From Candidatus Hydrogenedentales bacterium (GTDB lineage Bacteria > Hydrogenedentota > Hydrogenedentia > Hydrogenedentales > SLHB01), in assembly GCA_050950105.1 (NCBI GenBank), contig JBMNGZ010000005.1, positions 320,697 through 384,696 of the forward strand: a DNA stretch of 64,000 nucleotides. Reading direction: 5' to 3'. Position 1 is the stretch's first letter, and each line of letters opens with the position of its first letter. Shown here one piece after another: positions 1 to 64,000 of the stretch. Made by a program: the position numbers and the translations under genes. The notes under the pieces were generated by a model that saw only the letters and a list, made by a program, of their open reading frames with translations, had not been told where the DNA came from and searched no databases.

Positions 1-252
1 GAGCCTTGTATTTTCCTTCGCCGAGAAGTTCCTCTTTTTCAAAAATCCGTCCGCTGAAGAATGTCGCGGCCCGATCGAGTTTCTTGCGCGGTCGCGCGTG
101 CGCATGTCCGCTACATTCGGGGCCTGCCTTTTGGTACAATCGCTGGAATACGCGCGCGGGCATCAGGGTATGTTCGCGGGGTTCGCAGGCATCCTTCACG
201 GGAGAGGACCCCGCGGCCTGCATTTTCCGCGCGGCCGGCATCGGAAAGGAAA

Positions 253-1932
253 ATGGAAGTCCAACGCTCTAATCCTCTTATCGTACAATCCGACCGTTCA
301 ATACTGCTCGAGACCGATGGGCCGCGTTTCGAGGACGCCCGGGACGCGATCGCCCCGTTTGCGGAATTGATCAAATCGCCCGAGCATATTCATACCTACC
401 GAGTCACGCCGCTGTCGCTGTGGAATGCCGCGGCGGCCGGCATGGGCGCCGAGGAGATGATCGTTCATCTCAAGGAATACAGCAAATACGAGGTGCCGGA
501 GAACATTCTGTATGAAATCCGGGACACGGTGGCGCGGTACGGCCGCCTCAAGTTGTATAAGCGCGAGGACGGAATGCTCGTGCTGGAATCTGATGACGCG
601 CTGCTGGTGACGCAGTTGAAACGGCAGAAGTCGTTGCAACCGTTTATCGAAGGGTCAGAAGACGGCCGCCGGGTGATTGTCAAAGCGCTGGAGCGCGGCA
701 ATCTGAAATGTGCGCTGATCAAGCTTGGGTTTCCCGTGGAAGACCTGGCGGGGTATGTGCAGGGCGCACCGCTTGAGTTTGCGTTGCGCGAGATGACCCT
801 GGGCGGGAAGGAATTTTCGCTGCGCAGCTATCAGCTGGAGGCCGTCGATGCGTTCTACGCGGGCGGCTCGAATCGGGGAGGCAGCGGCGCGGTTGTGCTG
901 CCGTGCGGCGCGGGGAAGACCGTGGTGGGTATTGGCGCCATGCACCGCCTTCAGACGCAGACGCTCGTGTTGACGACCAATACCGTGGCGCTGCGCCAGT
1001 GGAAGAGCGAATTGCTCGATAAAACGACCCTGGAGGATGGCGACGTCGGCGAATACAGCGGCGAGACCAAGCAGATCCGGCCCGTGACCATGGCGACCTA
1101 TCAGGTACTAACGTACCGCCGGTCCAAGGACAGCGATTTCGAGCATTTCGGCCTCTTCGATCAGGGCAACTGGGGCCTGGTGATCTATGACGAGGTGCAT
1201 CTCCTGCCGGCTCCGGTGTTCCGGGCGACTGCCACGCTGCAGGCCCGGCGCCGACTCGGCCTGACCGCCACGCTGGTGCGCGAGGATGCCCGTGAAGACG
1301 ACGTGTTCAGCCTGATCGGCCCCAAAAAGTACGACGTACCCTGGAAGGTTCTCGAAAAGCAGGGCTGGATCGCTACGGCCGCCTGTACCGAAGTGCGCAT
1401 CCCGCTTCCTGACGACGAGCGCTACCGCTACGCCATCGCCGACAAGCGCGGCAAGTTCCGCATCGCATCCACCAACCCCATCAAAACCAGTATCTGCCGG
1501 ACCCTGGTGGAACGGCACCGGGGCGACAATGTGCTGATCATCGGTCAATATCTCGACCAGTTGCGGGCGCTTGCCAAGGCGATGAAAGCCCCGCTCATCA
1601 CGGGGCAAACCGCGAACAAAAAGCGCGAAGCGCTGTATGATGCGTTCAGGCAGGGGGAAGAGAGGTTGCTGGTGGTGTCGAAAGTCGCCAATTTCGCTAT
1701 TGATCTGCCCGATGCCAACGTCGCGGTGCAGGTATCCGGCACGTTTGGCTCCCGGCAGGAGGAGGCGCAGCGGCTCGGGCGGATTCTCAGGCCCAAGGAA
1801 GACGGCTCGATCGCCCATTTCTACTCGCTGGTCTCGCGCGATACCTGCGACCAGGATTTCAGCGTTAAACGACAGCTGTTTCTCACGGAACAGGGCTACC
1901 ATTACGAGATCAAAGACTACGAGGAGCTGTAG
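253..1932 (+). CDS. xpb: XPB/Ssl2-family DNA repair helicase (bacterial XPB)
   Basis: XPB N-terminal domain (LIVQSDRSILLE...PEHIHTYRVTPLSLWNA), Walker A LPCGAGKT, DEVH, XPB-specific RED motif (TATLVRED), motif VI QRLGRILR. Start moved to ATG 253 (GGAAAGGA upstream). Confidence 0.92.
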   Translation: MEVQRSNPLIVQSDRSILLETDGPRFEDARDAIAPFAELIKSPEHIHTYRVTPLSLWNAAAAGMGAEEMIVHLKEYSKYEVPENILYEIRDTVARYGRLKLYKREDGMLVLESDDALLVTQLKRQKSLQPFIEGSEDGRRVIVKALERGNLKCALIKLGFPVEDLAGYVQGAPLEFALREMTLGGKEFSLRSYQLEAVDAFYAGGSNRGGSGAVVLPCGAGKTVVGIGAMHRLQTQTLVLTTNTVALRQWKSELLDKTTLEDGDVGEYSGETKQIRPVTMATYQVLTYRRSKDSDFEHFGLFDQGNWGLVIYDEVHLLPAPVFRATATLQARRRLGLTATLVREDAREDDVFSLIGPKKYDVPWKVLEKQGWIATAACTEVRIPLPDDERYRYAIADKRGKFRIASTNPIKTSICRTLVERHRGDNVLIIGQYLDQLRALAKAMKAPLITGQTANKKREALYDAFRQGEERLLVVSKVANFAIDLPDANVAVQVSGTFGSRQEEAQRLGRILRPKEDGSIAHFYSLVSRDTCDQDFSVKRQLFLTEQGYHYEIKDYEEL

Positions 1933-1934
1933 CC

Positions 1935-4900
1935 ATGGGAGCCGTTGATGTGCTTGCTGGACCGGAGGGGTCCGCGCGCACAGAGAGGCTGGATCGCCTG
2001 CTGGCCGAGCAGTGGGGGCGCGCGCTGCTGTTGACCCCGACCCATCTGTTTGCCCGGAAACGGCTCGAGGAACTGCTTGTCAGGCCGGACATTCCGGGCG
2101 CCTGGGGCACACCGGTGAGCACGCTGCAGCGCTTCGCAGAGACCATCTTGCAGGGCGCTGATCCCGATGCCCTGCCTCTCAATGATTTGGAGCGGCGGCT
2201 CGTTTTGCAGGAAGCGCTGCAGCGCCTTCGCAGCGCGGGAGAACTCGAAGACGTCGGACCCGGCAGTGAGACCGCAGGATTTCTTCGCCATCTCCTTCGT
2301 GTATTTGAGAATTTGAAGCAGGCGGCCGTGGAACCGGAGGAGTTCCTGGACTGTGTTCAACGGCGCAGGCATCCCGCCGCCTTGGATCTCGTGGTTGCGC
2401 GCGCGTACCAGGAATATCAGGCCGCGCTCATCGAACGGCAGGCCTACGACCGTATCGGTGTGTATTGGCAGGCCCGCCAGCTTCTTGAAGGGCCAGGAGA
2501 CCTGCCGGTGCTCCAGGGGATCGAACTGGTGGCGCTGGATGGGTTTGACGATTTTACGGAGTCCGAGTTCCGGCTTGTTGCGGCGTTGAGGGAGCGGGTT
2601 GACCGTCTGGTGTTTTCGATGCGTACCGACAAAGCGCCTGGCGGCGCAGACCTCTACCGCCTCCAGCGACAGACCCTGATGCGGCTCGAAACGACGTTTG
2701 AACCGTCGATCGAATGGCTGCCGCCACGTCTGCCCACTACCGCCAGCCAGCATGCGGCCGCCTATCTTCTCTGGCGCGACGACGTTCCACCGGTGGAAGG
2801 ATTGGCATCCAATCTTGAAGTCGTGCCCTGCGCCGGAGCGACCGAGGAGGTCGAGACGATCGGCCGGGCCATCAAGACCCTGATATTGGACGGAGTGCCC
2901 GCGGCCGAGATCGCCATCGTGTACGCGGACTTGGAACAGGCCCGGAATTCGCTGCGCTCGATGGGGCGGGAATTTCAAATTCCGCTTCGCGTGCACGGCG
3001 ATGATCCGCTCGCGTCAAGTTCGGTGTGCGCGTTCGTGCTGGACGCGCTCGAGGCCTCGGACGGATGGAAGCACGGCGAGATCGTGGATTTGCTGACCGC
3101 CCCGTGGATGGATACGGATGATGCCGACGAGGCACTGACGGGCGCGCTCCCCGTAGTTTGCCGGCAGGCGGGCATCGTTGCCGGGCACAAACAATGGGTT
3201 CGGCGGTTACTGCGGATGCGCGTGGAATTATCGAGGTCGCCACGGGATCGCCAGCTTCACGCCGGCCAACTTCTGCGGCGCCATCCCCGCCTGTTGGACG
3301 CAGTGATTACGGCCGAGGCGCGAGTGAAACGGCTGTCACGTGCCCTGGGAATGCTTCCGGCGACTGACGAACTCCACGGATTCTGCCGTGCGACCGCCAA
3401 TTTTCTGGATGCTCTGGCGCTGGGCGACGCCGTGCGAAGATGTGCGCCGGAATCCATACGGGCGAGGGAAATCGCGGCGCTCGAGGCGTTGCAGGAGTTG
3501 CTCGGACGCCTTGACGCGAGGCAATTCAGCATGGGCGGCCCACAGACCCGCGGGGATTTCGCCCGCTTTCTCCGGCAGACCTGCGGCGAGCAGAGCTTTC
3601 ACGCGCCGGAGACTCCGCGGGAACGCCGTGGCGTGCGATGCCTGGGCCTGAGAAGCGTCCGGGGCCTGCGATTCCGCCACGTGTTTGTGGGCGGGTTGAA
3701 TGAAGGCATCGTGCCCGGGCAGCCCGGCGTGAACGCCGTGTATTCAGAGGATGACGTGCGAGAGCTGCGCGATGCCGGGATCCCTCTGGAGCCCCGTGAA
3801 GTGCGCACGGAGCGGGAATTGGCCGCGTTTCATCATGTGCTCGAGGCAGCGCAGGACCGGATCTGGCTTTTCTGGCGGACGGCCACGCCGGATGGGAAGC
3901 CGTTGCTGCGCAGCCCGTTTTTAAATGATCTCCTTCGCCTGTTTGCGTCGAAGCCGGTCGAACGGACGCCTCTGCGCGCCAGCCAGTATTACCCCGCGCT
4001 TTCTCACGCCGCTTCCCACCGCGATGTAATCAACAACCTGTTCGCCACACACACGCGCCTGCCCGAGCCGCTTGCCGCGGAGTTTTCGGCGGTTGTCCGC
4101 GGAGCGGCCATCGAGCAGCGGCGCTACAGCCCCGCGGCCTTCGATGCCTTTGACGGCGTGCTCCGCGAGGAGCGGAACCGGGTGGAGATAGCCGAGCGGT
4201 ATAGCGAGGAACACGTTTTCAGCGCGACGGAATTGGAGGATTACCGCAAGTGTCCGTTTCGTTTTTTTGCATTGCGTCTCTTGCGGATGATGCCGGTCGA
4301 GCGCCCGGTCACGGCGTTTGATCGCAGTCTTCTGGGCATCGTAATACATCAGGTACTCGAGGAATTTCACCGGCGCTATCCCGGCGTGCCGGTACGCGCG
4401 ATCCCGGCGGACGAGGCTGAGGAGGCCATGCGCGGGATCGTCGATTCAGTCTTTATCGAAAATAACGCGGCGATGCTCACGGTGCCCGACGGGATGCTCA
4501 TGGCGGAACGTTTGTCGGTGCATGAGCGGCTCCAGCGCTACCTGCGCATCGAGCGCAGGGAAGAAGTCCCGTGGTATCCCACAGACTTCGAAGCGGTCTT
4601 TGGAGGACCCCGGGAAAAGCAGTACCCGCCCCTGGCGATTTCAACCGAGGCCGGCCTGCTCCGGATGCGCGGCCGCATCGATCGGATTGATCGCGGCGAA
4701 GAAGGGCGCCGCGTGGTCGACTACAAAACGGGCCGGCCTCCGAAAGCTGCCCACGTCAGGGAAGGCGTTTCCCTGCAACTCGTGGCCTATGCACTTGCCC
4801 TGGAGCAGGTGATTGCGCCGGGGACTGTCTGCGAGGAAGGGGTTTTGCTCCAGGTGGGCACGACCGCGCGGCTGGCCGTGCGAGAGTCCGGCCTCGGTAC

Positions 4901-5078
4901 GCTGTGGAACCAGGCAAAGCAAGGCTTTTTCGTGGGAGTGTCCGCGGCGCTTGAAGGGATTCGCGGCGCCTCGTTTCCGCCGCTGCCCCAGCCGGACGTG
5001 TGTGCCTATTGTGATGCCCGGCGGATGTGCCGCATCGATGCGTCGCGGGTCGAGCGAAAACAAGGGGGCGCGCCATGA
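1935..5078 (+). CDS. addB: AddB/RexB-like subunit: inactive helicase fold plus C-terminal PD-(D/E)XK nuclease with Fe-S cysteines
   Basis: Degenerate Walker A (GPEGSART); FSATELEDYRKCPF; GRIDRID...VVDYKTG; QLVAY; C-terminal CAYCDARRMC giving 4 Cys in the AddB staple pattern. Confidence 0.85.
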   Translation: MGAVDVLAGPEGSARTERLDRLLAEQWGRALLLTPTHLFARKRLEELLVRPDIPGAWGTPVSTLQRFAETILQGADPDALPLNDLERRLVLQEALQRLRSAGELEDVGPGSETAGFLRHLLRVFENLKQAAVEPEEFLDCVQRRRHPAALDLVVARAYQEYQAALIERQAYDRIGVYWQARQLLEGPGDLPVLQGIELVALDGFDDFTESEFRLVAALRERVDRLVFSMRTDKAPGGADLYRLQRQTLMRLETTFEPSIEWLPPRLPTTASQHAAAYLLWRDDVPPVEGLASNLEVVPCAGATEEVETIGRAIKTLILDGVPAAEIAIVYADLEQARNSLRSMGREFQIPLRVHGDDPLASSSVCAFVLDALEASDGWKHGEIVDLLTAPWMDTDDADEALTGALPVVCRQAGIVAGHKQWVRRLLRMRVELSRSPRDRQLHAGQLLRRHPRLLDAVITAEARVKRLSRALGMLPATDELHGFCRATANFLDALALGDAVRRCAPESIRAREIAALEALQELLGRLDARQFSMGGPQTRGDFARFLRQTCGEQSFHAPETPRERRGVRCLGLRSVRGLRFRHVFVGGLNEGIVPGQPGVNAVYSEDDVRELRDAGIPLEPREVRTERELAAFHHVLEAAQDRIWLFWRTATPDGKPLLRSPFLNDLLRLFASKPVERTPLRASQYYPALSHAASHRDVINNLFATHTRLPEPLAAEFSAVVRGAAIEQRRYSPAAFDAFDGVLREERNRVEIAERYSEEHVFSATELEDYRKCPFRFFALRLLRMMPVERPVTAFDRSLLGIVIHQVLEEFHRRYPGVPVRAIPADEAEEAMRGIVDSVFIENNAAMLTVPDGMLMAERLSVHERLQRYLRIERREEVPWYPTDFEAVFGGPREKQYPPLAISTEAGLLRMRGRIDRIDRGEEGRRVVDYKTGRPPKAAHVREGVSLQLVAYALALEQVIAPGTVCEEGVLLQVGTTARLAVRESGLGTLWNQAKQGFFVGVSAALEGIRGASFPPLPQPDVCAYCDARRMCRIDASRVERKQGGAP

Positions 5079-8000
5079 AATGGACTGACGCCCAGGCCGA
5101 AGCGATTCAGACAATAGGCCGGGATCTGTGCGTGACGGCCTCGGCAGGCTCCGGCAAGACGGCGGTTTTAGTCGAGCGCATGTTGCACCTGGTGATCGAA
5201 TGCAAGGTCCCTCTGGAGCGCATTGTCGCCATCACGTTTACCGAGAAGGCCGCGGCGGAGATGAAAGACCGGCTTCGCAGCGAGTGCCGGGCACGGGAGC
5301 AGAGCGGGTCTACGGAAGGGCTTGACCGCTGGCGCAGCTTGGCGCGACAGGTCGAGTCCGCCCACATGAGCACCATCCACGCATTCTGCGCGAGGCTGCT
5401 GCGTCAGCACGCCCTGGAATACCGCATCAGCCCGCCTCTCGATCCAGATTTTGCTGTTGTGGACGAAGCCGAGAGCCGCTTTCTGTGCACGGAAGTGGTC
5501 GATACGGCGATCGAGGAGCTTCTCGAACAGCCGCACGATGCCACCATGCGGCTGGCGGCCCATTACGGAGTGTTCCGGCTCAAGGGAATGCTGGAGGTGT
5601 TTCTGCGCAATCCCGTGACAGCCGCCCGGCTTTTGTCCAACGAACAGTTTTCTTCACCCGAAAGGCTCCTGGAATTCTGGCGTGAGCGCGTGGAGGAAAG
5701 CTGCCGGGCACGCTTGCTCAATCTGAGCAAGTCGGCCGTGTTTTACAGCTATCTGCGCAAGTTCATGAAATTTGACGGGCGCTGCGGCGATCCCGCGGAT
5801 GGACGGGAACAGTTTCGCCGCACGTGCATCCAACTCATGGAACAGGTGGGCCGGCTTCGCGATCCCCAGCTGATCGAGCAGCTGATAGTGGCCTGTCTCG
5901 AAGAGAAATTACCCCGGACCTTGAAGTCTAACTGGCCCTCGGTAGAAGTCTTTGACGAACTCAAAGAGACCCAGGACGCCTTCAAAAGCTATTTGCGGGG
6001 ATTTTTGATGCCGCACCATGACCCGGACGTCGAACAGCAGAGCGCCGAACTGACGTGTGATGCTGTCGCGTGTTTCCGGGCGGTTTTTGATTATTATCGG
6101 GAGGCCAAGACCTCGAGAAATGTGCTGGATTTCACCGATCTCATTCTTTTGGCGCTCGATATGCTCCAGAGCCAGCCGGAGCTGTGCGAGCGTATCGCCC
6201 GCGGCATCGACTACCTGCTCATTGATGAATTCCAGGACACCGATTCCGAACAGTACGCCATTGCCCGCCTGCTTAGTGGGACGCCGGTCCCCCCGGAATT
6301 GTTCATTGTGGGCGATGCAAAACAATCGATCTATCGGTTCCGGGGCGCTGAGGTCGAAGTGTTTGAAGCCGCAAAACAAGAAAGCCGGACCATCGGTTTG
6401 CACCGGAATTTCCGCACCGTTCCCGAAATTATCTCGTTCATTAATTATATTTTCAACGCCAGCGGCATCCTCGAAGCGGTGGAATCGCCGTTTGTGCCCG
6501 CCGACGCCCATCGAGCCCCCACCGGCGAATGCCGGGTCCATGTGCTGATACCCGCCGCCACGCAGGACAAAGAGTTGAGCGAACAAAGGCGCATGCGTGA
6601 GGCGGCGATGATCGGGGATTGGATTGCCGCCGCCTGCTCGGGCGAACGCGAGGTCCAGGTGCAGGCCAAGGGCAGCGATGCGATGCGCAGGGCGACATTC
6701 GGCGACATGGCGCTGCTGTTCCGCGCCCTCAGCGACATCCGTATCTACGAGCGCGCGCTGGCGGAACGCCAGATCCCCTTCCATGTTATCGCCGGGAAAG
6801 GATTTTACGAACGCCAGGAGGTCCTGGACCTGCGCAATCTCCTTGAGGCGCTTGTCGATCCCTGGCACGAACCCGCACTGCTGGGATTCCTGCGGAGCCC
6901 CATGGCCGGACTGGACGACGATTCCATTCTGGCGCTCTGCGCCGGCCCGGGCGCGGTAGCCGCGCTCCTCGAAGACCGTACACCGCCCGATTTCAGACAG
7001 ACCGCCGAGCTCGACCATGCGCGCCGGGTGTTCCAGGAACTGCGCGCCGAGCGCGAGCGGCCTCTGCCGGATTTTGTGCGCTATGTGCTCGAACGAACGG
7101 GCTGCGAGGCCATGGTGGCCGGCCTTTTCCTGGGCGATCAACGAGTCTGCAATGTGCGCAAAGTGATGCAGCTGGCCGAGACCTTTGTGAAGACGCGCCG
7201 GCCCCGTCTCAGCGCCTTTGTGCGCTATCTGGACGATGTGGCGTCCGCGGAGATCGATGAGGGCGAGGCGAGCCTGCAGTCCGAAGGTTCCGACGAAGTC
7301 ACGCTCATGAGTATCCACAAATCGAAGGGCCTGGAATTTCCAATCGTGATTCTTCCCGATCTCTCACGCGGCTCGCGTCAAAGAGCGAGCATCAGCCGGG
7401 TGCTGTTTCACCGGCGCCTGGGAATTGTCGCGAGGCCGTACAACCCCGCAGCGGAGCGCACGACGGAGCCGCAGATCTACGAGGTGATGAAGCGAGACGA
7501 AGACGCCAAGGAGGCGGCGGAACGCGCACGGGTATTGTACGTGGCCATGACGCGGGCGCGGGACTGGCTTGTCCTGGGCGGCTCTGTCGCTTCGAAAAAA
7601 CGCCCCAAAGCCGCGTCGGACAGTCTGCTGGGACCGATCGCTGACGAGCTGGATCTGCTGAACCGTGGCGACGGGGCATTGCTCTCCGGTGAAGGCTGGA
7701 CTGCGCTCGTCCGCCGCAGCACGAAATCCAAAGCTATCGACGCCCCAGCCCGTGAACCGGCGCCCCAGATAGACTGGCAAGTCTTGACCCAACGACTGGG
7801 CCCCGCCCCGGCCATTCCCGCAAGCCAACTCACTTTTGCCGTCACCACGCTCGTGCAGCGCATGTATCCATCCAACGAAGAAGCCGCGGCGGGCGGTGTC
7901 CGCGACGCATCCGCACTCGATCCTCTGTTGCGCGGGACCCTGGTGCACCGCTATTTCGAGCTGTGGGATTTCCAGCACAAGCCCCCGGACATTGATGCGT

Positions 8001-8467
8001 TTCTTCGCAGAGAAAAGCCGTCTCTCCATCTGGCGGACCGGCTGCGCGACACGCTGGAGACTGCGGTTCAGCGATTTATGGCGTCCGAAGCATGGCCCCT
8101 CGTGACCGGGGCTCGTGAGATTCTGCGCGAAGCGCCGTTCATGCTGCGCGTGGGCGATGCCGTGCTCGAAGGCGTGATCGACGTCGTACTGGACGGGAAT
8201 GCGGTCCTCGATTACAAGACCGGGCTCCACTGTGAAAGCCGGCGCTTGATGTATGACGCTCAATTGTGCCTCTATGCCGAGGCCCTGCGGCGCCTGCGCG
8301 GCCGGCTGCCCGAGCGCGCCTGGGTCTACTACGTTGACTCGGGCGAGCTGGTCGAGACCGACATTTCCCCGGGCCGGACCGCCGCCGCGCTGGCGCTTGC
8401 CGAGAAGACCATGAAAACGCTGCGGAGTGAGCCCGTGCCCGACGAAATGGAGGCCTATCTGCAGTGA
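5075..8467 (+). CDS. addA: AddA/RexA-like UvrD helicase with RecB-family nuclease
   Basis: MKWTDAQ Q-motif, ASAGSGKT, IDEFQDT, VGDAKQSIYRFRGA, SIHKSKGLEF, YVAMTRA; nuclease GVID...DYKTG, QLCLY. ATGA overlap with the addB stop. Confidence 0.9.
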   Translation: MKWTDAQAEAIQTIGRDLCVTASAGSGKTAVLVERMLHLVIECKVPLERIVAITFTEKAAAEMKDRLRSECRAREQSGSTEGLDRWRSLARQVESAHMSTIHAFCARLLRQHALEYRISPPLDPDFAVVDEAESRFLCTEVVDTAIEELLEQPHDATMRLAAHYGVFRLKGMLEVFLRNPVTAARLLSNEQFSSPERLLEFWRERVEESCRARLLNLSKSAVFYSYLRKFMKFDGRCGDPADGREQFRRTCIQLMEQVGRLRDPQLIEQLIVACLEEKLPRTLKSNWPSVEVFDELKETQDAFKSYLRGFLMPHHDPDVEQQSAELTCDAVACFRAVFDYYREAKTSRNVLDFTDLILLALDMLQSQPELCERIARGIDYLLIDEFQDTDSEQYAIARLLSGTPVPPELFIVGDAKQSIYRFRGAEVEVFEAAKQESRTIGLHRNFRTVPEIISFINYIFNASGILEAVESPFVPADAHRAPTGECRVHVLIPAATQDKELSEQRRMREAAMIGDWIAAACSGEREVQVQAKGSDAMRRATFGDMALLFRALSDIRIYERALAERQIPFHVIAGKGFYERQEVLDLRNLLEALVDPWHEPALLGFLRSPMAGLDDDSILALCAGPGAVAALLEDRTPPDFRQTAELDHARRVFQELRAERERPLPDFVRYVLERTGCEAMVAGLFLGDQRVCNVRKVMQLAETFVKTRRPRLSAFVRYLDDVASAEIDEGEASLQSEGSDEVTLMSIHKSKGLEFPIVILPDLSRGSRQRASISRVLFHRRLGIVARPYNPAAERTTEPQIYEVMKRDEDAKEAAERARVLYVAMTRARDWLVLGGSVASKKRPKAASDSLLGPIADELDLLNRGDGALLSGEGWTALVRRSTKSKAIDAPAREPAPQIDWQVLTQRLGPAPAIPASQLTFAVTTLVQRMYPSNEEAAAGGVRDASALDPLLRGTLVHRYFELWDFQHKPPDIDAFLRREKPSLHLADRLRDTLETAVQRFMASEAWPLVTGAREILREAPFMLRVGDAVLEGVIDVVLDGNAVLDYKTGLHCESRRLMYDAQLCLYAEALRRLRGRLPERAWVYYVDSGELVETDISPGRTAAALALAEKTMKTLRSEPVPDEMEAYLQ

Positions 8468-9426
8468 AAAGGCTTGTCCTGGCGGTCTGCCTTGCGAGCC
8501 TGACGTTTTCGGCGTGGGGGGCGGCCGCTCAGACGCTTCAGGACGGTCTCTTCTATGTGGACTATCCGCAAGGCGAGTACCAGACGGCCGTGGTCACCCT
8601 GGAGAATCTCCAGCGGATCGCTGCGGCCTGGCGCCACCGGCTTGATCCCGGAGATGCTCCAATTGTAGTGCGCATCTGCGCGACTCAGGGTGATTTTGCT
8701 GCAAATGCCGGGTTCTGGGCGCCGGCAGAAGTGGGGGGCGTCGCCCATTCAGAAGAAGGACGTATCGTGTTGCGCACACCGGCGCAGTTGCCGAATCCAG
8801 GCCTCTATGAGGGGATGGTGCGGCACGAACTGATTCATGTCCTGCTGGCGCGCAACACCAACTTGGAGCATCTGCCGCGATGGTTGAATGAAGGCACGGC
8901 CATGCATATCTCGGGGGAGCACCGCTGGAACACCTCGTTTCTTGTCGCTCGGATGTATCTGTCGGGCCGGCTCTACACCTACGACGATCTGATGCTCGAT
9001 TTCAGCATGGTGAGAGGCGAGCGGCCGTTCGGCGATCTTTACGCGCAGAGCCTCTCGATGACCGCTTTCCTGTACGACCGGCTCGGCGAGGAGGCCTTCT
9101 GGGGCCTGCTTGGCTCCCTTCGCGACAAAGACTTTTCGGTAGCGTTGCAGGAGAGCGCCGGCATGACCCCGCACGAGTTTTGGGCCGCCTGGTACCGTTC
9201 GCTCTGGAAAGTTGCCGTTATCTCCGCTGTTATGTCAGGATTCGGCATATTCGATTTCATGGCACTGCTTGTGGTCGTGGGGTATTTTCGAAGACGCCGT
9301 CACAACCGCAAGGTCCTCGACCGGTGGGAACGGGAAGAAGCCGAAGAACCACCGATGATGGCGGCGTGGGAACTCGAGGGCGGCAGTGAATATCCCTGGG
9401 AACTGGACGACGAGGAAGAACTGTGA
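8464..9426 (+). CDS. Secreted peptidase MA-like (gluzincin) protein with C-terminal TM anchor and acidic tail
   Basis: Signal peptide; HELIH (HExxH) followed by WLNEG; hydrophobic C-terminal helix then RRRR and an acidic tail; GTGA overlap with addA. Confidence 0.75.
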   Translation: MKRLVLAVCLASLTFSAWGAAAQTLQDGLFYVDYPQGEYQTAVVTLENLQRIAAAWRHRLDPGDAPIVVRICATQGDFAANAGFWAPAEVGGVAHSEEGRIVLRTPAQLPNPGLYEGMVRHELIHVLLARNTNLEHLPRWLNEGTAMHISGEHRWNTSFLVARMYLSGRLYTYDDLMLDFSMVRGERPFGDLYAQSLSMTAFLYDRLGEEAFWGLLGSLRDKDFSVALQESAGMTPHEFWAAWYRSLWKVAVISAVMSGFGIFDFMALLVVVGYFRRRRHNRKVLDRWEREEAEEPPMMAAWELEGGSEYPWELDDEEEL

Positions 9427-9477
9427 CCTTGCGCGGCTCGGCGGCGCGAATGCGGAAAAATCCGTCAAGAAGGTGGT

Positions 9478-11526
9478 ATGGACAGCAGACTGAATGTTGA
9501 GGCGTTGAAAGCGAGTCCCGGGCACGGGATCCCCCTTGGGGCTTCGGTGGGCGAAACCGGTGTGCATTTCGCGCTGGTGAGCCGTCATGCCAGGCGCGTG
9601 TGGCTGGCCTTGTTCGACAACCCGGACGACGCGCGTCCCGCCGTGGAGTTCGAGCTGGACGCAGAGCGCAACCGCATCGGCGACGTGTGGAGCATTTTTA
9701 TCGAAAACCTGCATGCGGGCGCGTATTACCTTTTCCGCTTGGACGGGCCCTATGATCCGCCCAAAGGCCACCTCTTCAACCCGGACTGCTATGTGCTCGA
9801 TCCGTATGCGCTGATGGTGACCGGCAGCGTGCAGGATTTCGAGGCCAAGTGCGTGGTCGTCGATATTGAGCGTGGCTGGGAGCCGTATCTCCGGTCGCAA
9901 ACGCGCAAAACGAACTCGATTGTGTACGAGGTGCACATCAAAGGGTTTACCGCGCACGAATCCTCAGGCGTGGGGCATCGCGGGACCTATCGCGGCTTTA
10001 TTGAGAAGATTCCGTATCTCCAGGAGCTGGGCGTCACTGCGGTCGAGCTTATGCCGGTGCAGGAAGTCGGTGAGGAGCAGCTCAAACGCCGGAACCCAAA
10101 GACGGGTGAACGTCTCAAGAACTACTGGGGCTACGCGCCCATCGCGTTTTTTGCTCCGGCCGCGCGATTCGGAAGCAAAGGAGGTATTGGCGAACAATTG
10201 CTCGAATTTCGCGAGCTGGTTTCGGCGTTGCACGAGGCCGGGCTCGAGGTCATTCTCGACGTGGTGTTCAACCACACCGCCGAAGGCGATGAAAAGGGCC
10301 CCACGCTCTGCTTCCGCGGTATCGATCACTCGATCTATTATCTGCTTGATGCTGACGGAAGATGCCTGAACTTTACAGGCTGCGGCAACACGGTGAACTG
10401 CAACCATCCGTTTGTGCGCGACCTGATCGGCGACTGCCTGCGGTACTGGACCACCGTCATGCGGGTCGACGGATTTCGTTTCGATCTGGCGTCGGTTCTC
10501 GGCCGCGATCAAAGCGGGAAACTCGTGGAAAACGCCCCGATCATCGAGCGCATCGCCGAGGACCCTATCCTGCGCGATGTAAAACTCACTGCGGAGGCTT
10601 GGGACGTGGGCGGCGCCTACCAGGTCGGCTCCTTCGGCAACAACGGGCGCTGGTCGGAACTCAACGGCAAGTTTCGCGACGATGTCCGCCGGTATTGGAT
10701 CAATGATCCGGATGCGAAGGGCGCCTTTGCGCTGCGCATCACCGGCAGCCCCGATCTGTACCAGGATGATGGCCGGCGGCCGATTCACAGCGTCAATTTC
10801 GTCACTTCTCATGACGGATTCACCCTGAACGATCTCGTCTCCTACAACAAGAAGCACAACGAGGCCAACGGGGAAGGAAACCGGGATGGGCTGGACCACA
10901 ATCACAGCTACAACTTCGGAGTCGAAGGCGAAACCAATGATCCGGCCATTCTGGCGCTGCGCCTGCAGATGCAACGCAACTTTCTCGCGACCCTTTTCAT
11001 CTCGCTCGGCGTGCCCATGCTTCTCGGGGGCGATGAATTCGGGCGCACTCAGAAAGGCAACAACAACGCTTACTGCCAGGACAACGAGATCTCATGGCAC
11101 GACTGGAGATTGTTGGAGAAAAATGCCGCCCTGTTCCGCTTTTGTAAGGGTATGATCCAGTTTCGTAAAGAAAACGCCGTGTTCGAGCGTTCGACGTTCT
11201 ATACCGGCAACCCGTCGCGGAAAGGCGCTAAACCCGATGTGCGCTGGTTCAGGCCAGACGCTCACGCGCAGGATTGGCAGCCCGCTCAGCCGGCCCTGGG
11301 ATTCTGGATTAATGCCACCGAAAACGACGGCGTCCCTCTCTATCTGTTGTTCAACCCTACGCCGGTCGACATCGAATTCATCCTGCCCAGCGGAGACTGG
11401 TGGCTGCGCGTGAACACCGCCGCTACGTCGCCCGGCGACCTGTATGCGGCCGACAAAGCGCCGCGTGCCGGCGAGACGGGCAAAATGACCGTGGCCGGCC
11501 GTTCGATGGTAATTCTCTCCGGCTGA
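9478..11526 (+). CDS. glgX: Glycogen debranching enzyme (GH13 isoamylase)
   Basis: NYWGY, DVVFNHT, GFRFDLAS (Asp), AEAWD (Glu), SHDGFTL (Asp), GNNNAYCQDN. Confidence 0.95.
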   Translation: MDSRLNVEALKASPGHGIPLGASVGETGVHFALVSRHARRVWLALFDNPDDARPAVEFELDAERNRIGDVWSIFIENLHAGAYYLFRLDGPYDPPKGHLFNPDCYVLDPYALMVTGSVQDFEAKCVVVDIERGWEPYLRSQTRKTNSIVYEVHIKGFTAHESSGVGHRGTYRGFIEKIPYLQELGVTAVELMPVQEVGEEQLKRRNPKTGERLKNYWGYAPIAFFAPAARFGSKGGIGEQLLEFRELVSALHEAGLEVILDVVFNHTAEGDEKGPTLCFRGIDHSIYYLLDADGRCLNFTGCGNTVNCNHPFVRDLIGDCLRYWTTVMRVDGFRFDLASVLGRDQSGKLVENAPIIERIAEDPILRDVKLTAEAWDVGGAYQVGSFGNNGRWSELNGKFRDDVRRYWINDPDAKGAFALRITGSPDLYQDDGRRPIHSVNFVTSHDGFTLNDLVSYNKKHNEANGEGNRDGLDHNHSYNFGVEGETNDPAILALRLQMQRNFLATLFISLGVPMLLGGDEFGRTQKGNNNAYCQDNEISWHDWRLLEKNAALFRFCKGMIQFRKENAVFERSTFYTGNPSRKGAKPDVRWFRPDAHAQDWQPAQPALGFWINATENDGVPLYLLFNPTPVDIEFILPSGDWWLRVNTAATSPGDLYAADKAPRAGETGKMTVAGRSMVILSG

Positions 11527-11584
11527 CAAGCTCCGGGCGCACGTTCGACACATGAGGCCGGCGCCAGTCCGGTCCCGGGCTTGC

Positions 11585-12439
11585 TCACATGGCAGAGAAC
11601 ATGGACTGAAAATCGATTATGGGGGAGGTCTGCATGCGTTGTGCCGCGTTCAGGACGGCTCCGGCCACCGCACAACCGGCCCCAAAGCACAGGGCGGCGG
11701 CGTAGAGGGCCAGGCCGGCTTCAAACACTTTGCGCAGGGTATTGCGCCAGGGCCTTGGGACCGGCAGTCCGGCCATCACGGCCAGCGGCGTCAGGATGAA
11801 GAGGGTCCAGAAAAACAGCGCGCCATCGTATCGCTGGAGCCAGTTCCAGAGACCGGAGAGAACCAGGGCTTCGTTGAACAGCAGGCCGTAGCCGTAATCC
11901 AGGAGCGCGACAAACCCCCACGCCACGTAGCGCAACAACACCGCGCCCAGTATCACGCCCAGCACATACCTGGTCAGGACCCATTTTTCGATGGGAGACG
12001 AAGCACTGCGCCCGGATGCGCGCTGCATAAAGAACAATCCGATGTAAATGACCAGTGCGAATGGCCCGATGAGCAGGCCCAACACGATGGCCCCCAGGCG
12101 CACCTGCGCTGGGCGCCTGCCGGTCTGCTCGCCAATGGCCGCACAGACGCCCAGCCAGCGGCGTTCCTCCTCGAATTGGGTCGCGCGCGCCGCGTCTTGG
12201 TCGAGCGCTTCGGCCAGGCGATGGGCATGATGCGCGGCAGGGCCTACGGCACGCAACGCATGCTCGATATCTTCGTCGCCCGGTATGGCGCCGTCCGGCG
12301 ACGGCACCGCCCTGAGAAGCTCCGAGCGCGCCTTTTTGAGAACGCGCTCGCGCTGGCGTTCGGGCAGATCGCTCATATGTTCGCCCATTCGGCGCAGATA
12401 GCGCCCAATGGCGCGCTCTTGCTGGTCCGTAAGTCTCAT
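11585..12439 (-). CDS. HAAS domain + PspC-like domain membrane protein
   Basis: N-terminal YLRRM..HMSDLPERQRERVL...LRAVGPA (HAAS-like), then RRWLGVCAAIGEQTGRRPAQVRLGAIVLGL (PspC-like) and about 3 more TM helices. ATG 12439 with GGAGG SD. Confidence 0.65.
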   Translation of the reverse strand: MRLTDQQERAIGRYLRRMGEHMSDLPERQRERVLKKARSELLRAVPSPDGAIPGDEDIEHALRAVGPAAHHAHRLAEALDQDAARATQFEEERRWLGVCAAIGEQTGRRPAQVRLGAIVLGLLIGPFALVIYIGLFFMQRASGRSASSPIEKWVLTRYVLGVILGAVLLRYVAWGFVALLDYGYGLLFNEALVLSGLWNWLQRYDGALFFWTLFILTPLAVMAGLPVPRPWRNTLRKVFEAGLALYAAALCFGAGCAVAGAVLNAAQRMQTSPIIDFQSMFSAM

Positions 12440-12572
12440 GCCTCCTCCGCGGTGAAGGAAAGTATACCCCACGCGGAGAAACGGGACCAAATTCGGGAAA
12501 AGACGGCCCTGCGAAACGAAACCGAGCCTCATCAGGGGCGTAAACGGCCCGTGGGGCTACGTCTCAAATGAC

Positions 12573-13469
12573 TTACAGCGCCGCGACTTCGACCCGGCAG
12601 TACCAGTCCGGGACGGGCGTAGCCGGGGTCTCGATTTCTCGCTCCGCAGCGCCGCTTTGAGCGGGTGCCGGAGCACTGTTCGCGGGTATCAGGGCGCTAA
12701 TCGACGCGGCAGCGCGCAGGTCAACGGAAACTACATCGAAGCGCCCACGGGCTTGCTCGACGAAGTCTTTCAGCGGTGTGCAGCCTGTGGCGGAGCCAAT
12801 GGCGGTGGTTTCAACCTGCCGCGCACCGGCTTCCACGGCCGCCAAAGCATGGTGGACGGCCTGGCCGGAGCTGTTGTGGCAGCAGGCCGAGATGATGGCC
12901 CGTGACTCCACGAACTGGACGATGTCGCGCACCATTTCCGTGTAGGCCGCGGTTTTGGCAGTACCCGTGCCGTCGGGGACCGCAATGCGTATCGCGCCCG
13001 CGTTGATGGCAACACCTATGCACTGCCGCCGGAACGGCCGTTCCATGGCCTCCATGCCGTCGATCGAGAACTGGGCCTCGATTCCCTCGGCGCGAACGGC
13101 CGTAACGGCTTTTTCTATTGCGCGGCACCATTCGACGCGCTTTCCGCCACTGCGGGCCGGGTCAGACGGCAGGTACACATGAACCAGTGGTTTCGCGGCA
13201 TGCCTGACGGCGTCGAGCGCGGCGGCGATCTCGGCCGGGTCACAGGCGGCCAAAGCGGCCACTTGGGACGCGCTGATGCTCTTTGCCACGGCGGTGACCA
13301 GGGCGCGTTGCGCCGGGGACTGGGCGGGATGCCCCGCCTCAATGGTTGAAACGCCGGCCTGTTCCAGCACGCGCGCGATGGCGGTGGCCTGGTCTACGGA
13401 AACGGCCGGGCCGGTCCACGCGAAGCGTTGAGACAGCGTGGTATCGTAGATTCGAACTGCTCCGGGCAT
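12573..13469 (-). CDS. 2-isopropylmalate synthase (LeuA/HMGL-like) catalytic-domain homolog, catalytically degenerate
   Basis: Colinear with the LeuA TIM barrel (IYDTTL, IEAG, GAIRIAVPD, IISACCHN, AVEAGARQVE), but RDGEQ, HxH and GERAGN are lost and there is no regulatory domain. SD GAAGGAG. Confidence 0.8.
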   Translation of the reverse strand: MPGAVRIYDTTLSQRFAWTGPAVSVDQATAIARVLEQAGVSTIEAGHPAQSPAQRALVTAVAKSISASQVAALAACDPAEIAAALDAVRHAAKPLVHVYLPSDPARSGGKRVEWCRAIEKAVTAVRAEGIEAQFSIDGMEAMERPFRRQCIGVAINAGAIRIAVPDGTGTAKTAAYTEMVRDIVQFVESRAIISACCHNSSGQAVHHALAAVEAGARQVETTAIGSATGCTPLKDFVEQARGRFDVVSVDLRAAASISALIPANSAPAPAQSGAAEREIETPATPVPDWYCRVEVAAL

Positions 13470-13609
13470 GATAAATCTCCTTCAGACAGAGTCAATGCGG
13501 TGTATGTGGAAAAAGAGCCGTCACACCGCACCAAGCGCCCGGATCTGAGGCCAGGTAGCCCCACATCCATACGACACCACCTCCCTTCAGCGGCCCCCTT
13601 GATGGGACC

Positions 13610-13644
13610 AAAAAAAAGAGCCGCGGGCTTTTTCGGCCCGCGGC
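13610..13644 (-). terminator. Intrinsic terminator (attenuator) upstream of the leuA-like gene
   Basis: Minus strand GCCGCGGGC-cgaaaaa-GCCCGCGGC-TC-T8: 9-bp GC stem followed by 8 U. Confidence 0.9.
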
Positions 13645-13675
13645 CTTGAGTTCCAGAACCCTTACGGGGTGTTGA

Positions 13676-13759
13676 TTAAGGAATTCGAGGCATAATGGGC
13701 CGGCCTTCCTCCACGAGGAGGAGTGAGAGTAGGCGGCTCATATGCTTCGAATTAACCAC
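13676..13759 (-). CDS. Leu-rich attenuator leader peptide (leuL-like), MVNSKHMSRLLSLLLVEEGRPIMPRIP
   Basis: GTG 13759 with AAGGA 8 nt upstream (alternative in-frame ATG 13741); codons CTA CTC TCA CTC CTC CTC; TAA at 13676-13678, about 30 nt before the terminator. Confidence 0.75.
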   Translation of the reverse strand: MVNSKHMSRLLSLLLVEEGRPIMPRIP

Positions 13760-13790
13760 TATGTAAATCCTTCGTCTACTACTTGGAGAG

Positions 13791-13819
13791 ACTATAACAT
13801 CTCTTCCACGTCCCGTCAA
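13791..13819 (-). promoter_or_regulatory. Sigma70-type promoter for the leader/leuA-like transcript
   Basis: TTGACG-17 nt-TATAGT with extended -10 TGn. Confidence 0.8.
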
Positions 13820-13979
13820 ATCTCCTTTTTTCCTGCAAAGGCATCGTGACCCCGGCCAGGCGCGTTACACGGGCCCTTCTATTGAGAAACTGAGGGTTTT
13901 TGTGGCACAGTGAGCGCGCTTGGAGGCCCTTCGTATTGGGATTTTCTGGAATTCTGGCATTGCGGAAGGAGAAGCGACG

Positions 13980-14432
13980 ATGCTCAAAGAGTTCAAAGAG
14001 TTCGCATTGCGCGGAAACGTGGTCGATATGGCAGTAGGTATTGTCATAGGCGGCGCGTTCGGCACCATTGTGAAGAGTCTCGTGGATGATGTGCTGATGC
14101 CTCCCATCGGCTGGGTCGTGGGCGGGGTAGATTTTTCCAATTTCTTCCTGGTCATCAAGGACGGCAGCACTCCGGGACCCTACGTTTCCCTGGGCGCGGC
14201 AAAGACAGCGGGCGCGGTGACCCTCAATTACGGGCTTTTCGCGAATTCCGTGATCAGTTTCCTCATTGTGGCCTTTGCCCTGTTTATGGTCGTCAAGGCA
14301 ATGAATCAGCTGCACCGGACGGGAGAACCCGCAGCCGAACCCGCCACGAAAGACTGCCCGTTCTGCCTGTCGTCGATCCCGCTCAAAGCGAGCCGCTGCC
14401 CGCATTGCACCTCGGCCATTGAGGCGGCCTGA
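13980..14432 (+). CDS. mscL: Large-conductance mechanosensitive channel with C-terminal CxxC-x10-CxxC
   Basis: [41 protein letters not shown]; tail KDCPFC...RCPHC. Confidence 0.95.
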
Positions 14433-14605
14433 GGCGTAACGGACACGCCGACGAGACGAGACCGGGGAGCCGGCCGTGGCGCGACTGAATTCGCCGCATC
14501 GCGGCGTGCAACGCGCACGAAGCCCCGTTCACGTGGGCGCCGTGTGGCGCAGGGCGCTCGGAGCAAAACCTCAGGGCGGGCGATTGCCATTGACGGCGGC
14601 GGCTG

Positions 14606-14614
14606 TGCTACACT
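14606..14614 (+). promoter_or_regulatory. Possible extended -10 promoter element
   Basis: TGcTACACT; candidate -35 boxes sit at non-canonical spacing. Confidence 0.35.
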
Positions 14615-14850
14615 GAAGGGCAAACCGGGGAGAACGGCGAGGGGCCTTGGAAGCCTGCCCAGGACGAGTGAAGCGCGAGATCTGCGTGCTTCGTGTTCCA
14701 TCCGCCGCCGGTTCACCTGTTGCCCGCCGGTATCCTGGGTCCGATACGGCAACCCGACGGATGAATCCGCTTTGAAACACCCGGTGTTGCAGGCGAGAAC
14801 ATATAACAGTAACAGGCAGAGGCGCGCCGCTGAGGTTTTTCGGGTAGAGC

Positions 14851-17262
14851 ATGTGTAGGCGATATTTACTTGTCATTATGCTGGGGGTGCTGTGTGCCGG
14901 AGCGGCGGGCGCGATGGAGGCGGGCGCGGCGAAGGTTGAGATAACCCCCGAATTGGGCACGCCGCTTGCCGGGAGTTACCAGCGAATGGGGCGCGGCGCG
15001 ACAGCCGTGCACGACCCGTTTTATGTGCGGGCTCTTTATCTTGAAGACGGCGAGACCCAGGTATTTCTTGTGTCAGCCGACCTGGCCGCGATCAGCCCTG
15101 AGCTTCGCGAAGCGGTGCTCGAACGCCCCTTGCACGACGTGCCGCGCGAAAACGTCTTCCTGACCGCTACCCACACGATGAACGGGCCGGGAGGGATGGT
15201 CTATTCTCCCGCGTTTCGGGTTCTCACGGGGCGGTACATGCCCGAGCTGGTGGAATCCATGGCCGACCGCTTCGCAGAAGCCATGGCCGAGGCCTACGGC
15301 AACCGAAAACGCGCCACGCTCGGATTTGGCACAGCGGAGCCGCCGGCACTGTCACGCAATGCCGTCATCAAAGACGGCTCAGTCGACAGCCAGCTGGGTG
15401 TGTTGCGCGTGAATGACTCCGACGGCAAGCCGCTGGCTATCGTCGGCAATTTTGGCGCGCGCTGCATCGGGGCCACCATCCCCGGGCCCGAGATGCTGAC
15501 ATTGAGCGCCGATGTGCCCGGGCGTTTTTGCGAGGAACTGGAGAAGCTGGCCGAAGGGTCTATTGCGATGTTCCTGCAGGGCGCCTGTGGCGACGCCGAG
15601 TTCGGGAACCCGTCGGGTGCGACCGGCTGGGCGCGCGTGGAAACGGCCGGCCGGGCGCTGGCCCAGCTCGCGTTTGAAACGGCGCAGACCATCAAGAGCA
15701 ACGATCAGCCGATCACGGTGTCTTTTGCGAACGTGGAGTTTCCTCCTACCCTGGCCGATGCCTACCTGCCGTCGGCCGCCCCGCTGGCCACGCTGGAAAT
15801 CGGCTCGTTGGCGATGACGTTTCTTCCCGGCGCTCCAGGCGGCGCTCTATCAAAGCAATTGCGCTCGTTTTGTCTCAAACTCGGGTATGAGGCCCAGTTT
15901 ACCGTGGGCGTTGCCAACGATTACCGGTTCTTTTTCCTTTCTGGAGCCGAATTCTCCGCGCCCGGCCCGGAGAGCCTGCTGTCGTTTTATGGACCGGGCA
16001 TGGGGGACTGGCTGCTCGCGAACTTCTCGCGCTTGCTGTCGAAGGGGTCCGCCGGCGAGCCCGTCGTTCGGGAAGATTCGCCCGAGGTGCATGCCGAAAG
16101 CGGGATCCAGCGCATCATTCTAAAAGGCACGCCCTACCAGCTTGGGCACGCGAGGGGAGCGGCGTTTCGTGAAACCCTTCAGACCCAGTTCGAGGAGCGC
16201 TATGCCGAACCGGCGGTCTGGGGCACGCTGGCGCCGCCAGAACCCTTCGTGGCCAGTCTGCCCGAATGCGTAAGGCCGTATCTCGCGCTGTCCAACGTGA
16301 CGCTTCCCTGGCTGGCCTTGCGATCGAGGGCCTTGCTGACTGGCCTGCCGGAGGGCCTGCTCGAGGAGCTTGCCGGCATGGCGTCGGGAGCGGAGATGCC
16401 TTTTGACGCGGCCTGGCTGGTCCAGTGCGAGCCGATGATGGAGGCCGGGGAGCGGCGGGAAGGCGCGCCGCCGGAATCGTTTGGCGTCATGTTCGCGGTG
16501 GTTGGCTTGAAGGCCGGAGCGGATGACATCCTGGTCGGACATAATCTCGACGCTCCGGAGCCCTTTGCTCCCGTGGTCTACGATGTATCTCCGGTCCAGG
16601 GTTTTCGCTATTTTCTGGTCGGGGCTCCCGCGCGTTTTGGTGGTTTCAGCGGTATGAACGAGGAAGGTGTAGTGCTCTGTGTCGAACGGAATGAGCTGCT
16701 TGGGTCGCCTTCCCAGTCCGGTCCGTCCGTTGAGCTGCTTGCAGCTCATGTCTTGAACAAGGCCCGGAACGCCTGGGCGGCCCTTGAGATGATAGAGACC
16801 TTCCCGCAGCTGAAGGGCTACCATATTCTCCTGGGTGACCCCGTTTCGAGCAGCAATGCGCCACCTCCGGCACGGGTCATGACGCTCGATGCGAGCCCCC
16901 GCTTGCGGGCGCCTACACAGGGCACTTTGCTCGGCGCCAATCCAGAAGCAGAACAGCTGAGCGATGCCGCCCGCGAGCGGTATCTGCGGCTGGCTGCGCT
17001 GATCGCGGACGAGCGCCACGTCAATCCGCTTGAAGCCCAAGAGTTTTTGTCGGATTCTCAAAAGGACGTGCCCGAAACATCGAGCGTCTTTAACCTCAAT
17101 ACACGGTATAGCGTGGTCTTTGAGCCGAAAGCGCGATGCATGCACGTTGCAGCGCCAGCACCGGATGGCGGCCCCGGGCCGTACCTGCGCTTTGAGTTTG
17201 AATCCGACGCCGAGCCCAAGGGCACGGAACCAGCCGGGGAAACAGGCGGGAGCCTGCGATGA
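14851..17262 (+). CDS. Secreted fusion of neutral ceramidase-like N-terminal domain and C45/NAAA (Ntn-hydrolase)-like domain, both apparently degenerate
   Basis: Signal peptide; GAAKVEITP, HDPFYVRALYL, TATHTMNGPG, QGACGD; then ILKGTPYQLGHARG, EELAGMA, GHNLD, GFSGMNEEG. Confidence 0.7.
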   Translation: MCRRYLLVIMLGVLCAGAAGAMEAGAAKVEITPELGTPLAGSYQRMGRGATAVHDPFYVRALYLEDGETQVFLVSADLAAISPELREAVLERPLHDVPRENVFLTATHTMNGPGGMVYSPAFRVLTGRYMPELVESMADRFAEAMAEAYGNRKRATLGFGTAEPPALSRNAVIKDGSVDSQLGVLRVNDSDGKPLAIVGNFGARCIGATIPGPEMLTLSADVPGRFCEELEKLAEGSIAMFLQGACGDAEFGNPSGATGWARVETAGRALAQLAFETAQTIKSNDQPITVSFANVEFPPTLADAYLPSAAPLATLEIGSLAMTFLPGAPGGALSKQLRSFCLKLGYEAQFTVGVANDYRFFFLSGAEFSAPGPESLLSFYGPGMGDWLLANFSRLLSKGSAGEPVVREDSPEVHAESGIQRIILKGTPYQLGHARGAAFRETLQTQFEERYAEPAVWGTLAPPEPFVASLPECVRPYLALSNVTLPWLALRSRALLTGLPEGLLEELAGMASGAEMPFDAAWLVQCEPMMEAGERREGAPPESFGVMFAVVGLKAGADDILVGHNLDAPEPFAPVVYDVSPVQGFRYFLVGAPARFGGFSGMNEEGVVLCVERNELLGSPSQSGPSVELLAAHVLNKARNAWAALEMIETFPQLKGYHILLGDPVSSSNAPPPARVMTLDASPRLRAPTQGTLLGANPEAEQLSDAARERYLRLAALIADERHVNPLEAQEFLSDSQKDVPETSSVFNLNTRYSVVFEPKARCMHVAAPAPDGGPGPYLRFEFESDAEPKGTEPAGETGGSLR

Positions 17263-18860
17263 GTGACTCATTGCGCACATTCCGAGGACCCATCCGCGGG
17301 CGCTTTTCTTCGACGTACCGGGGACGCCGCCGCAGGGGAGTGCCCTTCAAACGCTTCATTTTTATTGTGCTGCTTCTCTTGGCGGGCGCGGGATATTGGA
17401 TTTCCCGCGACACCCATGCCGTGCACAGCCTGATCCCATCAAAACAGAAATACAGCGTGGTGCTGCGAGATATCCTGAAAAACCGCACCACGCTCGCTGA
17501 TTCGGCGGTCTGGGATGCCTTTCCTCCCGAAAGTGGTTCAGGAAAAATCACCCAGGCCCTGCGCGGGGAACTCGGTCTGCCGGAATGGATGGCTCGAAAC
17601 ATCATTGTGGATGATTGTTACATCAGCGGGAACGATCTGCGCGATTTCAACGATGTGCTCTGCGTTACCAAGATGACGCGCATCGGCAGGCTGATCGAAC
17701 AGCTGCATTGGGTGACGTCCAAAATTGGCCGTGATACCGCCGGAGGCCTCGGGCTTCGGCATTTCCATTCGGTGGGTGTGTTTTACGCCGTGCGGGGCCG
17801 TATTCTGCTCATCAGCCCGTCGCGGGATGCGCTGGTCAATGCGCTGACTCTCCAGGATGACGGCCGCCAGACCGAGACCGAGTTTGATCAGGACTTCGAG
17901 AGAATTGCGGGAGAAAATATCGGCGGCACGGTGGCCTTCGCGCTCGACGATCCGCTTGGCGAGATCGTTGAAGATATCCGTTTTCGTTTGAGAATTGACC
18001 ATACCCAGGCCCATCTTAACTGGAACGCCCGGTTGCGCGCCGAGCAGCACACGCATCTTGCGCCCCTGCTGGCGGGAGTATCGCCGGGCACGCTTCTGAT
18101 TCCACCTCCGGGCTTGTTGGCCGTGTCGGGGAATCTGGACAAACCGCTCGGTGAAGTCTGGCAAGCGCTGAGCGCTGCGTTCGGCGGCGGCGACGAGTCC
18201 GGCCTGTCATCCGAAAGTGGCCAAACTCTGGAGGAGACTTCGCCGAAGGATGGGCCGCCCTCTATGGCGCAGCTCCTTGGAATGGTCCTGGGCCCGCTGG
18301 GTCCGGGCTGGCGGATCGCGCTACAGGGCGTCGATCTCAACGAATGGTTCCCCATGCCGGTGTTCGCGGGGACCTTTGACCTTCCACAGGGAACTGCATC
18401 TGATTTTCTTGCCCAGCTTCCTTCGGCTCCGGGCGATGCACAGGCTTGGGAATCCTATCCCCGGTATGACGCAGCTACGGGGACGTTGCGCGTCCCCATG
18501 ATCGCGGGACCGTCGCTGGAACCTACCGCAGCGCCTTACGGCGAAGGACTCCTCGTCTGCAGCAGCGCCTCCCTTGCCGAGGAGATGCTGGCGGCAGAAC
18601 CCGCGCTGCGGCCTCTTGAACAGCGCGGAAATTTCTATATTCGCTTGCAGCCGTCGGCCTGCGCGCAGGCCATCAACGAGACGCTGGAGCTTCTCGTGCG
18701 GGGCAAGATCCTGAAGGAGCAAGTCGTGCAGGATTTTCACGCTGCGTTCGACCCCTGGCTCTACGGGGCGGCGCGGGTGTCGGAAGCCGCCGGTCTGCTT
18801 GCCTATGAGGACGGGGGCGTGACGGCGGACCTGGTCGTGATTTGCGCGCCGGCGAACTAG
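17259..18860 (+). CDS. Hypothetical membrane-anchored protein
   Basis: Basic N-terminus plus one TM helix and a large soluble domain; ATGA overlap with the upstream gene. Confidence 0.7.
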   Translation: MSDSLRTFRGPIRGRFSSTYRGRRRRGVPFKRFIFIVLLLLAGAGYWISRDTHAVHSLIPSKQKYSVVLRDILKNRTTLADSAVWDAFPPESGSGKITQALRGELGLPEWMARNIIVDDCYISGNDLRDFNDVLCVTKMTRIGRLIEQLHWVTSKIGRDTAGGLGLRHFHSVGVFYAVRGRILLISPSRDALVNALTLQDDGRQTETEFDQDFERIAGENIGGTVAFALDDPLGEIVEDIRFRLRIDHTQAHLNWNARLRAEQHTHLAPLLAGVSPGTLLIPPPGLLAVSGNLDKPLGEVWQALSAAFGGGDESGLSSESGQTLEETSPKDGPPSMAQLLGMVLGPLGPGWRIALQGVDLNEWFPMPVFAGTFDLPQGTASDFLAQLPSAPGDAQAWESYPRYDAATGTLRVPMIAGPSLEPTAAPYGEGLLVCSSASLAEEMLAAEPALRPLEQRGNFYIRLQPSACAQAINETLELLVRGKILKEQVVQDFHAAFDPWLYGAARVSEAAGLLAYEDGGVTADLVVICAPAN

Positions 18861-18918
18861 CCCCGGAACGGACCCTTGGCGCCATGGGCTTCCCGTGGCC
18901 TGTGAACGGATGAAGTGA

Positions 18919-19764
18919 ATGCCCGACCACATCAAAGAAGAGACCCCGGACGACGCGGCCAGCCCGGAGACGGAGCTGGTTTCCAACGGCGCTGAGGCCG
19001 TCATTGTGGACGAGGCGACCGAGGGGGTTCTGCGTCTTCATCTGGATATGTTCGAGGGCCCGTTCGAAGTCCTGCTCTATTTAATCAAAGTGCAGGAAAT
19101 CGATATCGTTGACATTCCGATTGTCGCTATCACGGAACAGTACCTCGGCTTTCTGGATTTGATGCGCGAAGAGGATCTGGACGTCACCGGTGAGTTTCTC
19201 CTGATGGCGGCCACTCTCATCCAGATCAAGTCGCGCATGCTCCTCCCGCCCGACCACGACCCGGAAGATGAGGAAGAAGAGTTCGAGGAGGAAGATCCTC
19301 GCATTGAGCTGGTTGAGAAGCTCATCGAGTACCGGCGATACCGTGATGTTGCGGCGCGGCTCGAATATCTCGAAGGCGAACGCGCCCGTTGGTTTATGCG
19401 CAATTCCAAGCCCGAAATTGAGCCGGAAGAAAGCGAAGAGGAAGAACTGCTCGAGGTGACTCTTTTCGACCTCATTGAGGCGTTTCGGGGCGTCGTGCGG
19501 TTTTTCACCGAGGATCTTTTTCATTCGATTCAGACCGAAGAAGTATCGGTAGACGAGAAGATCGAATACATCGAGAATTCACTCAAACGCGATGGCAGCC
19601 TGGCCTGGAACGACCTGCTGGGCCAGTGCCGGAGCCGGGTTGAGCTTGTGTGCTGTTTTCTGGCCATCCTGGAACTGTGCCGGATGGGGCGGCTCCGCGC
19701 GCACCAGCACGGTCCATTTGGCGATATTCGGCTCTTTGCGGCCGGACGGGAGCCGGTCGCATGA
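18919..19764 (+). CDS. scpA: Segregation and condensation protein A (kleisin)
   Basis: LDMFEGPFEVLLYLIK, IPIVAITEQY, EFLLMAATLIQIKSRMLLP, FLAILEL. Confidence 0.93.
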   Translation: MPDHIKEETPDDAASPETELVSNGAEAVIVDEATEGVLRLHLDMFEGPFEVLLYLIKVQEIDIVDIPIVAITEQYLGFLDLMREEDLDVTGEFLLMAATLIQIKSRMLLPPDHDPEDEEEEFEEEDPRIELVEKLIEYRRYRDVAARLEYLEGERARWFMRNSKPEIEPEESEEEELLEVTLFDLIEAFRGVVRFFTEDLFHSIQTEEVSVDEKIEYIENSLKRDGSLAWNDLLGQCRSRVELVCCFLAILELCRMGRLRAHQHGPFGDIRLFAAGREPVA

Positions 19765-20141
19765 ACTGGTGGCCATGGCGCTGGACACGCTCCCTGGGGC
19801 GGCGCGGAGAAGATCTGGCTGCCCGTTTTTTGCGCCGCCAGGGATACTCGATCCTGGGGCGAAACGTCTGTTTCGGCCGGTATGAGATCGATATTATCGC
19901 AGAAACAGAGGATACCGTGGCTTTTGTTGAGGTCAAAACGCGCAGCAGCGACGACCTGGTCGATCCCGAGGAGAACGTCGGCTACCTCAAGCAGCGTCAT
20001 ATCCGCCGGGCTGCCTGGCAGTACATCGATAAGCGCGATGACCCCGACCTGTACTACCGTTTTGATGTTATTGCCGTGTTGATTCCCGAAAACGGAAAAC
20101 CCAATATCCGCCATATACCGGACGCGTTCGGCGACGAATGA
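19761..20141 (+). CDS. yraN: YraN family putative endonuclease (UPF0102)
   Basis: LGRRGEDLAARFL, EIDIIA, FVEVKTR, YRFDVIAV; ATGA overlap with scpA. Confidence 0.9.
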   Translation: MNWWPWRWTRSLGRRGEDLAARFLRRQGYSILGRNVCFGRYEIDIIAETEDTVAFVEVKTRSSDDLVDPEENVGYLKQRHIRRAAWQYIDKRDDPDLYYRFDVIAVLIPENGKPNIRHIPDAFGDE

Positions 20142-20259
20142 ACACAAACCCGGGGGGAAGCCGGCGGCGCAGTGATGCGTTGGAAATTGCCTGAGGTAAA
20201 TGCCTGGAATGTCCTCATTGCCTGAATCGGATGCGCGCATGGAAATTGTAACAGCGGTC

Positions 20260-20973
20260 ATGAAGGCTCCAGAGGCCCTTCTGTTCGACATGGGCGGCGT
20301 ATTGCAGGATGCCAGCGCCACGTGGAATGCGGATACCTGGCTGCGCGGAACGCCGCCGGACCTCGAACGTCCCGAACCCTTCGACTGGTTTGTCGACATG
20401 TCGAGGGATTGTATCGAGCGCTATTTGGCCCTCGAACCACCCCGTCCGGCCACGGATGTTCGCCCCGTCATTGCAGAATGGCTCGAACGAAGCGGCCGGG
20501 ATGCATCGCCCGGGACGGTAGACCGATGGTTTCACCCGATGCTGTGGTGGGAAGTTCAACCCATTTACGAGTTTGTGCGGCCCACGCTTGAACGGTTGCG
20601 CGCGTTGGGTTTCCGAATGGGCGTAATATCCAATACGCTCATGCCCGGAACCGCCCTGCGCGAAAATTTCGCATCTGCGGGGATACTCAAATATTTCGAC
20701 TCGGTGATTTTTTCGGCCGAGGCCGGCATCAATAAGCCCGACCCGCGTATTTTCGGCATGGCCCTGGAGCAGATGGGCGTCCGCCCCGACGCCGCCTGGT
20801 TCGTGGGGGATAAGCCGCAGCGCGACGTTTTGGGCGCCCATCGTGCCGGCCTGACTGCCGTGCTGGTGGACAGTGAACACGCAGCCCGTATCCATGACAG
20901 CCCGGCCCATATGCCGGATCTGCGTCTACGCGATATCGCGGAGCTGCCGGAAGTTTGTGAAGGCCTGCTGTAA
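20260..20973 (+). CDS. HAD-IA family hydrolase
   Basis: FDMGGVL, VISNT, KPDPRIF, VGDKPQRDVLGA. The start could be 20200, 20239 or 20260. Confidence 0.85.
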   Translation: MKAPEALLFDMGGVLQDASATWNADTWLRGTPPDLERPEPFDWFVDMSRDCIERYLALEPPRPATDVRPVIAEWLERSGRDASPGTVDRWFHPMLWWEVQPIYEFVRPTLERLRALGFRMGVISNTLMPGTALRENFASAGILKYFDSVIFSAEAGINKPDPRIFGMALEQMGVRPDAAWFVGDKPQRDVLGAHRAGLTAVLVDSEHAARIHDSPAHMPDLRLRDIAELPEVCEGLL

Positions 20974-21003
20974 AGGTCTCTGAAGCAGGAAGGAGTCAAA
21001 TGC

Positions 21004-21945
21004 ATGAGACGACTTGTTTTGTTTGCAACGATGGGAGTGCTTGCCATGGCTAGTTGCGCTACAACCGCCAGGACCGGCGTACGGGACGCGCGCATTGAGG
21101 TCATCGCCCACCGTGGCGCAAGTGCCAGAGCCCCTGAAAATACCCTCGCCGCGTTTCAACTGGCTCATGAACTGAAAGCCGATTGGTTTGAGCTGGACTG
21201 CACACTGACGAGCGACGGCGAGGTCCTGTGTATCCATGACAGCACGGTCGATCGAACCACGAATGGCAAAGGGGCGGTAGCTGAAATGACCCTTGCCGAG
21301 CTGAAACAATTGGATGCCGGCGCCTGGAAGCATGCCGATTTTGCCGGCGAACGACTTCCTACGCTCGCGGAGTCCCTTGACCTCGCTCGAGGCCGTATCG
21401 GCGTATATATCGAGATAAAGAGCAGCGACAACGACGCGGCGCTTGAGCAGGCCATCCTCGACCGCGCGCGCGACCTGCCCATTCTGTCCCGCGCCGAGGG
21501 AGATGCGATGCTCGCGCTCATGGCCGAGAGTGGCTCGCGTAATTATGAGCTTACCATGAAAGTCATCGATCTGGTGCGGGAACGCCGCATGGAGCAGGAG
21601 ATTGTCATCCAGTCCTTTTCGCCGGTTTGTTGCGCGGTGGCCAAGCTGTCGGCGCCCGATCTGCGGGTGGAATTTCTCAGCGGGCTCAATTCGCAGGAAC
21701 ACGACAAATGGGAGAACGGTGCGCGCTGGGTGTTTCTCCTCGGGCTGGACGGCTGGAACGCGAACGCCGAAGGCATCACCGCCGGCCGTCTTGCCGCCAT
21801 GCAGGCCGCAGGCCGCTCCGTGGCCGTGTGGACGGTCGATGACGTCGATGCCATGCGTCGATTTGTTGCGCTGGGAGTCAATGCCATCATTACCAACCGG
21901 CCCGACGCCGCCTTGGATGTTCTCCACGAAGAGCGCCGGCGCTAA
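21004..21945 (+). CDS. Glycerophosphodiester phosphodiesterase, probable lipoprotein
   Basis: Lipobox-like AMASC; IAHRGAS, ENTLAAF, ELDC, IHD, EIK, VWTVD, IITNRP. Confidence 0.92.
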   Translation: MRRLVLFATMGVLAMASCATTARTGVRDARIEVIAHRGASARAPENTLAAFQLAHELKADWFELDCTLTSDGEVLCIHDSTVDRTTNGKGAVAEMTLAELKQLDAGAWKHADFAGERLPTLAESLDLARGRIGVYIEIKSSDNDAALEQAILDRARDLPILSRAEGDAMLALMAESGSRNYELTMKVIDLVRERRMEQEIVIQSFSPVCCAVAKLSAPDLRVEFLSGLNSQEHDKWENGARWVFLLGLDGWNANAEGITAGRLAAMQAAGRSVAVWTVDDVDAMRRFVALGVNAIITNRPDAALDVLHEERRR

Positions 21946-22263
21946 CGCATTTCCAGCGCTTATCTGACACGCTGGACAAAATGACCGGCTCAGAGCGTCC
22001 CGCTCTCGCGGGGCATGGACCTCTTTGCGGTCCGCACCGCCGCTATGGGCTGCCATCGCGATCAATAACCGGACCCCGTCCGTGAGATTGACGGGCGCAG
22101 AGGAGATCTGTCTCCTGCGTTCCGCGTTGCATCGGATAGATTGCAGGCAGCCCGGCCCATGCGGGCTTGTGGGAATGAAGTCCATTGATTCGCGACGGGG
22201 CGGATACGTCTACCCAATCTCCGCCGGGGCATTGTGAAGGTCTGGGCGATAGCTTTCTGAGCG

Positions 22264-22980
22264 TCAGTCGCCGTCGTTTTGGGCCATTTGCGCACGGGTG
22301 CCGAGCGACTGGAGCAGCTGATCACGTTCTTCCGCCGCGCGGTTAACGCCGCTGAGGGCCGCTTCCTGGATAGCTTCCAGCTCCTCGCGATAGGGTGTTT
22401 CTCTGATCCCGAACTTTTCCAGAAGTTCCCCGTATTTTCTTCGCATCGCCCCGGCTATAAGCCCTTTGACGCGATGGCCCAATTTTCGTGCGGGACTCCC
22501 TCCCCAGACCTCCATGGGCGCGACGTCTTTGGTCACGAGGCTATTCGGTGCGATCACGGCCCCATCGCCGATGGCAACCCCCGGCCCGATGTAACACCGG
22601 CTTGCAATCATCACGCAGTGCCCAATCACGATGGGTTCCGCGATATGTGGCGTCAGACGCCAATGCTCTGCCGTGCCGTAGATTAAGTGGTTCGTGTCCC
22701 GCACCACGGTAAATTCAGCCATACCCGTATATTTGCCCATCACAATGGCGGTGGTTGCCTCAAAGACGCAGTAGAAGCTGATCCCAGAGCGGTCACCGAT
22801 GAGGATTCGCCCCCCTTTGTGTGTGCGCATGATCGTGCCTTCGCGAATCTTGACCAGATCTCCCAGTTCCACGTGCCCGTCGATCAGCAGCTGCTTTCCA
22901 TGGAAGCGGCATCCTTTTCCTGCCGACGCGAATTTGCGTCGATGTTTCCACGTGCGATATTGGCGCACAAGATTTCGCAT
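22264..22980 (-). CDS. Hexapeptide-repeat (LbH) acyltransferase with C-terminal helical extension
   Basis: PIVIGHCVMIASRCYIGPGVAIGDGAVIAPNSLVTKDV...WGGSPAR; ATG 22980 with GGAG SD. Confidence 0.85.
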   Translation of the reverse strand: MRNLVRQYRTWKHRRKFASAGKGCRFHGKQLLIDGHVELGDLVKIREGTIMRTHKGGRILIGDRSGISFYCVFEATTAIVMGKYTGMAEFTVVRDTNHLIYGTAEHWRLTPHIAEPIVIGHCVMIASRCYIGPGVAIGDGAVIAPNSLVTKDVAPMEVWGGSPARKLGHRVKGLIAGAMRRKYGELLEKFGIRETPYREELEAIQEAALSGVNRAAEERDQLLQSLGTRAQMAQNDGD

Positions 22981-23258
22981 GAGTGACTCCTTCTTTGGCG
23001 CCCAGTATATCCATGTCTTCCGGAGCACACAACGGCACTGGCAGTCGGGCACGTTGGGCGCCCCGCAGGAGGAAGACTCGGCGCAGTTCTGTGCCGGAAA
23101 ACCGTGGCACAAAGGCCCTCGCAGCCACCGGGTAATTTGTCTGGAAGCAACTCTTTTGGTATGCTAGTGCGGATATGTCTGTGGGGGGGTGATTCGTCAA
23201 TATAGGGGGGATGGTATAGCGGGGCCCAAGGTTGTACAGTACAGTGAAAACGAGACAG

Positions 23259-24239
23259 ATGAATCTTGATCGCAGCTACACCGAGGCCGTGTTTTCGGTA
23301 GATTCTCCCGCGGTAGTTCACACGAACCCGGGGGAACATGATGAAAAACGGTATCCGACTCGGGTGCGGGGGTGGCACGCTGGGAATTACGTGCTGTTGG
23401 ATCGCCCGATGACTGAAGACGCCGCAGAGTTGACGGTCAAGTCGCAGCGTTGTCTGCTTCGCTTTGTGTCGGAGGGGCGCGCCTGCGGGTTTCCCTGCAC
23501 GATCTTCAAGAACAGCGACGCCACCACGCCCTATTTGCGCGTTTCATGGCCGCGCAAGCTCGAATGCGTGGACATCCGAAAGCACCAGCGCGTGCAAATC
23601 CGCATACCATGCAAGATCACGTGCGCGGGCCAACCGGACCTGGCCGGAGAGACGGCCGACTTGAGCCAGGGCGGATGCGGCATCTGGACGGAAACACGCC
23701 TTGCCGTGAACACCGCCGTTCAGCTTTCGTTTGGCCTGCCTGACGGCAGCACGATCTCCGGCGCGCGGGCCACGGTGCGTAATGTGCGCTCCATTGATAA
23801 TGGCTTTCTTTCAGGGTGCATGTTCGACGAAGATGAGCCCGCATGCGCCGTCTGCGATTTTTTTGTTACCACCACGATCGAACGCACGCGCGGCTGCAGG
23901 AATAAGAAACGCGCGTTGCTGCTCGAAGGCGAGAACGACCGAGCCGAGCTTGCGCGCGCCAAGCTCCAGAGCAAAGGGTATCACGTAATCCGGGTGACCT
24001 GTCTGGTAGACGCTTTTTTCAGCCTGCGCATGGCCTTCCCCAGCTGCCTGTGGATGGGCGCTGCGCAGGCCCAGATCCCCGTCAACGAGATCTGCCGTAT
24101 CCTGCGCGAAACCAACGGCCTGGCTTCCCTGCCCATCTACGTTGTCGGCACGATCAGCGACGATATTGCCAACGATCTCAAGCGCCTGGACGTCGCCAGC
24201 GCGTCGTCTCCGGACGACATGGACCGGCTCCTCGCCTGA
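23259..24239 (+). CDS. Flagellar-brake-like N-terminal domain + PilZ + pseudo-receiver domain
   Basis: PilZ RKHQR and DLSQGG motifs; C-terminal REC-like fold lacking the phospho-acceptor Asp. Confidence 0.75.
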   Translation: MNLDRSYTEAVFSVDSPAVVHTNPGEHDEKRYPTRVRGWHAGNYVLLDRPMTEDAAELTVKSQRCLLRFVSEGRACGFPCTIFKNSDATTPYLRVSWPRKLECVDIRKHQRVQIRIPCKITCAGQPDLAGETADLSQGGCGIWTETRLAVNTAVQLSFGLPDGSTISGARATVRNVRSIDNGFLSGCMFDEDEPACAVCDFFVTTTIERTRGCRNKKRALLLEGENDRAELARAKLQSKGYHVIRVTCLVDAFFSLRMAFPSCLWMGAAQAQIPVNEICRILRETNGLASLPIYVVGTISDDIANDLKRLDVASASSPDDMDRLLA

Positions 24240-24250
24240 GCCCGTGGGGC

Positions 24251-25378
24251 TCACAGTAGCCGCAATGCAACGCAGGTCAGGTAGGCTGTCTCCGGCATGG
24301 CGATCGACACGGGATGATCCGAGGCCGCTCCCCGCATTTCGACAAGCCACAGGTCGCGCCGCGCGGCGCGTGCTGCGCGGGTGAGTGTTTCCAGAAATAC
24401 ATCCGCGCCCACAAAATGTGAACAGGATGAGGTAATCAGCCATCCTTCCGGGGCGAGCGCTTCCATCGCCAGGCGGTTCAGGGCAAGGTAGGCCCCCAAT
24501 GCTTTGCGCATCTGCCCACGCGTCTTGGCGAGGGCGGGCGGGTCCAGCAGGATGACGTCGAAAGGCCCGTCTTCGAGGAGCGTATCCCGGACGTCCCTGC
24601 ACTGGAAGTGGCAGCGCTCTTCAACCTGGTTCAAGCGGGCGTTCTGCCGAGCCAGATCGAGCGCCGCGGCTGAAGTATCGACGCCGATGACCTGTTTCGC
24701 ACCCCAGCATGCGGCCGAGACCCCCCAGAGCCCGGTGTAGCAGTGCCCATCCATTATCCGGGCGTCCCGCGCCAGATTGCGGAGCAGGAGGACGTTTTCA
24801 CGCTGATCGAGGAACATCCCGGTCTTCTGCCCTCGGTCGACATCGACCAGAAAACGGACGTCGTTCATGGCCAGCTCGACAGGAGAAAGGGCCTCTCCGA
24901 AGTGGGTCACGTGGCCGCTGGTTTCGAAGCGAACGCCCGCGACGCCCGGGACTTCCAGGAATGCCGCCGCGATGGCCTTGGCGTGCTGCGCGTAAAACAC
25001 GCTGGCCGCCTGCACGGAGACCACGCGATCATAGCGATCGGCCACAAAACCGGGCAGGCCGTCGCTTTCCGCGTGCACCCAGCGGTAGACCGTTGAATCG
25101 CCGAATCGTTGCTCGCGGTAGCGTCTGGCGCGGTGAATGCGGGCGCGGAGCAGCGCCGCGTCGACGGGCTTGTCCTCCAGCGTCAACAGGCGCACGGCGA
25201 TACCACCGGCCGCCTGGAAAAAACCGCGTCCAAGAAAGCGGCCGCCGTCCGTGCGCACGTCGACCAGAGCGCCATCTTCCGCGTTTGGCAGCGCGGCGAA
25301 CTCATTGCGGTAGGCCCAGCGGTGTCCACGGAGGAGCCGCCGCTCTTCTTTCGGTTTCAGCGTGGCGGTGTGCGGCAT
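24251..25378 (-). CDS. rlmI: RlmI/YccW-like class I SAM-dependent rRNA methyltransferase
   Basis: PUA-like start (GHRWAY), ESDGLPG, GQKTGMFLDQREN, DGHCYTG, DVILLDPPA, SSCS. Confidence 0.85.
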   Translation of the reverse strand: MPHTATLKPKEERRLLRGHRWAYRNEFAALPNAEDGALVDVRTDGGRFLGRGFFQAAGGIAVRLLTLEDKPVDAALLRARIHRARRYREQRFGDSTVYRWVHAESDGLPGFVADRYDRVVSVQAASVFYAQHAKAIAAAFLEVPGVAGVRFETSGHVTHFGEALSPVELAMNDVRFLVDVDRGQKTGMFLDQRENVLLLRNLARDARIMDGHCYTGLWGVSAACWGAKQVIGVDTSAAALDLARQNARLNQVEERCHFQCRDVRDTLLEDGPFDVILLDPPALAKTRGQMRKALGAYLALNRLAMEALAPEGWLITSSCSHFVGADVFLETLTRAARAARRDLWLVEMRGAASDHPVSIAMPETAYLTCVALRLL

Positions 25379-25441
25379 GGCATGTCTTTCATCGCAGCGG
25401 ATTTCGCGCTTGCGCCGCCGCGTGGTTTTGTCTTGTGGATT

Positions 25442-26656
25442 CTATGGTTGTCCGGCGCGTATCTCGTCGATGCGGGCTGCCGCGGCGTCGAGGGCTTCCT
25501 GGGGCGTCAAGCGGGCGCTCAGAGCCTGGTACATGGCCTCGCGGATGGTCATCCCGATTTCCTCCCATTGAATGAGCGGGATGGTCCGGCCATGCGGGAT
25601 CACATCAACGAAGACCTTCCAGTGCGGGTCATCCTGAAAATGGGGCGCCTGGGCGACCGTTTTCTTCTCAGGAATCAAGCCGAGCGTGGTGTACGCCAGC
25701 CGCTGGTCGTCGCGGTAGGCAATCTCAATGAAGCGCCGGGCCAGCTCTTTTCGGGGAGAATAGCGCATCAACACCAGGTGATCGGTGATGATCTGGGTCA
25801 CCGGCTCCTTATCGACCGGCAAGGGCACTACCCCGAATTGAAGCCCGGGGGCATTTTTACGGCATTGTTCAATTCCCCAGGGCCCGGTCGCAAACATCGC
25901 CAGGCGGCCCTGTTCAAACAGCCGCCGGGTCTCTTTCCGGGTCCAGGTGGTCAATTCCGGTTGGGTGACTTGATGCTTGTTCGCCAGATCGACGTAGAAT
26001 TGCAGGGCCTTGACGCCTGCATCACTGTTCAGAGTGCACGTACCGTCCGTATCAAAGAATTCGCCGCCCGCCGACCAGAAATAGAAGAACAGATTGTCGT
26101 CCGTCTCGTATTCGGGTTTTCCGGGCAGTCCCAGGCCGTACAGACGCGGCGGATCGTTCAGCGCGACCGCCACGCCCAATTGCTCTTCCCAGGTTTTCGG
26201 CGGATTGATGCCCGCGGCTTCAAACAGATCCGTGCGGTAGAAGAGCGCTTTGGTCGACGTTGCCCAGACAAGTCCCAGCAACGCGTCTTGATAGACTCCT
26301 TTGTTGTACAGAACCGGATAGAAGGCGTCTTTCAATTCGGGGTGGACCCAGGGCTCCATCGGTTCGAAATACGGCGCATATTCGGCCAGCCAGATGTCCG
26401 CGACCACGACGAGGTCGGGTCCCCGCCCATCTTTCCCCCATTGGCCAATGGCGTCGTGGGCATGATCCCATTTTTCGAACGAGATGCGAACCGGTTCTCC
26501 GATTTCCGTTGAGGCCAGCTGAGCCAGCTGTTCCAGATATTCTTGCTCGCCCGGCATGTCGTACGACCACACCTGAACCCAAAGGCCGGCCTCCTGAGCA
26601 AAACCCAGAGCCGGTCCCACGAGTACGGCGACTCCCAGGATGAACATTTTTCTCAT
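25442..26656 (-). CDS. Sugar ABC transporter substrate-binding protein (family 1)
   Basis: Signal peptide; PDLVVV, ALFYRTDLFEAAGI, PKTWEE, FEQGRLAMFATGPW. Confidence 0.85.
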   Translation of the reverse strand: MRKMFILGVAVLVGPALGFAQEAGLWVQVWSYDMPGEQEYLEQLAQLASTEIGEPVRISFEKWDHAHDAIGQWGKDGRGPDLVVVADIWLAEYAPYFEPMEPWVHPELKDAFYPVLYNKGVYQDALLGLVWATSTKALFYRTDLFEAAGINPPKTWEEQLGVAVALNDPPRLYGLGLPGKPEYETDDNLFFYFWSAGGEFFDTDGTCTLNSDAGVKALQFYVDLANKHQVTQPELTTWTRKETRRLFEQGRLAMFATGPWGIEQCRKNAPGLQFGVVPLPVDKEPVTQIITDHLVLMRYSPRKELARRFIEIAYRDDQRLAYTTLGLIPEKKTVAQAPHFQDDPHWKVFVDVIPHGRTIPLIQWEEIGMTIREAMYQALSARLTPQEALDAAAARIDEIRAGQP

Positions 26657-27141
26657 TGGATTTCCTCTTTTCTTGGTTGCGCGGCCAGCGCGTCCCCAGT
26701 TCCATGCCTGCCATCTTATCGTTCCCGGCTCGGGTAGAGCAACGCGGCGTTCGGGTGAGGCGTTCGCTGTGATTTTGCCGGCGCCTGCGTGTCAAGCGCC
26801 GGATGCCATTCATGCGCTTGCCTGGGTGAGTTTTGCAGCATTTTTTGGCCGAGTTTGGGTTAATATGGCTTTTTCGTGCGTAAACTGTGGATTGGCATCT
26901 AATTGGGGGGAAAGGGGCCAAAAGAAGGCTGCTCTGGAAGCGATTCGCGCGGATCGACTTTTTTGGCGCTGGGGGCAACAAGGCTGGAACTGCCGGTTGG
27001 TATGCGGCCTATACTGTGCTTTCGGTGTTTTTCAGGTGAATATATCCAAGAGGATACCGTCAGTATTTTTTGAGACTTATGGAGTATGCGCGCTGGAAAA
27101 TCGAGAAAGACCGGTGCGCCGCCAAGGTTTTTAGATGTTTT

Positions 27142-27170
27142 TTGGACTCGACGGCGCGGCATGTTATAAT
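27142..27170 (+). promoter_or_regulatory. Sigma70 promoter with perfect extended -10
   Basis: TTGGAC-17 nt-TATAAT preceded by TGt. Confidence 0.7.
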
Positions 27171-27220
27171 TTCGTGACTGTTCTGTACTGTTTTGCAGGG
27201 TTGGATGCGAGGTATTCTGA

Positions 27221-27625
27221 ATGGCTGGTTCAGGATTTTTGCAAAGCGTTCAGAGGATAAGCGCTACGGCGGGGGCGGCGCCAAACGGCGGTTTTATCCG
27301 ACCAGCAGGGGGATCGGGGTTGAACCAGGGAGAATTCAAGGCGGTGCTCCGGCACCAGAGCCAATTGGCTGAAGCCCGAGGCACAGAGGTCAGTTTTCAA
27401 GAAGCGCTGGAGGATTGGGATCAGCACCACGCTCTGCGCTGGCGGGAAGAACGCCAACGCGAGTACCTCATGTTGCAACGTGAGGAAATCCAGCGGCATA
27501 AGTGGATCGAATCTGAAAAGGCACGGCGTGACCTTGGCGCTCAGGCGGTTCTGGATTGGATCGGCACCTATGCAGAATCCTGGCGCACCTGGTACGAGCA
27601 GGAACACGGCGAAACCCGAACTTAG
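27221..27625 (+). CDS. Small protein with tandem DUF4032-like helical repeats
   Basis: EEIQRHKWIESEKARRDLG...LDW, preceded by a degenerate copy (AVLRHQSQLAEARGTEVSFQEALEDW). Confidence 0.7.
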   Translation: MAGSGFLQSVQRISATAGAAPNGGFIRPAGGSGLNQGEFKAVLRHQSQLAEARGTEVSFQEALEDWDQHHALRWREERQREYLMLQREEIQRHKWIESEKARRDLGAQAVLDWIGTYAESWRTWYEQEHGETRT

Positions 27626-27889
27626 CTCCTTTGTCCGCGATGCCGTGCCGAGGGGGGGGTGAGAGAGGTTCATATTGCAATAGTCAGCTGGCACGGCTGA
27701 ACTGTGGCCTTGAACTGCCTTTCCTCTTTTTCCATTTCTGCCGCGCCAACCAGAGAAACCGTGAAGCATGGCCGGGGATTATACTGAACACCAACGCCAA
27801 ACTTGGTATGCTCAATGCGGGCACCCTACGTGGCCGCAAACTGATCTGCGGGGCGAGAAGTGAGCCCTAACCGGACGGAGGTGTCGAGC

Positions 27890-28861
27890 ATGTGTTGCAC
27901 AACGCCATTCAGGAAGCCGGATTACAACGGGCGTGATTTAAAAAGACAGGCCACGCTTGCCCTGCTCGCTTTCTGCCTCATTGCTGCAGCGGCGCCGACA
28001 GCGGCGGCCGCCTTGAAAGCCGATCCTGACGTTCTGGTCTTTCACCATACCAGCCAATCGCTTACGGCGGCGATCACGCGCGACGGCCAACCCGTGCCCG
28101 CTGCGGAGATGGGGGGGATCAAACTCTGGGCCAGTGGCCACGATTACGCCGAGATGTTTCGTTACGACAAATCGGATGGCGCACTGACGCTGACTCCCAC
28201 GGGATTTTGCGAAGTCGGGAGTTATGACCTGGTGATGAGCACGGCGTCGGGCAACCTGAATCTCAAGGTGTTTACTCCGCTGGATGAAATGCCGGAGACC
28301 CTGGAAAGGTTGGCGGCCTCCATGAGCATCAGCCTGGATGAATTGCGCCGGCGAATGGGCCTGGTGACTTCGCTCGGTGAGGTCAGGGTCGATTTCACGC
28401 TTCCGGAAGTCTATTACGAAGGCCAGGCACTGCAGCTGGAATTCGATGTCATTGAAGCCGCGTCCCACACGTGGAAAGTTAATGACGAGATTGTCGCACA
28501 AGGCCCTGACGCTGCCCGATTGTTTTACGTCTTCGATAAGCCGGGGCTGGTTCTGGTGGAGTACACGGCCTCCCGAGCAGGACGGACGATCACGGCCGCG
28601 CAAGATTCGACCATGGTCGTGCAGGTGCCGGCGGTCAGCTGGAAAGTGCCTCGGGGCGTGGAGTTCATCTTGAGCGCGACCGCGGGTTACGGAAAATATA
28701 CGTGGAAGGTCAACGGGAAGCCCGCGGGCGAGGGGGACCGTTTGACGCACCAATTTACAGAAGCGGGACCCGCGACGATCGAATGCCTGGGCGAAGAGCC
28801 TTCCCGAGGTCCCGCAGGAACCTTTCTGCGCGTCATCTACAACGTCACCGTTACCGGTTAG
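27890..28861 (+). CDS. Secreted protein with PKD/Ig-like domains
   Basis: Signal-like segment; WKVNDE...FYVFDKPG and YTWKVNG...THQFTEAG repeats; GGAGGTG SD. Confidence 0.65.
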   Translation: MCCTTPFRKPDYNGRDLKRQATLALLAFCLIAAAAPTAAAALKADPDVLVFHHTSQSLTAAITRDGQPVPAAEMGGIKLWASGHDYAEMFRYDKSDGALTLTPTGFCEVGSYDLVMSTASGNLNLKVFTPLDEMPETLERLAASMSISLDELRRRMGLVTSLGEVRVDFTLPEVYYEGQALQLEFDVIEAASHTWKVNDEIVAQGPDAARLFYVFDKPGLVLVEYTASRAGRTITAAQDSTMVVQVPAVSWKVPRGVEFILSATAGYGKYTWKVNGKPAGEGDRLTHQFTEAGPATIECLGEEPSRGPAGTFLRVIYNVTVTG

Positions 28862-28924
28862 CTCGGGCTTATCGCGCGGGTCCCCGAATGTCCCGCGCTC
28901 CGAGAGGCCCGGCACTCTAGCGTC

Positions 28925-29623
28925 CTATCCTTGTGCGGGCAGCACAAAAAGCACAAGCGAGACAAAATGCAGTGAGCTGCCGCTCAGGACAAACAGATGC
29001 CATACGGCGTGGTGGTAGCGGAGCTTTCTCATCGCGTAAAAAATGACGCCGAAGGTGTAGCAAAGTCCTCCGCCGGCGACCCAGGGCCAGACACCCGCCG
29101 GCATGGCCTCCATCATGGGCTTGATGGCGATGAGGGCGATCCATCCCATCAGGATGTACCACAAGGTCGACAAGGCGTTATAGCGGCCCATGAAAAAAAG
29201 CTTGAACAGAATCCCCAGCGCAGCCAAGCCCCAAACCAGCCCGAACACGGTCCAGCCCCACGCGTTACGCATGACGACCAGCATGAACGGCGTGTAGGTG
29301 CCTGCAATGAGCAGGTAGATGCAGGAATGATCAAGGCGGCGGAGGAAGGGCCGCAACCGTGGGGAAGGTACGGCATGATATAGCGTGGACGCTGTGTACA
29401 GCGCGAGCAAGGTCGCGCCGTAAATGCTGAAACTCACGATTTTCCAGGGATCGCCCTGGATACTTGAGACCACGACGAGGACCGTGAGCGCGGCGACGCT
29501 TAAGGCCGCGGCGAGGCCGTGGGTGAGACTGTTCAGCAGCTCTTCTCTGGGTGTTTGCTCTCTACGTGCGGGCACGGGCTCTGCGGGCCTTTCTCCGCGC
29601 ATTGCCACGTATGGTATGCGCAC
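28925..29623 (-). CDS. trhA: Hemolysin III / PAQR family membrane protein
   Basis: EELLNSLTHG, STLYH, DHSCIYLLIAGTYTP, HAVWHLFV. Confidence 0.92.
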   Translation of the reverse strand: MRIPYVAMRGERPAEPVPARREQTPREELLNSLTHGLAAALSVAALTVLVVVSSIQGDPWKIVSFSIYGATLLALYTASTLYHAVPSPRLRPFLRRLDHSCIYLLIAGTYTPFMLVVMRNAWGWTVFGLVWGLAALGILFKLFFMGRYNALSTLWYILMGWIALIAIKPMMEAMPAGVWPWVAGGGLCYTFGVIFYAMRKLRYHHAVWHLFVLSGSSLHFVSLVLFVLPAQG

Positions 29624-29644
29624 TGGTTATTTTGCAGCCGACAG

Positions 29645-32392
29645 TTACTCGACGGCTCGAGGGCCATGCCCGGTATCGCCCGAATGACCATAATCGTCGC
29701 TATCCAGAAATTCCTGGTGGTCCATCGGTACGAAGTCGTTGAGTGCCTGCCAGTTGAATTCCCTGTCGAAGGGGTCAAACGCCTTCTGAGGGTCAAAAAT
29801 TTCCGGATTGACGGGTAAAGCTTTATACGGCGCTGCGTTCACGGGTTCTGTTTCAAACATGTCGGCCAGGTCGCATGAAAAGGCGTCGTACTGGTTGAGC
29901 GGCGGCATCCCATGTATCAGGAACATCGTTTTGAGCATGCTGCCGAAGCTCGAATGAATGTGCGAGACGTGCCCCTGTTTGGCATAGGGGCTGATCACCA
30001 TGCAGATAGACCGGTGTGCGTCCACGGTGTCCCGGTATCCCTGCGCATCGTCCTCCGTGACGAAGATGAGGGTTTCTTTCCACCAGGGGCTGTGGCTGAT
30101 AAGCTCAACCAGGCGTCCGAGCGCGAGGTCGTTATCGCTCATATAGGAGCCCCAGAAAGGATAGCCGTCGTCGGGCCGTTCGCCCGCGCCGTGGTCGTTG
30201 GGCAGCATTATCGTGATTACATCGGGGAACGGTTCTTTGCCGGAGACCCATTTTTCACGATATTCTTTCTCGAACATATCCATCCGGAACTGATCGGGGA
30301 TATTGGTGTTGTACGTGGCATAGATGCGCGAGGTGTTTTCAAACAACGGTTGTGGCATGGGGTAATTGGTGTTGAGCCGTATTCCCGTATACCAATACTC
30401 CTGCTTTTGTTCCTGGGGCTTGAATTCGAAGCCCAGCCCGAAATTGAAGAACCGCACGTCGTTGCGCTCAAAATGTTCCCATATCGAGCCCGCCTCGTTG
30501 TAATCCTCGGGATAAATGGCGCCCGATGACCCGATAAAGAGGAAATTCCCCGGCCCGTCGCCTCGGGCGGATTCGCCGATGCGCGCCTCCATGAATTCAT
30601 TCGGATAGGTGCCGACCAGCCAGCGGTGTCCGTCGACGCTGTGGTCGGAGTCGCAATAGAAGTTATCATTGATGGCAAAGCGTTTTGCCAAGGCGATGTG
30701 GTTGGGCATCAGCACAACGTCTTTGACCGTCCGAGTGCCATCCTTGTTGGTGACGTCAATGGGGCGGCCCAGGCGGCACAGTTCCGCGTCGCCTTTTCCG
30801 CCGGGAAACGCGCCGAAGATCTCGTCGTAGGTGCGGTTTTCTTTTGTGACATAGATCACGTGTTTGATGGGGCTCTGCCAGGCGCCGGGCACGGGAGGGA
30901 CCGGATGGTTTTCGGGGCGGGCCAGCGCGTCGACGGGTTGGATCACGACGTTGTTTTCAATGACCCGTTGCGTGAGAGCGTCGAGTTCGCCCTGCGATTG
31001 CGGCAGGTCGATGATGTGGACATAGCCGCGCATCAAAGCGCCGATGCCGGTGGGATCCCCTTCTTTGTGATTGGGACCCGCATTGGGCCCCGAGCCTACG
31101 CCTTTCGCGCACGCCACATACAGGCGTTTGCCGTCGGGAGACGCAGCCAGCTTACTGGGAAACCAGGCTGACGGGATGTGGCCCAGGACTTTGTGGTCGC
31201 GCAGGCGGATAACGCCAATGGCGTTGATTCCTGCTTCCGCGACGTACAAGGTGGAGTGATCCGGGGAAAGTGCGACGCCGAACGGGATCATTCCGCGCAG
31301 TTTTGCCGCCAGGGGATGCAGGATGAGGCTGATGTCTTTTTCGCGCTTGCCGGTCCGGGCGTGAATCACGCTGATGCTGTCATTGCTTCCGTTGGAGACG
31401 TAGGCATGCGATTGGGTGACCGCGATGGAATTGGGGCTGCTGCCGCCCACGGCGGGGAAGTCTTCGAGCAGTTCGCCCACCAGATGGCCGGTTTTGGTTT
31501 TTTTGACCACTTTTTCTTTGCCGGACCGGGAAATGCGGACTTTCCAGACCGACATGCCCGCAATGTCGTTCGGGTCGCCGAGACCCGGTACCACGACTCC
31601 GTCGATGGTGAGTCCTTCCTCGGCCTCTTTAGAGGGTACGCCGAACGGGGGGAAGGGGAGTTTGGCGTATTCGCCATCTTCCGTGCGGAAATAGTTGTAT
31701 TCATACATCCCGACGTTGGCCACGTAGGCATGGTCTCCTTTGGGGGAGAGGGCAATGCCGAAGGGATAGCGGCCCACGGGTATCGAGCGCAGGACCGCGC
31801 GCTCTGCGGTATCCACAATCAGCATCCGGAAATTGGATTGGTCGCAGACATAAAGCGTCTTGCCGTCGTGGCTCAATCGCAAGTCGCCGGCATAGCCGTG
31901 CCGGAAGTTCTCTCCGTCGGCGTCGTGGGCGCAATCGATACGAAACAGATGTTCACGCGTCTCCAGATCGAGCGCGGTAACACTCCAGTCTTTGCCACCC
32001 GCCACGTACAGGGTCCTGTTGTCGGGTGCGATGGCCAGGCCCATGAATGCCGCGTCGAGCACGCCCTCGCCCGCATCCTGGTCGTCGGGGATAAAAAAGA
32101 TCTCAGGCGCGTCGGGGTCTTTCATGTCCAGGATGGACAACTGAGGTCCGTCGCTGCTGACGGCGACGACCCAGCGGCCATCTTTGCTCATGGTCAGGCC
32201 ATAGGGATGCGGGCGTACTCGGAACATGGCTCCGTCCGGCGTAATGGTTCGTCCATTGGGCAGGATTGAGGTGCCGTCGGGGTCCTGAGTGCAATACTGG
32301 TCTCGGGCGGGCGCCCACATAACCATGTCCGATGCAGCCGCGGCCGCGGCCACGAGGGTCAGTACCGTGACGATTGTCAGAAAATGTTTCAT
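29645..32392 (-). CDS. YncE/YVTN beta-propeller + phosphoesterase (AcpA/PLC-like) protein, secreted
   Basis: Signal peptide; propeller repeats (VGRYPFGIAL); YVTKENRTYD, NFYCDSDHSVDGHRW, LPNDH, EDDAQ. Confidence 0.85.
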   Translation of the reverse strand: MKHFLTIVTVLTLVAAAAAASDMVMWAPARDQYCTQDPDGTSILPNGRTITPDGAMFRVRPHPYGLTMSKDGRWVVAVSSDGPQLSILDMKDPDAPEIFFIPDDQDAGEGVLDAAFMGLAIAPDNRTLYVAGGKDWSVTALDLETREHLFRIDCAHDADGENFRHGYAGDLRLSHDGKTLYVCDQSNFRMLIVDTAERAVLRSIPVGRYPFGIALSPKGDHAYVANVGMYEYNYFRTEDGEYAKLPFPPFGVPSKEAEEGLTIDGVVVPGLGDPNDIAGMSVWKVRISRSGKEKVVKKTKTGHLVGELLEDFPAVGGSSPNSIAVTQSHAYVSNGSNDSISVIHARTGKREKDISLILHPLAAKLRGMIPFGVALSPDHSTLYVAEAGINAIGVIRLRDHKVLGHIPSAWFPSKLAASPDGKRLYVACAKGVGSGPNAGPNHKEGDPTGIGALMRGYVHIIDLPQSQGELDALTQRVIENNVVIQPVDALARPENHPVPPVPGAWQSPIKHVIYVTKENRTYDEIFGAFPGGKGDAELCRLGRPIDVTNKDGTRTVKDVVLMPNHIALAKRFAINDNFYCDSDHSVDGHRWLVGTYPNEFMEARIGESARGDGPGNFLFIGSSGAIYPEDYNEAGSIWEHFERNDVRFFNFGLGFEFKPQEQKQEYWYTGIRLNTNYPMPQPLFENTSRIYATYNTNIPDQFRMDMFEKEYREKWVSGKEPFPDVITIMLPNDHGAGERPDDGYPFWGSYMSDNDLALGRLVELISHSPWWKETLIFVTEDDAQGYRDTVDAHRSICMVISPYAKQGHVSHIHSSFGSMLKTMFLIHGMPPLNQYDAFSCDLADMFETEPVNAAPYKALPVNPEIFDPQKAFDPFDREFNWQALNDFVPMDHQEFLDSDDYGHSGDTGHGPRAVE

Positions 32393-32466
32393 GGCATCCA
32401 CCTCGAAGATTCGCCCGGGAGGCGACCACGCAACTCACGCGCCCTCTCCCACCAGCCTTATCCATG

Positions 32467-32498
32467 GATTGACAAAACGGATTAACAAAACGGTTTGT
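32467..32498. promoter_or_regulatory. Tandem 13-bp repeat overlapping a 14-bp near-palindrome (candidate operator)
   Basis: GATTGACAAAACG GATTAACAAAACG; ACAAAACGGTTTGT has 6 of 7 pairs and a central CG. Confidence 0.5.
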
Positions 32499-32912
32499 GA
32501 TGCGCTGTCCCTGATTTTGCAGGCCGGGACTGCTCACAGGGTTGTTATAGGCCGATGTTTTCTTAAATACAAGTCTGATGAGAATTGGACCGTGTTCATC
32601 GGAATCGGCGTGCGGCGATGGACTCACTTCAAGTGCTTCATTTTGCTCAAAAACAATCTCCAGGCCGGGGCGGTGAGTGAATCGGCCACCAAGTCAATCG
32701 TTAGACCAGATCAACCTTCAAAAAGAGGCGAAACGAGCGCCTGCCGAGGTCTGGGCGGCTGCGCTGCTTTGGAATGGGACCTTGGGTCGGCGAAACTTGC
32801 ATCCCCTTCCGAAGAAAGGTATTTTGCGGGAAAGTACCGTGCGCGATTGCGTTTGCGGTCTGGTGTCAGCAGTGCGTGGATACTGGGCTCCACGCTCAAG
32901 GAGGGATGGGCG

Positions 32913-35540
32913 ATGCGCACTTGGACGTTGGCTGTATCTGTGGCGGTAGCGCTGGTGGGTTGTGCGATGCACGAACTTCCCGGAGTGCAGCGCGCCCTGA
33001 ACGCGGGACCAGACACGTTTCTCGATATGGCGGTCGTCGGGCCACAAGGAGATGGGACCTATGTGGTGCCCACGACACAGCTCCTGGACCCCGCAGGAGA
33101 TACGATAGAGTTCCCCGGGCGGCCATTGGATATTGCGGTACACCCCGACGGCCGGCTGCTCGCCATCAAGAACCGGACCGACGTGGTCTTCTTCGACGCG
33201 CTGGACCGCCGCGTGGTCCAGACGCTCGCCATGCCGAAGGGAGGCAGCTCGTTCTGTGGCATTGCCTGGAGCGCCGACGGGAACCGCGTGTGGACCACCG
33301 CGGCTCAGGCGGCTATCCATTGCGCTGAGCGAGGCGGCGACGGCGCCTTCGCGTGGGTCAAGACCATCAACCTGCCGGGCCCGGAAGGCAAAGGCGCTTC
33401 CGCACCCGGTGGATTTGCCCTGGACGAGGCGGACGGTCTTATCTATGTGACGCTCAGCCGGAACAACAGCGTCGGGGTGGTCGACATCTCTTCGGAGACC
33501 GTGTTGACCGAAATCCCAGTAGGTATGGCGCCCTACGATGTTCTTCTTCATGAAGGCACGGCGTATGTGACCAACTGGGGCGGGCGGCGCCCCACGCCCG
33601 ACGATATCACGGGGCCGTCCTCTGGCAGTCAGCTGGTGGTTACCCCGGCGGGCATCGCATCGACGGGGACGGTGACCGTTCTCGACCTTGAGGCCCGACG
33701 CGTCAGCCAAGAGATAGAAGTTGACCTGCATCCCTGCGGGATGGCGCTTTCATTGGACGGCGCCACGCTGTATGTCGCCAACGCAAACAGCGACACCATC
33801 AGCGTGATCGATACATCGAACCATGCGGTGAAAGGGCGCTGGATTGCCCGCCCATCGCTCGAACTTCCCTTTGGCAGCGCACCCAATGCCCTTGCACTGC
33901 AGGACCATGGCGAATCGCTGTATATCGCGCTGGGCGGCAACAACTGCATCGCCGTTATGAGCACCAAGGACGGGCGCGTCACGGGGCTGATTCCGACGGG
34001 CTGGTATCCAGGGGCTGTGGCGTTCGCGCAGGACGGTACTCTGCTCTGCGTGGCCAACACGAAGGGCGCGGGAAGCCGGTATCTGGACGAGAACACCACG
34101 CGTGCAGAAAGCGAGCGCTATCCGGGGATGCACGGCCGCAGTTCGCACGATCATCTGGGTTCAGTCACCGTAGTGGAGACACCGGACGCAAGCACGCTGG
34201 ATGCCTATACCCATCGGGCGGCCGCGGCGATGCGTTTGCCGCACATGCTGCGCGATGCGGACGCGACCGAGCACCCCAAACGCATTACGGCGATACCGGA
34301 GCGTCCGGGCGATGTCTCGCCCATCAAGCATGTGCTGTACATCATCAAAGAGAACCGCACATACGATCAGGTATTTGGGGATATGCCGCAGGGCAAAGGC
34401 GACCCGACGTTTTGCCATTTCGGGCGCGAGGTCACGCCCAACCATCACGCCTTGGCTGAGGAATTTGTGCTGCTTGACAACTTCTACTGCAATGGTATTT
34501 TGAGCGCCGACGGCCACCAGTGGACCGACGAGGGCTATGTGACCGATTATATTGAAAAGGCGTTTGGCGGCTGGTCGCGGAGTTATCCGTACGATGGCGG
34601 TGACGCCCTGGCCTATGCGTCATCGGGGTTTATCTGGGACCACGTGCTTGCCAAAGGCCTGACATTTCGCAACTATGGGGAGATGGTCAAGCCACGGATC
34701 ACGCCCAATGACGCGACGTGGGCCGACATCTACCAAGATTATTTGGACGGGACCACTACGGTCGAGATTACCGCATACACCGAGGTTAGAGGCCTCGAAG
34801 GGTATATCTGTCCCACGTTTATCGGATTTCCAGGGAAGGTGCAGGATGTGTATCGCGTGCGCGAGTTCCTCAAGGAATTTCGTGCCTGCGAGGAAAAGGG
34901 CGAATGGTACAACTTTGTGATCATGCTGCTGCCCAATGACCACACCGTGGGCACACGGGAAGGATTTCCCACGCCGCGCGCGGCGGTCGCCGACAACGAT
35001 CTCGCGCTGGGGCAGCTCGTGGAAGCCGTGAGCCACAGCCAGTTCTGGCCTGAAACGGCCATTTTTGTCGTGGAAGATGATCCGCAGGCCGGACTCGACC
35101 ACGTGGATGGACATCGTACTGTTGCGTTGTGCATCAGCCCATACACCCGGCGTGGGGAAGTGGTCAGCACGCACTACAATCAAAGCAGCATGCTTCGCAC
35201 GATGGAGTTGATCATGGGGTTGCCACCCATGAACCAGTTCGACATGGCCGCCAATCCCATGTACGCCTGTTTCACTGACACGCCGGATTTGACTCCATAC
35301 ACGTGCCTCCCCAACCAGATACCCCTGGATGAAATGAATCCGAAGCTTGCCTCACTACGTGGAAAACAGTTGTATTACGCGCAGAAATCCATGGAAATGC
35401 CCCTGGACGACATTGATCAGGCGGACGAAGGCCTGTTCAACCGGATCCTCTGGCACTCCGTCAAGGGGTATGATGTGCCCTATCCGAAGCTTGCCCGACG
35501 CGGGACTTCCGATGCGGTTGTCTGGCGTTCTAAAGATTGA
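32913..35540 (+). CDS. YncE/YVTN beta-propeller + phosphoesterase lipoprotein (paralog of 29645-32392)
   Basis: Lipobox ALVGC; YIIKENRTYD, NFYCNGILSADGHQW, LPNDH, EDDPQAGLDHVD. ATG 32913 with GGAGG SD; the ORF-track upstream extension is intergenic. Confidence 0.88.
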   Translation: MRTWTLAVSVAVALVGCAMHELPGVQRALNAGPDTFLDMAVVGPQGDGTYVVPTTQLLDPAGDTIEFPGRPLDIAVHPDGRLLAIKNRTDVVFFDALDRRVVQTLAMPKGGSSFCGIAWSADGNRVWTTAAQAAIHCAERGGDGAFAWVKTINLPGPEGKGASAPGGFALDEADGLIYVTLSRNNSVGVVDISSETVLTEIPVGMAPYDVLLHEGTAYVTNWGGRRPTPDDITGPSSGSQLVVTPAGIASTGTVTVLDLEARRVSQEIEVDLHPCGMALSLDGATLYVANANSDTISVIDTSNHAVKGRWIARPSLELPFGSAPNALALQDHGESLYIALGGNNCIAVMSTKDGRVTGLIPTGWYPGAVAFAQDGTLLCVANTKGAGSRYLDENTTRAESERYPGMHGRSSHDHLGSVTVVETPDASTLDAYTHRAAAAMRLPHMLRDADATEHPKRITAIPERPGDVSPIKHVLYIIKENRTYDQVFGDMPQGKGDPTFCHFGREVTPNHHALAEEFVLLDNFYCNGILSADGHQWTDEGYVTDYIEKAFGGWSRSYPYDGGDALAYASSGFIWDHVLAKGLTFRNYGEMVKPRITPNDATWADIYQDYLDGTTTVEITAYTEVRGLEGYICPTFIGFPGKVQDVYRVREFLKEFRACEEKGEWYNFVIMLLPNDHTVGTREGFPTPRAAVADNDLALGQLVEAVSHSQFWPETAIFVVEDDPQAGLDHVDGHRTVALCISPYTRRGEVVSTHYNQSSMLRTMELIMGLPPMNQFDMAANPMYACFTDTPDLTPYTCLPNQIPLDEMNPKLASLRGKQLYYAQKSMEMPLDDIDQADEGLFNRILWHSVKGYDVPYPKLARRGTSDAVVWRSKD

Positions 35541-35589
35541 GATGTATGAGAACATGAACCGGATTAAAGCCTGAAAAAGGGGAGCGGAG

Positions 35590-36486
35590 ATGCATAAGAA
35601 GACGGGATTTACATTGATTGAACTGCTGGTGGTGATCGCCATCATCGGCATCCTTGCAGCCATCCTGTTGCCCGCATTGAGCCGGGCCCGGGAAGCCGCG
35701 CGCCGGGCCGCCTGCGCCAATAACCTCAAGCAGATGGGTTTGGCGCTCTATATGTATGCGGATGAACATCGCGGACGCTTCCCGCACCGGCAGGTGTGGA
35801 CGGTGACGGGCGAATTGAGCCGCGAAATGATGTTTAATGGCCCCGCCATGATCCCTGAATACATCAGCGATGTGAACGTGGTGTGGTGCCCGTCGTGGAG
35901 CAAGCCGGCCGACATCATGCTGCGCTACGACGTTGGCAAGGGCAATGGCGATGGCATCATCCAGCCCGAAGAAGTAGGTCAAGAGCCTTACCACTATACC
36001 GGCTGGCTCCTCATGGATGACATCAACATCCTCGGGCCCCTGGTGGGAGTCATAGGAAATGGCATTAACGGGCGACACGATAACGACGAATACGTTGTGA
36101 CGCCCTGGGGCGAATTGGCGCAGGCCAATGTCGATACCGGCGGCGCTGCCAGCGACAACGATTTTACGGTTTCCGCAACGCACGCCGGTACCCAGGTAGG
36201 CGGAGGCAGTACCTACTACCGGCTCCGGCAAGGTATCGAGCGATTTATGGTTACCGATATCAACAATCCGGCCTCAAGTGCGGCGGCCTGCAGCATGGTC
36301 CCCCTGATGTGGGATCACGTCAGCACCAATCCCAAAGACTTCTCCCACATCCCCGGCGGCGGCAATGTGCTCTATCTGGACGGCCATGTTGAATATCTGC
36401 GCTATCCCAGTGATCGATTCCCGTTCACTCAAGACAGTGCGCGCACGCTAGGCAGGTACGGGAAAATATTTGCCGGTTTCGACTGA
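35590..36486 (+). CDS. Prepilin-type N-terminal cleavage/methylation protein with DUF1559 and H-X9-DG motif
   Basis: [51 protein letters not shown]. Confidence 0.9.
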
Positions 36487-36973
36487 GCAGCGGGAGTCAT
36501 TGCGCGGCTCAAATCCGGCTTGGACGGCTTTGTCGATGGCGCGAGGGGGAAATAGAGGCATGGAACCCGGATGCCCGGTCGACCCCTTGCAGGGAGCGTG
36601 AATCGCAGTGGTCAGCGCATGAATTTCGCGTCCCGCTCGCATGGGGATGACATGCGGTAAAATGGGTGGTGCCATGGGTTTACATCGGCTCACTCCCGTT
36701 TGCCAGGATGGAGATCCCGTGGTCCAAAACCGAAGGGTGACGAGCCTGCGGCGCTGTGCCGGGGCAGTCTACTGCAATAGATGGGGGTGTGTCGCTTTTT
36801 TCAGATGACATTGGGTCATTGAATCGCATACGATGTAGGCGCCTGATTGTTCGAGTGTCGTTACATAAGTGGTTCGAGTGAATCTGATGTGATGCAGCAG
36901 AAAGCAATGGCTCGGCGCGTGCCGCGCGGCAAAAATGGCAGCACTCGTATCGGCAGAGCCTAAGCGTTAAGAA

Positions 36974-39900
36974 TTGGCAGGCATGGCCGGATTGAAGAAT
37001 TCCGAGACACATTGGACACGTCCCTGGCTCATCTGGACAGTTGTGCTGCTGGTCGTAGTGGGCGCGCTTTTGGAATTCGGCTCCTTCTACGTGGATGCGA
37101 ACCAGTTGCCTCCGCGGAACCTGGGCAGTTTTCTCAGCCTGATATCGGCCGTTTTTCTTGCTTCCGCGGGCATTGTGCTTGTGCGCCATCTTAAATATGA
37201 GCGTGCATCCCGCATCATCATGGAAGTGGCGGCCGGCCTGTTTCTTTATTCCAAAATTATCGCTTGGGCAGGATGGTTTCCCTCACTCAGCAGCGTGCCG
37301 CTGTTTGGCGTTCATGGGCCGGGCTTTGCCCTGCTCGAAACGAATACGCATACCATAGCCCTGCTTTTGGTCTTGATTGGGTTCATTCGTTCGACGTGGG
37401 TAGCCAGCAAGATGCGCCATGACCTGGAACTCCGAAACCAGGCTCTGACGCACGAAATGGAGCAGCGCACTGCGGTTGAGCGCGAGCTGCGCGCCAGTGA
37501 AATCCGGTACCGGGATCTGGTGGCGGAAATCCCCGACGTAGTCTGGCGTCTGGATACGGCAGGCGTCTTCACCTTTATCAGCCCCGCGGTTGAGATGGTT
37601 TTTGGCATGGCGCCTGACGCGGTTGTGGGCACGCGCCTGGACCATGTGTTTCCCCCCGCGCTGGCCGAGCGTGCTCTCGCCTCTCTGACAAAGAAGATAC
37701 AGTCCGAACCTGGGGAAACGTTTCTACCGTTCCAGTTTCATCAAAGCCGACCGGATGGGCAAGTGCGTTTCTTCGAGGCCGTGAGCGCCCCGGTATACAG
37801 CCCCGAAGGGGAGATTCAGGAAGTCCAGGGGATTTTACGCGACGTAACCATCCACATTGAAGCCAACGAGGCGCTGGCAGCCAGTAAAGAAAAATACCGC
37901 ACCTTTGTTGAAAACAGCCCCATGTTGATTGTCCGGACCAATCGCGACCTGAAGTATATTTTTGCCAACAAGGCCTCCCTCGACGTCGCGGGACTGACGC
38001 GTGATGACGTGCTTGGCAAGGGCCAGGAAGTCATTCAAGATGTCACGCACCCTGACGACCATGCCCGGATCGTCACTCACTGCCACGAAGTGCTTGCCAC
38101 CGAAGAACGCCGTGTAGCCGAGGTTCGGTTCCGCGATTCGTCCGGCCAGTGGCGCTGGTTTGCCCATCTGGTCTACCCCTGGTATGAGCCGAACGGCCAA
38201 CTGGGCGGGATCGAGGCAACCGCCCGGGACGTGACCGAGCAAAAGCGAGACCAGGAGGCTCTTCGCCAGAGTGAAGAGACGGCCCGCGCGCTCCTTAATG
38301 CGACCAGCGATCTCGTCGGGCTTCTCGATGAGGAAGGCCGTTTGCTCGCCTGCAATGAACATTTTGCAGCCAGTCTGGGCATACCGGCGGCCGAGCTGGT
38401 GGGCGCCGATTACCGCGAACTGGTTCAGGGCGAAACCGGTCGCAAACGATGGGAGAACGCGGTCGCGGTGATGCGAACCGGCCGGCAGATCTTGTTCAGC
38501 GACGATTATAACGGCCGCCATTTCGAGCACTGCTTCTATCCGGTGGGGGATGAACAAGGCAACTTTACACGGCTTGCCTTCTACTCGCGCGACGTGACGG
38601 CCTTCCTTCGCAAGGAAGAGGAACGCATCCGGTTGGCGGCGGCCATTGAACAGGCGCCTGATCTGGTCATCATCACGGATGCGGATGGCTTTGTACAGTA
38701 TGTGAACCCCGGTTTCGAACGTAACACCGGGTATACGCGCGAGGATGTCGCGGGGAAGAGCACACGGTTTCTCCGTTCGAACGAACATGACGATGCATTC
38801 TATGAGGCGATCCAGGAGACGATTTCTCGAGGAGTGACGTGGTCGGGAAGGATGGTGTGCCGCCGCAAAGACGAGAGCCTGTTTGAATCGGACGCAACCG
38901 CCTCGCCCGTGCAGAACGCCGCAGGCGTGATCAGCAATTACATCTGGTTGATGCATGACGTATCGACCGAAGTGAGCCTCGAACGCCAGTTGCTCCAAGC
39001 GCAGAAGATGGAGGCCGTGGGCACGCTGGCGGGGGGGATCGCGCATGATTTCAACAATATTCTCTCGTTGATCCTCGGGTACAGCGAACTGCTCCTGGAT
39101 CTCCTGGCCGACAACGGTCCGGCGCTTATCAACGTACGGCAGATCGCCAAGGCCGGCAACCGTGGCGCTGAATTGGTTCGGCAGATTCTCACGTTCAGCC
39201 GACAGGCCGAGCGGCGTTGCGAACCCTGCAAGCTCGGGCCGATCCTGAATGAATCGCTCCGCTTTCTGGCGGCGTCCCTGCCGGCTGCGGTCGAAATTCA
39301 GCAGCGTATTGAAGAAGAGACCGGCTCGGTCATGGCCGATCCGATACAGATTTACCAGACAATAATGAATCTCTGCACCAACGCATATCAGGCAATGGGC
39401 AACGGAGGCGGCGTGCTCGAATTGACCCTCGACGAAGTGGAAATCGATGCGGCGTTTCAGGCGGATGCCGGTGCGCCCGAGCCCGGCAGATATGTGCGCC
39501 TGACCGTGTCCGATACAGGCACAGGGATTGAACTGGACAACATCGGGCGGATCTTTGAACCGTTTTTCTCCACCAAAAAACCCAGCCAGGGCACAGGGCT
39601 CGGCTTATCCACCGTGCATGGAATCGTGACCGGGTATGGAGGCGCCGTGACGGTTCGCAGCGTAGTTGGAGAAGGCACGGTCTTCGAGGTGTACCTGCCG
39701 CAAATGGACGCGGAAGCTCCGGTGGAACGCGTGAGTGAGGAGTATCCTGGCGTGGGAACCGAGCGCATCCTGTTTGTGGATGACGATCCGGACCTCTCCC
39801 AGATGGCGGGGATGATGCTGCACCAGTTGGGCTACCGCGTCGAGACGTTCACGAACAGTCTTGCGGCGTTCGAGGCGTTCCGGGCGAGTCCGAAAAACTA

Positions 39901-40141
39901 TGACCTTGCGATTATTGACCAGATTATGCCGCATCTGATGGGTGTGGAACTGGCAAAACGCATCCTGGAGACCCGGCCGGGGTTTCCGGTGTTTTTGCTC
40001 ACGGGCTACAGTGAAGGCATCACGCCGGAGCAGGCACGCGAGTTGGGCATTTGCGAATTCCTTATGAAACCGTTCTCATCCCGAGAACTGGGCGGCCTCA
40101 TCCGGAAAACGCTCGATAGGCTGATGCCCGAGCGCAATTGA
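36974..40141 (+). CDS. Membrane-bound hybrid sensor histidine kinase (about 5 TM, 4 PAS, HisKA, HATPase, REC)
   Basis: AGGIAHDFNNIL H-box, NLCTNA, DTGTG, FSTK...GTGLGL, receiver DLAIIDQIMP; PAS repeats (FISPAV, FANKA, YVNPGFE). Confidence 0.93.
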   Translation: MAGMAGLKNSETHWTRPWLIWTVVLLVVVGALLEFGSFYVDANQLPPRNLGSFLSLISAVFLASAGIVLVRHLKYERASRIIMEVAAGLFLYSKIIAWAGWFPSLSSVPLFGVHGPGFALLETNTHTIALLLVLIGFIRSTWVASKMRHDLELRNQALTHEMEQRTAVERELRASEIRYRDLVAEIPDVVWRLDTAGVFTFISPAVEMVFGMAPDAVVGTRLDHVFPPALAERALASLTKKIQSEPGETFLPFQFHQSRPDGQVRFFEAVSAPVYSPEGEIQEVQGILRDVTIHIEANEALAASKEKYRTFVENSPMLIVRTNRDLKYIFANKASLDVAGLTRDDVLGKGQEVIQDVTHPDDHARIVTHCHEVLATEERRVAEVRFRDSSGQWRWFAHLVYPWYEPNGQLGGIEATARDVTEQKRDQEALRQSEETARALLNATSDLVGLLDEEGRLLACNEHFAASLGIPAAELVGADYRELVQGETGRKRWENAVAVMRTGRQILFSDDYNGRHFEHCFYPVGDEQGNFTRLAFYSRDVTAFLRKEEERIRLAAAIEQAPDLVIITDADGFVQYVNPGFERNTGYTREDVAGKSTRFLRSNEHDDAFYEAIQETISRGVTWSGRMVCRRKDESLFESDATASPVQNAAGVISNYIWLMHDVSTEVSLERQLLQAQKMEAVGTLAGGIAHDFNNILSLILGYSELLLDLLADNGPALINVRQIAKAGNRGAELVRQILTFSRQAERRCEPCKLGPILNESLRFLAASLPAAVEIQQRIEEETGSVMADPIQIYQTIMNLCTNAYQAMGNGGGVLELTLDEVEIDAAFQADAGAPEPGRYVRLTVSDTGTGIELDNIGRIFEPFFSTKKPSQGTGLGLSTVHGIVTGYGGAVTVRSVVGEGTVFEVYLPQMDAEAPVERVSEEYPGVGTERILFVDDDPDLSQMAGMMLHQLGYRVETFTNSLAAFEAFRASPKNYDLAIIDQIMPHLMGVELAKRILETRPGFPVFLLTGYSEGITPEQARELGICEFLMKPFSSRELGGLIRKTLDRLMPERN

Positions 40142-40392
40142 GGGCAGCACTCCGACTGATTTGTCACGCGGGAGTCAACCGGGGATATTCCGAGTCGTGT
40201 AGCCCATGGCCCGCTCTCGTGCGCGCCACTTGATCCCATTCAGCGAAGTGGACTACTGTGAACGAGTGGCGCAAGTCTGGACTGGGGCGCGCGCGAACTA
40301 CCGTTTCGATAGATTGCGGCGCAGTCTTGTGTAAACCAGATATTTGCAGAGGCTTTCGGGCGGAGCCCGATATACAAGGAAAGGGGGCCACC

Positions 40393-40977
40393 ATGGCGTT
40401 TACATTACCTTCGCTTCCGTTCAGCAGGAGCGCGCTGGAACCGATCATCAGTGCGGAGACCCTCGAATTTCATTACGGCAAGCACCACCAGGCCTATCTC
40501 AACAACCTCAACGGGCTGGTCGAAGGCAAGCCCGAAGCAACCATGCCGCTCGACGAGCTCATCATGAAAGCCGAAGGCGCCGTATTCAATAACGCGGCCC
40601 AGGTATGGAACCACTCGTTTTACTGGAACTGCCTCAAACCGGGTGGAGGCGGAGAACCTTCCGGCGCCCTGCTGGAGGCCATCGACCGCGATTTCGGCTC
40701 TTTCGGCGCGTTCAAGGAAGAATTCAGCGGGGCCGCGGCCAAGCTCTTCGGCTCCGGTTGGGCGTGGCTGGTTCTCGACGGCGGCAAACTCAAGATTACG
40801 CAGACCTCAAATGCCGATCTGCCCATGAAACATGGCCAGACCGCACTGTTGACCATTGACGTATGGGAACATGCGTATTACATCGACTACCGCAACGCCC
40901 GGCCCAAATATATTGAGGCCGTACTCGACAACCTCATCAACTGGGATTTTGTCGAGCAAAACCTGACTCAAGGCTGA
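40393..40977 (+). CDS. sodB: Superoxide dismutase, Fe-type signature
   Basis: HYGKHHQAY, NNAAQVWNHSFYW (AAQ is Fe-type), FGSGWAWL, DVWEHAYY. Confidence 0.93.
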   Translation: MAFTLPSLPFSRSALEPIISAETLEFHYGKHHQAYLNNLNGLVEGKPEATMPLDELIMKAEGAVFNNAAQVWNHSFYWNCLKPGGGGEPSGALLEAIDRDFGSFGAFKEEFSGAAAKLFGSGWAWLVLDGGKLKITQTSNADLPMKHGQTALLTIDVWEHAYYIDYRNARPKYIEAVLDNLINWDFVEQNLTQG

Positions 40978-40982
40978 GCGCA

Positions 40983-41012
40983 GCGACAGCAAGCGCAGAG
41001 GACAGCTGTCGC
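40983..41012 (+). repeat. 8-bp inverted repeat after sodB (hairpin without U tract)
   Basis: GCGACAGC ... GCTGTCGC. Confidence 0.4.
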
Positions 41013-41091
41013 CGTTGGCATGGTTCGGAATGCCCGTCGTCGTGTATGCCCGATTTCGTTTCTGGCCGGCGGCGGGCGCGCTCTGCATGGG

Positions 41092-41868
41092 ATGAAGAAA
41101 ACCGCAATGGACCTGGGCCGCATCGAAGAGTATTACCTGGATGCCCGGCAATACGACGCCGAAAACGACGATTATGTGCTGGACATCCCGTTCTACGTCG
41201 AGCGCGCGAAACGAGCGGGCGGGCCCGTGCTGGAGATTGCCTGCGGAACCGGCCGTGTGGCGCTGCCCATCGCGCGCGAAGGCATCGAAGTCGTCGGGCT
41301 CGATGTCGCCCCGGCCATGCTGGCACGGCTTCGTGACAAGGCAGCCCGCGAGGGTCTCCGAATCTCGGTCGTAGAGGCCGACTGCCGGGATTTCGCGCTC
41401 GGGCGCGAATTCCCGCTGATTATCTGTCCTTTCAGCGCGATGCAGCATCTTTATGACCTTCCCTCCCTCGAATCCCTCCTGGAACGCGTCCAAACGCATT
41501 TGGAGGCCGATGGGCTCTTCCTGTTCGACGTGTTCAACCCCAACGTCGAAATTCTCTCGAGCGGCGGCGGCGCACGCGCGCGTATTTTCACGTACACGGA
41601 CCCGGAATCCGGGGCCGATGTCTTCGTCGAAGAAACGACGGACTATGACGATGCAGCCCAGGTCTTGCACATCACCTGGTACAGCACGGGAGGCGGGACC
41701 GACGAGATTCGCGAGGAGACGATCCACCTCCGATGTTTCTACCCGCAGGAGCTGGACATGATACTCCGCTACAATCGCTTTGAAATCCTGGAGAAGCTCG
41801 GCAAATTTTCTGGAGAACCGTTTGAGGCGGGTCTGGGCCGCCAGATCGTGGTGTGCCGGCCGGTCTGA
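41092..41868 (+). CDS. Class I SAM-dependent methyltransferase
   Basis: VLEIACGTGR, VVGLDVAPAML, ADCRDF, GLFLFDVFNP. Confidence 0.88.
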   Translation: MKKTAMDLGRIEEYYLDARQYDAENDDYVLDIPFYVERAKRAGGPVLEIACGTGRVALPIAREGIEVVGLDVAPAMLARLRDKAAREGLRISVVEADCRDFALGREFPLIICPFSAMQHLYDLPSLESLLERVQTHLEADGLFLFDVFNPNVEILSSGGGARARIFTYTDPESGADVFVEETTDYDDAAQVLHITWYSTGGGTDEIREETIHLRCFYPQELDMILRYNRFEILEKLGKFSGEPFEAGLGRQIVVCRPV

Positions 41869-42263
41869 CGCGCGATGGATTGAGACCCCTGCTCGAAAAT
41901 GGCCGGTTTTTCCGATCTGCGTCCTGCTACCCGGTCTGGGTGCTGGAAAACGAGATGGGCCCGCAGGTGCTGTGGCTCACGGAGAGGTTGTGCGAAGCGG
42001 TGGTCCTCGAACCCGGTATACGTCTGCGTTGTCTATACCGGCATTGGAGGGGTTGCATTCGATTTTGAGATGGACGACCCCGGTTTCTGTGCGTAGCTGC
42101 ATTGATCCCCTCGCCCGATTACGGTACTTTAGAGGAGGTGCAAGCCGCCCCGGCGCCTGGACGAGAGGCGGACTGCCTGCGCGCAGGCGCGTCGGGGGGG
42201 GGGCACAGTAGCAATGAAGACACGCAGCCGGAAGGCTGGAACCATCTACAGGGGAGTCATGCC

Positions 42264-43130
42264 ATGAAAATCAGCGTAAGCGGATGGACCGTCGGTGGGT
42301 TCAACAACGAGACGCCTATCCTCGAGGCAGCGAAGCTGGCACAAGACGCGGGCTTTGACGCTATCGAACTGTGTTTTGGCGCGGGTGAGTTGAGTCCGGA
42401 AACCTCCGAAGCTGCTCTGACCGCTATGAGAGAGGGCATCGAAGGGATGGGATTCGCCATTTCGTCGCTGGCCACGGGGGTATACTGGGCGAAATCGCTG
42501 TCGAGCCCGGACGAGGCCGAGCGGAAGGAGGCCGTCGAGTTCACCAAGGCCTATATCAACGCCGCCAGCGTGCTTGGGGTCGACGCGATCCTGGTGGTGC
42601 CGGGCGCCGTCAACGTGCCGTTTGATCCGTCGCGCCCGGTGGTGCCCTCGAAAACGGTGTGGGACATCTCGCAGCGGTCGATCAAGGAGCTGCTGCCGTT
42701 GGCGGAGAAGGCCGGGGTGGCCATTTGCGTCGAAAATGTCTGGAACAAGTTTTTGACCGGCCCGTTTGAGCTGGCTCAGTATATTGATTCTTTCCAATCG
42801 CCGTTTGTGAAATCCTATTTCGACGCGGGCAACGTGCTGCTGACGGGGTATCCGGAGCACTGGATCGAAGTGTTGGGCGGGAAACGCATCGGCCGGGTGC
42901 ATGTCAAGAATTTCACGGCCCACGACGGGGGCGGCACGCTGGCGGATTTCACCGACAGCCTGATGAAGGGCACGTTGAACTGGGAGGCCGTGTTCGATGC
43001 GCTCAAGGAGGTGGGATACGACGGCTACATCACCCCGGAGATGCTCGTCAGCGAGAAGGGCCTGCCCGATGAAGAGCTGGCGCGCCAGGTTGCCAAAGAC
43101 ATGCGCAAACTGCTCGAAAAATATGGCTGA
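42264..43130 (+). CDS. Sugar phosphate isomerase/epimerase (AP endonuclease 2 TIM barrel)
   Basis: GFDAIEL, CVENVWN, YFDAGN, VHVKNF, YITPEM. Confidence 0.9.
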   Translation: MKISVSGWTVGGFNNETPILEAAKLAQDAGFDAIELCFGAGELSPETSEAALTAMREGIEGMGFAISSLATGVYWAKSLSSPDEAERKEAVEFTKAYINAASVLGVDAILVVPGAVNVPFDPSRPVVPSKTVWDISQRSIKELLPLAEKAGVAICVENVWNKFLTGPFELAQYIDSFQSPFVKSYFDAGNVLLTGYPEHWIEVLGGKRIGRVHVKNFTAHDGGGTLADFTDSLMKGTLNWEAVFDALKEVGYDGYITPEMLVSEKGLPDEELARQVAKDMRKLLEKYG

Positions 43131-43175
43131 ACACGTAACGCTTCGCCACACGGTGAAGCAACGAAGGAGAGGATC

Positions 43176-44168
43176 ATGCACAAGGTGGGAATTATCGGAC
43201 TCGGGTTCATCGGCAAGATGCACCTCGGCTCACTGCGGCGCACGGGGATGGCCGAAATCGTGGCCGTCGCCGACAAGAATCCGGAAAACCTGGGTCAAGG
43301 GGCCGTCCAGGAAGGCAATATCGCCCTGGAAGGCGACCTCAGCCTCGACGGCGTCAAAACGTACAGTGATGGAGACGAACTGCTGGCCGATCCAGACGTC
43401 GAGATCGCGCTGATCACGTTGCCAACCTACCTCCATAAGGAATACGTGTTGAAGGCCATGAAGGCGGACAAACACGTCATGTGCGAAAAGCCGTTTGTGC
43501 GCTATTCAGACGAGGGCAGAGAAATCCTCGCGGCGATGGAGGGGTACAACAAGAATCTGATGGTGCTGCAATGCATCCGGTTCTGGCCGGCCTACGCGAA
43601 GGCCTATGATTACGTGAAATCGGGCGAGTATGGCAAGGTCTTGTCGGCCCATTTCGTTCGCCAAAGCCCCAAGCCCACCTGGAGCTGGGACAACTGGCTG
43701 ATGGACAACCCCCGCGGCGGCGGCGCTCTCGTGGATCTGCACATTCACGACGTGGATTTCGTCAATTACTGTTTCGGGAAACCGGACTCGATCCAGGCTG
43801 CGGGCGTCGACGTTCCCGGCGAGGGCGTGGGCGACATCCTGGCGCTCTACAGCTACCAGGGCGGCCCGGTGGTGACCCTGCACGGCGCGTGGAACTACAC
43901 GCCGAAATTCCCCTTCCGGATGGCGTTCACGATGTCGCTCGAAAACGCGTCGCTCGAGTTTAACTCGATGGTGGATATGAACCTGCGCGTATACCCCAAA
44001 GAAGGCGGTGAACTGGTTCCCGAACTCGAGTCGGCGGATGGCTACCTGCTCGAGGAGAAGTACTTCCTCGAATGCGTCAGCAAAGGCGTCAAACCGACTA
44101 TCGTGACGCCTGAGGATGCACTTGAATCCGTCGTGCTGGCGGAGCGGGAACTGGCAGCGATGTCCTGA
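43176..44168 (+). CDS. Gfo/Idh/MocA family oxidoreductase
   Basis: KVGIIGLGFIG, LPTYLH, CEKP, DLHIHDVD. Confidence 0.92.
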   Translation: MHKVGIIGLGFIGKMHLGSLRRTGMAEIVAVADKNPENLGQGAVQEGNIALEGDLSLDGVKTYSDGDELLADPDVEIALITLPTYLHKEYVLKAMKADKHVMCEKPFVRYSDEGREILAAMEGYNKNLMVLQCIRFWPAYAKAYDYVKSGEYGKVLSAHFVRQSPKPTWSWDNWLMDNPRGGGALVDLHIHDVDFVNYCFGKPDSIQAAGVDVPGEGVGDILALYSYQGGPVVTLHGAWNYTPKFPFRMAFTMSLENASLEFNSMVDMNLRVYPKEGGELVPELESADGYLLEEKYFLECVSKGVKPTIVTPEDALESVVLAERELAAMS

Positions 44169-44199
44169 TCCCGCGGCATCCCGAAAGCGGCCTCGATCA

Positions 44200-44230
44200 C
44201 GCCCGGAGGACTCCTCTCCGGGCGTTTTTT
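44200..44230 (+). terminator. Intrinsic terminator
   Basis: CGCCCGGAG-gactcct-CTCCGGGCG-TTTTTT. Confidence 0.85.
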
Positions 44231-44335
44231 GTGTTCCGGCGGGCTCGCATTTTCGCGGGGCCGGGTCGCTGCCCTTTTTTCTTTCGCGCCGTAGCGATAT
44301 AGTATCTCTGAAGTCTGGGTGAAATGGGGGAGATC

Positions 44336-45976
44336 ATGTCTGCTGAAAATTCGCTTCGCGACGCGGTGAGAGACTGGACGCGCCTGCTGGGTGAAGAAAA
44401 TGTCCGGACGGATGAGGACACCCTCGCGTGGTACTCGCGGACTACGCAGGATACCGCGCCTCGTCCCAGTTGTATCGTTTATCCCCAATCCACCGAGCAG
44501 GTGCAGGAACTCGTGCGGCTGGCCAAGCGCTACGGGGTGGTGTTGTACCCCATTTCGCGGGGGCGGAACTGGGGCTACGGGGATGCCTGTGCGCCGACGC
44601 CGGAGGCGGCCATCGTCGATCTCTCGCGCATGGACCAGATTCTCGAGGTGAACACCGAGCTGGCGTATGCGGTAATTCAGCCCGGGGTGTCGCAGGGCCA
44701 ATTATACGCGTATCTGACGGAACACCAGACCGGATTGTGGATGGACAGCACCGGCGCCGGCCCCGATTCCAGCCTGGTGGGCAATACCCTCGACCGGGGT
44801 TTTGGGCATACGCGCTACGGCGATCATTTCGAAACCTGCTGCGGGATGGAGGTCGTTCTGGCCGATGGCCGTGTGCTCGAGACGGGCTTCGGCCATTTTG
44901 CGAATGCCAAGGCCGGACGCGTATATCGTTACGGCGTGGGCCCGTTTCTGGATGGGCTTTTCTGTCAGTCCAATTATGGGATCATCACGAAGATCGGCAT
45001 CTGGCTCATGCCGGAGCCCGAAGACTTCTGTTTTTTCTTTTGCACCGTGAAGAACGATGACGGTCTGGAGCGCCTGATCGACGCGCTGCGCCCGTTCCGG
45101 CTACGCCGCATGCTCGACTCGGCGATCCATATCGGGAACGATTTGCGCGTATTGAGCAGCCGAATTCATTATCCCTGGGAATCGGTGGGCCAGGCAGGCG
45201 CACTCTCCGACCGCTTCCGCCAGCAATTGCGGAAAACGCACGGCATCGGCGAATGGAGTGTCGGCGGCGCGTTGACGGGGACGCGCGGGCATGTGCGCGA
45301 CATGCGCCGCCTCTTGCGCCGTGCGCTCGGGCCCTTGGGCAAGCTCATCTTCGTGGATGACGCGAAACTCGCCCTCGGCTGGCGTGTCGCACGCCTTGCG
45401 GAACGCTTCGGCATGACCACGCTGTCCGAGCAACTGGCCTCGTTGCGGCCCGTCTACGCCCAGATGAAAGGCGCTCCGACGGACGAATCGGTCCATGGAA
45501 CGCAATGGCGCCTGCGGCATCCCCCCGACCACGATACCGACCCTAGAGACCCTCTGGAAAGCGGATGCGGGCTGATGTGGTTCTCGCCCGTCGTCCCGAT
45601 GACCGGGCGCGATGCACGGCGCGTTCTGACGCTTATCAAACCGGTCCTGGCGGAATACGATTTTGATCTGCTCGCCACGTTCACCCTGTTGAATGAACGC
45701 GCCATGATAGGGATTCTCAACGTAGCCTTCGACAAAGGCGTGCCGGAAGAGGTCGAGCGCGCCATGGCCTGTTATGATGACGCCATGCGGGTCCTGATCG
45801 ACGACGGCTATGTGCCGTACCGGACGGGGCTGCGCGGTATGGACAAGATTCGGGATGAGAAGGATGTTTTCTGGCAGGTGGCCCGCGAGATCAAGCAGGT
45901 GCTCGACCCGGGCGACATCATTGCCCGCGGGCGCTATGTGCCGCCGCTCGGCGAACGCGATCCTGCCGGTCTTTGA
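44336..45976 (+). CDS. VAO/PCMH-family FAD-binding oxidoreductase (p-cresol methylhydroxylase flavoprotein-like)
   Basis: PISRGRNWGYG, QPGVSQGQL, GNTLDRGFG, GMEVVLADG, QSNYGIITK, PYRTG, DPGDIIARGR. Confidence 0.85.
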   Translation: MSAENSLRDAVRDWTRLLGEENVRTDEDTLAWYSRTTQDTAPRPSCIVYPQSTEQVQELVRLAKRYGVVLYPISRGRNWGYGDACAPTPEAAIVDLSRMDQILEVNTELAYAVIQPGVSQGQLYAYLTEHQTGLWMDSTGAGPDSSLVGNTLDRGFGHTRYGDHFETCCGMEVVLADGRVLETGFGHFANAKAGRVYRYGVGPFLDGLFCQSNYGIITKIGIWLMPEPEDFCFFFCTVKNDDGLERLIDALRPFRLRRMLDSAIHIGNDLRVLSSRIHYPWESVGQAGALSDRFRQQLRKTHGIGEWSVGGALTGTRGHVRDMRRLLRRALGPLGKLIFVDDAKLALGWRVARLAERFGMTTLSEQLASLRPVYAQMKGAPTDESVHGTQWRLRHPPDHDTDPRDPLESGCGLMWFSPVVPMTGRDARRVLTLIKPVLAEYDFDLLATFTLLNERAMIGILNVAFDKGVPEEVERAMACYDDAMRVLIDDGYVPYRTGLRGMDKIRDEKDVFWQVAREIKQVLDPGDIIARGRYVPPLGERDPAGL

Positions 45977-46074
45977 AACACGGTCCAATCAGGGCGCCTG
46001 CCTCGATAATGGGGCTGTCAACTCAATTGCCGGCGCCTGCCCGCGTGGCGACGAAGTGGTCTGGATGCCGGCAA

Positions 46075-47166
46075 TTACAAAGACTCGATAAGCGGGTCGT
46101 TCGTTTTTTCGCGAAACATACCGGGTTCCGGAAGGTGGTCTTCGTAAATTTCGACCCCGGACTTTTCACGCAGGGCCTTCATGAATTTGACGAAATAGAT
46201 TGCCGGGGCAAGCTCTTCCTCGGCTTCCTCCAGGGACATCTGGGTTGCCGGATTGACTTCGAGGATTTCGGCCACCATATAGCCGGTGAGATTAGCGCTC
46301 TGCGCGTCGTTGCCACTGCCCTGGAGCACCATCTCCCAGTCTTCGATAATCATGGGGCCCAGAATGCGCCCCTTCTGCGTCTCTGACGCCTGTTCCCAAA
46401 AAGACTGAAACTTGGGTTGTCCCATATTGACGAGAGTCGTCTGCAGGGGGATGGCTTTGCGCGCGTCGACAAAGGATGCGGCCACGTCATCCCAGGGGTC
46501 TCCTTTGACGAGACGTTTTCGGGCGTCTGCGGAATCGGGCCCGGCGTCAGGAGCCTGCACCGGGAAGACCAGGCCGCGGAAAGTAACGCGTTCGGGATTG
46601 AACAACCCGCCTTTTTGCATTTCGTATTCGGCCGCAAACTCTTCATTGCTGATGGTGATTTCATCATTTTCAACGGCTTCCTGGATGGCCAGGATAAGGG
46701 CTTCGCGGCGCATGACGTTTTCCCGGAGTTCATCGATGCCTTTCTGCCGTCTCTGTTGCAGTGCGTTGAAATCGGCCTGGTTCATTCCGAATTCTTCGAG
46801 CTGTTCCACGGAGATGCTCATTTCCGGGTGCTGGGCGTCGTAAAACAGGGCGAGCCTCTCTTCGGGGGGCAGCTGGATTTTATCCTCCGCCAGTGAGGCA
46901 GCGAGAACCAGTTTCTGCAATTCGGTATCGATGTATTTTTCGAGCACTTTGAGGAGATCGCCCCGGTTATTGATGTGGGGGCGCTCCTCCGGCGCCATCC
47001 GCCGCAGGTATTTGTGCAGATCTCCGCGGGTGATATAGGTCGTACCGACTTTAGCGATACGAATGCGGTCCTTGTCCACGATGTTGCCGCATGCGGTGAA
47101 CAGGCAGGCGAGCAGAAGGGCCAGCAACGCATTGCCCAGTGGTGCGAATGGAGATAAACGCCTCAT
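46075..47166 (-). CDS. SurA/PrsA-like lipoprotein with degenerate parvulin domain
   Basis: Lipobox LFTAC; IAKVGTTYIT...LLKVLEKYID N-domain; C-terminal LREKSGVEIY. Confidence 0.65.
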   Translation of the reverse strand: MRRLSPFAPLGNALLALLLACLFTACGNIVDKDRIRIAKVGTTYITRGDLHKYLRRMAPEERPHINNRGDLLKVLEKYIDTELQKLVLAASLAEDKIQLPPEERLALFYDAQHPEMSISVEQLEEFGMNQADFNALQQRRQKGIDELRENVMRREALILAIQEAVENDEITISNEEFAAEYEMQKGGLFNPERVTFRGLVFPVQAPDAGPDSADARKRLVKGDPWDDVAASFVDARKAIPLQTTLVNMGQPKFQSFWEQASETQKGRILGPMIIEDWEMVLQGSGNDAQSANLTGYMVAEILEVNPATQMSLEEAEEELAPAIYFVKFMKALREKSGVEIYEDHLPEPGMFREKTNDPLIESL

Positions 47167-47331
47167 GAAAGCCTCCTTTAACATTGCGGAAGTCTAGCAC
47201 GAACGGGCGCTGCGGAAAAAGCTGTCTGAATTGCCTGGATTGCGCGTGCCCGGGGCGGATGGTATCCTCGGTCCAAGCTGGCCGACGGTGATGCGCGCGG
47301 CGTCGGCACTGAGTTTGAGTGAGGAGAGGTC

Positions 47332-47532
47332 ATGAATATCGGCTACCTGCTTTTTATGGGGCTTCTCTGCTCGACGCTTGCGTTGTGGGCCCTGGTGGCC
47401 CTGCGCGACGATCACTCCGGCGCCCGCGGGAAGAACGGCGAAGGCCCGGAGGAAGGGGCCACGGAAAAGGCCGATGCCAGCGACCCGGGAGGCGAAGATG
47501 CCGACGCACCCGATACGCACGACGAAGAATAA
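47332..47532 (+). CDS. Small single-TM protein with acidic tail
   Basis: GAGGAGAGG SD; hydrophobic N-terminus then D/E-rich tail; fills an intergenic gap. Confidence 0.55.
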   Translation: MNIGYLLFMGLLCSTLALWALVALRDDHSGARGKNGEGPEEGATEKADASDPGGEDADAPDTHDEE

Positions 47533-47668
47533 TACGGAGGGGTGGCGTGGGGCGGCGTTCGCCTTGCGCCAAATTTCCGTGGCCCCGCGCGTGCTGCTTA
47601 CCCGACGCGCCGGGCGCCTGGCCACACGCTATCGAATCAGGGTCGAATGCCGGCCTTGCCGCCCCGAG

Positions 47669-48037
47669 TCATTCTTTGGCCTCATCTGCGTTGTCCGAGT
47701 GCCGGCGCAGTGAACGCAGGAAGGCGTCGATATCGATGTCTGTGTCGGGCAGACCCTGTTCTGGATGGAATCGCAAGGGGTCACGGATATAGGCGCGTTG
47801 ACAGCGTGGGCACAGATCGAGCTCGAATCCCTTATAAAGGGTCTCCTCGAGCTCTCTGGGGTCTTTTCCTTCGAATGATTTCACCAGGTTTTCGAGTTCT
47901 TCCCGGTGATCTCGGAAGAGATCCAGCAGGGAGAACTCCAAGTTTCCTTTTGCGACACGGACATCTATTTTGACCCGGTAGCGCGTGTCGTCCGGTTTCA
48001 TCTCTTTACTGCATCCATCGCATATAAAATGCTGCAT
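47669..48037 (-). CDS. Hypothetical protein with split CxxC...CxxC zinc-binding pairs
   Basis: MQHFICDGC ... LDLCPRC; AGAGGTG SD. Confidence 0.7.
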   Translation of the reverse strand: MQHFICDGCSKEMKPDDTRYRVKIDVRVAKGNLEFSLLDLFRDHREELENLVKSFEGKDPRELEETLYKGFELDLCPRCQRAYIRDPLRFHPEQGLPDTDIDIDAFLRSLRRHSDNADEAKE

Positions 48038-48126
48038 TCTCACCTCTCTGGTTTACGCGGGTGCGTCACAGGGATTATAGCAGGCGGGCTCTGGCTCTGC
48101 CCGGGGCGCATCGAGGCCGCAGACGG

Positions 48127-49806
48127 TCAGGGGGCCATTGGGGCGGGCAGGGCCACGAGATGTTCTCCGTCAAACGTGTACCATTTTCGCCCCTGCCATG
48201 CGTCACAGGCCTCCGGGCTCACCTGGATGTCCAGCGCGGTAGGTTCTCCGGCGATATTGGCGCCCCGCAGGGCCAGGAGCCCCCACGGCATTTCCATGGC
48301 GGTTTGGTCTGGATATTGCTGGAATTCGTAGCCCTTCTGCGGGAAAAGAAAGGTCGTGGCGGGATCGGCGGGCCGCACGCGCCACACCCTGGCGTCGATT
48401 TTTTCGATGTTGATTTCCGCGTGTTCGGACCCTGCCGGGAGCATCACAAAGGTCAGAACCTGGGGATCCAGATCCTGCCGGCCGGTTTCCAGCCGCATCC
48501 GCATGCCAAAATAGTGCAGCAGCGTGGGGATATCCGCAACCGCACCCGGAGCGCAAAGCAGGACAGGGTCGCCGCGTTCCTCGGTGAGGACGGCACGACT
48601 GAAATCGTCTATGCAGGTGCGGGTTACGCGATCGGCCTCCCACCAGACTTCCTTGCGTGTTTCGAGCTGGAGTACATAGGCTGACAGCAGCGAGAGCATC
48701 ACGATTGCGGGGATGCATTCCCGCCGGGAAAATCCGACCGGCGCGAATGCGGTCAGGGCCAGGCAAAATCCTGCGGAGGGAAGATACAGGGTCCACGGGC
48801 TCATGGTGCGGAGAAGGAGTGCCGCCGTGACAACGGTCCAGGCCGCCCCGGCGGCCACGGGCACTGTGTATGCGCGGCGTCTCAGCGACCAGCACGCAGC
48901 GGCCACCACGGCAAAGGCAAGCAGCGCCCCCCACGGATGCTCCCGGAGCAGTTCCCGCAGGGACAGGTGAAATGGAAACAGCAAGTAGCGCGTGGCGAGC
49001 CGAATGACCGTCAAAACGTGCTCGGGCGTAACATCGAGGGCAAACAGGGTGCTCTCCGCGGACATGCGCGTCAAGCGCAGCGCCATGAACCCGGCCGCGA
49101 CGAAAACCATCGGCAATGCATAGAGGACTGCGGTTCGCAAACGGCGGCGCAGGGATGGCGCGCGTGTCTTGAACAGCGCCAGGGCGAACCAGATGCATGG
49201 CAGGGTATACGCCATTTCTTTCGCCGTGAACGCCAGTATACCGGTCAAGAGGCTCAACGACAGCAGCCCTTTGCCGGGTCTATCGAAGTGTTTGGCCAAA
49301 AGCGTGGCGGAAGCCAGGTAGAGGAAGGCGCATAGAAGCTCCATGCGGCAGGCTATCCACCATAGCGCGGATTCGTGCACGGGGTGCAGCGCGAACAAGA
49401 GCGCCGCCCAGAACGCCAGGGTTCTCGGCCAGCGGGGCCAGACCGCGCGTACCAGCGCCGCCACCAGCAACACGTTTCCAAAATGTAGGATCAAGTTGGT
49501 CAAGCGGTGACCCGCCGGCGCCCAGCCCCACAGGAGGGCGTCACAACCGTGGGAAAGCAGCGTCAACGGGCGATAGTACGGGGGAGAGTCGGCGTCGCCC
49601 GTAAGCCGGTTGCCCAGCCACGGCTTCCAGAAAGCGGGGCCCACCGCTTCCCGGCCCCAGGTGATCAAGGCGACGTCGTCACTCAGCAGCGTGACTCCGA
49701 GCATGCCGCATCCAAGAAACGCGCTGGCGCACAGAGCCGCCAACAGTATCGCGAAAGGCAGGCAGAAGCGCCGCTTCGTCTGGAAAAATGCCGTGAAACG
49801 GCGCAT
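48127..49806 (-). CDS. GT-C fold membrane glycosyltransferase (TMTC/PMT-like), no TPRs
   Basis: LSDD, YYRPLTLLS, HRLTNLILH, LFALHPVHES, AKE; many TM helices. Confidence 0.75.
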   Translation of the reverse strand: MRRFTAFFQTKRRFCLPFAILLAALCASAFLGCGMLGVTLLSDDVALITWGREAVGPAFWKPWLGNRLTGDADSPPYYRPLTLLSHGCDALLWGWAPAGHRLTNLILHFGNVLLVAALVRAVWPRWPRTLAFWAALLFALHPVHESALWWIACRMELLCAFLYLASATLLAKHFDRPGKGLLSLSLLTGILAFTAKEMAYTLPCIWFALALFKTRAPSLRRRLRTAVLYALPMVFVAAGFMALRLTRMSAESTLFALDVTPEHVLTVIRLATRYLLFPFHLSLRELLREHPWGALLAFAVVAAACWSLRRRAYTVPVAAGAAWTVVTAALLLRTMSPWTLYLPSAGFCLALTAFAPVGFSRRECIPAIVMLSLLSAYVLQLETRKEVWWEADRVTRTCIDDFSRAVLTEERGDPVLLCAPGAVADIPTLLHYFGMRMRLETGRQDLDPQVLTFVMLPAGSEHAEINIEKIDARVWRVRPADPATTFLFPQKGYEFQQYPDQTAMEMPWGLLALRGANIAGEPTALDIQVSPEACDAWQGRKWYTFDGEHLVALPAPMAP

Positions 49807-50032
49807 TTTCGCGTCGTTCGGCGCGCAGGTGCTCAATTCATCATCGCACATGGGTTTTGCTCGCGTTTTGCCATGGGAACTTTACACGGCTCGATTTTTC
49901 GCAGCGCTTCGAATGTTCAGCGACCGCATTTGGCATCATAGCACGGCGATTTGTGCAATCCCCATGGCGGATGGCACAATCGCTCGTGGAGGGGCCCGCA
50001 CCGAATGGCTTACAGGTTCCCGGGGAAGTCGC

Positions 50033-51178
50033 ATGAAGATCGCCATTGCACCGGATTCGTTTAAGGAATGCCTTTCCGCCGCCGAGGTGGCCGAAGCAAT
50101 CGCCAAAGGCGTGCGGCGCGCCCTTCCAGGCTGCGAGACGGTCTGTGTCCCCATGGCGGATGGGGGGGAGGGCACGGTTGATGCCCTTGTGGCAGCGACC
50201 GACGGGCGCCTCGTGGACGTGACGGTGACGGGGCCTGTGGGCGCGCCGGTGCCGGCCCGATACGGGCTGCTTGGAAACGCGGGCGGCGCCGTAATCGAAA
50301 TGGCGGCTGCGTCCGGCCTGGCGCTCGTGCGACCCGAAGCGCGTAACCCACGCATTGCCACGACGTATGGGACGGGCGAATTGATTCGCGACGCGCTGGA
50401 GCGGGGCGTTTCCCGGATCATTATCGGGATCGGGGGCAGCGCGACCAACGATGGTGGCGCGGGCGCAGCCCAGGCGCTCGGTATTTCGTTACGCGATGAG
50501 ACCGGCCAGGAATTGCCCCCCGGTGGGGCCGCGCTGGCACAGTTGGCGGCTATCGACCTGTCGCGGCGGCATCCCCGCCTTCAGGACTGCGTGCTCGATG
50601 TGGCGTGCGACGTAGACAACCTCCTCTGCGGCCCGAAGGGCGCGAGCCGAGTGTACGGCCCCCAAAAAGGCGCTACGTCCGCGATGGTTGACGAGCTGGA
50701 TGCCGCGCTCCAGCATTTCGGAGCGTTGATTGAGGCACAACTGGGCATGCCCGTGCTCGATGTTCCCGGTGCAGGAGCGGCGGGAGGTCTGGGCGCCGGC
50801 CTGATAGCCTTTGCGGGCGGAGTTTTGCGGCCCGGTGTGGAGCTGGTGGCCGAGGCTTGCCGCTTGAAGTCGAGGATCGCCGAGGCGGACCTGGTCATTA
50901 CCGGCGAGGGCCGTATCGATGGACAGACGCCGCACGGCAAGACGCCGGCGGGGGTTGCCAGGCTGGCGCGCGAACTGGGCATTCCCGTCGTCGCGATAGC
51001 GGGAAGCCTGGGGCCTGGCCATGAGGCCGTGCACGCCTGCGGAATAGGCGAGGTGCTTCCCCTGGTGACCGGCGCGGTGTCGGTTGAGGAGGCGATGGCG
51101 CGTGCGCCTGAACTGCTGGCTTCTGCGGGCGAGCGCCTCGTGCATGCCTGGGTGCGCAGCCGCGGGCTGAATACATAA
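50033..51178 (+). CDS. glxK: Glycerate kinase
   Basis: MKIAIAPDSFKE, PMADGGEGT, GIGGSATNDGG, GAGAAGG, ITGEGRIDGQT..GK. Confidence 0.95.
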   Translation: MKIAIAPDSFKECLSAAEVAEAIAKGVRRALPGCETVCVPMADGGEGTVDALVAATDGRLVDVTVTGPVGAPVPARYGLLGNAGGAVIEMAAASGLALVRPEARNPRIATTYGTGELIRDALERGVSRIIIGIGGSATNDGGAGAAQALGISLRDETGQELPPGGAALAQLAAIDLSRRHPRLQDCVLDVACDVDNLLCGPKGASRVYGPQKGATSAMVDELDAALQHFGALIEAQLGMPVLDVPGAGAAGGLGAGLIAFAGGVLRPGVELVAEACRLKSRIAEADLVITGEGRIDGQTPHGKTPAGVARLARELGIPVVAIAGSLGPGHEAVHACGIGEVLPLVTGAVSVEEAMARAPELLASAGERLVHAWVRSRGLNT

Positions 51179-51218
51179 AAAGCGCCGCTGGAGGCTCGTG
51201 CGAGACCTCGCAGCGGCG
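51176..51218 (-). terminator. Long hairpin terminator between convergent glxK and rpmG
   Basis: CGCCGCTG/CAGCGGCG outer stem with inner GAGG-CTCG/CGAG-CCTC pairing; T run follows on the minus strand. Confidence 0.65.
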
Positions 51219-51242
51219 ACTCGTGTGTCGGGCTGGCCGGCG

Positions 51243-51410
51243 CTATTTCTTTTCGCGGTGGACCGTGTGCTTACGCAGCTGCGGGTTGTATTTCTTCAGT
51301 TCCAGCCGTCCTGTCGTGTTACGCACGTTCTTAAATGTGTGATACCGCGAAGTTCCCGGCGCTTCCGTGCACTCCAGGATAACCTGCATGCGGTTTTCTT
51401 TCTTCGCCAC
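51243..51410 (-). CDS. rpmG: 50S ribosomal protein L33 (Zn-free type), 55 aa; not in ORF track
   Basis: Translated by hand: [55 protein letters not shown]; GTG start with GGAGG SD. Confidence 0.95.
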
Positions 51411-51639
51411 GGTCGATCCCTCCGTTCGTACGCTCTACGCAGTGGCTGCGTTGTGTCCATCTCAATTATGCGCGGAAAAGCGAAAAGTCTTCCTTCGCGC
51501 ACGGGGCAGATTATGCAAAATCCCGGGATGCGGAGTCAAATTTCCGCAGCGCGCATGCCCGCAGGCAATGCGTGACGAGGCGCCCAGCCGCCGGACGGGG
51601 GCGGCGCGCGCACCGCAGCTGGGGCCTGTTTGTGCCGCT

Positions 51640-52977
51640 TTAGATAATCAGCGTTTCCGTGTCGGGATCGAAACGGATGGTCTTTCCTTCGCGCAGTGCG
51701 AGGTAGCCCATGATCAACGCCGCCTGGGTGTGGTAGGCGCGTTCGGCCGGGCTCTGCGTTTCGGGGTTGCCGGCGCGGACGCATTCGACGAAGCTGCGGA
51801 AGAATTCGCCCATATTTTCTTTGCCCTGGATGGGGTATCGCTGCGCTTCTTTGGCGCCGGAGTCTGTGGGTTCGAACACGATATCGTCGTCCTGAATGGT
51901 GAGGGTGCCTTCCCATCCGCGCAATACCGGGACTTTGGCGCCCGAACCGCGCGCGCCCGTGCCCTGGTAGCCGTTGCCTTGCGTCCCCAGGAGTGCGCAG
52001 GTGATACCACCGGGATAGTCGACCAGCATGTTGAACGTGTCCGGGACCTCGCGCTCGACCGTTTCGTCGGGGTCTATTTTTTGTGTTTCGCTCAAGGGAT
52101 AGCGGTAGATGCCTCCGGTTCCCACGGCATAGGCGGGCGCTTTGAGGTCCAGCATCGTGGTTACCGGCGTAAACGAGTGGGGGTACAGGTCGGTACTCGG
52201 CCCGCCGGCATAGTCCTCGTACATGCGCCAGCGGAAAAAGCGGCTCACGTCAAAATCGCGTTTTGGGCGATCTCCAAGGAAGGCGTCCCAGTTGAGATCC
52301 GGACCGGGCCGGGCCTCTGGGTCGTCGACGCGCATGCCGCGTTCCCCCCAGTCCCCCACGCGAAAGATGCCGCATTCTGCCTGGAGCGGCTGCCCGATCA
52401 GGCCTTCCTGGACCAGCGCCTTCATCTGCCACCAGGCCGGGTCAGACAGGCCCTGGGTTCCCAGCTGGAACACGCGGCCGGTTTCTCGGGCCGTGCGCGC
52501 AATGTCCCGGGCGGCCTCGAACTGGCTCCAGTGGGTCAGGGGTTTTTCGCAATAGACCTCTTTTCCCGCGCGCATGGCGTCGATGGCCTGCTGGCCATGG
52601 TGGTGGTCGGGGGTGGCGATGCTGACGATGTCCACATTCGGGTCAGCGAGTAATTCCCGGTAATCCATATAGGCCTTTGCGTTTGGCGCTGCCGCGGCGG
52701 CTCGATTGAGCCGCGGCCGGTACACGTCGCACAAGGCCACAACCTCGACGTTGCCGCCGTTGTTGTTGAGCCATTCCCAGGTGCCCATATGGCCTGTGCC
52801 CCTGCCACCGCATCCGATGATGCCCACCCCCAGCTTTTCGTTGGCGCTTGCGCTTGTCTGGGCGATGGCCGGAGCCGCATTCAGGACTGCCATGCCGGCG
52901 GCAAGCGTGGCGCTCCGTCCGATAAATTTCCGTCGACTCAACGAAGATCCCCTGGTCATCCGCATGCTGCTGTCCAC
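51640..52977 (-). CDS. Tat-exported Gfo/Idh/MocA oxidoreductase
   Basis: SRRKF twin-arginine signal; GIIGCGGRG, TPDHHH, YCEKPL, DLYPH. Confidence 0.9.
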   Translation of the reverse strand: MDSSMRMTRGSSLSRRKFIGRSATLAAGMAVLNAAPAIAQTSASANEKLGVGIIGCGGRGTGHMGTWEWLNNNGGNVEVVALCDVYRPRLNRAAAAAPNAKAYMDYRELLADPNVDIVSIATPDHHHGQQAIDAMRAGKEVYCEKPLTHWSQFEAARDIARTARETGRVFQLGTQGLSDPAWWQMKALVQEGLIGQPLQAECGIFRVGDWGERGMRVDDPEARPGPDLNWDAFLGDRPKRDFDVSRFFRWRMYEDYAGGPSTDLYPHSFTPVTTMLDLKAPAYAVGTGGIYRYPLSETQKIDPDETVEREVPDTFNMLVDYPGGITCALLGTQGNGYQGTGARGSGAKVPVLRGWEGTLTIQDDDIVFEPTDSGAKEAQRYPIQGKENMGEFFRSFVECVRAGNPETQSPAERAYHTQAALIMGYLALREGKTIRFDPDTETLII

Positions 52978-53028
52978 GTTGTGTTCCTCCTGTGCTTGAA
53001 GCAGGCCGCGCCCCTGCGCTTCGCAATC

Positions 53029-53973
53029 TCAGTGATTCCCTTCCGATACGTGGGCGGTTCGCCATTCCTGATACAGTGCTTCGATTTCCGTTGCGCCGAC
53101 ATGGCCATCCCAGAGCGCCACGCCATAACGCAACCGGAGCGGCGCCCCCGCCTTCAGCTCCATGGGTTCACGATACAGGTTCAGGGTAGCGGAAATGTAG
53201 TCAAACGGGGTGCTCATGGTAAACCACCAGGCGGGATGGCGTGGATTATCCGGAGAATCGAACATCGCGACCGTGACCGGTTTTCCATCGGCCAACGAGG
53301 TATACGCGCACCACCGCGAGCGCGTTACGTGTTCATCGCCACGCACCCAGTCTCCCGTGGCATGGTCGGCGTTAAAGAAAGTGCCGTGATTGTCCATGGA
53401 TTCCAGAAAACGCATCCCCAAACCGAAATAATGCGAGCCGGTCAAGGCGGTGGATTCCGTGCCTTCCGGCAGGGACAGCTCGGTTTCCCAGGTCATCAGG
53501 GAGGCGCCGTAGCGCTGCGGCTCAACGAGCTGTACGGTGCGTTTTTCATGAAGAAGCGGCGTTTCAGACTCGGGTCCGAGCCAATCGAGCAGTTCGACGA
53601 ATCCTGCGGTCTCCTGCCCGCCGTGTGCAGCGTCACGCTTCAAAAATTCACGGTGCGCCTGGCGTCCGGGGGCGTTTCCCTCCTGCCAGAAGTCGATGCC
53701 ATCCACGCCAATCGCGAACATCAGGGCATGGTGGTGCAGATGGTCGGAGGGGGCGTCGCGGAGGACGTTAATGCCGGCGGGTGTACGAAACACGGCGATA
53801 TACGGTTTATACGGAACACCGGTATATCGGTATTCCGCAAGGGCCTTTTCGCCAAAACTCAAAATTCGTGGCGAGTCTGTTTCGGTTGCGGCTGCGCTGT
53901 CTTCCGCAGGGACGGTTCCAACGCTGAGCAGCCCAGAGGCCACAATGAAGAGAATGAAACGCTTCGCTGTCAT
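53029..53973 (-). CDS. PmoA / DUF6807-like secreted protein
   Basis: Signal peptide; KPYIAVFRTPAG...DHLHHHALMF, YFGLGMRF, RHPAWWF. ATG 53973; the upstream ORF extension is repeat DNA. Confidence 0.7.
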   Translation of the reverse strand: MTAKRFILFIVASGLLSVGTVPAEDSAAATETDSPRILSFGEKALAEYRYTGVPYKPYIAVFRTPAGINVLRDAPSDHLHHHALMFAIGVDGIDFWQEGNAPGRQAHREFLKRDAAHGGQETAGFVELLDWLGPESETPLLHEKRTVQLVEPQRYGASLMTWETELSLPEGTESTALTGSHYFGLGMRFLESMDNHGTFFNADHATGDWVRGDEHVTRSRWCAYTSLADGKPVTVAMFDSPDNPRHPAWWFTMSTPFDYISATLNLYREPMELKAGAPLRLRYGVALWDGHVGATEIEALYQEWRTAHVSEGNH

Positions 53974-54090
53974 GGCATTCTCCCTTGTACGTCGGCTTCC
54001 GGCACCGATGCTCAGTATATCGCATGTGCCGGGAAGGCGACGAATACTCCCATCTTCCAAGGACGCCGCTGAAGCGCGGGCACGGTTATG

Positions 54091-54285
54091 CGCTGCCGTA
54101 ATCTGGATGTACTGGGCCACACCCCGAGGTTGCGTTCCGGAATGTAGGGGCAGACTTCTGTGCCTGCCCATCCGGATTATATGGACACAATCCTCACGCA
54201 TTGCCGTAACCTGGATGTACCGGGGCAACCCCGACGCGTACGCGTTCCGGTGTAGGGGCAGACCCCTGTGTCTGCCCATCCGGAT
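54091..54285 (+). repeat. Two tandem units (108-bp period), each carrying a GTAG-REP-like hairpin
   Basis: GTAG-GGGCAGAC-N6-G(C/T)CTGCCC at 54144-54169 and 54252-54277, with conserved flanks (tgccgtaa.ctggatgtac ... gcgttccgg ... atccggat). Confidence 0.85.
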
Positions 54286-54378
54286 CGCCCACGCATTGCG
54301 ACGGGACGCTGTGAGCTGCAAGCCAGACTCTAAAATCCAATCTGCAAAACTCCACCCCCAAATCGGCTATCGCCGATT

Positions 54379-54636
54379 CACCCCCGCCAGCGGGGGACAG
54401 GTATCCTGGGAGCGCCGACGTCCTCGTCGGCACACGGCTCAGCCCCGCCCGCGAGGGACAGGTTCCATCGCACCAGTTCAGGTTCTTATGTCCCCCAAAG
54501 AAGAGGGTGAATCAAAAAACAAACTAAGCGCTGCGTGTTTCGGTTCGCGTTCTTGTGTCCCCCGCTGACGGAGCAAAGATGTATGCCTTGCCGCCACCAC
54601 CGGTGCCGGCTCTTTTGTCCCCCGCTGGCGGGGGTG
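54379..54636. repeat. Cluster of palindromic repeats bounded by a perfect 21-bp inverted repeat (MITE/REP-like)
   Basis: CACCCCCGCCAGCGGGGGACA (54379-54399) versus TGTCCCCCGCTGGCGGGGGTG (54616-54636); about 3 degenerate internal copies. Confidence 0.75.
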
Positions 54637-54977
54637 GACACGCGCCCCGCGTGGCCGGGGGTGGATTGTGCGGGCAGACACAGCGGTCTGTCCCTACGCG
54701 CTGCGGAAGTCAGTCCCCGTGCGGCCGCCCAGCTCCACGCTCAAGACTCATCCACAGAAAGAGGCCAAATCCAAAAACCGTGCACTTAGTATTAGAATGC
54801 GGGGCAGCCGATTTGGTCCGGCCCGGTCAAATGGTCTAGAGTAAGGTGTCGCGCAAGAATTTTGACCCCGGCCGGGTTGTGCTTTCAAGACAAGGGGTGG
54901 CTTTCTTTGTTTTCCGGATGCGCCGCTGCAGGGCGCGGCCGCGGCATCGTGTCCGATCAAAAAAAGGAGTTGCGCCG

Positions 54978-55658
54978 ATGAAGGCTTTGACAGCGAAGCA
55001 GATGCGCGAAGCCGATCGCCGCTGTATCAAAGAAGTGGGCATCCCCAGCGTGGTGCTGATGAATACAGCCGGCACGCGCGTGTTCGAGCAGGTGAACCGG
55101 GGCCCCGTGGGTATCGTGTGTGGAAAGGGCAACAACGGAGGCGACGGCTTTGTGGTCGCGCGCCTCGCACTGCTGGCGGGGTTTGAGCCGCGCGTTGTGG
55201 TGATAGGCGAACAGGATTCTCTGAAAGGCGACCCGGCCCTTTTCTTCAAGGCGTACCGCAATCTGGGCGGCCAGGCGGTTCTGGCGCCCAGCGAAACCGA
55301 CGCGCAGCGGGAGGTCAGCGCATTGCGCGAATCCGCCGTGCTTGTGGATGCCCTTCTGGGCACGGGCATTACCGGCGAGGTGCGCGGCCCGGTGCGCGCG
55401 GCAATTGATGCCTGGCCTGAAGTCTACACTATTGCGGTGGACTTGCCCTCCGGCCTCGATGCCGACACGGGGGAAGTCTTGGGCAATTGTATCCGCGCCG
55501 ATATTACGGTGACGTTTCAATATCCTAAGCTGGGGCTGCTCATGCCCGAGGCCAAACGGTATATCGGCCGCCTGGTCGTCGCTGACATCGGGATTCCAAC
55601 GATGTGCGCCGATGACGAGGCCTGGTTCGAGTTTGAACGCGCCCGTCAGAGCGGGTGA
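54978..55658 (+). CDS. nnrE: Standalone NAD(P)H-hydrate epimerase (YjeF N-terminal)
   Basis: QMREAD, LMNTAG, CGKGNNGGDG, DALLGTG, AVDLPSG, TVTF..PKLG. Confidence 0.9.
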   Translation: MKALTAKQMREADRRCIKEVGIPSVVLMNTAGTRVFEQVNRGPVGIVCGKGNNGGDGFVVARLALLAGFEPRVVVIGEQDSLKGDPALFFKAYRNLGGQAVLAPSETDAQREVSALRESAVLVDALLGTGITGEVRGPVRAAIDAWPEVYTIAVDLPSGLDADTGEVLGNCIRADITVTFQYPKLGLLMPEAKRYIGRLVVADIGIPTMCADDEAWFEFERARQSG

Positions 55659-56221
55659 TCGGCCTCATGCGTTGCTTTATCGCCGTCGAATTGCCCGGCG
55701 AGACTCGAGCGGAGCTGCAGGAGATGGCCGGGCAGTTGCGCCGGGCGGGTATTCGAGCCTCGTGGGTTCGGCCCGAGAACCTGCACCTGACCTTGCGCTT
55801 TCTGGGCGAGATCGACGAGGATCAGGTTCAGGCGGCGGGGGAGAGGCTTGAGCGCGATTCGCGGGGCCGATCTCCGTTCGTGTTGGCGCTTGACGGTGCG
55901 GGTGCTTTTCCCAATCCGCGCCGTGCGTCCGTCATCTGGGCAGGAGTCGGCCCGCTGGTCGGCGGTTTGTCGGAGATTCAGGCGCTCACGGAACGCGTTG
56001 CGGCCGGCATTGGCCTCAAGCCGGAAAACCGGCCGTTTCTGCCGCATTTGACCTTGGCACGGGTGCGCCGGCCGGCGGAAGCCGGGGCGCTGGGGCGCGC
56101 ATTGGCCGCCGTGGCGGATTTTCGCGGCAAACCGTTTACGGTAACCGGCGTTACGCTGTTTTCCAGTACCCTGACGCCCCGAGGGGCGGTGTACGAACGG
56201 ATTCGGGAGTGTGCTTTCTGA
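55655..56221 (+). CDS. thpR: RNA 2',3'-cyclic phosphodiesterase (2H family)
   Basis: RCFIAV, two HLTL motifs (NLHLTLRFLG, PHLTLAR), FSSTLTPRGAVY. Start GTG 55655 or ATG 55667. Confidence 0.92.
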   Translation: MIGLMRCFIAVELPGETRAELQEMAGQLRRAGIRASWVRPENLHLTLRFLGEIDEDQVQAAGERLERDSRGRSPFVLALDGAGAFPNPRRASVIWAGVGPLVGGLSEIQALTERVAAGIGLKPENRPFLPHLTLARVRRPAEAGALGRALAAVADFRGKPFTVTGVTLFSSTLTPRGAVYERIRECAF

Positions 56222-56496
56222 TGGCAGCGCATGTCGTTTTCAGCGTGTTGACTCTGTATATGATGATGATACTTCTCCGGTGGTTTGGTCCCTGGCTTGA
56301 GGTAGACACCGACGCCGGGCGGCTGGCTTGGATAGGCCGTGCGACGGAGCCCCTGATTCAGCGCGTCCGGCGGATCCTGCCTCCCATGGGCCCCGTCGAT
56401 TTCGGGCCCTTGGCCGCGCTCTTTCTGGTATGGCTGGCGCGCAGCATCGCGATGGCGCTGTTCGCCATGGAACGCAGCGCGGCGCGACCCCTGTAG
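56221..56496 (+). CDS. yggT: YggT family membrane protein
   Basis: ATEPLIQRVRRILPPMGPVDFGPL; TGATG overlap with thpR. Confidence 0.85.
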   Translation: MAAHVVFSVLTLYMMMILLRWFGPWLEVDTDAGRLAWIGRATEPLIQRVRRILPPMGPVDFGPLAALFLVWLARSIAMALFAMERSAARPL

Positions 56497-56508
56497 GAAA
56501 ACCCGGGC

Positions 56509-57165
56509 ATGTTACCCTCTGACCCGTATGCCGAAGAACGTGACGCGATGGTGCGGCATCACATTGCCGGGCGCGGCGTCACGGATCCGCGTGTGCTCGC
56601 GGCGATGCGCAGGGTGCTCCGGCACAAATTTGTGCCGAGGGACAAAGCGAATTGCGCGTACGAGGACCGCCCTCTTGAAATTGGTTCCGGCCAGACCATT
56701 TCGCAACCCTATATCGTCGCGAAGATGACTGAAATGCTGGAGTTGACCCCGCAGAGCCGGGTGCTCGAGATTGGGACCGGTTCGGGCTACCAGGCCGCGG
56801 TTCTCGCCGAGCTGGCCGCGGAGGTCATTTCGGTCGAACGTTTCCCTCATCTCGCTGAAGAAGCGCGGATGGCGCTCGAATCGCTCGAATACGACAACGT
56901 GACCGTTGTTATCGGCGACGGGACGCTCGGGTGGCCGGATCGTGCTCCGTACGATGGGATCATCGTGACGGCCGCCGCGCCCGCGATGCCGCCGTCGCTG
57001 CAATCGCAGCTGGCGCCCGGGGGTCGTCTTGTTTGCCCCGTTGGGAGCCGGGAACTCCAGCAACTCAAAGTACTCGTGCGCGGGCCCAGCGGCCGGTTCC
57101 GTGAGTCCGACAGCATCCGCTGCATGTTTGTCCCGCTGGTGGGCAGAGAAGGCTGGCCCGCCTGA
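56509..57165 (+). CDS. pcm: Protein-L-isoaspartate O-methyltransferase
   Basis: GQTISQPYIVA, VLEIGTGSGYQAA, GDGTLGW, APYDGIIVTAA, FVPLVG. Confidence 0.95.
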   Translation: MLPSDPYAEERDAMVRHHIAGRGVTDPRVLAAMRRVLRHKFVPRDKANCAYEDRPLEIGSGQTISQPYIVAKMTEMLELTPQSRVLEIGTGSGYQAAVLAELAAEVISVERFPHLAEEARMALESLEYDNVTVVIGDGTLGWPDRAPYDGIIVTAAAPAMPPSLQSQLAPGGRLVCPVGSRELQQLKVLVRGPSGRFRESDSIRCMFVPLVGREGWPA

Positions 57166-57210
57166 ACCCCGCGCCGAAACCACACAAAGCCCAGGTGAGC
57201 AGGTGATGTC

Positions 57211-58002
57211 ATGAGCATTGTGCATGTCGACGGAATCGGATTTGACCGTAAAGAGAGCGCCATTTTGCGCGACGTCTCGTGGCGTATCGGGCGCGGCAGC
57301 CATTGGGCTCTGCTCGGGGCCAATGGCGCGGGTAAGACCACGTTGTTGAAGATCATCACCGGCTACGAGTGGCCGACCCGGGGAAGTGTGCATGTCCTGG
57401 GCCAGCGTTTTGGCGAATGCAACATCCCCGAGCTGCGTAAAATGGTCGGCTGGGTCAGCAGCGCCCTGGAATCCCGTCTCCCCGGAGACGACACGGCCCT
57501 GGAGGTCGTCATCTCCGGCTTGGACGCCTCACTCGGTGTGTACCGCGCCTTTTCGGATTCGGAACGAGCGCGCGCGCAGGCTGCGCTCGAGCGCGTGAAC
57601 GGGTCGGTACTGGCCGGCCAGACCTACGCGACGCTGTCGCAGGGGGAATGCCAGCGGGTGCTCATCGCGCGGGCGCTCATCGCCAATCCACGGTTGCTGG
57701 TGCTGGATGAGCCCTGCGTGGGCCTGGATCCGGCCGCGCGGTGGCGCTTGCTCGAAGACCTCGCGGCCCTGGTCCGGTTGCCCGATGCGCCCACTGTCAT
57801 CTATGTCACGCACCATATCGAAGAGATCGGGGCCTGGATCGATAACGTGCTGGTTCTCAAAGACGGTGCCGTGCTCGCGCAAGGTGCTCGGGAAGAGATC
57901 CTGCGCGGGCCCGTGCTCTCCGAGGCGTTTGGCCTTCCCTGCCTTGTGGAAAAAACGCGCGAGGCGTACACGCTCCACATCGTGTGCGCCCCGCACGGCT
58001 GA
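57211..58002 (+). CDS. ABC ATP-binding protein (ModF/YlmA-like), no cognate permease nearby
   Basis: GANGAGKT, LSQGE signature, LVLDEP..GLD, VTHH. Confidence 0.85.
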   Translation: MSIVHVDGIGFDRKESAILRDVSWRIGRGSHWALLGANGAGKTTLLKIITGYEWPTRGSVHVLGQRFGECNIPELRKMVGWVSSALESRLPGDDTALEVVISGLDASLGVYRAFSDSERARAQAALERVNGSVLAGQTYATLSQGECQRVLIARALIANPRLLVLDEPCVGLDPAARWRLLEDLAALVRLPDAPTVIYVTHHIEEIGAWIDNVLVLKDGAVLAQGAREEILRGPVLSEAFGLPCLVEKTREAYTLHIVCAPHG

Positions 58003-58024
58003 CTTTACACCGGGCAGTCCGGTA

Positions 58025-58450
58025 TTACCTCTTCTTTTTGGGCGTTTCGTACGGACGCGTGCCCGCGCTGATGGTGCCCTCGACGATACTGCGGACGTCG
58101 CTTTCGGTCAACCCGCTGGCAAGGCATTCCGCCACTGCGTCCACCAGGTGGTTTTTCACCATGGGGCGAACCCGGTCCCGGCAGATCTTCGGGGCTTTTT
58201 CGGCAATGGTGACGCCGACGCCGCGTCGCGTGTGAACCAGCTCGAGCAATTCCAGGTCGCGGTAGGCTTTCGTAACCGTGTTCGGGTTGACTTCGAGCAC
58301 CTCTGACATCTCGCGGACGGAAGGCAGGGTGAATCCTGGTTTTATGCGGCCGGAGGCGATCGCAAATTGAATCTGGTTTTCGATCTGGACATAGACGGCG
58401 ATCGGGCTGTCTATGTTGACGGAGTAGGAGACGTTGCCACTGTTAGTCAT
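58025..58450 (-). CDS. GntR family transcriptional regulator (YtrA-like)
   Basis: PIAVYVQIENQI, LPSVREMS, VNPNTVTKAYRDL, RRGVG; short C-domain; GAGGTG SD. Confidence 0.92.
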   Translation of the reverse strand: MTNSGNVSYSVNIDSPIAVYVQIENQIQFAIASGRIKPGFTLPSVREMSEVLEVNPNTVTKAYRDLELLELVHTRRGVGVTIAEKAPKICRDRVRPMVKNHLVDAVAECLASGLTESDVRSIVEGTISAGTRPYETPKKKR

Positions 58451-58796
58451 TTTTCACCTCTGCATTTGAGGCATCCGGTTTATACAGTGCGGGACGTGCG
58501 CCGTATGAACCTTCCGCCCGCGGTCTTTTATACCGCCAATTGTCACCACTTCTCACAGTACTTTTGCAGCCAGGCTATCCTCTCAACTATACCGTGTGGA
58601 TACTCTTCACGCACTACAGCCCTCAAGTACTATCTGTTAAGAGGCTAAATAGTTTCAGCCTCTTCAACCGCCCCCCCACGCCGTCTCCTCGACGGCTTCC
58701 CAGCGGTTGTGCCGATAAAGGGCAAAAACATGAAGCTACCTTACGGGCGACTGGCTGCCCGGATATGCAGGTAGTTCCGCACACGTTATGAGACTT

Positions 58797-58826
58797 AGGG
58801 TATCGTATAGAATTGTAGGAAGTCAA
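58797..58826 (-). promoter_or_regulatory. Possible sigma70 promoter reading toward gntR
   Basis: TTGACT-18 nt-TACCCT. Confidence 0.4.
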
Positions 58827-58837
58827 GTGTTTCTCTC

Positions 58838-58868
58838 ATAAATACCCTGTTGATATCCGGGTATTTAT
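58838..58868. promoter_or_regulatory. Perfect 10-bp inverted repeat (candidate operator)
   Basis: ATAAATACCC-N11-GGGTATTTAT. Confidence 0.55.
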
Positions 58869-59098
58869 CGCTTCACATGTGCCTGTAAACCAAAAATAAC
58901 ACGTAAAACACAGGATAAAGAGTGGAAAAGCATGAAGCCATGAGCTGGCTGGGTGACTACGTGTAGCCCCACGCGCGTACACTCCGGGCGCTAAAAGCTC
59001 CGCTCCGCGCCATCGAAAACCGGACGCCAGGTTGTTGATGCGGCTTCTTCATCGTTTTGGGCCTTCCTGATCGAACGTGTCGGAGGCAGCCGGCCTTC

Positions 59099-59755
59099 TC
59101 ATACGAGCCGGCCCTCGGACAACTCGAAGGTGACATCCGGGTGAATGCTGTCCACGGATTGATGGCTTACGAGCAGCACCGTGGCCCCGCGCTTTCGCGC
59201 ACGGTCCAGATGTTCCAGTACGGTGTCTGCGCTTGCCGGATCCAGGTTGCCTGTTGGCTCGTCGGCGAGGATGACGGAGGGTTGTTTGAGCAGGGCGCGC
59301 GCCAGGGCACAGCGCTGGCGCTCACCGGCCGACATCTCGTCGGGGTAATGGTTCGCCCGGGACTCCAGACCCAGCTCGGCGAGCAGCTCTCGGGCATGCT
59401 CGGCGGCATTGGCGGATGGTACCGGCGCCAGGGTTGGCAGGAGCACATTTTCGTATGCGGTCAGGTACGGCACGAGGTGAAAGAGCTGGAACACGACCGC
59501 GACGTCGCGCGCACGCAATGCGTCGCGTTCACGGGGCGACAGCGTGTCCAGGCAGGTTCCGGCAACGTGGATGCTGCCCTGTGAGGCGCGGGTGAGCCCT
59601 GCCGCGAGGTTTATCAGCGTGGTTTTTCCGCTGCCGGAGGGTCCGCGCACCAGTGCCAGCTGCCCCGGCTCCGTCTGAAAGGACACGTTGTCGAGGGCAT
59701 GTACCAGGGCCCCGTCTTTGTGAAATTGTTTGGATACGCCATCAAATTGAATCAT
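59099..59755 (-). CDS. ABC ATP-binding protein (LolD/MacB type)
   Basis: GPSGSGKT, VFQLFHL, MSAGERQR, LADEPTGNLD, VSH. Confidence 0.9.
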   Translation of the reverse strand: MIQFDGVSKQFHKDGALVHALDNVSFQTEPGQLALVRGPSGSGKTTLINLAAGLTRASQGSIHVAGTCLDTLSPRERDALRARDVAVVFQLFHLVPYLTAYENVLLPTLAPVPSANAAEHARELLAELGLESRANHYPDEMSAGERQRCALARALLKQPSVILADEPTGNLDPASADTVLEHLDRARKRGATVLLVSHQSVDSIHPDVTFELSEGRLV

Positions 59756-60906
59756 GCTGCTGCCTCCCGCAATGCATCGACCGGATCCTGAAGCAGGCCC
59801 GCCACGATAGACGGCAGACCAAACAAGATTGCTACCAGCGGCGTTATGCCGACAATAAGGGCAAGCGAATTGATGTCTGGCAGCGCCACGCGGTTAGTTA
59901 CGATTATGGACGGCGCCAGCAGGTAGCCCAACACACACCCCACGATCCCGCCCGCGAGGCTGTAGAAGGCAATCTTGGCGATGAAAAGCGCGGCAATTCG
60001 GCCTCCACGAATGCCCAGGGCGCGGAACACGCCGATCTCCGAGCGGCGGTTGCGCACGTTCAAATAGGTCAATCCCCAGATGGCCGTCGCAGCACCCGCG
60101 ATTACGACCGCCACGGTCGCCAGTTGCAGCCGATGGATCATCTCGCGCTGCTCGTGGCGGGCCAGGAGGATGTCACGGTACGGCTCCATGCCGACATCGG
60201 GGAGCACGGAGTGGATGCTGCTTTCTAACGCGCTCAAGACATCTTTGACGTCGACCGGGCACATGCAGGCGAGCGCATCAATGGCGTTGATGCGGCCCTC
60301 TACTCCGAGCAGGGCCTGGACATCGCCCAGGTGCAGGAACAGGCGGATGTCTTCGGGGATGGCGCCTTTGGGTTCGAGGACATCGGCAACCTCGAATGGC
60401 TGGCCAAGGATGGTCACCGCGCTGCCGGGCGTCAGCTCCAGGGCTTTGGCGGCAGCCGCCCCGGCGAACGCTTTCCCCGGCGGGACGTCGTAGGCGGTCG
60501 GCATGGGTTTGCGATAGGCGTTCACTTGGGATTCTTCCCGGCGGAGACCGGTCAGAACGATGGTTTTTCCTTCGACTTGAATGGTCTTCTGATATTTTCC
60601 GACGAAATGCTGGGCGAGTACGGTGCTTGCAGCCAGTTTATCGACGTACTCTTCCGGCATGTCGGGGCCGTCGAAGTTGAGCGCCTGGTACTGGGCGAGA
60701 TCCGCTCCCGGCGGGGTGAGCAGCAGATTGAAGCCCATGTCTTTCATCTGGACACGTGTGGCGTCGACGGAGCTTCGGCTTACGGCAATGATGATTGCCA
60801 ACAGGCTTGTGGCCAGCACGACTATGCAAAAACAGAGCAGGGTGCTCCACTTGGACCGCTGGATCTCGCGCCAGATCATACGGTGCATCGATAGATTTTG
60901 CTTCAT
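59752..60906 (-). CDS. FtsX/MacB-type ABC permease
   Basis: TM1, large periplasmic domain, RNRRSEIGVFRALG, 3 further TM helices; ATG 60906 with GGAGG SD; ATGA overlap with the ATPase. Confidence 0.85.
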   Translation of the reverse strand: MKQNLSMHRMIWREIQRSKWSTLLCFCIVVLATSLLAIIIAVSRSSVDATRVQMKDMGFNLLLTPPGADLAQYQALNFDGPDMPEEYVDKLAASTVLAQHFVGKYQKTIQVEGKTIVLTGLRREESQVNAYRKPMPTAYDVPPGKAFAGAAAAKALELTPGSAVTILGQPFEVADVLEPKGAIPEDIRLFLHLGDVQALLGVEGRINAIDALACMCPVDVKDVLSALESSIHSVLPDVGMEPYRDILLARHEQREMIHRLQLATVAVVIAGAATAIWGLTYLNVRNRRSEIGVFRALGIRGGRIAALFIAKIAFYSLAGGIVGCVLGYLLAPSIIVTNRVALPDINSLALIVGITPLVAILFGLPSIVAGLLQDPVDALREAAA

Positions 60907-61104
60907 GGTTCCTCCGTTCGCGTGCAGCACAGGCGTCACGCCGGCCTTTTTTAATCTGGCTCTGAAGGCGGCAGATGGAAGGTCCCGGGGCGGTCCATGC
61001 GGCCTCGCCATGAACAGCCAGCCCGCCTTGAACACCAATTGCTCCGCGGGACATCCTGCGCCGAAGATAGTCCAGGGCTCCTCGGGTACTACTCTGTCAG
61101 GTCA

Positions 61105-62895
61105 TCACTTGAAAATAAACGTCCCGAAATGTTCGGGCTCGAGGAAATGATAAACGGTTTGCGACCATAAGGTCCATTCGCGCTCCGTGTAGCGTTCCCG
61201 GCAGAGGTTGATGCGTATCGCGTCGCCGGATTCGGGGACCGCCATGTTGAGGGCTCTCCAGGGGATAGCGATCTCTACGGTCCAGAAATCGGGACCCTGC
61301 TGCGTGGCGTGTTGCCAGTCTGGACTGTACTCGGTCTGGAGCACGTCGACATGCAAGCCATCCCAAACCGCGTTTGCCGGGTTGATGGCGAAATGGTAAA
61401 ACGTGGCCGATTCCTCGCTGGGTTTGATAAAGATCTCGACCACGTCGCCGGTGAACAGATAATCGTCGCGACGTTCACCCACAATCTGCAGCTCGGCCAT
61501 TCTGGGCTCTTCACAGTGAAATGCGATGTACAGGTTTTCGTCGTCGTAGGCGGCTCGGGTCTCGGTCTGCGCGGACACGGTTCCCTGGGCCGCTTTCATG
61601 GGTACGAAGGGGTCGAGTGCTTCGGTCTTGCGCCAGAGTTCGTCATTGAGCGCGCCATCGATTTTGGGGCGGGATATCCCGCGCCGGAGGCGCTTGATCT
61701 CCGCAGTCCGAACGACCAGATCGCCCGCGATGGCGTCCTGCTCGCGTTTCTGGGCCGTTTCGATGACCGGGTCCAGGTCAATGTCGAGGCTCTGCGCGTT
61801 GGCGAGCTTGCGCCGCACGGACAAAATAGCCGCCTCGCATCCCTCCGGCACATTCTGGTTTTCCCACCAGTTCATGCGTTCGCTGTAACACCAGACATAT
61901 TTATCGGTGGTGTAGAGGGCCCAGTAGAGGTTGTGCTCGAACCACTGGGCCTGCTGTTCCGGCGTCATGAAATGGCCCAGCACTTTCTGTTCGCGCAGCC
62001 CGAAATACTGGTCGATGTACAGGGCCTGGCCGACGCGAACCTTGTGGCGATAGAGGTCGCGGAATTCATCGGGGATGAGGTACAAGCCCCGCTGGGTGAT
62101 CTGCTGGTATTTTTCGAAGTACTGCTGACGGTCTTTGTAGTAATAGGCGCCTTCGTTGCCGTCAATGATGCGCGTGCCCGCCTGTGAACCGTCGAGCATG
62201 CCTTCGAGAAAGGCGGGCAGCAGCGCGTAGTACTCTTTCGAGAGCTTCTCCTGTCGGAATCCGGGGTCCATGGGCACGCAGAGGTTGGCAAAATAGCTTA
62301 ACTGGAAAAAGGTCAGGACCTGCGGGTCCGGCAGCTCTGCCTCGATGGCCTGTATGAATTGAGCGCCCCGCTGGCGCACTTTCGCTTGATACTCCGCAAA
62401 CGAATAGGTATCGCGATGGGCAGTTTTCGCGTATTCCCAGGGATTTTCTCCATAGGGCTCGGCGTCAAAGCAGATCCCCACGCATCGGGCGAGCCGGGCG
62501 GCGCGCGTCACCAGTCGGGTATTGGTGATGATCTGTTCCCATTGCGCATCGTTGAACCAGTCCTGATCTGAGGCCGCCCACATGATCACGAAGTTGTCTG
62601 TAAAGCGATCCCACTTGATGCGTTCGGCGTGGCTGTAATCTTCTTTGAAGCGCGCTTCACCCCAAGGCTCGGGCACGAAGACGTTACCGCCGCCTTTGAG
62701 GCGGAAAACGAGCCCATCAAAGGGCCGGCGTTCCATTTTGTTGATGTTTTTGCGCACCTGGTCCGTGGTAGGCACATCCCAGCCGTATTCGATCAGCCTT
62801 TTTCCCAGGGGCAACGGGACTTCATTGGGTTTCGCCCACGCGGGAATGACCAGAATGATGGAGGCCAAAACCAAAAGGCATGTACGTGTTTTCAT
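61105..62895 (-). CDS. Secreted protein: putative glycoside-hydrolase-like barrel plus C-terminal CBM9/DOMON-like domain
   Basis: Signal peptide; GICFDAEPY (DxE); C-terminal PKIDGALNDELW...YDDENLYIAF...DVVEIFI...WTVEIAIPW...RINLCR. Confidence 0.65.
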   Translation of the reverse strand: MKTRTCLLVLASIILVIPAWAKPNEVPLPLGKRLIEYGWDVPTTDQVRKNINKMERRPFDGLVFRLKGGGNVFVPEPWGEARFKEDYSHAERIKWDRFTDNFVIMWAASDQDWFNDAQWEQIITNTRLVTRAARLARCVGICFDAEPYGENPWEYAKTAHRDTYSFAEYQAKVRQRGAQFIQAIEAELPDPQVLTFFQLSYFANLCVPMDPGFRQEKLSKEYYALLPAFLEGMLDGSQAGTRIIDGNEGAYYYKDRQQYFEKYQQITQRGLYLIPDEFRDLYRHKVRVGQALYIDQYFGLREQKVLGHFMTPEQQAQWFEHNLYWALYTTDKYVWCYSERMNWWENQNVPEGCEAAILSVRRKLANAQSLDIDLDPVIETAQKREQDAIAGDLVVRTAEIKRLRRGISRPKIDGALNDELWRKTEALDPFVPMKAAQGTVSAQTETRAAYDDENLYIAFHCEEPRMAELQIVGERRDDYLFTGDVVEIFIKPSEESATFYHFAINPANAVWDGLHVDVLQTEYSPDWQHATQQGPDFWTVEIAIPWRALNMAVPESGDAIRINLCRERYTEREWTLWSQTVYHFLEPEHFGTFIFK

Positions 62896-63218
62896 GGAAT
62901 AGCCCCTTCCTTAGTCTTAGATCGCCTGTCTGCTCTTTCCGGTCAACCCAAGCGCGGCCGTTTGCCGGTCTGGTGTGCCACGCTATGGTACGTGTTGACC
63001 CCCAATAAGCACAACCACTCACTCATGTCTATCTCCGCTGCGCCGGTTTGGTTCCCCGCCCAGGACGGGAATTATGGGTGGGATTTTCAACTTGCGGGCG
63101 CCCTGGCATCGCGTGGACGGCGCGCGGAACACCGGGGCTTATGCCTGGACCGTAGCCGCGATCGCGTCTGCGGGGGATTTGGGATGCAGGCGGCTAATCT
63201 GGTACTCTGCAAGCCCCT

Positions 63219-64000
63219 ATGAAGCGCATTCATCCCATACTCCAGGAATACTGGGGATTTGAGACTTTCCGTCCATTTCAGCACGAAGCCGTTGAGGCGA
63301 TTCTGGAGGGCCGGGACTCGCTCGTGGTGTTGCCGACGGGCGGGGGCAAATCGCTGTGTTACCAGGCGCCGGCGCTGGCCCTGGACGGGCTGGCGGTCGT
63401 TGTGTCCCCGTTGATCTCACTGATGAAGGACCAGGTTGACGCCTTGCGGCAGCGTGGAATTCCCGCGCACTTCCTGAACAGCGCTCAATCCCCGGAAGAG
63501 CAGCGAAAAGTGTTCGCAGACCTGCGCTCCTGCCGGACGCGCCTGCTCTATGTCGCCCCGGAACGGCTCACGCAAACGTATTTTCTCGAGTTTCTGCGTG
63601 CGCAGCGGGTCGCCTATTTCGTTGTGGATGAGGCCCACTGCATCAGCATGTGGGGCCACGATTTCCGGCCCAGTTACCGCGCGCTGTGTTGCCTGCGCGA
63701 ACAATTCCCCCAAGCCCGCATCCATGCCTACACCGCCACCGCCACCCAGCGTGTGCGGGACGATATCATCCGTTCACTTCGCCTTGATGCGCCTTCGGTG
63801 CTCATTGGTTCGTTTGACCGGCCCAACCTGACGTACTGGTTTGTGCCGCGCAGCAACCTCTATGCGCAGCTTCGGGTCATTGCAGCCAGGCACCGTGGCC
63901 AGGCAGGGATCGTGTATTGCGCCCGGCGGGCGGATGTCGAGCAGTTGTCCGCATTTTTGAAGCGTTCGGGATACCGCAGCATGCCCTATCACGCGGGGCT
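63219..64000 (+). CDS. recQ: ATP-dependent DNA helicase RecQ, truncated at window end; not in ORF track
   Basis: Translated by hand: YWGFETFRPFQ, LPTGGGKSLCYQ, SPLISLMKDQV, YVAPERL, VDEAHCISMWGHDFRP, TATAT, FDRPNL. Confidence 0.95.
   Translation, partial: MKRIHPILQEYWGFETFRPFQHEAVEAILEGRDSLVVLPTGGGKSLCYQAPALALDGLAVVVSPLISLMKDQVDALRQRGIPAHFLNSAQSPEEQRKVFADLRSCRTRLLYVAPERLTQTYFLEFLRAQRVAYFVVDEAHCISMWGHDFRPSYRALCCLREQFPQARIHAYTATATQRVRDDIIRSLRLDAPSVLIGSFDRPNLTYWFVPRSNLYAQLRVIAARHRGQAGIVYCARRADVEQLSAFLKRSGYRSMPYHAG

What the first reader, a model, noticed from the sequence alone, without database searches (positions are those of the whole stretch)
253..8467. Bacterial XPB helicase packed into one operon with an AddAB helicase-nuclease
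Seen: xpb TAG (1930-1932) is 2 nt before the addB ATG, and addB/addA overlap by ATGA. XPB keeps Walker A/B and the RED motif. AddA and AddB both keep nuclease motifs, and AddB has 4 Fe-S cysteines. Known: archaeal XPB is commonly paired with the Bax1 nuclease, and the role of bacterial XPB is poorly defined; AddAB resects double-strand break ends. Inference: XPB may work as an accessory unwinding or protein-clearing motor for AddAB resection, forming a three-subunit repair module.
Basis: partly seen in the sequence, partly recalled or inferred. Interest (0 to 1): 0.7.

Follow-up and report, generated by a model that had tools for sequence, protein, structure and literature searches.

The report
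XPB helicase gene heading an AddAB operon
In one group of uncultured bacteria (Hydrogenedentota), an ordinary XPB repair helicase gene sits directly in front of ordinary AddAB break-repair genes and is probably co-transcribed with them, but comparison with about 160 related loci gives no sign that the three proteins form one machine.

Summary
addB overlaps addA (5075-8467) by ATGA.

XPB scores as a true bacterial XPB. AddB folds like Bacillus subtilis AddB and keeps four invariant cysteines.

The linkage is not general. In 163 fetched XPB loci, addBA follows xpb only inside one well-supported clade, the core Hydrogenedentota. There it has broken at least three times.

In that clade the xpb-addB junction is kept in 22 of 30 lineages. 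That is no better than addA-exported peptidase (10 of 13) or peptidase-glgX (7 of 9), which are unrelated functions.

AddA and AddB distances co-vary strongly (r = 0.97). XPB against AddAB gives 0.61-0.64, below the unrelated controls (0.74-0.75).

Outside the clade, XPB usually sits beside a p52/Tfb2-like partner. None is adjacent here.

Best reading: a lineage-specific operon with xpb next to the promoter that co-expresses two separate repair enzymes. A three-subunit XPB-AddAB machine is neither excluded nor supported.

The parts
132..140 (+). Candidate extended -10 promoter element TGgTACAAT, about 112 nt upstream of the xpb ATG
   Evidence: TTTTG(G/A)TACAAT is invariant in the window and four relatives of its subclade, L084, L085, L087 and L088. 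In 35 of 51 other clade loci the same type of element (TGnTAnACT) lies 6-9 nt, mostly 8 nt, before the xpb ATG. No transcription data are available.
141..252 (+). Candidate 5' leader of xpb ending in an SD-like GGAAAGGA (243-250)
   Evidence: The leader is conserved in the subclade alignment and GGAAAGG is invariant. The predicted hairpins have almost no covariation support in only 4 sequences. No Rfam family matches.
253..1932 (+). xpb: bacterial XPB/ERCC3-type SF2 helicase, 559 aa
   Evidence: NCBIfam NF045503 repair_heli_XPB scores 877 bits against a cutoff of 610, full length. Pfam finds Helicase_C_3 (N-terminal domain), ResIII and ERCC3_RAD25_C. The best solved relatives are eukaryotic TFIIH XPB/Rad25 at E = 4e-87.
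1935..5078 (+). addB: AddB-type subunit, 1047 aa, with an inactive helicase-like N-terminal part, a RecB-family nuclease and 4 Fe-S cysteines
   Evidence: Pfam finds ADDB_N and PDDEXK_1. The AlphaFold2 model (pLDDT 87.5, pTM 0.76) matches B. subtilis AddB 3U44_B over its full length (TM 0.79/0.73, E = 5e-39), well ahead of AdnA and RecC. C773, C1023, C1026 and C1032 and GRIDRID..DYK are invariant. The P-loop is degenerate (G9..S13.R15, with K replaced by R).
5075..8467 (+). addA: AddA-type SF1A UvrD-like helicase with a C-terminal RecB-family nuclease, 1130 aa
   Evidence: Pfam finds UvrD-helicase, UvrD_C and AAA_19. The best solved relative is B. subtilis AddA 3U44_A at E = 1.3e-62 over residues 2-843, ahead of AdnB (about 1e-30) and RecB (9e-29). 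GSGKT, DEFQDT and DYKT are conserved in 19 clade homologues.
8464..9426 (+). Exported MA-clan HExxH metallopeptidase gene, overlapping the addA stop by 4 nt; part of the conserved block, function unrelated to DNA
   Evidence: Pfam finds Peptidase_MA_2. Most homologues examined have a hydrophobic signal-peptide-like N-terminus, and all have HELxH. The gene follows addA in 10 of 13 lineages that could be scored.
9478..11526 (+). glgX, glycogen debranching enzyme; last gene of the conserved block
   Evidence: NCBIfam TIGR02100 scores 712 bits against a cutoff of 641. It follows the peptidase gene in 7 of 9 lineages that could be scored.

Best explanation
This is a lineage-specific operon, or synteny block, of the core Hydrogenedentota: xpb-addB-addA-(exported peptidase)-(glgX).

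Shown: xpb encodes a normal, slowly evolving bacterial XPB helicase. addB and addA encode a normal AddAB-type DNA-end helicase-nuclease, with one active SF1A motor in AddA, two RecB-type nucleases, and an Fe-S cysteine set with a dead P-loop in AddB.

Inferred: transcription starts just upstream of xpb. In most relatives this would be a leaderless mRNA. In the window's own subclade it would carry a leader of about 105 nt. Translation of addB, addA and the peptidase gene would be coupled through stop/start junctions of 0-4 nt with embedded SD-like sequences. XPB and AddAB are therefore made together.

My reading is that they act as separate enzymes. AddAB resects double-strand ends as it does elsewhere. 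XPB acts as an independent DNA translocase or 3'-5' helicase, possibly with a partner encoded elsewhere. The adjacency arose once at the base of the clade and has mostly been inherited passively, like the adjacency to the peptidase gene and glgX.
For: Family identities.

Single origin: all 30 non-identical AddAB-linked XPBs fall in one clade of 48 rows with support 99. None of the loci outside it has addBA within 10 kb.

Losses: 8 clade loci with enough flank have intact xpb followed by unrelated genes (alternative-oxidase-like, 5'-nucleotidase, ThiG, periplasmic binding protein, HAD). Well-supported branches force at least 4 changes.

Control for synteny: xpb-addB is kept in 22/30 lineages, addA-peptidase in 10/13 and peptidase-glgX in 7/9. 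The peptidase is exported.

Control for co-evolution: AddB against AddA gives r = 0.97. XPB against AddB and AddA gives 0.61 and 0.64. XPB against the peptidase and GlgX gives 0.74 and 0.75.

XPB looks unchanged. Its N-terminal domain is not relaxed (71% identity within the linked loci against 83% for RecA1), and only 2 residues separate the clade from partner-linked XPBs.

Operon signals: the promoter-like element lies before xpb only. Most junctions are 0-30 nt. No sigma-70-like site lies on the + strand inside the block.

More distant addBA pairs have no xpb upstream.
Against: The adjacency has survived while AddB diverged to 28-38% identity and the upstream neighbours changed completely. 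Some selection for co-expression is therefore plausible.

In this clade the usual p52/Tfb2-like neighbour of bacterial XPB is missing from the locus, and addB occupies exactly its position. That could mean a change of partner.

XPB distances are small, so the mirror-tree test has low power.

Confidence: 0.6

Rival explanations
1. XPB is a working accessory of AddAB in these bacteria, either as a third subunit or as a recruited second motor. As an SF2 duplex translocase it would open or clear protein-bound or blocked DNA ends ahead of the single-motor AddAB. In effect it would replace the p52-like partner seen with XPB in other phyla.
For: There is a translational-coupling-type junction (0-4 nt in many lineages) with an SD-like GAGGAG or GAGGAC embedded in the last xpb codons. 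The adjacency is kept in 22 of 30 lineages across deep AddAB divergence. No p52-like partner is adjacent anywhere in the clade, nor in the 64-kb window, while 44 loci elsewhere have one. The XPB N-terminal domain is still strongly conserved, so it presumably still binds something.
Against: The adjacency has one evolutionary origin and at least 3 losses with XPB retained. It is kept no better than the adjacency to an exported peptidase and glgX. There is no XPB-AddAB rate co-variation above the controls, against r = 0.97 for AddA-AddB. AddA and AddB are of ordinary length and the AddB fold has no extra domain. No XPB-N-terminal-like 'clutch' domain occurs in AddA or AddB. The acidic XPB tail that carries the SD-like codons also occurs in unlinked relatives.
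Confidence: 0.2
2. The genes are merely neighbours. addBA is transcribed mainly from its own internal promoter inside the 3' part of xpb, so even co-expression is not enforced.
For: Some clade members have gaps of 190-1370 nt, or an inserted gene, between xpb and addB (L104, L107, L108, L110, L124). In those lineages addBA can evidently be expressed on its own. Promoter rules for this phylum are unknown.
Against: In the window the gap is 2 nt, and no promoter-like site was found on the + strand. The TGnTAnnnT element that marks the xpb start is not seen before addB at the tight junctions.
Confidence: 0.1
3. The trio is a defence or foreign-DNA-degrading island, as seen for AddAB-like pairs attached to phosphorothioate or other defence systems, rather than housekeeping repair.
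For: PADLOC gives partial hits of XPB to PbeA helicase models and of AddA to GajB and DRT helicase models.
Against: Those hits are superfamily-level and partial. XPB is the equivalog-level repair XPB and is 72-77% identical across the clade. GC content is level with the surroundings. The block sits among core metabolic genes and is inherited vertically. No mobile-element or modification genes are adjacent.
Confidence: 0.03

Closest known systems
Bacillus subtilis AddAB helicase-nuclease (PDB 3U44, 3U4Q, 4CEH-4CEJ)
   Same: The gene pair is ordered addB then addA. AddA has an active SF1A motor and a RecB-type nuclease. AddB has a helicase-like but inactive N-terminal part, a RecB-type nuclease and four Fe-S cysteines. 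The modelled AddB matches 3U44_B over its full length (TM 0.79), and AddA's best solved relative is 3U44_A.
   Different: Identity to B. subtilis AddB is only about 17%. Scores fall below the NCBIfam equivalog cutoffs for Gram-positive and alphaproteobacterial AddA and AddB. The AddB P-loop lysine is replaced by arginine throughout the clade. xpb precedes the pair in the same operon.
Mycobacterium tuberculosis XPB (Rv0861c), the characterised bacterial XPB (PMC3353954)
   Same: The architecture is the same: an eukaryote-like N-terminal domain, two RecA domains and a RED motif, with no long C-terminal extension. It belongs to the same NCBIfam equivalog family.
   Different: The genomic partner differs. 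The paper states that no XPB-containing helicase-nuclease complex had been identified in bacteria. Actinobacterial loci fetched here (L077, L082, L083) carry an adjacent Helicase_C_3 protein.
Bacterial XPB plus p52/Tfb2-like 'helicase-associated domain' partner, the commonest arrangement in other phyla; compare the XPB-p52 clutch of TFIIH (PMC6422496)
   Same: It is the same XPB family, with a conserved N-terminal domain. In TFIIH that domain pairs with the structurally homologous p52 clutch domain.
   Different: No such partner lies within 10 kb in any of the 38 clade loci with enough flank (30 linked, 8 unlinked), nor in the 64-kb window. Here addB occupies the position directly downstream of xpb.
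Archaeal XPB-Bax1 helicase-nuclease (PMC7293015, PMC7672443)
   Same: An XPB gene lies next to a nuclease-encoding gene.
   Different: There is no Bax1 homologue here. This XPB is far closer to eukaryotic XPB (E = 4e-87) than to archaeal XPB (E = 1e-46). The neighbouring nuclease is a complete, self-sufficient AddAB.

Membership tests
Bacterial XPB (NCBIfam NF045503, repair_heli_XPB) | Full-length match above the curated equivalog cutoff | tested here: met
   877 bits against a cutoff of 610; residues 8-553 match profile positions 1-547 of 548.
Bacterial XPB (NCBIfam NF045503, repair_heli_XPB) | SF2 motifs (Walker A GxGKT, DEVH), the RED motif and the XPB N-terminal domain (PF13625) | tested here: met
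   GAGKT, DEVH and RED are present. They are invariant or at least 90% conserved in 34 XPBs. PF13625 covers residues 9-130 at E = 1e-36.
Bacterial XPB (NCBIfam NF045503, repair_heli_XPB) | DNA-dependent ATPase and 3'-5' helicase activity | not testable with these tools
   This needs purified protein.
AddAB-type helicase-nuclease | AddA: an SF1A UvrD-like motor with intact Walker A and B, plus a C-terminal RecB-family nuclease | tested here: met
   3U44_A is the best solved relative at E = 1.3e-62.
AddAB-type helicase-nuclease | AddB: full-length AddB fold with a helicase-like N-terminal part and a C-terminal nuclease | tested here: met
   The model has pLDDT 87.5. It matches 3U44_B at TM 0.79/0.73 and E = 5e-39, against AdnA at 0.58 and RecC at 0.55.
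AddAB-type helicase-nuclease | AddB Fe-S 'staple': one Cys before the nuclease domain and C-x2-C-x5-C after it | tested here: met
   C773, C1023, C1026 and C1032 are invariant in 25 and in 21 homologues. Binding of a cluster was not tested.
AddAB-type helicase-nuclease | Score above the NCBIfam equivalog cutoffs (TIGR02773 or TIGR02786 for AddB; TIGR02785 or TIGR02784 for AddA) | tested here: not met
   AddB scores 118 bits against 904, and 83 against 487. AddA scores 362 against 708, and 265 against 861. Those models describe the Gram-positive and alphaproteobacterial subfamilies, so this is a divergent third lineage of the same architecture.
AddAB-type helicase-nuclease | Chi-regulated resection of double-strand ends | not testable with these tools
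   This needs biochemistry or genetics.
XPB-Bax1 helicase-nuclease pair | A Bax1-family nuclease encoded next to xpb | tested here: not met
   No Bax1 family appears among the Pfam hits for the five genes downstream of xpb. The upstream neighbours lack it too.
XPB with a p52/Tfb2-like partner | An adjacent protein with a C-terminal Helicase_C_3 (XPB-N-terminal-like, clutch) domain | tested here: not met
   An HMM of the XPB N-terminal domain finds only XPB itself in the 64-kb window, and nothing further in any clade locus.
Known anti-phage defence systems (PADLOC) | A full-length match to a defence-system protein model | tested here: not met
   Only partial, superfamily-level helicase and nuclease hits were found.

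The most novel reading that the evidence does not exclude
In core Hydrogenedentota, XPB has exchanged its usual p52-like partner for AddAB. The three proteins would form a new kind of end-processing machine in which an SF2 duplex translocase works with the single-motor AddAB. That would be the first assigned cellular role and partner for a bacterial XPB.
Probability: 0.15. Interest if true: 0.75.

Novelty: new member of a known kind. Interest (0 to 1): 0.35.

Why it matters
Reviews still describe the cellular role of bacterial XPB as elusive. Any conserved genomic partner is therefore a lead. This survey shows that the AddAB linkage is real, but confined to one phylum-level clade and no stronger than ordinary synteny. 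It should be treated as a cheap, testable hypothesis, not as evidence for a complex. The wider pattern across other phyla, where XPB sits next to a p52/Tfb2-like protein, is the stronger clue to XPB biology. The Hydrogenedentota are a natural case in which that neighbour is missing from the locus.

Tried and rejected
I could not test for a second AddAB, RecBCD or AdnAB, for UvrABC, or for a p52-like partner elsewhere in the genome.
- Transcript evidence: the only 'RNA' run holding the locus (X1) has flat depth of about 24-26 across all genes and contigs up to 72 kb. It is effectively DNA and was set aside.
- A profile search for the p52-like partner in the 5.8-billion-protein collection returned only 38 hits, none named Hydrogenedentes. 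The word prefilter is too insensitive for this divergent family, so this is no evidence of absence.
- Searches for a LexA-box-like or other palindromic operator upstream of xpb found nothing shared among lineages.
- An SD constraint on the XPB C-terminal codons: 25 of 33 linked loci have a GAGG/GGAG/AGGA-type run, but the acidic tail and some such runs also occur in unlinked relatives, so this is not diagnostic.
- A structured leader RNA in the window's subclade: hairpins are predicted, but there is essentially no covariation in 4 sequences and no Rfam match.
- Defence-island reading: rejected (and the genomic context).
- Multimer modelling by fusing chains is not possible with the tool's input rules, because the genes are in different reading frames.
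- Papers: no report of an XPB-AddAB linkage was found.
Full report
**Observation**

The window carries five co-directional genes at its left end:
- xpb, 253-1932
- addB, 1935-5078
- addA, 5075-8467
- an MA-clan peptidase gene, 8464-9426
- glgX, 9478-11526

The xpb TAG is followed by CC and then the addB ATG. addB and addA overlap as ATGA. The peptidase GTG also overlaps the addA TGA. Purine-rich SD-like runs lie before the starts: GAGGAG (1921-1926) 8 nt before addB, AAGGGGG 6 nt before addA, and GGAGG 10 nt before the peptidase gene. GC content is even across the block.

**Identity of the parts**

XPB reaches 877 bits on NCBIfam NF045503 (cutoff 610) over its full length. It has the XPB N-terminal domain (PF13625), GAGKT, DEVH and RED. 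Its nearest solved relatives are eukaryotic TFIIH XPB (E = 4e-87), not archaeal XPB (E = 1e-46).

AddA is closest to B. subtilis AddA (3U44_A, E = 1.3e-62), ahead of AdnB and RecB. It keeps its motor and nuclease motifs in 19 clade homologues.

AddB has ADDB_N and PDDEXK_1. An AlphaFold2 model (pLDDT 87.5) superposes on B. subtilis AddB over its whole length (TM 0.79/0.73, E = 5e-39). AdnA and RecC match clearly worse. C773, C1023, C1026 and C1032 and GRIDRID..DYK are invariant. The P-loop is degenerate throughout the clade, with K replaced by R.

Both Add subunits score below the curated equivalog cutoffs for the Gram-positive and alphaproteobacterial subfamilies. This is a divergent AddAB lineage with canonical architecture. 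PADLOC gives only superfamily-level hits.

**Organism**

Named close homologues of XPB and AddB are all Candidatus Hydrogenedentes or Hydrogenedentota.

**Is the adjacency general?**

I aligned 34 diverse bacterial XPBs and fetched 80 XPB loci from species-representative genomes of many phyla. I fetched 80 more from metagenomes with the window's own XPB, plus loci from exact-protein look-ups.

tblastn with the window's AddB and AddA finds them downstream of xpb only where XPB is at least about 71% identical to the window's. Outside that group no locus has them.

On an XPB tree of 155 non-identical sequences, all 30 linked rows fall in one clade of 48 rows with support 99. That clade also holds 8 loci with ample flank and no addBA. 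Well-supported branches force at least 4 changes, that is one gain and at least three losses.

In the unlinked clade members, xpb is intact and followed by unrelated genes: alternative-oxidase-like, 5'-nucleotidase, ThiG, a periplasmic binding protein and HAD.

From the AddB side, more distant addB-addA pairs (25-28% identity) have no xpb upstream.

**What XPB sits next to elsewhere**

An HMM of the XPB N-terminal domain finds a second protein carrying that domain next to xpb in 44 loci from many phyla. These partners are 480-920 aa long and usually lie immediately downstream.

Pfam confirms Helicase_C_3 in all 8 partners tested. Four of them also have sub-threshold Tfb2 (p52) similarity at the same place. 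This matches the XPB-p52 clutch geometry described for TFIIH.

One divergent Hydrogenedentota genome (L055) has this partner. None of the 48 clade rows does, and the 64-kb window holds no second such domain. In the linked loci, addB occupies exactly the position that the partner holds elsewhere.

**Tests of whether adjacency means function**

1. Retention, counted per lineage (XPB clustered at 90% identity): xpb-addB 22/30, addA-peptidase 10/13, peptidase-glgX 7/9. Most peptidase homologues examined carry signal-peptide-like N-termini, and all carry HELxH, so the protein is exported. The xpb-addB junction is therefore kept no better than junctions between plainly unrelated functions. The upstream neighbours of xpb differ among lineages.
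2. Rate co-variation over 16 lineages: AddB against AddA gives r = 0.97, as expected for an obligate complex. XPB against AddB and AddA gives 0.61 and 0.64. That is below XPB against the peptidase (0.74) and against GlgX (0.75). XPB evolves about four to five times more slowly than AddAB (mean distance 0.28 against 1.1-1.3). This also limits the power of the test.
3. XPB in the clade is not remodelled. The N-terminal domain is 71% identical within the linked loci, against 83% for RecA1. The ratio is the same or higher than in partner-linked XPBs. Only two positions distinguish the clade.
4. AddA and AddB have no extra domain and no clutch-like domain.

**Transcription signals**

In 35 of 51 clade loci an extended -10 element, TGnTA(C/G/A)ACT, ends 6-9 nt before the xpb ATG, and exactly 8 nt before it in nearly all of them. 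This spacing is that of a leaderless mRNA. It is present in both linked and unlinked loci.

The window's own subclade lacks the element at that place. Instead it has an invariant TTTTG(G/A)TACAAT about 112 nt upstream (window 132-140), followed by a conserved leader ending in GGAAAGG.

No comparable element precedes addB at the tight junctions. The consensus scan finds no + strand promoter or convincing terminator inside the block. So xpb is the gene next to the promoter, and co-transcription of addBA is likely though not shown. In a few lineages the gap is 190-1370 nt, so addBA can also be expressed separately.

**Conclusion**

The comparative evidence favours co-expressed but separate enzymes inherited as part of a five-gene block.

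A functional XPB-AddAB partnership remains possible, at about 0.15-0.2. Its main support is the missing p52-like neighbour and the long persistence of the junction.

I found no paper reporting this linkage. Earlier notes from this scan describe the same arrangement in another genome, and the p52-like partner in other phyla. I re-tested both patterns here.

**Limits**

No true RNA data were available. Multimer modelling was not available.

Noticed in passing
L001-L137, immediately upstream of xpb; window 132-140: An extended -10 element, TGnTA(C/G/A)ACT, ends 6-9 nt (mostly exactly 8 nt) before the xpb ATG in 35 of 51 Hydrogenedentota loci, which is a leaderless-mRNA signature. In the window's subclade the same kind of element lies about 112 nt upstream and is followed by a conserved leader with SD-like GGAAAGG. 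That suggests a switch from leaderless to leadered expression.
   Followed up: partly
L007, L014, L018, L055, L067, L077, L133, L140 and 36 other loci: In many phyla, bacterial XPB is directly followed (sometimes preceded) by a 480-920 aa protein. Its C-terminal part carries the XPB N-terminal-domain fold (PF13625), with weak Tfb2/p52 similarity. Some Chloroflexota loci (L056, L062, L068, L013) carry two such genes in tandem.
   Followed up: partly
L015, L016, L019, L023: Contigs labelled as archaeal (uncultured archaeon, Methanophagales, Thorarchaeota) carry bacterial-type XPB 62-64% identical to the window's. Three of them also have the p52-like partner nearby. This is either mis-binning or transfer into archaea.
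   Followed up: no
window 253-8467 against L001-L137: XPB is 72-77% identical between genomes whose AddB is only 28-38% and AddA 34-44% identical. XPB is also 56-64% identical across phyla, which is unusually slow evolution for a helicase of unknown role.
   Followed up: partly
window 1959-1982 (AddB residues 9-16): The AddB P-loop reads G-x3-S-x-R-T, with the Walker A lysine replaced by arginine. G9, S13 and R15 are at least 90% conserved in the clade, so the degenerate site is itself conserved.
   Followed up: partly
window 8464-9426: An exported HExxH (Peptidase_MA_2) gene overlaps the addA stop by 4 nt and follows addA in most lineages. A secreted protease is thus apparently translationally coupled to a DNA-repair operon.
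   Followed up: partly
window 11552-12571 (+) and 11585-12532 (-): The long + strand ORF after glgX matches no family. The public gene call on an identical contig takes the opposite strand instead, as a weakly PspC-like protein. The + ORF is probably spurious.
   Followed up: no
run X1 laid on window 1-12600: A run filed as metagenomic 'RNA-Seq' gives flat depth of about 24-26 over all genes and contigs up to 72 kb. It behaves like a DNA library and should not be used as expression evidence.
   Followed up: yes

What the first reader, a model, noticed from the sequence alone, without database searches (positions are those of the whole stretch)
12573..13469. LeuA pseudoenzyme: intact ORF with systematically lost catalytic residues
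Seen: the fold is colinear with IPMS, but DTTLRDGEQ reads DTTLSQRFA (Arg, Asp and Gln lost), HCHND reads CCHNS (one metal His lost), FSAED reads FSIDG, and GERAGN is absent. There is no regulatory domain; the protein ends in a low-complexity linker and PDWYCRVEVAAL. The 298-aa frame is open with a strong SD. Known: the DRE motif and HxH bind the metal in DRE-TIM metallolyases. Inference: this is a non-catalytic metabolite sensor or scaffold (for KIV or acetyl-CoA), or a decaying paralog still under leucine control.
Basis: partly seen in the sequence, partly recalled or inferred. Interest (0 to 1): 0.7.

Follow-up and report, generated by a model that had tools for sequence, protein, structure and literature searches.

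The report
Dead but conserved leucine-synthesis enzyme remnant
In one group of Hydrogenedentota bacteria from digesters and sludge, the gene at the usual leuA position now encodes a shortened protein that has lost its catalytic residues, yet natural selection, its leucine-type leader and a conserved tail peptide are all retained, so it looks like an enzyme turned into a non-catalytic protein rather than a dying gene.

Summary
Window 12573-13469 (minus strand) is an intact 298-aa ORF with a confident HMGL-like/IPMS TIM barrel. The Arg, the metal Asp, one metal His, the Gln, the PDT Thr and GERAGN are replaced. The whole post-barrel HCS_D2 subdomain, which carries the catalytic His and Tyr, is absent.

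It is not a stray paralog. It is the positional ortholog of the intact ~385-405-aa short-form leuA of other Hydrogenedentota: same syntenic block, same Leu-rich leader plus terminator upstream.

It is not decaying. At least seven lineages keep the frame. dN/dS between two lineages that both lack the metal site is 0.27 (CI 0.18-0.41). Strain SNPs give pN/pS 0.18 (p = 4e-4), although they include changes at the former HxH motif. The barrel and the C-terminal WYCRVEVAAL peptide are constrained and the linker is near neutral. Similar tails (…VEVAAL, …VEVYSL) end some intact relatives, so the tail predates the catalytic loss.

Best reading: a selectively maintained pseudoenzyme, probably leucine-starvation-induced, that acts by binding through its tail. 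That mechanism is inferred, not shown. A KIV/metal sensor role is unlikely in this lineage. Whether another IPMS exists in the genome could not be tested because the genome search was shut.

The parts
12573..13469 (-). 298-aa ORF: LeuA-derived TIM barrel, then a linker, then a conserved C-terminal peptide (the pseudoenzyme)
   Evidence: ORF listing. Pfam HMGL-like E = 3.8e-36. AF2 mean pLDDT 82.8 and pTM 0.83. Top Foldseek hits are IPMS catalytic domains 3ewb and 3rmj.
12690..13469 (-). Residues 1-260: (beta/alpha)8 barrel with a degenerate active site
   Evidence: AF2 secondary structure shows 8 strand/helix pairs. dN/dS is 0.23-0.33.
13419..13445 (-). Residues 9-17, DTTLSQRFA, replacing DTTLRDGEQ. 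The invariant Arg, the metal Asp, the Glu and the Gln are lost.
   Evidence: Alignments. Residue roles come from PMC11532901.
12870..12884 (-). Residues 196-200, CCHNS, replacing HCHND. The first metal His is lost. A strain allele reads S196 and N198.
   Evidence: Alignments. SNPs at 12884 and 12878 in run X13.
12609..12689 (-). Residues 261-287: variable Pro/Ala-rich linker that takes the place of the HCS_D2 subdomain
   Evidence: pLDDT below 50. dN/dS is 0.5-1.1. Length and sequence vary between orthologs.
12573..12608 (-). Residues 288-298, DWYCRVEVAAL, plus the stop codon: the conserved C-terminal peptide
   Evidence: Kept in all family members with synonymous variation (39 synonymous vs 19 non-synonymous pairwise codon differences). 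Similar tails end the intact enzymes P0112 and P0094.
13477..13482 (-). Shine-Dalgarno AAGGAG of the ORF
   Evidence: Sequence. AAAGGAG is conserved in all orthologs.
13676..13759 (-). Leader ORF (V)VNSKHMSRLLSLLLVEEGRPIMPRIP*, with a Leu run encoded by CTA CTC TCA CTC CTC CTC
   Evidence: Equivalent Leu-rich leaders lie upstream of the intact leuA in L013, L024, L029, L037 and L039, and of the dead P0200.
13610..13645 (-). Intrinsic terminator of the leader: a 10-bp GC stem followed by T8
   Evidence: Terminator scan and fold. Conserved in all loci examined.
13791..13819 (-). Promoter-like TTGACG-17-TGtTATAGT
   Evidence: Promoter scan, 10 of 12 positions with an extended -10. TTGAC…TATA(C/G)T is kept in L001 and L003.
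13520..13590 (-). Second conserved 5'-UTR element: GGAGGTGGTG followed by ATG (13570) and the short ORF MD[VLS]GL[PS]GL…
   Evidence: Alignments. Present upstream of both intact and dead genes.
11585..12439 (-). Downstream neighbour: 284-aa PspC-domain membrane protein. The adjacency is inherited synteny and is not specific to the dead form.
   Evidence: Pfam PspC E = 1.1e-5. The same neighbour follows intact leuA in L013, L037 and L039.

Best explanation
This gene is the positional ortholog of the short-form (about 385-405 aa, barrel + HCS_D2) leuA of Hydrogenedentota.

**What happened (shown).** In one clade the gene lost the HCS_D2 subdomain by internal deletion and then most active-site residues. 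The window's subclade also lost the Arg, the Asp and one His of the metal and 2-oxo-acid site. It therefore cannot make 2-isopropylmalate. It has not been left to decay. Selection keeps an intact TIM barrel and a roughly 10-residue C-terminal peptide (W-x-C-R-V-E-V-A-A-L, general form D/E-hydrophobic-x-x-L-COOH). Some intact relatives also carry that peptide. The two parts are joined by a freely evolving disordered linker.

**Regulation (inferred).** The gene still sits behind the ancestral Leu-rich leader peptide and terminator. It is therefore probably made when charged tRNA-Leu is scarce.

**Mechanism (inferred).** The protein is a non-catalytic, leucine-starvation-induced binding or regulatory protein. 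Its tail is a short linear motif that docks on the same, still unknown, partner that the tail of the active enzymes uses. The barrel acts as the folded body or second interaction surface.

**Status of each step.** Shown: homology, residue loss, orthology, purifying selection, and conservation of leader and tail. Inferred: absence of activity, Leu control, and binding through the tail.
For: **Fold and loss of the active site**
- Fold and homology.
- Catalytic and metal residues replaced, HCS_D2 absent. Residue roles come from PMC11532901: the Arg is essential, and Asp plus two His bind the metal. Thr and Gln contact the substrates, and His388 and Tyr399 lie in the post-barrel subdomain.

**Orthology**
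- The intact P0112 (L037) and P0077 (L039) lie in the same leuA-PspC-…-GlgX-Peptidase_MA_2-AddA block as the window gene. P0006 (L013), on a short contig, shows only the leader and the PspC neighbour.
- The Leu-rich leader, the terminator and the GGAGGTGGTG element are shared by intact and dead genes.

**Selection**
- dN/dS window vs L022 (both lack Arg, Asp and the first His) is 0.27, bootstrap CI 0.18-0.41. Neighbouring genes give 0.045-0.16.
- L001 vs L003 gives 0.35, CI 0.23-0.53.
- Strain SNPs: 12 synonymous vs 6 non-synonymous, pN/pS 0.18, p = 4e-4, with no indel in the ORF.
- By region: barrel 0.23-0.33, linker 0.5-1.1, tail about 0.1 in deep pairs.
- Tail codons vary synonymously.

**Phylogeny and pattern of loss**
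- The tree gives a monophyletic clade (98-100 SH-aLRT) on a stem of about 3.9 substitutions per site, followed by short branches.
- Catalytic positions are lost in a mosaic pattern: P0192 keeps R-D but lost both His, P0322 lost R and both His, and P0002-P0004 keep R, D/E and HxH. This pattern means the selected function does not use the old site.

**Tail**
- The tail also ends intact enzymes (P0112 …ISVEVAAL, P0094 …RVEVYSL and about 8 others ending in Leu).
- AF2 leaves the tail undocked and disordered in the monomer. This fits an intermolecular motif.
Against: - No direct evidence of a protein product or of a binding partner.
- Expression evidence is weak. Metatranscriptome contigs cover an ortholog at the same low depth as the intergenic DNA, and the 'RNA' run X13 looks like DNA.
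- dN/dS is 2-6 times higher than in neighbouring genes, so constraint is relaxed.
- One low-coverage variant (P0008, L041) carries three in-frame deletions that must destroy the barrel. At least one lineage may therefore be losing the gene, or only the tail matters.
- Simple folding does not recover an antiterminator in the window's leader, so Leu control is not proven.
- P0002-P0004 keep Arg, Asp/Glu and HxH, so a residual metal or ligand function in those lineages is not excluded.
Confidence: 0.6

Rival explanations
1. A slowly decaying relic. leuA became dispensable, for example through leucine auxotrophy in amino-acid-rich digesters, and the remnant has simply not yet been interrupted.
For: - Very long stem branch in the tree.
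- dN/dS is higher than in neighbours.
- Former catalytic positions drift, with C, S and H at position 196 and H198N between strains.
- The P0008/L041 variant carries three large deletions.
- The Pfam score falls stepwise from 270 bits (intact P0006) to 165, 151 and 125 bits.
Against: - The frame is intact in seven or more diverged lineages, where dS reaches 0.4-1.4.
- dN/dS is 0.27 within the subclade that already lacks the metal site, with the CI excluding 1.
- pN/pS among strains is 0.18, p = 4e-4.
- The tail is kept by synonymous-only change.
- Leader and SD are conserved almost to the base.
Confidence: 0.12
2. A divergent enzyme. The bare DRE-TIM barrel has taken on another reaction, such as a lyase, aldolase, decarboxylase or thioester hydrolase, that does not need HCS_D2.
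For: - P0002, P0003 and P0004 keep Arg, Asp/Glu, HxH and Asn.
- Other DRE-TIM enzymes (HMG-CoA lyase, 4-hydroxy-2-oxovalerate aldolase) work as barrels without that subdomain. They appear as weaker structural matches.
Against: - In the window protein and in L022 the invariant Arg, the metal Asp and the first His are all gone. Substituting this Arg abolished activity in MAMS, and similar losses are reported across the superfamily (PMC11532901).
- The last His is polymorphic.
- Different lineages lost different ligands, yet all remain under similar constraint.
- No new conserved polar cluster at the barrel mouth was seen in the alignment.
Confidence: 0.13
3. The ORF is kept open only so that translation continues and the downstream PspC-domain gene is expressed from the leucine-controlled promoter. 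The protein itself has no role.
For: The PspC-domain gene always follows on the same strand after a 130-270 nt gap, and no terminator was found between the two.
Against: - Such selection would remove stops and frameshifts but not missense changes. Observed dN/dS is 0.25 in the barrel and about 0.1 in the tail.
- The same adjacency exists next to intact leuA.
- P0322 has a different downstream gene.
Confidence: 0.05
4. A partner subunit of an active IPMS encoded elsewhere. The dead barrel would form a heterodimer and modulate that enzyme, acting as a dominant-negative or regulatory subunit.
For: - IPMS and homocitrate synthases are dimers in which the post-barrel subdomain of one chain completes the active site of the other (established knowledge of the family).
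- Both intact and dead forms carry the same type of tail.
Against: - No second leuA was seen in the 64-kb window or in the about 20-kb loci of relatives.
- The gene occupies the leuA locus itself, so a second copy is not implied.
- The whole genome could not be searched.
Confidence: 0.1

Closest known systems
Bacterial 2-isopropylmalate synthase (LeuA, EC 2.3.3.13), specifically the short-form Hydrogenedentota LeuA of about 385-405 aa (HMGL-like + HCS_D2, no LeuA_dimer domain; e.g. P0006, P0112, P0077)
   Same: - Same TIM-barrel fold.
- 36-45% identity in the barrel.
- Same chromosomal position.
- Same Leu-rich leader, terminator and 5'-UTR element.
- Same kind of C-terminal tail as a subset of these enzymes.
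   Different: - No HCS_D2 subdomain, so no catalytic His or Tyr.
- Arg, metal Asp, first metal His, Gln, Thr and GERAGN are replaced, and the SDIH loop is deleted.
- NCBIfam score is 137 bits against a cut-off of 532.
Truncated catalytic-domain constructs of IPMS (PDB 3ewb, 3rmj, 3eeg)
   Same: They are the best structural matches, with TM about 0.8 and rmsd 2.3-2.5 Å over about 270 residues.
   Different: They are laboratory truncations of active enzymes with complete active-site residues. This is a natural protein with a degenerate site and an added linker and tail.
Pseudoenzymes in general (catalytically dead homologs kept for regulatory or scaffold roles)
   Same: - Homology to an enzyme family.
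- Systematic loss of catalytic residues.
- Purifying selection.
- Mosaic loss of different ligands in different lineages.
   Different: - I found no description of a dead IPMS or DRE-TIM member (0 papers with both 'pseudoenzyme' and 'isopropylmalate synthase').
- Here the dead form replaces the enzyme at its own locus rather than arising as an extra copy.
Plant IPMS derivatives that lost the regulatory domain (methylthioalkylmalate synthase)
   Same: Evolution from IPMS by loss of a C-terminal domain together with active-site substitutions (PMC11532901).
   Different: MAMS keeps all catalytic residues and the post-barrel subdomain and is an active enzyme.
Leader-peptide control of leuA (E. coli leuL attenuator; actinobacterial 'LEU element', PMC1262725)
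   Same: An upstream short ORF with a run of Leu codons, followed by RNA structure. The Leu-codon run CUCCUCC is complementary to GGAGG-type sequences, as in the LEU element.
   Different: No Rfam family matches. The Hydrogenedentota leader has its own conserved peptide (…NSKH…LLL.EE..P..PRI.*) and a second conserved element. Its mechanism is untested.

Membership tests
2-isopropylmalate synthase / Claisen-condensing DRE-TIM metallolyases | HMGL-like (beta/alpha)8 barrel | tested here: met
   Pfam PF00682 E = 3.8e-36. AF2 pLDDT 82.8. Foldseek to 3ewb and 3rmj, E = 1e-20.
2-isopropylmalate synthase / Claisen-condensing DRE-TIM metallolyases | Invariant active-site Arg of DTTLRDGEQ | tested here: not met
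   Ser13 in the window protein and in L022. Substituting this Arg abolished activity in MAMS, with similar losses reported across the superfamily (PMC11532901).
2-isopropylmalate synthase / Claisen-condensing DRE-TIM metallolyases | Divalent-metal triad: Asp (RDG) plus His-x-His | tested here: not met
   Gln14, Cys196 and His198. Only one of the three ligands is left, and it is Asn in a strain allele.
2-isopropylmalate synthase / Claisen-condensing DRE-TIM metallolyases | Post-barrel subdomain (HCS_D2, PF22617) with the HxSGIHQDG catalytic His and the stacking Tyr | tested here: not met
   No PF22617 match. The region is replaced by a 27-residue linker.
2-isopropylmalate synthase / Claisen-condensing DRE-TIM metallolyases | Glu of FSxED, Thr of PDTVG, and the GERAGN loop | tested here: not met
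   FSIDG (Glu->Asp here, Ala or Gly in orthologs), PDGTG and GSATGC.
2-isopropylmalate synthase / Claisen-condensing DRE-TIM metallolyases | Score above the curated equivalog cut-off | tested here: not met
   NF002086 scores 137 bits against a cut-off of 532. All other LeuA models are also far below their cut-offs.
2-isopropylmalate synthase / Claisen-condensing DRE-TIM metallolyases | Condensation of 2-oxoisovalerate with acetyl-CoA | not testable with these tools
   Needs an enzyme assay.
Ortholog of Hydrogenedentota short-form leuA (by descent) | Same locus and same leader as intact leuA; nested within that family in a tree | tested here: met
   Synteny. Leader. Trees.
Pseudoenzyme (maintained non-catalytic homolog) | Purifying selection on the coding sequence after loss of the catalytic residues | tested here: met
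   dN/dS 0.27, CI 0.18-0.41, between two 'dead' lineages. pN/pS 0.18, p = 4e-4.
Pseudoenzyme (maintained non-catalytic homolog) | Protein is expressed and lacks activity | tested here: inconclusive
   Metatranscriptome contigs cover an ortholog, but at the same depth as flanking DNA. Activity is not testable here.
Pseudogene | Frameshifts or stops, and dN/dS near 1 | tested here: not met
   The frame is open in all full-length members. No indel in the ORF among strains. Omega is well below 1. The exception is P0008, with three in-frame deletions.
Leader-peptide transcription attenuator (Leu) | Short ORF with a run of Leu codons followed by an intrinsic terminator, conserved across species | tested here: met
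Leader-peptide transcription attenuator (Leu) | Mutually exclusive antiterminator structure; response to leucine | tested here: inconclusive
   A constrained fold gives an antiterminator in L013 but not in the window or L001. The response to leucine is not testable here.

The most novel reading that the evidence does not exclude
A whole clade of Hydrogenedentota has turned its own leuA into a leucine-starvation-induced signalling or adaptor protein. The catalytic machinery was discarded. The leucine-sensing leader, the barrel and a D/E-hydrophobic-x-x-L-COOH docking peptide were kept. The old biosynthetic gene would then serve as a read-out of leucine supply in what may be a leucine auxotroph. 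This would be the first bacterial DRE-TIM pseudoenzyme. It would also reveal an unrecognised C-terminal docking motif shared with active short-form IPMS.
Probability: 0.3. Interest if true: 0.75.

Novelty: new variant of a known kind. Interest (0 to 1): 0.58.

Why it matters
Bacterial pseudoenzymes are rarely documented, and I found none described for the IPMS/DRE-TIM family. In this case the dead form replaces the enzyme at its own regulated locus. Natural lineages have lost different subsets of catalytic residues while staying under selection. That makes a clean system for asking what a TIM-barrel enzyme is kept for once chemistry is gone.

There are practical consequences too. These genes are at risk of being counted as 'LeuA' in metabolic reconstructions of Hydrogenedentota from digesters, which would wrongly predict leucine prototrophy.

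The work also exposes two features of the active enzymes that deserve study. One is a phylum-specific Leu-leader element. The other is a conserved C-terminal tail.

Tried and rejected
- **Whole-genome search for a canonical leuA, cimA or leuBCD.** The tool was shut. tblastn of intact LeuAs against the window and all loci found only this gene. Pfam scans of the window's other large ORFs found no leu or ilv genes.
- **Functional link to the PspC-domain neighbour, or a 'HAAS-PadR-like' system with LeuA in place of PadR.** Dropped for three reasons. The HAAS match is below threshold (E = 0.05). The same neighbour follows intact leuA in a conserved block. P0322 has another neighbour.
- **Tail as a compartment-targeting, encapsulin or RiPP-type peptide.** No other ORF in the window or in the 23 loci held at that point (L001-L023) ends in a similar motif, and there are no modifying enzymes nearby. 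No support.
- **Tail docking into the barrel.** Two AF2 runs, one with a mixed alignment and one with a family-only alignment, leave residues 265-298 at pLDDT below 50.
- **Rfam.** No family matches at gathering threshold, and only chance-level hits in the leader.
- **Expression.** Run X13, labelled RNA-Seq, has flat depth over genes and spacers and behaves like DNA. X25 covers an ortholog at the depth of its flanks. Both are inconclusive.
- **Origin of the tail.** MAFFT once aligned the tail to the HCS_D2 segment DPxxYEFVPP. I consider homology to the C-terminal tails of intact enzymes (…SVEVAAL) more likely, but this is not settled.
- **Single or multiple origin of the more distant truncated forms (P0200, P0322, P0198).** The tree joins them only weakly, on long branches. 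Unresolved.
Full report
**What is there**

The ORF lies on the minus strand, 12573-13469. It is 298 aa, with ATG at 13469 and AAGGAG 7 nt upstream.
- It matches Pfam HMGL-like over residues 5-260 (E = 3.8e-36).
- Its best curated-family and PDB matches are bacterial 2-isopropylmalate synthases (IPMS), but the scores are far below the equivalog cut-offs, 137 vs 532 bits.
- AlphaFold2 gives a confident (beta/alpha)8 barrel (mean pLDDT 82.8, pTM 0.83). Residues 266-298 are disordered.
- Foldseek puts IPMS catalytic domains first: 3ewb and 3rmj, TM about 0.8.

- DTTLRDGEQ reads DTTLSQRFA.
- HCHND reads CCHNS.
- FSxED reads FSIDG.
- PDTVG reads PDGTG.
- GERAGN reads GSATGC.
- The SDIH loop is deleted.
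- There is neither an HCS_D2 subdomain nor a LeuA_dimer domain.

A mutational and structural study of the closely related methylthioalkylmalate synthase gives the roles of these residues (PMC11532901).
- The Arg is invariant in DRE-TIM metallolyases and essential.
- Asp plus the two His bind the metal.
- Thr and Gln contact the substrates.
- The catalytic His and its stacking Tyr lie in the post-barrel subdomain.

In the window protein only one of these residues (His198) remains.

**Relatives**

A word-indexed search found only a handful of close homologs, 55-99% identical (P0001-P0005, P0008). After those come canonical IPMS at 35% identity or less. Scans of genome and metagenome collections added more lineages. 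All full-length ones are 298-303 aa and come from Hydrogenedentota MAGs or digester, sludge and bioreactor metagenomes. One contig is binned as Nitrospiraceae, which is probably a mis-binning.

An exhaustive profile search of 1.84 billion representatives added more diverged truncated members: P0192, P0193, P0200, P0322 and P0198.

A query with the nearest intact relative (P0006, 393 aa) uncovered a large family of about 380-406-aa 'short-form' IPMS. They have HMGL-like + HCS_D2 and no regulatory domain, and many are annotated as Hydrogenedentes 2-isopropylmalate synthase. In trees the dead proteins form one well-supported clade nested in this family. The clade sits on a stem of about 3.9 substitutions per site, against a median tip of 0.17.

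**Ortholog, not paralog**

All dead-form loci with long enough contigs share the block MscL | about 510-nt spacer | HMGL-like | PspC-domain gene | (HEAT gene in some) | GlgX | Peptidase_MA_2 | AddA | AddB. The intact enzymes P0112 (L037) and P0077 (L039) lie in the same leuA-PspC-…-GlgX-Peptidase_MA_2(-AddA) block. P0006 (L013), on a short contig, is likewise followed by a PspC-domain gene. GlgX is about 55% identical between these genomes and the window, against 88% within the dead clade.

The window gene therefore occupies the leuA locus itself. It also follows that the PspC adjacency, which I first took for a functional clue, is inherited synteny.

**Regulatory region**

On the minus strand upstream of the ORF there are four elements.
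- A promoter-like TTGACG-17-TGtTATAGT (13819-13791).
- A 27-codon leader ORF (13759-13676) encoding VNSKHMSRLLSLLLVEEGRPIMPRIP.
- A 10-bp GC hairpin with T8 (13645-13610).
- A second conserved element, GGAGGTGGTG plus a short ORF MD.GL.GL… (about 13590-13520).

This stretch is almost base-identical between the window, L001 and L003, although synonymous divergence in the flanking genes is about 0.7.

Equivalent leaders stand before intact leuA in L013, L024, L029, L037 and L039, and before the dead P0200. All have an LLL run, a following terminator hairpin and the GGAGGTGGTG element. Examples are MFNSKHTLGLLLPLLLVEESGPAVPRIL and MCNSKQILGLRLPLLLVEERGPDMPRITL. No Rfam family matches.

The arrangement recalls leuL-type attenuators and the actinobacterial LEU element (PMC1262725). 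A simple constrained fold recovers an antiterminator in L013 but not in the window, so the mechanism is plausible but unproven. The cross-species conservation shown here adds to it.

**Selection**

| Comparison | dN/dS of this gene | dN/dS of neighbours |
|---|---|---|
| Window vs L001, L003, L012 | 0.25-0.45 | 0.03-0.21 |
| Window vs L022 (82% identity; both have SQRF and lack the first His) | 0.27 (bootstrap 95% CI 0.18-0.41) | 0.045-0.16 |
| L001 vs L003 | 0.35 (CI 0.23-0.53) | not compared in this call |

The window-L022 comparison is the key one, because both lineages have already lost the metal site.

Contigs of a public run laid on the window show a co-occurring strain with 18 SNPs in the ORF. 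Twelve are synonymous and 6 are not (pN/pS 0.18, binomial p = 4e-4). There is no indel inside the ORF. Three of the six non-synonymous changes fall in or next to the former HxH motif: C196S, H198N and H206Q.

By region, the barrel has omega 0.23-0.33, the linker 0.5-1.1 and the tail about 0.1 in deep comparisons. The tail codons differ mostly synonymously (39 vs 19 pairwise differences).

I also took 67 barrel positions that are at least 97% invariant in 120 intact relatives. Of these, 29 (mainly Gly, Ala, Pro and buried residues) are kept in all six family members compared. Another 22 are replaced in all six, and 16 in some.

Different lineages have lost different ligands.
- P0002-P0004 keep Arg, Asp/Glu and HxH.
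- The window and L022 lost Arg, Asp and the first His.
- P0192 keeps Arg-Asp but lost both His.
- P0322 lost Arg and both His.

This combination means the selected function does not reside in the old active site: a constrained fold and tail, a neutral linker, and drifting catalytic positions.

**The tail**

Every member ends in W-[YHR]-C-[RLT]-V-E-V-A-[AST]-L, or a looser A-V-E-V-A-F-L or A-D-V-Y-M-L, after a variable linker.

About ten intact short-form enzymes of 395-409 aa also carry a Pro-rich extension ending in a similar motif. Examples are …ISVEVAAL, …RVEVYSL, …RFEEVMLL and …AVDLCSL, all with a C-terminal Leu. The tail is therefore older than the catalytic loss.

AF2 does not dock it on the barrel with either alignment. 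No other ORF in the window or in the 23 loci held at that point carries it.

I read it as a short linear motif for an unknown partner. Candidate classes are C-terminus-recognising unfoldases or proteases, and PDZ, TPR or HEAT-type modules. This is inference.

**Caveats**
- I could not search the genome for another IPMS or for leuBCD. There are none in the window.
- Expression evidence is inconclusive.
- One low-coverage contig (L041, P0008) carries a 165-aa version with three in-frame deletions that must destroy the barrel, yet it keeps …DWRCRVEVAAL in frame. Either that lineage is losing the gene or the tail matters most.
- Whether P0200, P0322 and P0198 share the origin of the core clade is unresolved.

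**Verdict**

The 'decaying paralog' reading and the 'KIV/acetyl-CoA sensor' reading are not supported for this lineage.

A literature search found no description of a dead IPMS. I rate it a new variant of a known kind, a bacterial pseudoenzyme, of moderate to good interest.

Noticed in passing
window 13610-13819 (-); also L013, L024, L029, L037, L039, L042 upstream regions: A phylum-wide leuA leader in Hydrogenedentota. It has a conserved peptide …NSKH…L(L)L.LLL(V/T)EE..P..PRI.* with a Leu run, followed by a GC hairpin and a U-run. There is no Rfam match. Within the dead clade it is nearly base-identical despite dS of about 0.7 in the flanking genes.
   Followed up: partly
window 13520-13590 (-): A second conserved 5'-UTR element lies after the terminator: GGAGGTGGTG plus ATG, opening a short ORF MD[VLS]GL[PS]GL[RQ]S… that runs over the leuA start in another frame. 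It is present before both intact and dead genes. The Leu-codon run CUCCUCC is complementary to the GGAGG core, as in the actinobacterial LEU element.
   Followed up: partly
P0112 (L037:6001-7209), P0094, P0080 (L024:5001-6221), P0083, P0099, P0085, P0127, P0136, P0084, P0076: A subset of intact short-form IPMS carries a Pro-rich C-terminal extension ending in D/E-hydrophobic-x-x-Leu-COOH (for example ISVEVAAL and RVEVYSL). This feature of active enzymes has no known role.
   Followed up: partly
L041:1266-1763 (P0008): A 165-aa variant with three in-frame deletions (about 52, 8 and 82 residues) that remove barrel elements. It still reads through to DWRCRVEVAAL. The contig is a single 1.8-kb contig at 2x coverage, with a different upstream gene (an enoyl-CoA hydratase) that abuts the leader.
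   Followed up: partly
window 12852-12903: A co-occurring strain allele in run X13 has 5 differences within 52 nt. Three are non-synonymous (C196S, H198N, H206Q), forming a locally hypervariable patch at the former HxH motif.
   Followed up: partly
L001:12152-13123, L003:12084-13055: A 323-aa HEAT-repeat gene lies between the PspC-domain gene and glgX in the P0002 and P0003 lineages. It is absent from the window and from L009.
   Followed up: no
window 13980-14432 (+): The divergently transcribed MscL (150 aa) ends in a CPFC…CPHC zinc-ribbon-like extension.
   Followed up: no
window 11585-12439 (-): The PspC-domain protein has a weak HAAS-like N-terminus (E = 0.05), but no PadR-type regulator lies next to it, unlike the HAAS-PadR dyads described in PMC11237479.
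   Followed up: partly
run X13 on window 11000-14600: The library is labelled 'METAGENOMIC RNA-Seq' but has flat depth (about 24x) over genes and spacers alike. It behaves like DNA and should not be used as expression evidence.
   Followed up: yes
L017 (CAZFOG010000363.1): A contig carrying the P0004-type gene is deposited in a bin named 'uncultured Nitrospiraceae bacterium'. Gene content and similarity suggest a mis-binned Hydrogenedentota contig.
   Followed up: no

What the first reader, a model, noticed from the sequence alone, without database searches (positions are those of the whole stretch)
13610..13819. Complete, unannotated leucine transcription attenuator
Seen on the minus strand: promoter TTGACG-17-TGtTATAGT; SD AAGGA; a 27-codon leader (or 21 codons from ATG 13741) with CTA-CTC-TCA-CTC-CTC-CTC (5 Leu in 6 codons); then a 9-bp GC terminator with U8. 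CGGCCC in the distal leader is complementary to GGGCCG in the terminator 5' arm (candidate antiterminator). TCCTC in the Leu codons can pair with GAGGA just downstream (candidate protector). Known: this is the classical leu attenuation layout. The striking point is that it controls a catalytically dead LeuA homolog, so the cell would make a pseudoenzyme specifically when Leu-tRNA is short.
Basis: partly seen in the sequence, partly recalled or inferred. Interest (0 to 1): 0.75.

Follow-up and report, generated by a model that had tools for sequence, protein, structure and literature searches.

The report
Leucine attenuator before a dead LeuA
This is a real, conserved leucine-sensing leader-peptide transcription attenuator of the classical kind, found across the uncultured phylum Hydrogenedentota upstream of a short isopropylmalate-synthase gene, and in this genome's lineage it has been kept almost unchanged although the enzyme it controls has lost its catalytic residues.

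Summary

I found homologous leaders in 10 sequence-distinct Hydrogenedentota lineages, always upstream of a LeuA-like gene. Each has an SD, a start codon and a Leu-rich ORF: 74 Leu in 279 residues, using all six Leu codons. The ORF lies inside a long hairpin (1:2), followed by a terminator (3:4).

A structural alignment of 14 leaders shows strong covariation for these helices. It also supports an antiterminator (2:3) that is larger than the one proposed. Three independent G-to-A changes in the terminator 5' arm are each matched by C-to-U in both region 2 and the 3' arm.

The geometry fits the classical model. A ribosome stalled on the Leu codons frees region 2, and one at the stop codon masks it.

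The attenuator predates the pseudoenzyme. Distant relatives have an intact 380-406 aa IPMS. The window clade has a 298-aa version without catalytic residues, still under purifying selection.

A second conserved block, a very strong SD plus uORF2, lies between terminator and gene and is unexplained.

There is no direct in-vivo test. This is a known mechanism in a new phylum.

The parts
13791..13819 (-). Sigma-70-type promoter: -35 TTGACG (13819-13814), 17-nt spacer, extended -10 TGtTATAGT (13799-13791). The likely start of transcription is near A13784.
   Evidence: 10 of 12 matches, TG present. The -35 and -10 are conserved in L001, L002 and L004 while the flanking DNA diverges. Comparable promoters at the same distance can be read in L012 and L038.
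13768..13772 (-). Shine-Dalgarno AAGGA of the leader ORF, 8 nt before the GTG start. In the free RNA it can pair with UCCUU at the 3' base of hairpin P1.
   Evidence: A purine-rich SD lies 4-10 nt before the start codon in all 10 lineages (sequences).
13676..13759 (-). Leader ORF uORF1: GTG start, 27 codons plus TAA, VVNSKHMSRLLSLLLVEEGRPIMPRIP.
   Evidence: Its nucleotide identity to L002 and L004 is 98.8-100%, although synonymous divergence of neighbouring genes is dS 0.6-0.8. Homologous ORFs occur in 10 lineages.
13715..13732 (-). Sensor codons CTA CTC TCA CTC CTC CTC (5 Leu in 6). They lie in the upper 5' arm and apical helix of P1.
   Evidence: CTA is the rarest Leu codon here (1.1% of Leu codons) and CTC makes up 27%. 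The Leu run is kept in frame in all lineages, using all six Leu codons.
13683..13752 (-). Hairpin P1 (region 1 paired with region 2; the protector or pause structure). It contains almost the whole leader ORF, and its apical helix is CUCCUC:GAGGAG.
   Evidence: minimum-energy fold; the four P1 helices (23 pairs) are 86-99% paired in 14 leaders, and 10 of those pairs have compensatory double changes.
13680..13702 (-). Region 2, the 5' strand of the antiterminator: CGGCCC..GCCU..GA..UUCC. The same bases form the 3' arm of P1.
   Evidence: (fold with the ribosome on the Leu codons), and (covariation with region 3).
13634..13654 (-). Region 3, the 3' strand of the antiterminator: GGAA..UC..AGGC..GGGCCG. 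It overlaps the 5' arm of the terminator.
   Evidence: Three-way covariation is seen at alignment columns 180-182.
13610..13645 (-). Intrinsic terminator (region 3 paired with region 4): 10-bp stem GGCCGCGGGC/GCCCGCGGCU, loop CGAAAAA, then C and U8.
   Evidence: Energy -22.2 kcal/mol. In 14 leaders it is 98.6% paired, with 5 covarying pairs.
13592..13609 (-). Small hairpin GGUCCC-AUCAA-GGGGGCC just after the U-tract. The stem is kept while the loop varies.
   Evidence: GGTCCCATCAAGGGGGCC in the window against GGCCCCGGAACAGGGGCC and GGCCCCCGAACCGGGGCC in relatives.
13523..13587 (-). Second conserved leader block. It has a very long SD, AAGGGAGGUGGU (13587-13576), then ATG 13570 opening uORF2 (MDVGLPGLRSGRLVRC...). 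The whole uORF2 is 13570-13394. It is out of frame with the main gene and ends 76 nt inside it. Its function is unknown.
   Evidence: It is present once per locus in every lineage, about 120-127 nt before the main ATG. The Leu5 codon varies as CUA/CUU/CUC/CUG, which is a coding signature. uORF2 is only 9 codons long in L077 and 6 in L081.
12573..13469 (-). The regulated gene: a 298-aa HMGL-like (LeuA catalytic barrel) protein with its own SD, GAAGGAG 13483-13477. It lacks the catalytic motifs and the C-terminal subdomains.
   Evidence: PF00682, E = 3.8e-36; far below every IPMS cut-off; motif loss; omega 0.27-0.45.
11585..12439 (-). Next gene on the same strand: a 284-aa PspC-domain membrane protein starting MRLTDQQ. 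It is probably co-transcribed with the gene above.
   Evidence: The same gene pair is seen in L002-L009, L010, L012, L038 and L076.

Best explanation
This is a ribosome-mediated (leader-peptide) transcription attenuator that senses charged tRNA-Leu.

**How it works (inferred).** Transcription starts near 13784, and a ribosome loads on uORF1.
- When Leu-tRNA is plentiful, the ribosome runs to the TAA (13678-13676). There it covers region 2, or after release the 1:2 hairpin P1 re-forms. Region 3 then pairs with region 4, and RNA polymerase terminates at the U8 tract (13617-13610).
- When Leu-tRNA is scarce, the ribosome stalls on the CTA/CTC codons (13732-13715). It occupies region 1 and ends about 15 nt before CGGCCC, so region 2 is free.
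- Free region 2 pairs with region 3 as it emerges (antiterminator, about -24 kcal/mol). The terminator cannot form, and transcription reads into the LeuA-like gene and probably the PspC-domain gene.
- With no translation at all, P1 forms and termination follows.

**History.** The element is ancestral in Hydrogenedentota, where it controls a short IPMS with no regulatory domain. In the window's clade the enzyme became a non-catalytic but still selected protein, while the attenuator was kept nearly base for base.

**Shown:** sequence elements, their conservation, covariation of the three helices, and the geometry.
**Inferred:** translation of uORF1, stalling, Leu dependence, and termination efficiency.
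For: 1. All elements are at the stated coordinates.

2. The leader is conserved. Across the window clade, uORF1 is 98.8-100% and the spacer plus terminator 91-100% identical in nucleotides. Neighbouring genes have dS 0.6-0.8 and only 57-68% identity at fourfold sites.

3. Homologous leaders stand upstream of every LeuA-like gene whose upstream DNA could be fetched. These are L012, L038 and L076-L082, whose proteins are 57-81% identical to one another.

4. Leu is enriched in the leader peptides:
- Leu makes up 74 of 279 leader residues, against 9.6% in the window's genes.
- Each lineage has 4-7 Leu in its best 10-codon window.
- All six Leu codons are used, so the amino acid is conserved rather than the bases.
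- The C-terminal reading frame differs in L038 and L077 while the nucleotides are kept. Region 2 RNA is therefore what is conserved there, not the peptide.

5. Covariation of P1, P2 and the terminator in 14 leaders:
- 95.4% of cells are paired.
- 17 pairs show double changes, against 4.4 +/- 1.5 in shuffles (0/500) and 3-7 when partners are slid.

6. Covariation of the antiterminator, counted on an alignment not fitted to it:
- 82.4% of cells are paired.
- 4 pairs show double changes, against 1.2 in shuffles (0/500) and 0-1 when slid.
- G-to-A changes in the terminator 5' arm in L078, L077 and L082 are each matched by C-to-U in region 2 and in the 3' arm.

7. Folding with a 29-nt footprint on the Leu codons, before the 3' arm is made, gives the 2:3 helix in nine of the ten lineages tested, all but L082. 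The 2:3 duplex beats dinucleotide shuffles in nine lineages (0-24 of 1000), including L082 at 0 of 1000.

8. The regulated gene family is LeuA/IPMS, which is the cognate pathway.

9. No conserved promoter lies between terminator and gene. The 13495 match overlaps the ATG and is not conserved.

10. In L079 an ORF-less group II intron sits directly after the U-tract. This is the usual target of IIC introns (PMC1702495), and is indirect support that the hairpin is a terminator motif.
Against: - There is no experimental or quantitative RNA evidence. The RNA runs available are assembled contigs only. One (X27) spans 13526-13702, which shows that read-through RNA exists in a relative but says nothing about regulation.
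- In the window clade alone, the 2:3 duplex is not significantly better than shuffles of this GC-rich sequence (91 and 129 of 1000).
- The CUCCUC codons are also constrained by pairing with GAGGAG, so part of the Leu run could be structural.
- Several leaders (L080-L082) interleave Arg codons with Leu, so specificity may not be purely for Leu.
- The regulated protein here is not an enzyme, so the physiological logic of Leu control is unclear.
- The structural alignment A4 was fitted to the P1/terminator model, which inflates those pair counts somewhat.
Confidence: 0.78

Rival explanations
1. It is a terminator/antiterminator leader that reports general translation capacity or several amino acids (for example Leu plus Arg), not leucine specifically. 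Any ribosome slowing in uORF1 would raise read-through.
For: Arg codons are interleaved with Leu in L080 (NLNLRLRLGRPRG), L082 (VLRLRLALLLRG) and L081, and Arg is the second most frequent residue (27 of 279). The target in the window is not a Leu enzyme.
Against: Leu is the only residue enriched in every lineage. The regulated family is IPMS. The runs LLLPLLL and LLLL..LLLL are typical single-amino-acid sensors.
Confidence: 0.1
2. The roughly 175-nt terminated transcript (13784-13610), or its peptide, is mainly a trans-acting small RNA or micro-protein, and control of the downstream gene is secondary. This would resemble rnTrpL/peTrpL, which derive from the Sinorhizobium trp attenuator.
For: uORF1 is 98.8-100% identical in nucleotides across a clade with dS 0.6-0.8. 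That is more than cis-regulation usually needs, and it holds even though the enzyme downstream is dead. There is precedent in PMC6614838 and PMC7298713.
Against: The element always sits in cis before the same gene family, once per locus. Overlapping constraints from the codons and two alternative structures can explain the conservation. The peptide C-terminus is not conserved in frame. No target is known.
Confidence: 0.07
3. It is a nascent-peptide arrest sensor (like TnaC, SecM or MifM), in which the peptide sequence, for example the ending PRIP-stop, stalls the ribosome in response to a ligand or to membrane state. The PspC and MscL neighbours might suggest the latter.
For: The window peptide ends in Pro-stop and is invariant within its clade. 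The neighbours are membrane proteins.
Against: Across lineages the C-terminal peptide changes frame and sequence (MPRIP, LPRMT, CLEFPK, NASNFFFLT, VLLRPE), while the RNA pairing and the Leu run are kept. The mscL and PspC linkage is absent in L077-L082.
Confidence: 0.03
4. It is a metabolite- or protein-binding riboswitch or attenuator, and the ORF is incidental.
For: The RNA is highly structured and conserved. The second conserved block has no explanation.
Against: No Rfam family matches, even at E up to 10. SD, start codon and in-frame Leu run are conserved in all lineages despite indels. The structure has no conserved unpaired pocket; it is essentially one long helix plus a terminator.
Confidence: 0.02

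Closest known systems
leuL leader of the enterobacterial leuABCD operon (Rfam Leu_leader RF00512)
   Same: Both have a leader peptide of about 28 codons with a run of Leu codons, partly rare CUA. Both use 1:2, 2:3 and 3:4 alternative helices and an intrinsic terminator before leuA. The logic and the spacing between sensor codons and region 2 are the same (own knowledge of the classical model; geometry).
   Different: There is no sequence or covariance-model similarity (no Rfam hit). The phylum is different. The gene controlled is a single short IPMS-like gene rather than leuABCD. A second conserved uORF block follows the terminator. In the window the target is non-catalytic.
Predicted leuA leader-peptide attenuators of Actinobacteria (Seliverstov et al. 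2005, PMC1262725)
   Same: Both are Leu-codon leader ORFs directly upstream of a stand-alone leuA in high-GC bacteria, and both were found by comparative genomics.
   Different: The sequences are unrelated. The actinobacterial leuA is full length with a regulatory domain. Here the IPMS lacks the Leu-binding domain, so attenuation may be its only leucine control.
Leucine-rich attenuator peptide of the Staphylococcus aureus ilv-leu operon (PMC5794164)
   Same: Both use a Leu-rich leader peptide with a terminator to control branched-chain amino acid biosynthesis genes.
   Different: That element controls a whole operon and acts together with CodY. It has been tested experimentally, whereas this one has not.
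trpL attenuator of Sinorhizobium meliloti, with trans-acting rnTrpL and peTrpL (PMC6614838, PMC7298713)
   Same: It is an attenuator whose released RNA and peptide have functions of their own. This offers a possible reason for the near-total conservation seen here.
   Different: There is no evidence here for any trans function, and the amino acid sensed is different.

Membership tests
Ribosome-mediated (leader-peptide) transcription attenuators | A short ORF with SD and start codon in the 5' leader | tested here: met
   GTG 13759 is preceded by AAGGA. An SD plus ATG is conserved in 9 other lineages.
Ribosome-mediated (leader-peptide) transcription attenuators | A cluster of codons for the regulatory amino acid | tested here: met
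   There are 5 Leu in 6 codons. Only 5 of 127,966 such windows exist in the 64 kb. Leu makes up 74 of 279 residues across lineages, and all six Leu codons are used.
Ribosome-mediated (leader-peptide) transcription attenuators | An intrinsic terminator between the leader ORF and the structural gene | tested here: met
   (10 bp, U8). Energy is -22 kcal/mol. The stem is 98.6% paired with 5 covarying pairs.
Ribosome-mediated (leader-peptide) transcription attenuators | An antiterminator that excludes the terminator and uses its 5' arm | tested here: met
   (constrained folds). (4 covarying pairs, 0/500 shuffles). Three-way covariation with the terminator.
Ribosome-mediated (leader-peptide) transcription attenuators | A 1:2 hairpin that holds the sensor codons and excludes the antiterminator | tested here: met
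   The P1 helices are 86-99% paired with 10 covarying pairs. Alignment columns 102-108 and 113-114 take part in both P1 and the antiterminator.
Ribosome-mediated (leader-peptide) transcription attenuators | Geometry: a ribosome stalled at the sensor codons frees region 2, and a ribosome at the stop codon masks it | tested here: met
   The last Leu codon begins at 13717 and CGGCCC at 13702, 15 nt apart. The TAA at 13678-13676 lies inside region 2. The arrangement is the same in L012.
Ribosome-mediated (leader-peptide) transcription attenuators | The regulated gene belongs to the pathway of the sensed amino acid | tested here: inconclusive
   This is met in relatives, which have an intact IPMS-like enzyme. 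In the window the homologue has lost its catalytic residues.
Ribosome-mediated (leader-peptide) transcription attenuators | Read-through depends on the supply of the charged tRNA in vivo | not testable with these tools
   Only assembled RNA contigs were available. One spans the terminator in a relative.
Rfam Leu_leader (RF00512) and other curated leader families | A match to the family covariance model | tested here: not met
   cmscan of 12000-15000 at E up to 10 gave only chance hits to terminator-like models. Nothing reached gathering score in L012, L077 or L079-L081 apart from the group II intron.
2-isopropylmalate synthase (LeuA), for the downstream gene | An HMGL-like TIM-barrel domain | tested here: met
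   PF00682, E = 3.8e-36, residues 5-260. The best solved relative is 3rmj_A, the IPMS of N. meningitidis.
2-isopropylmalate synthase (LeuA), for the downstream gene | Metal-binding and catalytic motifs (RDGEQ, EFSxED, DTVG, HxHND, GERAGN, HSSGIHQ) | tested here: not met
   These read SQRFA, QFSIDG, DGTG, CCHNS and GSATGC. The HSSGIHQ subdomain is absent.
2-isopropylmalate synthase (LeuA), for the downstream gene | Scores reach a curated equivalog cut-off; subdomain II and the LeuA_dimer domain are present | tested here: not met
   The best score is 137 bits against a cut-off of 532. There is no PF22617 or PF08502.

The most novel reading that the evidence does not exclude
In this clade a leucine-starvation sensor no longer controls leucine synthesis. 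It now controls a non-catalytic IPMS-derived protein, which carries a new conserved C-terminal motif PxWYCRVEVAAL, together with a PspC-domain membrane protein. This would be a starvation-induced signalling or stress module built from a dead enzyme.

The near-total nucleotide conservation of the leader could additionally reflect a trans-acting function of the terminated 175-nt RNA or of its peptide. The second ultra-strong SD/uORF2 block would add a separate translational checkpoint.
Probability: 0.3. Interest if true: 0.75.

Novelty: new member of a known kind. Interest (0 to 1): 0.5.

Why it matters
It extends classical leader-peptide attenuation to a candidate phylum with no cultured model organism. 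The comparative evidence is unusually clean, with three-way covariation between region 2, region 3 and region 4.

It suggests that the short, regulatory-domain-less IPMS of Hydrogenedentota is controlled by leucine at the level of transcription rather than by feedback inhibition.

The window's clade is a natural experiment. The sensor has been kept nearly base for base, and the ORF remains under purifying selection, after the enzyme lost its active site. That argues for a new, non-catalytic role induced by leucine starvation.

The unexplained second block is a defined target for study of two-tier leader control.

Tried and rejected
- **Rfam:** the scan of the region at E up to 10 gave only chance or terminator-like hits.
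- **Genome tools:** I could not look for another leuA, for leuBCD or for tRNA-Leu genes in this genome.
- **RNA-seq:** the runs found are stored only as contigs. X25 covers everything evenly and probably contains DNA. X27 and X26 show relatives' transcripts crossing the terminator, but no termination ratio can be derived.
- **Metagenome pattern scan:** it gave 63 stretches, of which about 50 were chance matches inside unrelated genes. Thirteen were true, most of them near-identical to L004.
- **L011:** coverage 0.7 with many indels, so it was left out of the alignments.
- **Second promoter-like site** TTGACT-16-TATCAT (13495-13468): rejected as the gene's promoter. Its -10 overlaps the ATG, and it is not conserved in L002.
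- **The + strand ORF 11552-12571** (339 aa): it has no family and an Arg/Gly/Gln-rich composition, and is the antisense shadow of the PspC gene.
- **First cmsearch alignment (A3):** it was polluted by reverse-strand hits to the palindromic hairpin, so I redid it with a stricter threshold.
- **Block 2 as an RNA structure only:** RNAalifold finds just a weak hairpin with 2 covarying pairs, so this was not adopted.
- **Earlier notes:** a sequence look-up in them found nothing similar.
Full report
**Observation**

- Promoter: TTGACG 13819-13814, 17 nt, TGtTATAGT 13799-13791 (10 of 12 matches with TG).
- SD: AAGGA 13772-13768.
- ORF: GTG 13759 to TAA 13676, encoding VVNSKHMSRLLSLLLVEEGRPIMPRIP.
- Leu codons: CTA CTC TCA CTC CTC CTC at 13732-13715.
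- Terminator: stem 13645-13619 (10 pairs, 9 of them G-C), then C and T8 to 13610. Its energy is -22 kcal/mol.

The 191-nt leader folds far better than shuffles (z = -4.2). It forms one long hairpin (P1) that contains nearly the whole ORF, with CUCCUC paired to GAGGAG at its tip, followed by the terminator.

Five or more Leu in six codons occurs in only 5 of 127,966 windows across all six frames of the 64 kb. CTA is the rarest Leu codon here, at 1.1% of Leu codons.

**Surroundings**

The gene after the leader is a 298-aa HMGL-like protein (PF00682). It scores far below every IPMS cut-off (137 bits against 532).

A 284-aa PspC-domain membrane protein follows on the same strand (12439-11585). It runs convergently into glgX (9478-11526).

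The 339-aa + strand ORF 11552-12571 is an antisense artefact.

The organism belongs to Candidatus Hydrogenedentota.

**Conservation within the clade**

The arrangement mscL, leader, LeuA-like gene, PspC gene (and in some a HEAT-repeat gene), then glgX recurs in L001-L009, whose LeuA-like proteins are 62-82% identical to the window's.

Between the window and L002 or L004, neighbouring genes have dS 0.6-0.8 and only 57-68% identity at fourfold sites.
- uORF1 is nevertheless 98.8-100% identical in nucleotides, and the spacer plus terminator 91-94%.
- The DNA upstream of the promoter is about 60% identical.
- The three substitutions seen in uORF1 are all at third codon positions in the GTG frame.
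- One of them turns ATG 13741 into ATA in L001, so the GTG is the start.

**Conservation across the phylum**

A pattern scan of metagenomes and look-ups of relatives of the intact enzyme gave nine more divergent leaders. All lie upstream of a LeuA-like gene.

| Locus | Leader peptide |
|---|---|
| L012 | MTNSRHLTSLHLPLLLTEESRPAMPRIS |
| L038 | MTNSKNLTSLHLPLLPLGGEQ... |
| L076 | MNSTQTLGLLLTLLLTEGSGSVLPRMT |
| L077 | MCNSKHITSLLLPLLLLEDAGSSCLEFPK |
| L078 | MFNSKHTLGLLLPLLLVEESGPAVPRIL |
| L079 | MTCLKHNSLRLLLLQGGLLLLGARGFVLLRPE |
| L080 | MNTQRHNLNLRLRLGRPRGSVAPCRV |
| L081 | MFFNSKHQLELRLPRLLLLEVRRSVVPRILY |
| L082 | MRISRHIAVLRLRLALLLRGSGPLCLDCT |

(Sequences.)

- Leu makes up 74 of 279 residues (26.5%), against 9.6% in the window's genes.
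- All six Leu codons occur. It is therefore the amino acid, not a nucleotide string, that is kept.
- By contrast, the C-terminal part changes reading frame in L038 and L077 while its nucleotides (AUGCCUCGAAUU) stay.
- That part is conserved as RNA, because it is region 2.

**Structures**

I built a covariance model from the window-clade alignment plus L012 and L038. It recovered all leaders, one per locus, and nothing else in the window.

On the resulting alignment of 14 leaders (A4), P1, a small hairpin and the terminator are well supported:
- 95.4% of cells are paired.
- 17 pairs show changes on both sides, against 4.4 +/- 1.5 in shuffles (0/500).
- Sliding the partners gives only 3-7 such pairs.

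This alignment is fitted to that structure, so the numbers lean in its favour.

The antiterminator was not part of the model, so its test is fairer. Region 2 (columns 102-117) against region 3 (172-185) gives:
- 82.4% of cells paired.
- 4 pairs with double changes, against 1.2 in shuffles (0/500) and 0-1 when slid.

The clearest evidence is three-way covariation:
- The terminator 5' arm reads CGCGGGC in most leaders, CGCGAGC in L077, CGCAGGA in L078 and CACGGAC in L082.
- Each G-to-A change is matched by C-to-U in the terminator 3' arm.
- Each is also matched by C-to-U in region 2.

One strand therefore has two alternative partners, and selection keeps both.

**Geometry**

I placed a 29-nt footprint on the Leu codons and withheld the terminator 3' arm. 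The minimum-energy fold then pairs region 2 with region 3 in nine of the ten lineages tested, all but L082.

In the window the antiterminator is CGGCCC:GGGCCG plus GCCU:AGGC, GA:UC and UUCC:GGAA, with a duplex energy of -24.3 kcal/mol. This explains why the spacer UCUGGAACUCAAGG is invariant.

The 2:3 duplex is stronger than 1000 dinucleotide shuffles of region 2 in most lineages:

| Lineage | Shuffles at least as strong (of 1000) |
|---|---|
| L012 | 0 |
| L082 | 0 |
| L076 | 2 |
| L079 | 3 |
| L077 | 5 |
| L078 | 9 |
| L080 | 9 |
| L038 | 19 |
| L081 | 24 |
| window | 91 |
| L014 | 129 |

The window clade is thus only marginal on this test.

The last Leu codon starts 15 nt before CGGCCC, at the 3' edge of a stalled ribosome. 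The stop codon lies inside region 2, so a ribosome that reaches it blocks the antiterminator.

This is the layout of the trp and leu attenuators of enteric bacteria (own knowledge).

**What it controls**

In L012, L038 and L076-L082 the downstream protein is 381-406 aa long. It has every IPMS motif (RDGEQ, EFSPED, PDTVG, HCHND, GERAGN, HSSGIHQ). It scores best against IPMS models but lacks the C-terminal leucine-binding domain. Attenuation may therefore be its main leucine control; this is inference.

The motifs decay in steps:
- L010 and L014 keep RD.
- L002 and L004 read REGFA.
- The window and L001 read SQRFA, QFSIDG, DGTG, CCHNS and GSATGC.

All the roughly 300-aa forms have lost subdomain II (compared with 3rmj_A).

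The gene is not decaying freely. Its omega is 0.27-0.45, against 0.03-0.17 for mscL and the PspC gene. The short forms also share a new C-terminal motif, PxWYCRVEVAAL.

The attenuator is therefore older than the pseudoenzyme and was retained, very tightly, after catalysis was lost.

**Second leader block**

Every lineage has a conserved module between the terminator and the gene: GAAAGGAGGUGGUGUC-NN-AUGGAY-NN-GGGGCU...AUCC. It is present once per locus and begins 120-127 nt before the main ATG in most lineages.
- AAAGGAGGUGGU could pair over 12 nt with the 3' end of 16S rRNA (own knowledge of the anti-SD sequence).
- The ATG (13570 in the window) opens uORF2, which starts M-D/E-x-G-L.
- Its Leu5 codon varies as CUA, CUU, CUC and CUG, which is a coding signature.
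- In nine of the eleven lineages uORF2 runs out of frame past the main ATG (sequences). It is only 9 codons long in L077 and 6 in L081.
- A weak hairpin encloses the AUG.

I cannot say what this block does. A translational checkpoint on read-through transcripts is a guess.

**Other evidence**
- Rfam has no family for either block.
- The literature search found no description in Hydrogenedentota. Similar elements are known or predicted for leuA in Actinobacteria (PMC1262725) and for ilv-leu in S. aureus (PMC5794164).
- An RNA contig from activated sludge crosses the terminator (13526-13702). Read-through transcripts therefore exist in a relative.
- In L079 an ORF-less group II intron begins with GTGCG three bases after the U-tract. 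IIC introns typically insert after terminator motifs (PMC1702495).

**Verdict**

This is a leucine leader-peptide attenuator, a known mechanism, newly seen in this phylum and not in Rfam.

The unusual points are its near-perfect retention in front of a dead but selected LeuA homologue, and the unexplained second block.

Still missing is any direct measurement of leucine-dependent termination, and knowledge of whether this genome has another leuA.

Noticed in passing
window 13523-13587 (uORF2 13394-13570); also L012, L038, L076-L082: A second conserved leader block lies between the attenuator terminator and the gene. It has a 12-nt SD-like AAGGGAGGTGGT and then ATG GAT..GGG CTN (uORF2, starting M-D-x-G-L). 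It sits about 120-127 nt before the main ATG, once per locus. uORF2 usually overlaps the main start out of frame, but it is only 9 codons long in L077 and 6 in L081. Its function is unknown.
   Followed up: partly
L079:1751-2355: An ORF-less group II intron (Rfam D1-D4 and domain V/VI hits) is inserted in sense orientation three bases after the U-tract of the attenuator terminator, inside the leader of an intact short IPMS gene. This is the usual insertion site of IIC introns.
   Followed up: partly
L080:2140-2330 and L081:1990-2230: Several copies of a palindromic repeat about 27 nt long (GTCATTCCCGCGAAAGCGGGAATCCAG-like), in both orientations, are inserted between the attenuator terminator and block 2. 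They lengthen the leader by 270-450 nt.
   Followed up: no
window 12573-13469 and relatives: The IPMS motifs decay stepwise across lineages, from intact through RDGIA/RDKVA and REGFA to SQRFA. The roughly 300-aa forms share a new conserved C-terminal motif, PxWYCRVEVAAL. Omega is 0.27-0.45, so the gene is still selected.
   Followed up: partly
window 11526-11585 versus L002:5152-6123 and L004:5084-6055: L002-L009 carry a 323-aa HEAT-repeat gene between the PspC gene and glgX. That gene is absent from the window, where the PspC gene and glgX end 58 nt apart.
   Followed up: no
window 11552-12571 (+): This 339-aa ORF has no family match and an Arg/Gly/Gln-rich composition. It is the antisense shadow of the PspC-domain gene, not a gene.
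   Followed up: yes
window 11585-12439 (-): The N-terminus of the PspC-domain protein (MRLTDQQERAIGRYLRR..LPERQRERVL) resembles, from memory, the DUF1700/HAAS-type sensor N-termini. Its pairing with the LeuA-like gene is conserved in the window clade, L012, L038 and L076, but not in L077-L082.
   Followed up: no
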